Part shown: positions 1 through 16,591 of the stretch, piece by piece | How the letters are laid out: each line of letters opens with the position of its first letter | Numbering within the stretch: the stretch's first letter is position 1 | NCBI GenBank assembly: GCA_965261975.1 | Contig: CBDHEC010000006.1 | Span: 1 to 16,591, forward strand | Source of the DNA: Alphaproteobacteria bacterium | GTDB lineage: Bacteria > Pseudomonadota > Alphaproteobacteria > UBA6615 | Length of the DNA stretch: 16,591 nucleotides | Direction: 5' to 3' | Program-made: the position numbers and the translations under genes | The notes under the pieces: model-generated | Told to the model about the DNA's origin: nothing | Databases searched by the model: none | What the model saw: only the letters and a program-made list of their open reading frames with translations

Positions 1-1006
1 CAAGATCGACCAGGCCTTGCCGGTGTCGAGACGCGCGGCAGGCCAGGCGCCCTCCAAGCTCGGCCTCAAGGTCGGCCAGACCATCACCGTCAGAAATGCG
101 ATCGGCGCGCTTTCGGTAAAGTCGGCCAACGATGTCGCCACCGTGGTCGCCGAAGCGATCGGCGGGACGGAAATCAAGTTTGCCCAGATGATGACAAAAC
201 GGGCACGCGAGATCGGCATGCGCCGGACGACCTTCAAGAACGCATCGGGCCTGCCCAACCGCGGCCAGCTCAGTACCGCCCGGGACATGGCCATCCTCGG
301 CCGGGAGATGCTTGTCCGGTTTCCCGACCACTATGAGCACTTCTCCGACCTCACCTTCCGATACGGCAAGCGGACCTACAGCAATCACAACAAGCTGCTG
401 AAGACCTATGCGGGCATGGATGGCATCAAGACCGGATACATCCGCGCCTCGGGCTTCAACCTGGTCGCGTCGGCAGAACGCAATGGCGTGCGCCTCATCG
501 GCGTTGTCTTCGGCGGCAAGACGGGCCAATCGCGCGACACGCACATGGCCTCCCTGCTGAACCGCGCCTGGGGCCGTGCACAAGCTCATTCCACCTATGC
601 TGCCCTACCGGTGCCGAAACCCGCGATCCCGGGGCAAACGCCGACTACCGCCGCGCCGCGCCTGGCACTCACGCAGGTCCCGTCAACTGGACCCACGCCG
701 GGGAGCATTCGCGACACCAGTGGCGGTTTGCTCGATTGGGGGGTCCAGGTCGGTGCCTTCAAAGGCTATAGCCGCGCCCATCTGGCCGCCGGCCAGGTCT
801 CACAGCGACTGCGCGGCCTGCCCGCGACGGCGACCATCGAAATCCTGCCGCTGGACACCAAGGGGACAACCCTGTTCAGGGCCCGAATCGTCGGCATGCA
901 GGAAGACATCGCGCGCAATGTCTGCCGGCAATTGCGAAGCTCCGGCTCCGCCTGTGCGATGGTCACGCCGAACGGCAACATTCAGCTGGCCCAGGCTTCC
1001 AGATAG
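1..1006 (+). CDS. D-alanyl-D-alanine carboxypeptidase (peptidase S11, low-MW PBP) with C-terminal SPOR domain; 5'-truncated by the window edge
   Basis: Frame is open from nt 2 (KIDQALPVS...). PBP motifs SxN (KSAND) and KTG (DGIKTGYIRASGFNL), plus FKNASGLP and STARD. A Pro/Thr linker leads to SPOR-like WGVQVGAF...FRARIVG...C..L. The catalytic SxxK motif must lie upstream of the window. Confidence 0.93.
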   Translation, partial: KIDQALPVSRRAAGQAPSKLGLKVGQTITVRNAIGALSVKSANDVATVVAEAIGGTEIKFAQMMTKRAREIGMRRTTFKNASGLPNRGQLSTARDMAILGREMLVRFPDHYEHFSDLTFRYGKRTYSNHNKLLKTYAGMDGIKTGYIRASGFNLVASAERNGVRLIGVVFGGKTGQSRDTHMASLLNRAWGRAQAHSTYAALPVPKPAIPGQTPTTAAPRLALTQVPSTGPTPGSIRDTSGGLLDWGVQVGAFKGYSRAHLAAGQVSQRLRGLPATATIEILPLDTKGTTLFRARIVGMQEDIARNVCRQLRSSGSACAMVTPNGNIQLAQASR

Positions 1007-1027
1007 CGCGGTCTGTTGTAGAGTCGG

Positions 1028-2149
1028 CTATTCCGCGGCTTTCGAACCGGCGATGGCAGCATTGACCCGCGGCATGACCTCTTCGGCCATCAACTGCATG
1101 GACCGCCGGGATAGTTTCTCGTCCACCCAATCGGTACCGGCATAGACCAGTTCGCCGAAATCACCCGTGATCTCACGCAAAGCGAGGATCTGGTCGACCA
1201 CGTCATTGACGGTACCGCAAATAACCAGATCGTCCAGAATGCGTTCGAACGTTATTGCCTCTTCCGGCTCGTCGCGATCATGCGCGAACACTCTATGGCG
1301 GTTCGAGCGCTTAAGCTTCTTGTAGAGCTGGCTGTAATAGAAGCGGTACGGGCTGTTCGCGTCGTCTTTGCCGTAGCTCTTCGCGGTCGCATCGTCATCG
1401 GCGACAAACAATGTCCGCGCGACACGCCAATCCGCCGGATCGGCGACCTCACCGGCGCTCTCCTTGCCCTGCTGGTAGTTGGCCCAGTGTGTTGCTGCCC
1501 ATTTATCGATCAGGAAATTTGCCGACAGGGGATGGAAATCCCGTGCCCCCATGGCGATGACACCCTTGGAGTATGGCGCCACCACCGTCCCGACAATCTC
1601 GGGCCGGGGTTGCTGATAGGGTTTCGGCATGATTCCGACACCGACTTCCTCGAAGAGCGAGACCTCCGTCGAGACCTTGAACCGGTTGTCCGGCAGATCG
1701 ATGTTGTAGGGCGGATCACGTTCCCAGATTTCCAGGATAACATCGATGGCTTCGGCGAAAATCTGGTTCCGATCCTCGTCGATCATCCCCAGCGCTTCCG
1801 CATCGGACCGCAACGCGCCCGCGCTGATCCCCAGAATAAACCGACCCTCCGCAAGGTGGTCGAACATGGCCGCATGGGTCGCAACCAGAACCGGGTGCAT
1901 GTGGGACAGGTTGGTGGTGCCGGTCGCAAGTTTGATTTGTTTGGTCGAGTGAATGAGCGTCGCGTGGAACATCATCGAGTTGGTGATGCTCTCCGCCTTG
2001 TCGGTCAGATGTTCCCCGATGAACGCGTCGTTGAACCCCAACTCATCGCAGAGAATGACCGCCTCTCGGTCTTCACGGAGCACCTGGGTGTAGTCGCGAT
2101 GCAGCGGGTGCACCGGCATGGCGAAGTAGCCTAGTTTGATCGCTGTCAT
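1028..2149 (-). CDS. LLM-class (bacterial luciferase-like) flavin-dependent monooxygenase
   Basis: KLGYFAMPVHP...ELGFNDAFIGEH, IKLATG, FDHLAEGRFILGISAG, PKPYQQPRP and ICGTVNDVVDQI are typical of the luciferase-like family. Start moved to ATG 2149, preceded by AGGT, instead of TTG 2182. Confidence 0.9.
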   Translation of the reverse strand: MTAIKLGYFAMPVHPLHRDYTQVLREDREAVILCDELGFNDAFIGEHLTDKAESITNSMMFHATLIHSTKQIKLATGTTNLSHMHPVLVATHAAMFDHLAEGRFILGISAGALRSDAEALGMIDEDRNQIFAEAIDVILEIWERDPPYNIDLPDNRFKVSTEVSLFEEVGVGIMPKPYQQPRPEIVGTVVAPYSKGVIAMGARDFHPLSANFLIDKWAATHWANYQQGKESAGEVADPADWRVARTLFVADDDATAKSYGKDDANSPYRFYYSQLYKKLKRSNRHRVFAHDRDEPEEAITFERILDDLVICGTVNDVVDQILALREITGDFGELVYAGTDWVDEKLSRRSMQLMAEEVMPRVNAAIAGSKAAE

Positions 2150-2251
2150 TTTTACTACCTGAGTGGGTCGACGCGTATTCAATCAGAACAGCGTATGCAC
2201 TCACCACGCTTGCCGCGATCCGAAATGCGATCACGGTCTCGACAGATGAGC

Positions 2252-2286
2252 AGAATAGAAAGGGGCGAAAACCGCCTGAAACCCTC
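2252..2286 (-). terminator. Possible weak intrinsic terminator after pgmG
   Basis: Minus strand reads GAGGGTTTCA-GGCG-GTTTT-CGCC-CCTTTCTATTCT: a short GC stem with a pyrimidine/U-rich tail just after the pgmG stop. Confidence 0.3.
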
Positions 2287-2290
2287 GCAA

Positions 2291-3676
2291 TCAGAGGTCT
2301 GCGGGCGCCTCGATACCGCTCGCCGCGAGTTGCTCGGATAAGTCTTGTTTCAATCGGGCAAGGCCTGATTCGTCACTGGCCTCGCAGCGGGCCACCAGAA
2401 CATCCTGCGTGTTCGATGCCCGAAGCAGCCACCAGCCATCTGGTGTGCTGACGCGAACGCCGTCGATACCCGACACATCCGCACCGGCATCGGACAAGCG
2501 TGCCTCGACTTCGCCGATCACGGCGAACTTGCGGTCTTCCGAACAGGGGAAGCGCAGTTCGGGCGTATTACAGACGACGGGCAGCCTGTCGAGAAGCTCG
2601 GCAAGGGTCTCTCCCTTGCGTTCCAGCAGCGACAAGAGCCGGACGGCGGCATACAGGCCGTCGTCGAAACCGAAATATCGGTCGGCAAAGAAGATATGCC
2701 CGCTCATCTCTCCGGCCAGCGGCGCAGATGTTTCCGCCATCTTCGATTTGATCAGCGAATGTCCGGTCTTCCACATCACCGGCTCGCCGCCATGCCGCGC
2801 GATCTCGTCGAACAGAACCTGGCTCGATTTCACGTCGGCGATAATCGTCGCCCCCGGACTGTCGCTTAAGACATCCTCGGCGAACAGCATCATGAGCTGG
2901 TCGGCCCAAAGGATGCGTCCCTTCCCGTCAATCACGCCGATACGGTCGGCATCTCCATCGAACGCAATGCCCAGTTCGCAATCATGTTCGGCAACATGGT
3001 TTTGCAGATCGACCAGATTTGCCGCCACGGTCGGGTCCGGGTGATGTCCGGGAAAGGTGCCGTCGACGATTCCGTTGACCACATGGTGATGGCCGGGCAT
3101 GCGCGAGCAGAGCATGTTGAGGACTTCCCCGCCCGCACCGTTGCCCGGATCCCACGCGATCCGCGCCATGCGCATCGGCTGATGTTCTTGCGCCAAAACC
3201 GCGACATAGTCTTCGCGGACGTCGATATCCTCGACGCTGCCCTTGCCTTCGGCATACGCGGCGGTGCCGGCAATCGAACCGAGCCGCTGGATGTCGTCGC
3301 CGAAGAACGGCTTGCCGGCCAGCGTCATCTTGAACCCGTTATAGTCTGCCGGGTTGTGGCTTCCCGTCACCATCAGGCCCGAACCTGTTTCGAGGTGGCG
3401 GATCGCAAAGGACAACATCGGGGTCGGCCCCATGTTGATCCGCTTCACCGAGAGCCCGCAGGCCATGAGGCCGTCGAGAACCGCTTCCGCCAGTTCAGGT
3501 GATGTCAGGCGTCCATCGAAGCCCAGTGCAACCTGATCGCCACCCTTCTCGACCACGCAGGTGCCGAAACTGCGGCCGACCGCATAGGCGTCTTTTGAGG
3601 TCAGTGTATCGCCGACGACGCCGCGAATATCATACTCACGCAGAATCGTGGGATCGAACGAATGGGTCTCCGCCAT
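2291..3676 (-). CDS. pgmG: Phosphomannomutase/phosphoglucomutase (AlgC/PgmG type)
   Basis: REYDIRG N-terminus, phosphoserine loop TGSHNP, metal loop FDGDADR, sugar-binding GEMSGH and C-terminal LRASNT. Confidence 0.95.
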
Positions 3677-3685
3677 GCGGAACCT

Positions 3686-5008
3686 CTAGCTTGCTGGAGT
3701 AACGGAGGCGCGGCCCACAGATGTGTAGTGGAAACCGGCAGCGGCCATCTCTTCGGGACGGTAGATGTTCCGAAGGTCGACCATGATGGGCTGTTTCAAA
3801 AGTGATTCCATGCGCGCCAAATCAAGGCCGCGGAACTCATTCCACTCGGTCAGAATCGCGACCGCATCCGCGCCATCCATGGCGTCATAGGCATCCTCGC
3901 ACCAGACCGGGCCGTCCATCAGTTTGCGCGCCTCGTCCATGCCCACCGGGTCAAAGACGCGCACCGTCGCCCCCGCCTCGATCAACCGGGGCACGATGAC
4001 CAAGCTCGGCGATTCGCGCATGTCGTCAGTGTTCGGTTTAAAGGTCAGCCCGAGGACGGCAAGGGTCTTGCCCTGAACATCGCCGCCGCACGCGGCAATG
4101 ATCTTGCGGGCCATCGCCTCCTTGCGCTCGGCGTTCACGGCCACGACCTGCTCGACAATCGTGATGGGGGCCTCGGCATCCTGTGCGGAGCGCACCAGCG
4201 CCTCTGTATCCTTGGGGAAGCACGAGCCGCCATAGCCCGGGCCAGCATGCAGAAACTTGCCGCCGATCCGGCCATCGAGGCCGATTCCCTTGGCCAGTTC
4301 CTGCACATCCGCGCCGACTTTCTCACACAAATCAGCGAATTCATTGATGAAGGTGATCTTCGTCGCCAGGAAGGTGTTGGCGGCGTATTTGATCAATTCC
4401 GCCGTCTCCAGGCTCGTCTGGATGATCGGCGTGTCGCGGAGGAACAACGGGCGATACATGCTTGCCACGGTTTCGCGCGCGCGATCCGTATCGGCACCGA
4501 TCACCACCCGGTCGGGGCGCATGAAATCCTCGATCGCGGAACCCTCGCGCAGAAACTCCGGGTTCGACGCAATATCGATATCGGCATCCGGTGCTGCGGC
4601 ACGAATGCGTTTCAGCACTTCGCGGCCGGTGCCGACCGGTACCGTCGACTTGGTCACCACCACGGTGTAGCCATCGGCGTTCCGGGCGATATCTTCGGCT
4701 GCCTGGAACACATAGCTCAGGTCGGCATGACCATCGCCACGGCGCGATGGAGTCCCTACCGCAATAAACACCGCGTCGGCACCCGACACCGCCGACGCCA
4801 GATCGGTGGTAAAGCTCAGCCGGCCTCCCGACACGTTGCGTGCGACCAGATCATCGAGCCGGGGCTCGTAGATCGGCATCTCGCCCGCCTCGAGCATCTT
4901 GATCTTGTCCGCATCCAGATCGACACAGACCACATCCCAGCCAAACTCCGAAAAACAGGCGCCCGACACCAGGCCGACATACCCTGTCCCCACCATCGCT
5001 ATCTTCAT
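3686..5008 (-). CDS. ugd: UDP-glucose 6-dehydrogenase
   Basis: Rossmann GTGYVG, KSTVPVGT, NPEFLREG, catalytic GYGGSCFPKD and FKPNTDDMRES. Start overlaps the galU stop (ATGA). Confidence 0.96.
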   Translation of the reverse strand: MKIAMVGTGYVGLVSGACFSEFGWDVVCVDLDADKIKMLEAGEMPIYEPRLDDLVARNVSGGRLSFTTDLASAVSGADAVFIAVGTPSRRGDGHADLSYVFQAAEDIARNADGYTVVVTKSTVPVGTGREVLKRIRAAAPDADIDIASNPEFLREGSAIEDFMRPDRVVIGADTDRARETVASMYRPLFLRDTPIIQTSLETAELIKYAANTFLATKITFINEFADLCEKVGADVQELAKGIGLDGRIGGKFLHAGPGYGGSCFPKDTEALVRSAQDAEAPITIVEQVVAVNAERKEAMARKIIAACGGDVQGKTLAVLGLTFKPNTDDMRESPSLVIVPRLIEAGATVRVFDPVGMDEARKLMDGPVWCEDAYDAMDGADAVAILTEWNEFRGLDLARMESLLKQPIMVDLRNIYRPEEMAAAGFHYTSVGRASVTPAS

Positions 5009-5886
5009 TTGGACATCTCTCCCATGCGGGCCAGCATCTCGCGTGTGCCCGGGCCCAGATCATCGCGCGCGAGTGCGAATGCCATATTCGCCTCCAGGAA
5101 TCCGAGCTTGTCGCCGCAATCGAACCGGCGCCCCTCAAAGGCGAGACCGTGGAAGGGCTGTCGCCCGATCAGCTTGGCCATCGCATCGGTGAGCTGGATT
5201 TCGCCGCCCGCACCCGTCTCGCGACGTTCGAGCTCCGTGAAAACTTCCGGCGTCAGGATGTAGCGGCCAATGACGGCCAGGTTGGATGGCGCGCTGCCTT
5301 GTGCCGGTTTCTCGACCAATCCCGTCACCGGGCGGATACGGCCTTCGGCGCCGCCGGAATCGATGATCCCGTAGCGAGAGGTATGTTCGTCGGGCACTTC
5401 CATCGCCGCGATGACATTGCCACCCGCGGTATCGAAAACATCGACCATTTGGCGCAAACAAGGCGTCTCGGCCTGAATCAAATCGTCGGCCAGCAGCACG
5501 GCAAACGGCTCGTTTCCGACGAGGTGTCGCGCACACCAGACCGCATGACCGAGGCCAAGCGGTTCCTGCTGGCGGACATATGCGATGTTGCCCGGCTCGA
5601 GGAGCGCGCCGTGAATATCGTCGAGCTCGTCATTCTTGCCCTTGGCCCCCAACAGGGCCTCGAGTTCGATGCTGCGATCGAAATGATCCTCGATCGCGCT
5701 TTTGCCCCGACCGGTCACGAAGATGAATTGCTCGATACCCGCCGCTCGCGCTTCATCCACGGCATATTGAATCAGCGGCCGGTCGACGACCGGCAGCATC
5801 TCTTTGGGCATAGCCTTGGTTGCAGGTAAAAACCTGGTTCCCATGCCACCCACGGGGAATATCGCCTTGCGGACGCGATTGGTCAT
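5005..5886 (-). CDS. galU: UTP--glucose-1-phosphate uridylyltransferase
   Basis: GGMGTRFLPATKAMPKEMLP, RQQEPLGLGHAV, VEKP and GEIQLTDA motifs. Confidence 0.97.
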   Translation of the reverse strand: MTNRVRKAIFPVGGMGTRFLPATKAMPKEMLPVVDRPLIQYAVDEARAAGIEQFIFVTGRGKSAIEDHFDRSIELEALLGAKGKNDELDDIHGALLEPGNIAYVRQQEPLGLGHAVWCARHLVGNEPFAVLLADDLIQAETPCLRQMVDVFDTAGGNVIAAMEVPDEHTSRYGIIDSGGAEGRIRPVTGLVEKPAQGSAPSNLAVIGRYILTPEVFTELERRETGAGGEIQLTDAMAKLIGRQPFHGLAFEGRRFDCGDKLGFLEANMAFALARDDLGPGTREMLARMGEMSK

Positions 5887-5974
5887 GAAAAGGGCCGGAA
5901 ATCTGTTTACCGAGCGCCATCAAGCGCATGGGCGACTTTTGCCATAGCGCCGGGATACCCGCAAGCGTACATGG

Positions 5975-6715
5975 TTACCGCCCGAGCAGCGTATCCTTGG
6001 CCTGATTGACCTTCGCGGCCATCCAGTCGGAACCGCCCTGGTCGGGGTGCGCGCGCTTCATTTCGGTTCGATAGGCCGCCTCGATGTCGGATTCCGTGGC
6101 ATTTTCGTCCACGCCGAGTATTTCACGGGCCTCGGCCTCGCTCATGCCCGTCTGAGTCCAGGGGCTGGCACCACCGCCGGAACCGGTGTCCGAATCGCGT
6201 GCACCGGAAGCCGCTTCCCCCCCGGCGACGTCGCGCCAGTCAGGGTGATTTCGATCCATATAGCTCTCAAGCACGCTTCGGGACTGCTCATCCTCGACCG
6301 CACAAAGCCGCCAGAGTTCGACCAGTTCACCGAGTTTCAAAGCCGAGAGCTTCCGCCCCGAAAGCGGTCCTTCCAGGACCTCGCCGTCCATGTCGCCCGT
6401 ATCGTGATCGAGCGTCATGCGCAGAAACCGTGTTTCGACCTTGCTCGACTGTCCCGCCCGCGGTCCGCGCGCATTCCGGCGCATCGCATTGATCGCACCC
6501 AGGCGCATCAGGAACGGAAGGGCGGGGAACAGTAACGCCCAGATGAAGTTCCAACGTCCCGACAGGGCAATCGCGATCACGCCGGCAATGAGCAAGATTG
6601 CGCCCGTCCAGCGCATGGCGCGAAGAATTTGCGCTGGTTGCGCACTGACAAACCACCGCGCGACAAAATACAGACCCACCAGGACGAAGATTGCGAGTAC
6701 GAGTAGAGGCAACAT
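5975..6715 (-). CDS. Membrane-anchored J-domain (DnaJ-like) co-chaperone with C-terminal J domain
   Basis: Two to three N-terminal hydrophobic helices. C-terminus MSEAEAREILGV...AHPDQGGSDWMAAKVNQAKDTLL carries an intact HPD motif. Confidence 0.9.
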   Translation of the reverse strand: MLPLLVLAIFVLVGLYFVARWFVSAQPAQILRAMRWTGAILLIAGVIAIALSGRWNFIWALLFPALPFLMRLGAINAMRRNARGPRAGQSSKVETRFLRMTLDHDTGDMDGEVLEGPLSGRKLSALKLGELVELWRLCAVEDEQSRSVLESYMDRNHPDWRDVAGGEAASGARDSDTGSGGGASPWTQTGMSEAEAREILGVDENATESDIEAAYRTEMKRAHPDQGGSDWMAAKVNQAKDTLLGR

Positions 6716-6724
6716 CGATCGATC

Positions 6725-7447
6725 CTATTTCCCGCCGCCCATCTGGTCGGCAATCTGGAGCACCCGGCCGCCCTTGCGTTTCCCGAGATCTTCGAGCGCA
6801 CGGCGCCCTCCGGCAGAGAAGACCGCCACCGCGGCAAGCAGCTCCCGCAGCTGCTGAGCGCTGCCCGCGTCGAACCCGCAATACGCACCGCCCGAGAGCT
6901 TGGCGATCTGCTCGAACGCGCGACGCGAGACTGGCTCTCCGCCTTCGTGAAAGACAAAAACCGGTGTTCCCACCAGGCCAAGCTGGCCGGCGAAATGCCC
7001 CAGTTCGTCGATGTCTTCCTCCACCACGTCGCCGACAAACACGAGTGCATCGACCTTTTGCGCGTTGGTTTCCTTCAGCGCATGGCGCAGGAGTTTGCGG
7101 ATCTGGGTACGCCCAGCGAGACAGCGCACCTTGATCATGCGGCGCACCAGTTCTTCGGGCGATTCAAGCCAGCTGGTCACTTTCATCTCGCCAAAACCGC
7201 GGTAGAAGGCCAGCTGTACCTCCAACCCGCCGATGTTGTCGGTCGAGGCAAACATCTCGGATTGGATCTGGCACGCCATGTCCCAGGTAGGCTCGCGACT
7301 GGCTGTGGCATCGATCGCAAACAGCAGACGGCCACGACGGCCGGCCGGCTTGGTCGGCGGCGTGGCCGCGACCTTCTGCAAAAACGCATCGATGTCCGCA
7401 CGCGACGATGCGTCGGCGGGAAGTTTTCGGATCGCGTTCAGAACCAC
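6725..7447 (-). CDS. von Willebrand factor A (vWA) domain protein; start uncertain
   Basis: LLFAIDATASR (MIDAS-like DxTxS), GRTQI, ALVFVGD, PVFVF and IAKLSGGAY follow vWA strand/helix order. Confidence 0.8.
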   Translation of the reverse strand: MVLNAIRKLPADASSRADIDAFLQKVAATPPTKPAGRRGRLLFAIDATASREPTWDMACQIQSEMFASTDNIGGLEVQLAFYRGFGEMKVTSWLESPEELVRRMIKVRCLAGRTQIRKLLRHALKETNAQKVDALVFVGDVVEEDIDELGHFAGQLGLVGTPVFVFHEGGEPVSRRAFEQIAKLSGGAYCGFDAGSAQQLRELLAAVAVFSAGGRRALEDLGKRKGGRVLQIADQMGGGK

Positions 7448-7465
7448 TCACGAAGCCACCAACTC

Positions 7466-8350
7466 CTATTTCGTTGCCACAACATCTGGTGCCTCGACCA
7501 CCTCGGGCACCCCGATCGCTTGCAACAGGTTCCGAACCTCCTGCAACGCGGCCATGTGGGACATGGTCAATGTGACATCGGCCCCCTCCTCTCGAACGTC
7601 AAGGAGGGTAAGCCCTTTCAGGAACAATTCGCGGAAAATCACCCGTTCGCTGAAACCGTGTGCGAGCCGAAAACCGAGCCGCCGGGCGAGGCCTTCCAGG
7701 GCGGCATCCATGTTGCGCTTGTTCTTCGTGTCCAGCGAGGCCAGCCGGTTGCGCATCACGATCCAGTCGATCGTGCCGCCATCGCGCTGGGCGCGCACCT
7801 TCTTCTGTTCCCAGACCATCTCTGAATAGGAACTCAGCTGAACAACCTCGTTGGTTTCGTGATCGACCCGACCCAGGAGATCCAAATCGACGAAGCTGTC
7901 ATTCATGGGGGTGACCAGGATGTCGGCATAGGAGTGCGCGTTGCGCGAAAGCGGGTTGTCGCTGCCGGGGGTGTCCAGGACGATCACATCGCTGGTCGCG
8001 CTCAACTCGCGCAACGTTTCGGCGAGCCGCAGGCGGTCATTCTTCTTGGCCGCGTAGCTATCGGGTAGATCGCTGAGACCGATCGCCCTGTAGGTGGGGT
8101 GTGGGAGCTGCAACCCCATTTTTGCGGCGTAGACCCGGCGGTTGTCGAAATAGCGGGCAAGTGTGCCCTGCCGCGCATCCAGATCAACCGCGCCGACCGT
8201 GTAGCCTTCGCGAAGGAGGCCGACGATGATGTGCATCGCCGTCGTGGACTTGCCGGTTCCACCCTTTTCGTTGCCGAGCACGATCACGGTCGCATCCACA
8301 CCGGGCTGATTCCCGACCCGCGGCGGTGCGCTTGTTTCCTCCGTCGTCAT
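7466..8350 (-). CDS. mipZ: Division-plane positioning ATPase MipZ (ParA/MinD family)
   Basis: Deviant Walker A GNEKGGTGKST, DLDARQ, DTPGSD, TPMNDSFVDLDLL, DWIVMRNRL and ERVIFRELFLKGLTLLD are characteristic of MipZ. Confidence 0.93.
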   Translation of the reverse strand: MTTEETSAPPRVGNQPGVDATVIVLGNEKGGTGKSTTAMHIIVGLLREGYTVGAVDLDARQGTLARYFDNRRVYAAKMGLQLPHPTYRAIGLSDLPDSYAAKKNDRLRLAETLRELSATSDVIVLDTPGSDNPLSRNAHSYADILVTPMNDSFVDLDLLGRVDHETNEVVQLSSYSEMVWEQKKVRAQRDGGTIDWIVMRNRLASLDTKNKRNMDAALEGLARRLGFRLAHGFSERVIFRELFLKGLTLLDVREEGADVTLTMSHMAALQEVRNLLQAIGVPEVVEAPDVVATK

Positions 8351-10473
8351 ACCGCGCGCATCCAGACAGCCGTGTCATGAAACACCGCGCCACCATTCGG
8401 CCGGCCCGCGTCTGCGCTGACCAGTAAATTGATGCCGATCCCTTCGACAAAGGCGCGGTTTGGCCAAATGCTCTCCACGATGACGGTGCCGCGGCGCACG
8501 CCTTCGGTGGGGCGCACATGGACCAAGAGAGAGCCCTGTGGGTTGCCGATCCGCACGAGACCGCCGGCTTCGAGCCCAAGCTCCGTGCAGATGTCGGGGT
8601 GTATCTGGGCTTCCGGTCGCCCCTCACGGGCCTGGCTGGTCGCGGTCTCCGTGAAACTGGTGTTCAGATAGTTCCGCGACGGCGCGGTCACCAACCGGAA
8701 CGGATGGGCCTCGTCCCGGTTGTCGATACTTGAATCATGGTCCGGCAGACGTGGCATGTCGTGGTGATTGCCGCCGATCTTCGACCAGTCCGGCGCAAAG
8801 TGGAACTTGCCGTCGGCATGGCCGAACCCGTCGATGAAGTGAGCCTCATCGAAGGGCCGCGCCCGGTCGTCCCAATGCCCCTCCCAGATCGCTTGCGCAC
8901 TGTCATAGCCCGAGCGGCGCAGGGTCTCATCCATCAGCTCCCAGGCATCCAGATCAAACCCGGGATGGTCAGCACCCAGCCGCTTCGCCAGGCCGCACAG
9001 GACATCGTGATTCGATCGCGTTTCGCCCAACGGCTCGATGACGGCGCGCGTTACCTGCAGATGGGTGTGCCCGCCCGCAACATAGAAATCGTCATGCTCA
9101 AGGAAGGTCGTCGCCGGCAGAACGATATCCGCCATCTCCGCTGTCTCGGTCATGAACTGCTCATGCACACACACGAACAGATCATCACGCATGAAGCCGT
9201 CGCGCACCTTGCCCAGATCCGGCGCGACATTCATGGGGTTGGTGTTCTGGATGAAAAGCGCGGTCACCGGCGGGCCGTCGCCCAGATCGCGCGGGTCGCC
9301 GGTCAGGATCGGACCGATGCGTGACTGGTCGAGCAGCCGGACGTTCAGATCGAGGACATCGAGGCCCTTGATGAGCGTTTGGTCGATATCGTAGATGCCG
9401 CCCTGGGCATAGAGCGCGCCGCCACCGGGATGTTGCCAGGCACCCGTCACCGCCGGCAGACAGCTCGCGGAGAACATCTGGACCGCGCCGTTGCGCGACC
9501 GGGTGAACCCGAAACCGAGCCGCAGGTAGCTGCGCTTATTCGCACCGTAAAGCTTCGCGAACGCCTCGATCTCCTCGACGGGAATAGAGGTGATCCCGGC
9601 CGCCCATTCAGGCGTGCGCGACGCCAGATGGGCTTCGAGCTCGTCGGCCCCGGCGGTATATTTCGCCAGATATTCCCGGTCTGCCAAACCGTCGCGGAAC
9701 AGGACATGCATCACCGCACAGGCCAGCGCGCCGTCGGTACCCGGGTTGGGCATCAGGTGAATATCAGCCTGTTTCGCGGTCTCGGTCAGGTAAGGATCGA
9801 CGACCACGATCTTCGCACCACGGTTCTTGCGCGCGCGCGTGGCGTGGCTCATCACGTTGACCTGGGTACTGACCGGGTTCGCCCCCCAGATGACGATCAG
9901 GTCCGAATCCGCCATCTCACGCGCATCGACACCCCATTTGGCGCCAACCCCGGCCATCCAGCCCGCGTCTGACAACGCGTTACAGAATGTGGAGTGCTGG
10001 CGCGAATAGCCCATCGCGTGGCGCAGCCGCTCGATCCCGTCGCGCTGCACCAGCCCCATCGTCCCCGCATAGAAGAACGGCCAGACCGTTTCCGGTCCGT
10101 ATTCTTCGGCTGCACCGGTGAGCTCCGCGGCGACCGTATCGAGGGCCTCGTCCCAGGAAATCTCCTCGAAGGCCTCTCGTCCAACGCCTTTCTTGCCGAC
10201 CCGGCGGAGCGGCTTGGTGAGGCGGTCGGGGTGATGCACCCGTTCGGCATAGCGTGCGACCTTGGCGCAGATAACGCCCGCCGTATACGTGTTGGCACTC
10301 GCACCGCGCACCCGGCCGATCGTCTGCGGCGTCAGGCGTTCCACTTCCAGCGCACAGGTACTCGGGCAATCATGCGGACAGGCCGAATGAAACACCTGGG
10401 CCTCGGCGTCGGTCTCGCGACGTGATTCGGCGCCATCCAAAGGCTTGTTCGGTCGGGTTTGATCGAGCGGCAT
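8347..10473 (-). CDS. Molybdopterin (bis-MGD, DMSO-reductase superfamily) oxidoreductase with N-terminal 4Fe-4S site; substrate unknown
   Basis: CPHDCPSTC...ICAK Fe-S motif, HPDRLTKPLRR, ISWDEALD, WGANP, VVVDP, PGTDGALA, FMTETAEMADIVLPA and a C-terminal molybdopterin dinucleotide-binding domain (IHP...VRIGNPQGS). ATG 10473 has GGAGA 8 nt upstream. Confidence 0.92.
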   Translation of the reverse strand: MPLDQTRPNKPLDGAESRRETDAEAQVFHSACPHDCPSTCALEVERLTPQTIGRVRGASANTYTAGVICAKVARYAERVHHPDRLTKPLRRVGKKGVGREAFEEISWDEALDTVAAELTGAAEEYGPETVWPFFYAGTMGLVQRDGIERLRHAMGYSRQHSTFCNALSDAGWMAGVGAKWGVDAREMADSDLIVIWGANPVSTQVNVMSHATRARKNRGAKIVVVDPYLTETAKQADIHLMPNPGTDGALACAVMHVLFRDGLADREYLAKYTAGADELEAHLASRTPEWAAGITSIPVEEIEAFAKLYGANKRSYLRLGFGFTRSRNGAVQMFSASCLPAVTGAWQHPGGGALYAQGGIYDIDQTLIKGLDVLDLNVRLLDQSRIGPILTGDPRDLGDGPPVTALFIQNTNPMNVAPDLGKVRDGFMRDDLFVCVHEQFMTETAEMADIVLPATTFLEHDDFYVAGGHTHLQVTRAVIEPLGETRSNHDVLCGLAKRLGADHPGFDLDAWELMDETLRRSGYDSAQAIWEGHWDDRARPFDEAHFIDGFGHADGKFHFAPDWSKIGGNHHDMPRLPDHDSSIDNRDEAHPFRLVTAPSRNYLNTSFTETATSQAREGRPEAQIHPDICTELGLEAGGLVRIGNPQGSLLVHVRPTEGVRRGTVIVESIWPNRAFVEGIGINLLVSADAGRPNGGAVFHDTAVWMRAV

Positions 10474-10494
10474 CGCGTGTGTCTCCAGATACAC

Positions 10495-10523
10495 AGTATA
10501 GCTGAAACGCCCGGAATCGTCGA
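10495..10523 (-). promoter_or_regulatory. Putative sigma70-type promoter for the Mo-oxidoreductase/mipZ unit
   Basis: Minus strand TCGACG (10523-10518), 17-nt spacer, then TATACT (10500-10495, in GCTATACT context), about 20 nt before ATG 10473. Confidence 0.5.
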
Positions 10524-10545
10524 AACGCCGGAGAACACTGGCGCC

Positions 10546-11547
10546 TCAAAATTCGATCTGACCGTCCGGCCGGAAAGCCCGGAATGCAAAAGCGAATGTC
10601 ACGTCATACGGCACATCATGCAGGCCGCCATCCGCACCCGGTTTCTGAACGACGATGTTTCCCACATCCCGGCCCGCCGGGATGTGAGGGCTGTCATGGA
10701 CCGAATTCTGCCCCGCGTGCCAGGTCAGGATCAGGCCGCCGGCCACAACCCGGCCCCTGTCTCGCACGAGCTCGACCGACCAGGCCCTGTTGCCGACGGC
10801 AACGACCCGGGTCAGCGGAGATATATCCGCGGGTAGATCCGACGGATAGCGCTCACGCACCATGTTTCGCGATTGGGTGTCCCAAAGCGAATCCATGTGG
10901 AAGTAGGGTGTCTCGCCATAGGGCTGGCGCATCACGTCGGCCGGGATCATCACCTTGCCTGCGGGTGCCCGGGCGCGAAAACGGGCCAGAGATTCCAGCC
11001 GCGCCGGCAACGCGCGCAGCAACCTGCCGGCGTGTTCCCCCACGATCGCCTCACCGGTGAATTGCTGCAACCAGCTTTCTGTCGCGCGGTCATACATCAC
11101 CATGTCGGCATGGCGGATGCGGCCGGTATTCCCGAACGCCACGACCTGTCCGTTAATCCGGCGGTCATACACGACACCGGAATTGCATAGCGGGCAGTAG
11201 CTGACGAGCACCGGCACGCCGCCGACCGTATCGTTGACGATCTCGTGCCATAGCAGCATGCGCAGGGGATATGCGCGCGCATCTTCGTCGATGATGATGG
11301 AGAGCACGGGCTCCAGCGGTCCCATCGCGCTCAGCGCAGATATCGGCTGAAAAATCGGATCGTCGATAGGCGAGATCGTATCGCGGTAATTACCGTCATC
11401 CTCGATTTCGGAGAGCGGCACCTGCGCCCGGTCGAAATCGGTCAGCGGAAACTCGCTCTTCCACAACGCCAAATCGGCCGTCGCCCCCGTCATTCCGGTC
11501 AGCAATCCAACCGCGAGGACAAACGCGCTAGCGGTGAAACGTGCCAT
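10546..11547 (-). CDS. DUF3179 family exported protein with CxxC, paralogue C
   Basis: ARAYPLRMLLWHEIVND, YCPLCNSG, MVMYDRATESWLQQFTGEAIVG. Signal peptide MARFTASAFVLAVGLLTGMTGATA if started at ATG 11547 (20-nt overlap with the upstream paralogue). Confidence 0.87.
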   Translation of the reverse strand: MARFTASAFVLAVGLLTGMTGATADLALWKSEFPLTDFDRAQVPLSEIEDDGNYRDTISPIDDPIFQPISALSAMGPLEPVLSIIIDEDARAYPLRMLLWHEIVNDTVGGVPVLVSYCPLCNSGVVYDRRINGQVVAFGNTGRIRHADMVMYDRATESWLQQFTGEAIVGEHAGRLLRALPARLESLARFRARAPAGKVMIPADVMRQPYGETPYFHMDSLWDTQSRNMVRERYPSDLPADISPLTRVVAVGNRAWSVELVRDRGRVVAGGLILTWHAGQNSVHDSPHIPAGRDVGNIVVQKPGADGGLHDVPYDVTFAFAFRAFRPDGQIEF

Positions 11548-12577
11548 CCGGATGGAACGCACGGAACGAAAAGGCGAACACCACGTCATAGGGTACGTCC
11601 TCGACTCCATCGGCAGTCTTTCTCTGAACCACAACATTTCCCACGTCGCGTCCGCGGAAGATCAGTCGGGTGTCGTGGATGGAGTTCTGACCAGATTCCC
11701 AGGACAGCACCAGATCGCCGTCCGTAATCGTCGACTTCTCACGCAGCGCCGCAAGGGTCCAGGCCTCATCCTCCACGACAACGACCCGGTCCATCGGATT
11801 CACACCGTCGGGTAGCGGATAAGGGAAATGCACTGCCTGCAGCGCGCGAGGAATACGCTGGGTGTCCATACCCACATAGGGAGACGCACCATAGGGCCGC
11901 GCGTCGGCATTTTCGGGCACCAGCACCTGGCCATGGGGCGCGCGTTCACGGAAGCGCGCCAGGGATTCAAGGCGCGCCGGGATCGGCGTCATGCGCTTGC
12001 CCGAGAGGTCGCCGATGATCGCCTCGCCGGTGAATTGCTGCCACCAGCTCTCGGTTTCCTTGTCATACATGACCATGTCGCGATGGCGCAGCCGGCCGGT
12101 GTTGCCGAATTCCAGCAACTGCGACCCGATCCGGCGATCAAATACAACGCCCGAATTGCACAGCGGGCAGTAACTAATCAGCACCGGTGTACCGCCGATC
12201 ACCTCGTTGACGATTTCGTGCCACAGCAGGATGCGCAGCGGATAGGCCCGAAAGTCGCCGTTGATGCCGACCGACAGCACCGGCTCCAACGGGCCCATAT
12301 CCTTGACCTCGGCCGCCGGCACATATTTCGGCTCCCGCACCGGCGGGATCGAATCGCGCGTGTTGCCGTCATCACTGATCTCGTCGATTTCGATGATCCG
12401 GGTCTCGAAATTGGTCGCCGGGAACTCCCGTTGCCATTTCGAAAGCCCTTGGGCAAACGCGCCGGGCAACACGCCCCATAGCGAGACGGTGGCAATCGCG
12501 AATACGACGAAGGCCAGCCCCAACCGGGACCGGCCTCCCCCATTTTCGAGATGTCTGCTCGGAGAGCTTTTCACCAC
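11528..12577 (-). CDS. DUF3179 family exported protein with CxxC, paralogue B
   Basis: RAYPLRILLWHEIVNE, YCPLCNSG, MVMYDKETESWWQQFTGEAIIG. Hydrophobic signal ends in PGAFA. The GTG start is uncertain. Confidence 0.88.
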   Translation of the reverse strand: MVKSSPSRHLENGGGRSRLGLAFVVFAIATVSLWGVLPGAFAQGLSKWQREFPATNFETRIIEIDEISDDGNTRDSIPPVREPKYVPAAEVKDMGPLEPVLSVGINGDFRAYPLRILLWHEIVNEVIGGTPVLISYCPLCNSGVVFDRRIGSQLLEFGNTGRLRHRDMVMYDKETESWWQQFTGEAIIGDLSGKRMTPIPARLESLARFRERAPHGQVLVPENADARPYGASPYVGMDTQRIPRALQAVHFPYPLPDGVNPMDRVVVVEDEAWTLAALREKSTITDGDLVLSWESGQNSIHDTRLIFRGRDVGNVVVQRKTADGVEDVPYDVVFAFSFRAFHPDGTFHR

Positions 12578-12607
12578 TCTGCTTCCGTTTTCCGCTCCGC
12601 GCCCAAC

Positions 12608-13609
12608 CTACTTGTTGATGGTGCTGTCGGGATTGAACGCATGGAACGAGAAGGCAAAGGTCACGTCGTGGACCTCGTCGACAAGCTTGTCGCCTTCCTT
12701 GCGCTGCACCGTCACATTGCCGATGTCGCGGCCCTGGGAAATGTTGCGGGCATCCATCGCCGAGTTCTGACCGGATTCCCAGGTGATGACCAGCTCGTCG
12801 GTCTCGACCCGTTTCTCCTTGGCGAGCAGATCCATCGACCAGGCCTGATCATCGACGGCGACCACATAATCGAGCGGGCGAATGCCCTCTGGGAAACTGC
12901 CGCGATACAGGAACGGACGCGAGGAGCTGTCATACCCGGCATAGGGGTTGAAACCCGGTCCGCCGCGCGGGCTCAGGAGAACTTCACCCTCGGGGAAGCG
13001 TTCCTTGAAGAGATCGAACGCCTCGACACGAACCGGCAACATGGTCAGCTGGGTGCCGGTCATCTCGCCGACGATCCCCTCGCCGACAAACTGCTGCCAC
13101 CAGCTGTTGGTCTCGTGGTCCCACATCACCAGATCCGAGAAACGAAGCTTGCCGGACACCCCGAAGGTCAGGATCTGGCCATCGACATTGCGGTCGAACA
13201 CCACCGCCGAGTTGCACAGCGGGCAGAAGGTAACCGCGATCGGCTTGCCACCGAGTTCGTCGTTGACGATTTCATGGGTCATCAGGATGCCCAGCGGATA
13301 GGCGCGGGCCTCACCATTGACCGAAACGGTGATTACGGGCTCGGTCCCCTCGTAGAGACGGTCCACTTCGGCGATGGAGCCAAAGCGTGGATTGTAGATC
13401 GGGGAAATGCCGTCCTTCGGCACACCGCCCGAGAAAATCTCGTCAAACGGCACACTCGATTTCGAGAATTCGGTCTGCGGCCATTCGAGTTTCCAGAATG
13501 CCGGGTTGGCCTGGCCGCTGGCGGACACCGCGAGAAACAAAAGACCGGCGGCAATGATAACGCCGACGCGGCCCCATTTTTGAGTGGTGAGGAGTGGCAT
13601 GACGAACAT
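12608..13609 (-). CDS. DUF3179 family exported protein with CxxC, paralogue A
   Basis: SGGVPKDGISPI, ARAYPLGILMTHEIVND, FCPLCNSA, FGVSGKL, WDHETNSWWQQ. Signal peptide ends in SGQA. Start is likely ATG 13609 or 13600, not 13735. Confidence 0.89.
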   Translation of the reverse strand: MFVMPLLTTQKWGRVGVIIAAGLLFLAVSASGQANPAFWKLEWPQTEFSKSSVPFDEIFSGGVPKDGISPIYNPRFGSIAEVDRLYEGTEPVITVSVNGEARAYPLGILMTHEIVNDELGGKPIAVTFCPLCNSAVVFDRNVDGQILTFGVSGKLRFSDLVMWDHETNSWWQQFVGEGIVGEMTGTQLTMLPVRVEAFDLFKERFPEGEVLLSPRGGPGFNPYAGYDSSSRPFLYRGSFPEGIRPLDYVVAVDDQAWSMDLLAKEKRVETDELVITWESGQNSAMDARNISQGRDIGNVTVQRKEGDKLVDEVHDVTFAFSFHAFNPDSTINK

Positions 13610-13654
13610 CCCGTCGCTTTCGTGTTCAGTTAAACTTCGCAGATCATGGCGAGG

Positions 13655-13685
13655 AAAAAAAACGGCGGCGTCTCCGCCGCCGTTT
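13655..13685 (-). terminator. Strong rho-independent terminator in the leader of the DUF3179 cluster
   Basis: Minus strand AAA-CGGCGGCG-GAGA-CGCCGCCG-TTTTTTTT: perfect 8-bp GC stem, GNRA tetraloop and U8 tail. Confidence 0.8.
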
Positions 13686-13750
13686 AGGTATCTCCAAGCG
13701 TGTTTCGATTGGAGAAGCACGATGATCATGAGCATTAGATGATGATCTGC
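13655..13750 (-). ncRNA. Candidate ~95-nt sRNA or attenuator leader RNA
   Basis: Lies between a candidate -10 (TATAAG 13761-13756) and the intrinsic terminator. Contains a second hairpin TCTCCAA-N11-TTGGAGA (13715-13691). No family recognised. Confidence 0.45.
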
Positions 13751-13755
13751 CGCTG

Positions 13756-13790
13756 CTTATAAAGTCACTCTGCGTCACGTATTTGTGACA
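13756..13790. promoter_or_regulatory. Operator-like GTCAC/GTGAC array with an adjacent minus-strand -10 box
   Basis: Plus strand GTCAC (13764-68), N5, GTCAC (13774-78), N6, GTGAC (13785-89): a 10-bp-period direct repeat plus an inverted pair. TATAAG follows on the minus strand. Confidence 0.45.
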
Positions 13791-13854
13791 GTTGCGCGGC
13801 ATGCAGGCTTTGTGTTTTGCGCCCAGATAGAAGACCGCAACAGGAGCCCAACCC

Positions 13855-14442
13855 GTGAGCCTATCGACCTTGCTGAAAGAGGTGCGTGCCTGCGACATCT
13901 GCGCGGCGTCTCTCCCCCATGGCACCCGCCCCGTACTCCAGGCGGGTGCGAAGGCACGCATCCTGATCGCCGGCCAGGCGCCCGGGCGCAAGGTCCATGA
14001 AAGCGGTGTCCTGTTCGACGACCCCAGCGGTGACCGCTTGCGCGACTGGCTGCAGGTCGACCGGGATGTCTTCTATGATTCTGACAAGCTGGCGATCCTG
14101 CCGATGGGCTTTTGTTATCCGGGCGCCGGCAAGTCGGGCGATCTGCCGCCGCGCCCGGAATGTGCGCCGCAATGGCGCCGCGCGCTGCTCGATCTCTTGC
14201 CCAACATCGAACTCACGCTGGTCGTCGGCCAGTACGCGCAAGCGCACTACTTGCCCGACAACCCGTACAAGAACCTCACCGAGACCGTGCGCGCCTGGCA
14301 GGACTTCTGGCCCTGCGCGCTGCCGCTGCCCCACCCCAGCCCGCGCAACAATATCTGGATGCGCAAGAACCCCTGGTTCGAGGATGATGTCCTGCCCGCG
14401 CTTCGCGACGCGGTGGACAGGATTCTATCCGGCGCCGGCTGA
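13855..14442 (+). CDS. Uracil-DNA glycosylase superfamily protein
   Basis: ILIAGQAPG (motif A region), LPLPHPSPRN (motif B) and Cys residues in CDIC, FCYPG and PEC. AGGAG lies upstream of the GTG start. Confidence 0.9.
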   Translation: MSLSTLLKEVRACDICAASLPHGTRPVLQAGAKARILIAGQAPGRKVHESGVLFDDPSGDRLRDWLQVDRDVFYDSDKLAILPMGFCYPGAGKSGDLPPRPECAPQWRRALLDLLPNIELTLVVGQYAQAHYLPDNPYKNLTETVRAWQDFWPCALPLPHPSPRNNIWMRKNPWFEDDVLPALRDAVDRILSGAG

Positions 14443-14521
14443 GGAAACCGCATATGGCGTAGGCGCAGATCGCGACGGGTGATACGCTTCGGGGGCAGAG
14501 CACGCATGCACGGAACCAACG

Positions 14522-15544
14522 ATGTCTCTTCACAGCGACAGCGCCCGGCCGACCGCCAGAATCGCCACGGACGAAATCCCGATCGTGGATATCGGGCCGG
14601 TGCTCGCGGATGCCTCCCAAGCCATCGAGAAGGCCGCCGCATCCTTCCACGAGGCCTGCACCGGCATGGGCTTCCTGTTCCTGGTCAACCACGGTATCGA
14701 CGAAAACGTTGTCGCACGGGCGTTCGACGCCTCGCGCCGGTTTCATGCACTCCCGTTGGAAGAGAAACTCAAGGTGCGCATGAACCGTCACCAGTGCGGC
14801 TACATGCCGCCAAACGTATCGGTTCACCAGGACAGCTTCGAGACCCACCGCACGGCACAAAAGGCACAGGTCAGCGAAGCGTTTAAGTTCACCTTCGATC
14901 TCGCAGCTGACGACCCGGATTTCGGACAGAACAAACGCTTTCGCGGCCACAACAAATGGCCCGCCGAGGAAACGGCCCCCGGCGTCCGTGACGCGTTCAT
15001 GGACTTCCACCTGACATTCGAGTCATTCGCACAGAAGCTGTTGCCTGTGCTGTCCGTCGCGCTCGGGATGCCGGCCGACTTCTTCGGGCCGTTCTTCGAG
15101 CGGTCCAGCTCGATGACCCGGATCGCCCACTACCCGCCGATCCCCGATCAGGACGAGGAGATTTCCCTGCCGGGTCACAAGGATCTGTCATTCCTGTCCC
15201 TGATCCCGCCGGCCACCCATCCGGGTCTGGAGATCCTCACCCCGGCAGGCGAGTGGATCTCACAACCGGTGGTCCCGGAGGGTTTGCTGTTCAACACCGG
15301 CAGCACCTTGTGCCGATGGTCGAACGATGTGTACCAGGCCACCCCACACCGGGTGCGTGCGGCGCCAAATATCGACCGTCATTCGAATATCTTCTTCCTC
15401 TATCCCAATGTGGATGCGCTGATGGAGTGCGTGCCGAGCTGCACGAATGCGGACAATCCGGCGAAATATCCGCCGGTTACATTCGGAGAATTTCACGCGG
15501 GCTATGCGGCGCGGAACTTCGCCTACGCCGAGGAATGGGATTAG
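14522..15544 (+). CDS. 2-oxoglutarate/Fe(II)-dependent oxygenase, isopenicillin N synthase-like family
   Basis: DIOX_N-type IPIVDI...GFLFLVNHGI, facial triad HKD...TPHRV, 2OG-binding RHS and HYPP. Confidence 0.92.
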   Translation: MSLHSDSARPTARIATDEIPIVDIGPVLADASQAIEKAAASFHEACTGMGFLFLVNHGIDENVVARAFDASRRFHALPLEEKLKVRMNRHQCGYMPPNVSVHQDSFETHRTAQKAQVSEAFKFTFDLAADDPDFGQNKRFRGHNKWPAEETAPGVRDAFMDFHLTFESFAQKLLPVLSVALGMPADFFGPFFERSSSMTRIAHYPPIPDQDEEISLPGHKDLSFLSLIPPATHPGLEILTPAGEWISQPVVPEGLLFNTGSTLCRWSNDVYQATPHRVRAAPNIDRHSNIFFLYPNVDALMECVPSCTNADNPAKYPPVTFGEFHAGYAARNFAYAEEWD

Positions 15545-15567
15545 GCAACGGCGCCAAGGCCGCCGGG

Positions 15568-15795
15568 TCAGCACAAACGGTGTTTCTGATCCATCCGCAG
15601 GGCGTCGAGGTCTTTTTCCCACTCTTCATCGCCCGGCGCCTGATGGATGCCGAGCGTGGCCTTGTGGTAGTCGAAATCATCTTCGCCATCGACCGGCTTC
15701 GCATCCCACGAATCCTTGGTGACGAGTGCCGACTAGGTGCCCATTACGATGCAAATGACGATGAGCGCCAGGATGACGATGATTTCCATACTCAT
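15568..15795 (-). pseudogene. Small single-TM protein ORF (75 codons plus stop) interrupted by an in-frame TAG at codon 21
   Basis: Manual translation: MSMEIIVILALIVICIVMGT*SALVTKDSWDAKPVDGEDDFDYHKATLGIHQAPGDEEWEKDLDALRMDQKHRLC*. Codons are GC3-rich on both sides of the TAG (15735-15733), and the ORF fills an otherwise empty gap. Confidence 0.6.
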
Positions 15796-15972
15796 GGCTC
15801 GGTTCCGTATTCAGTGCCTTGGTCCAGGCAATCTGGCACAAAACTGCAACCGAGTGGAATTCAACTCCTGGAGAGCGACGTCACGAATGCGGATGTCATT
15901 GGCCTGCGGCCTTGGGAAAAGTAGTATCCCGCCGCGATCGCATGCATGCCGTTCGCAACAGAGGATTTACCC

Positions 15973-16591
15973 ATGAGCCAGAACCTGGCGGCCTACCGGC
16001 CGATCACCAGCAACGAGGACGCCGCCGAGCGGGTGCGCCAGAGCCCCCATGACTTCGTGAAGGTCGGTCTTACCGATATCGACGGCGTGATGCGCGGCAA
16101 GTACATGAACCGGGAGAAGTTTCTCTCGGCACTAGGCGACGGTTTCGGCTTTTGTGACGTGGTCCTCGGCTGGGATATCAACGATCAGCTCTATGACAAT
16201 TCCCGCTACACGGGCTGGCACACCGGGTTTCCCGACGCGCCGGTGCACATCCTCGCCGAGTCCGGACGGCAGATCCCGTTCGAGGACGGGTGCTGGATGT
16301 TCCTGGGTGAGTTCGCCGATCCAGCCGCCGAGATATGTCCGCGCGGTGTCCTGTCCCGGGTCCTCGACAAAGCGAATGCGATGGGCTTCGACGTCCGGGC
16401 AGGCTTCGAATACGAGTTCTTCGTCTTCGAAGAGACCCTGGCGAGCGCGGCAGACAAGCAATATCGCGACATGATCCCCGTCGCATTGGGAAACACCGGC
16501 TACTCCCTGCTGCGTCAATCGACCCTCGCGCCGCTCTACACAGATATCCTTTCGAGCATGTCCGCGATGGGTATCGGGCTCGAGGGCATCC
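15973..16591 (+). CDS. Glutamine synthetase-family (GS-like, probable gamma-glutamyl ligase) protein; 3'-truncated by the window edge
   Basis: Absent from the ORF track. Manual translation MSQNLAAY...TDIDGVMRGK...GFGFCDVVLGWD...TGWHTGFPD...ICPRGVL...GFEYEFFVF. GAGGA RBS at 15961-15965. Confidence 0.88.
   Translation, partial: MSQNLAAYRPITSNEDAAERVRQSPHDFVKVGLTDIDGVMRGKYMNREKFLSALGDGFGFCDVVLGWDINDQLYDNSRYTGWHTGFPDAPVHILAESGRQIPFEDGCWMFLGEFADPAAEICPRGVLSRVLDKANAMGFDVRAGFEYEFFVFEETLASAADKQYRDMIPVALGNTGYSLLRQSTLAPLYTDILSSMSAMGIGLEGI

Follow-up and report, generated by a model that had tools for sequence, protein, structure and literature searches.

The minus strand of the window (the whole stretch of 16,591 nt analysed here) carries, directly upstream of three DUF3179 genes, an element that is best explained as a ~75-nt 5' leader of this three-gene operon, extending from 13729 to 13655, in which premature termination controls entry into the operon and gives rise to a short RNA. 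The probability of this reading is put at roughly 0.55. The leader element most likely acts as a brake on the genes for three secreted CxxC proteins, and it may also release a small RNA. The findings support a real, unannotated RNA element that lies outside the described RNA families. Its two hairpins are located, on the minus strand, in the 245-nt gap that separates DUF3179 gene 1 from a divergent UDG gene, and the features of the region are, in minus-strand order:

13775..13788, minus strand: CenR-type box TCAC-N6-GTGA (TCA-N8-TGA), the flanks extending it to GTCAC-N6-GTGAC
13765..13768, minus strand: GTGA, a third half-site or a -35-proximal element, lying one turn of the helix past the box
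13734..13739, minus strand: candidate -10 element TCTAAT, 4 nt before the ATG at 13729
13727..13729, minus strand: ATG (offset 59, counted from TCAC), the putative site of transcription initiation and putative remnant of a leaderless start codon
13709..13729, minus strand: 5' leader segment, identical in the window and in the related locus L009
13691..13715, minus strand: hairpin 2, in which UCUCCAA (13715-13709) pairs with UUGGAGA (13697-13691)
13655..13685, minus strand: intrinsic terminator, consisting of AAA, an all-G/C 8-bp stem, a GAGA loop and T8
13682-13675, minus strand: terminator 5' arm, CGGCGGCG
13674-13671, minus strand: terminator loop, GAGA
13670-13663, minus strand: terminator 3' arm, CGCCGCCG
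13662-13655, minus strand: terminator T8 tract
13610..13654, minus strand: spacer and ribosome-binding region of gene 1, the first ~27 nt variable and the last 18 nt identical in L009
12608..13609, minus strand: DUF3179 gene 1 (Pfam PF11376, 2.8e-74), the product having a CPLC motif and an N-terminus that resembles a signal peptide
11528..12577, minus strand: DUF3179 gene 2 (Pfam, 2.5e-73), 43% identical to gene 1 and separated from it by a 30-nt gap
10546..11637, minus strand: DUF3179 gene 3 (Pfam, 9.9e-65), 43% identical to gene 1

The terminator, which an earlier sequence-only reading of the window had described on the minus strand, is present with its GAGA loop and T8 tract. It combines a G+C-rich stem, a 4-nt loop and a U-tract that follows directly, and was ranked first of the 25 terminator-like sites found in the window by a terminator scan (11 pairs, 8 of them G-C). 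The predicted folding energy of the core is -17.5 kcal/mol, reaching -21.0 kcal/mol with the A/U extension, in which AAA at 13685-13683 possibly adds three A-U pairs to the stem. The stem-loop pattern occurs once in the window and in one of the 80 fetched loci (L009). The T-tract ends 45 nt from the ATG at 13609 and 54 nt from that at 13600, in agreement with the ~45 nt to the first DUF3179 start given earlier. Gene 1 starts at 13609 or, more likely, at 13600, and not at the in-frame ATG at 13735, since 330 or 333 aa is the length of most of its close homologues. The observation that no minus-strand gene lies ahead of the terminator also holds. The UDG-family gene (13855-14442, plus strand) is divergent, and the overlying minus-strand ORFs (13644-13991, 13775-13957 and 13861-14334) gave no Pfam family; hence, the terminator has no gene of its own to terminate. 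As judged by these features, the hairpin and T8 are supported as a true intrinsic terminator, directed into the DUF3179 genes.

Hairpin 2 likewise exists as previously drawn, at 13715-13691, with an additional inner C-G and G-C pair, a 5-nt loop and a predicted energy of -9.3 kcal/mol. The region 13765-13645 as a whole folds at -41.6 kcal/mol (z = -4.7), and none of 200 shuffled sequences was as stable. The leader RNA probably extends over ~75 nt, from ~13729 to ~13655 on the minus strand, and such a product is predicted to begin with 13 unpaired nt, followed by hairpin 2 and then by the hairpin of the terminator. The statement that the element belongs to no known family was borne out by a covariance-model scan of the whole window against Rfam 15, in which there were no matches at the gathering threshold. 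A permissive scan of 13400-14000 gave sub-threshold matches only (STnc50 at 24 bits versus 55, sroD at 21.4 versus 50), all of them to enterobacterial sRNAs and driven by the terminator. Given the lack of homology to any Rfam family, or to the UpsM RNA discussed below, the element is regarded as a new RNA family, though one of a familiar kind.

The position of the promoter was deduced by comparison with relatives, namely 80 loci obtained in one genome-collection scan for which an alignment of 30 close DUF3179 proteins served as the query. The exact core TCAC-N6-GTGA, a motif as published for CenR and located here at 13788-13775, was found in 25 of the 81 upstream 250-nt windows and at 9 sites in the other ~780 kb, a ~100-fold enrichment. 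Besides the window, the core is present within 250 nt upstream of DUF3179 in L001, L003, L009, L010, L013, L015, L017-L021 and L025, and also in L031, L033-L035, L040, L044-L046, L049, L062, L074 and L079. The exact box occurs in 23 relatives, and in 15 of them an in-frame ATG is found at a fixed offset from TCAC, which is 49-51 in six loci and 59-64 in nine (L003, L010, L015, L017, L018, L019, L021, L025, L031, L034, L035, L044, L046, L062 and L079 together). The third GTGA half-site occurs in the window, L009, L003, L004, L010 and L017, and is TTGA in others; in loci that have it, the ATG lies 10 nt further from TCAC (offset 59-64 versus 49-51). Measured from the middle of the proximal half-site pair, the ATG of the 15 loci is ~42 nt away. 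An SD-like tetramer precedes the gene in 2 of these 15 fixed-spacing loci versus 7 of 10 loci with longer leaders. The fixed box-to-ATG spacing and the scarcity of SD-like sequences are most simply explained if the DUF3179 mRNAs of this group are for the most part leaderless and activator-dependent.

Offset 59 in the window and in L009 falls on the ATG at 13729, which lies upstream of the terminator and is no longer the start of the gene. As the leaderless ATGs of relatives occupy the same offset, the transcription start is placed at ~13729, probably in preference to a site downstream of the TATAAG (13761-13756) that had been proposed as the -10 element. That hexamer is present, but it has no properly spaced -35, sits at the -35-proximal bases of relatives and is probably not the -10; the transcript length of ~95 nt derived from it is thus probably wrong as well, and ~75 nt is preferred. 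A/T-rich hexamers at the offset of the candidate -10 TCTAAT are also found in L003, L004, L017, L021 and L009. TCTAAT was missed by a sigma-70 consensus scan, which returned no site on either strand of the intergenic gap, and placement of the start is therefore comparative rather than direct.

Published work on the envelope regulator CenR, of the two-component system CenK-CenR, gives this box a context. In Sinorhizobium meliloti, AGTCAC-N6-GTGACT, centred at about -42 and overlapping the -35, is required for CenR-dependent activation of srlA, the product of which is a thioredoxin-like protein (PMC9561847, PMC11328730). The Rhodobacter sphaeroides CenR consensus is given as TGA-N8-TGA, with 28 of 31 sites just upstream of the -35 and a CenKR regulon in which exported proteins, among them DsbC, CcmF and CycH, predominate (PMC9275681). 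The promoters described there and the one considered here share the same box by the -35 and a site centre ~42 nt from the start, and the second half-site in the window begins TGACGCAG, as do several R. sphaeroides CenR sites; the window differs in its extra half-site, and the likeness is one of motif. CenR targets are mostly periplasmic or envelope proteins, including the thiol-redox proteins SrlA, DsbC and CcmF, and the genes here encode secreted CxxC proteins. Motif likeness would thus make the promoter CenR-dependent, and the occurrence of the box suggests that DUF3179 is a member of the CenKR envelope regulon in marine Alphaproteobacteria; the window itself contains no cenR gene. DUF3179 is not named in the accessible text or tables of the three CenR papers, which in the same portions make no mention of an RNA product of CenR-activated promoters (the term 'sRNA' is absent from PMC9275681).

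In the mechanism favoured here, transcription would start at an activator-type promoter with a CenR-like box, a promoter that would drive a leaderless DUF3179 mRNA in most relatives. In the present lineage, the old +1/ATG would now precede a small hairpin and a strong intrinsic terminator, with gene 1, equipped with its own ribosome-binding site, beginning 45-54 nt past the latter. Polymerase setting out from ~13729 would reach the terminator after ~45-50 nt, most transcripts would stop at the T-tract with release of a short two-hairpin RNA, and the operon would be expressed by read-through transcripts only. One box serves three DUF3179 genes, and neither a scan of the window nor the L009 alignment revealed conserved promoter-like hexamers in the 45-nt spacer between terminator and gene; on these grounds, expression of the operon most likely needs read-through. 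Because promoters of Alphaproteobacteria are degenerate and the scan found none anywhere in the intergenic region, the spacer may still contain a weak promoter that escaped recognition.

The spacer itself is 37/47 identical in aligned columns between the window and L009. An SD-like GGGA is located in the invariant 18 nt before the ATG at 13609 (13610-13627; 4983-5000 in L009). These 18 nt and the first 14 nt after the ATG are identical despite 42% neutral divergence, and identity around this ATG exceeds what a ribosome-binding site needs.

Whether termination is conditional is a separate matter. The sequence-only reading had pointed to two GGAGA copies, one spanning the terminator loop, and had proposed alternative, riboswitch-like folds. 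Both copies are present (13695-13691 and 13675-13671), but the folds are not borne out. When the 3' arm of the terminator is blocked, the most stable structure left reaches -15.4 kcal/mol versus -31.8 kcal/mol with the terminator, so that the best alternative is 16 kcal/mol worse. Pairing of the 5' segment with the terminator 5' arm (-6.8 kcal/mol) was equalled by 37% of shuffles, and 12% equalled a second pairing, drawn by RNAalifold, in which the 5' segment joins the start region of gene 1; both are no better than chance. The alternative in which UCUCC pairs with the GGAGA of the loop costs the terminator at most one pair, and the loop copy of GGAGA would be lost in the carrier protein P0017 described below. 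Conditional control is thus left unproven by the energy gap and by a key pairing at chance level. As the leader has no convincing antiterminator, any control would be exerted by a trans factor or by ribosomes loading at the 5'-terminal AUG, and the terminator may serve as constitutive damping.

The sequence-only reading had made its case depend on conservation in relatives, and such conservation is found. Locus L009, which encodes a protein 86% identical to that of the window and lies at a contig end, is the sole carrier among the 80 fetched loci. Between the two leaders, 9 of 75 columns differ, versus 35 of 83 fourfold-degenerate sites in gene 1 (42%; Fisher p = 3e-5). Five of the nine differences, including a 1-nt indel, are in the apex of hairpin 2, three are in the linker and one is the last U; leader positions 1-20 show none, and the lower six pairs of hairpin 2 are identical. 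At the neutral rate, the invariant run of 28 nt over the terminator has a chance probability of 2e-7 and the other run, of 22 nt, one of 6e-6. As judged by this comparison, the leader element is under selection. None of the 34 predicted pairs is compensatory in the two DNA sequences available, and the stems, being conserved in sequence rather than covarying, fit a structural role without proving it; a protein-binding or base-pairing role could also account for their conservation. Strict sequence conservation beyond structure may leave room for a role in trans of the terminated RNA.

A search of the window and the 80 loci with a covariance model of the two known copies, those of the window and L009, detected no further copy (best other E = 0.05-0.1). 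Likewise, when the 300 nt ahead of each of the 81 DUF3179 genes were scanned for terminators, a strong one between box and gene was found only in the window and L009, the few other matches being weak or within coding region. Two further carriers were recognised in database proteins, P0006 and P0017, the over-long N-termini of which translate the same hairpin DNA in two frames. P0006 reads the hairpin as NGGGDAAVF, which is the frame of the window, and P0017 reads HDHRASP in the 5' segment and RRRKRRRFF in the terminator, where, by the genetic code, the K would reflect a loop change with the stem retained. The four carriers in total (window, L009, P0006 and P0017) have proteins 79-100% identical to that of the window. 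Protein searches with the translated leader alone gave nothing in the frame of the window and only the query itself in that of P0017. Of the complete-genome relatives among the fetched loci, the closest is L001 (protein 77% identical); it carries the box, and its leader, of 58 nt, contains no terminator. In L009, the divergent neighbour is a DUF488 gene in place of UDG, and the element therefore goes with DUF3179 and not with the upstream gene.

The choice between a leader or attenuator and a stand-alone sRNA had been correctly posed by the earlier reading, and the leader is favoured, as the DUF3179 promoter of relatives lies upstream of the terminator here. As a trans-acting sRNA, which is judged unlikely though the best of the alternatives, the ~75-nt RNA would be the only product of the box promoter, with its invariant 5' 20 nt as the seed, and DUF3179 would be expressed from a separate promoter past the terminator. 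Such an RNA would have the usual shape, with a 5' single strand, a hairpin and a terminator with a U-tail, and the weak Rfam matches all being to enterobacterial sRNAs is in keeping with it. Moreover, the unpaired 5' segment and even the terminator loop are strictly conserved against 42% neutral divergence, a pattern more in keeping with base-pairing or protein binding than with structure by itself. However, the 45-54 nt from the T-tract to the start codons, where the separate promoter would have to lie, are poorly conserved over their first ~27 nt and free of promoter-like hexamers, and the promoter assigned to the sRNA is the very one that serves DUF3179 in relatives.

Attenuation coupled to translation is less probable again. 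Here, ribosomes would load on the 5'-terminal AUG at 13729 and trail the polymerase, tight coupling blocking the hairpin and poor coupling leading to termination. This AUG is exactly at the position of the leaderless start codon of relatives, the window and L009 agree in codons 1-8, and the frame is open through the terminator in the window, where it runs into gene 1, and in L009, where a stop follows 9 nt past the T-tract; P0006 retains the frame of the window through the hairpin. The open frame nevertheless carries little information, since none of the frames through the terminator sequence contains a stop codon. Past codon ~9, a 1-nt indel puts the window and L009 in different frames, so that there is no conserved leader peptide, and there are neither regulatory codons nor alternative hairpins. 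Translation-coupled attenuation on a leaderless RNA has, to our knowledge, not been described. A bolder combination, offered as a doubtful conjecture of about the same standing, would see in the element the first sRNA or attenuator of the essential CenK-CenR system, in which a terminator was inserted after a leaderless promoter, AUG-loaded ribosomes set the level of read-through, and the product acts in trans via its 5' 20 nt.

The remaining explanations are far weaker. A ligand-sensing riboswitch with a terminator as its expression platform would suit the 5' leader position and the high sequence conservation. It is very improbable, as no Rfam family reached the gathering threshold (the best match being the 24 bits versus 55 given above), only ~45 nt precede the terminator, the sole candidate loop holds five of the nine leader differences and the indel, and no antiterminator competes, the UCUCC alternative to the terminator loop being one that P0017 would have lost. 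An origin as a neutral relic of rearrangement, e.g. the start and terminator of a deleted upstream copy left behind when DUF3179 multiplied, is given equally little credence. It would account for the apparent ancestral start codon at which the leader opens, for the occurrence of three tandem copies only in the window among 81 loci and for the lack of a terminator in L001, but not for 28 and 22 consecutive invariant nucleotides at 42% neutral divergence; the element is common to four carriers, with proteins of relatives 79-86% identical, and none of the 80 loci has a comparable terminator behind its DUF3179 gene. Finally, an N-terminal extension of gene 1 from the ATG at 13735 or 13729, prompted by the open frame into gene 1 and by gene callers that extended P0006 and P0017 alike, can be set aside almost entirely, because the lengths of close homologues (mostly 330 or 333 aa) oppose it, the frame is broken in L009 and differs upstream of the hairpin in P0017, the signal-peptide-like N-terminus would be buried and the Pfam match begins at residue 107 of the extended form.

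The premature-termination leader preferred here has its closest working analogue in UpsM. R. sphaeroides UpsM arises at a Rho-independent terminator in the dcw 5' UTR, termination giving the sRNA and read-through the operon mRNA (PMC5089854), and CenR ChIP signal is reported upstream of mraZ in the same species (PMC9275681). The two systems share a 5'-UTR terminator ahead of an alphaproteobacterial operon, the alternative of a short RNA or a read-through mRNA, and a regulatory input that is not obvious. They differ in the length of the UTR (268 nt versus ~75 nt here) and in the downstream genes, and there is no sequence or Rfam match. The marks of an UpsM-like sRNA, a shared promoter and a terminator inside the 5' UTR, are found in the window at the level of sequence and comparison.

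Leader-peptide attenuators and terminator riboswitches likewise have a terminator between promoter and first gene, and a short ORF across the terminator. The leader described here differs from them in having no antiterminator hairpin, regulatory codons, conserved peptide or aptamer family, and of a conserved ORF with regulatory codons only the first 8 codons shared with L009 were found. Enterobacterial envelope-stress sRNAs under OmpR-family or sigma-E control are short, with a conserved single-stranded 5' end and a terminator hairpin. They resemble the present RNA in shape and in the apparent OmpR-family envelope regulator; there is no homology, and the RNA here is physically the leader of an operon.

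The CenR box and the leaderless mRNAs, newly found here, make up most of the value added to the RNA observation. If the proposal is true, an RNA layer is added to the CenKR envelope regulon, for which the accessible CenR literature reports no RNA output; DUF3179, an uncharacterised periplasmic CxxC family, becomes linked to envelope and redox homeostasis in marine Alphaproteobacteria; and a route is revealed by which a leaderless gene gains a terminated leader. The open frame across the leader is also of practical concern, as it misleads gene callers into false, over-long N-termini (P0006 and P0017). In the window, the frame from the ATG at 13735 is open (13610-13735, minus strand) across the terminator into gene 1.

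Several observations concern the DUF3179 genes and their surroundings. DUF3179 appears, in the literature portions available, only within lists of selenoprotein families, and no solved structures were found for it. The motif C129-P-L-C132 is invariant in 30 sequences. The real start of gene 3 is probably downstream of 11637, as the ORF overlaps gene 2. The three tandem paralogues (10546-13609, minus strand) are mutually 43% identical, and DUF3179 is single-copy within +/-5 kb in 80 of 80 fetched loci, the contig of L009 being cut after the first gene. Another DUF3179 protein, P0005, is encoded elsewhere on the L001 chromosome. Among 123 neighbours at 33 loci, no conserved regulator gene was found beside DUF3179.

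Directly downstream of DUF3179 is a gene for a molybdopterin oxidoreductase with an Fe4S4 domain in the window (8347-10494, minus strand) and in at least two other loci, L020 (2831-4900) and L062 (1139-3205), and a functional link between the two is possible; a promoter-like site at 10523-10495 (minus strand) precedes the oxidoreductase gene of the window. Further along, the genes at 5005-8350 (minus strand), which encode an unknown ~236-aa protein, a DnaJ-domain protein, MipZ and a nucleotidyl transferase, are syntenic with DUF3179 also in L003, L004, L017, L021, L034 and L049, and L034 has two adjacent MipZ genes. On the other side, a divergent FAD oxidoreductase (DAO) gene replaces UDG in many relatives. 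In L011 (~4945-5030) and L024 (~233-320), a long G+C-rich hairpin followed by TTTCGGTT is located immediately past a degenerate box and ahead of the DUF3179 start, and may represent an unrelated structured leader at the same position.
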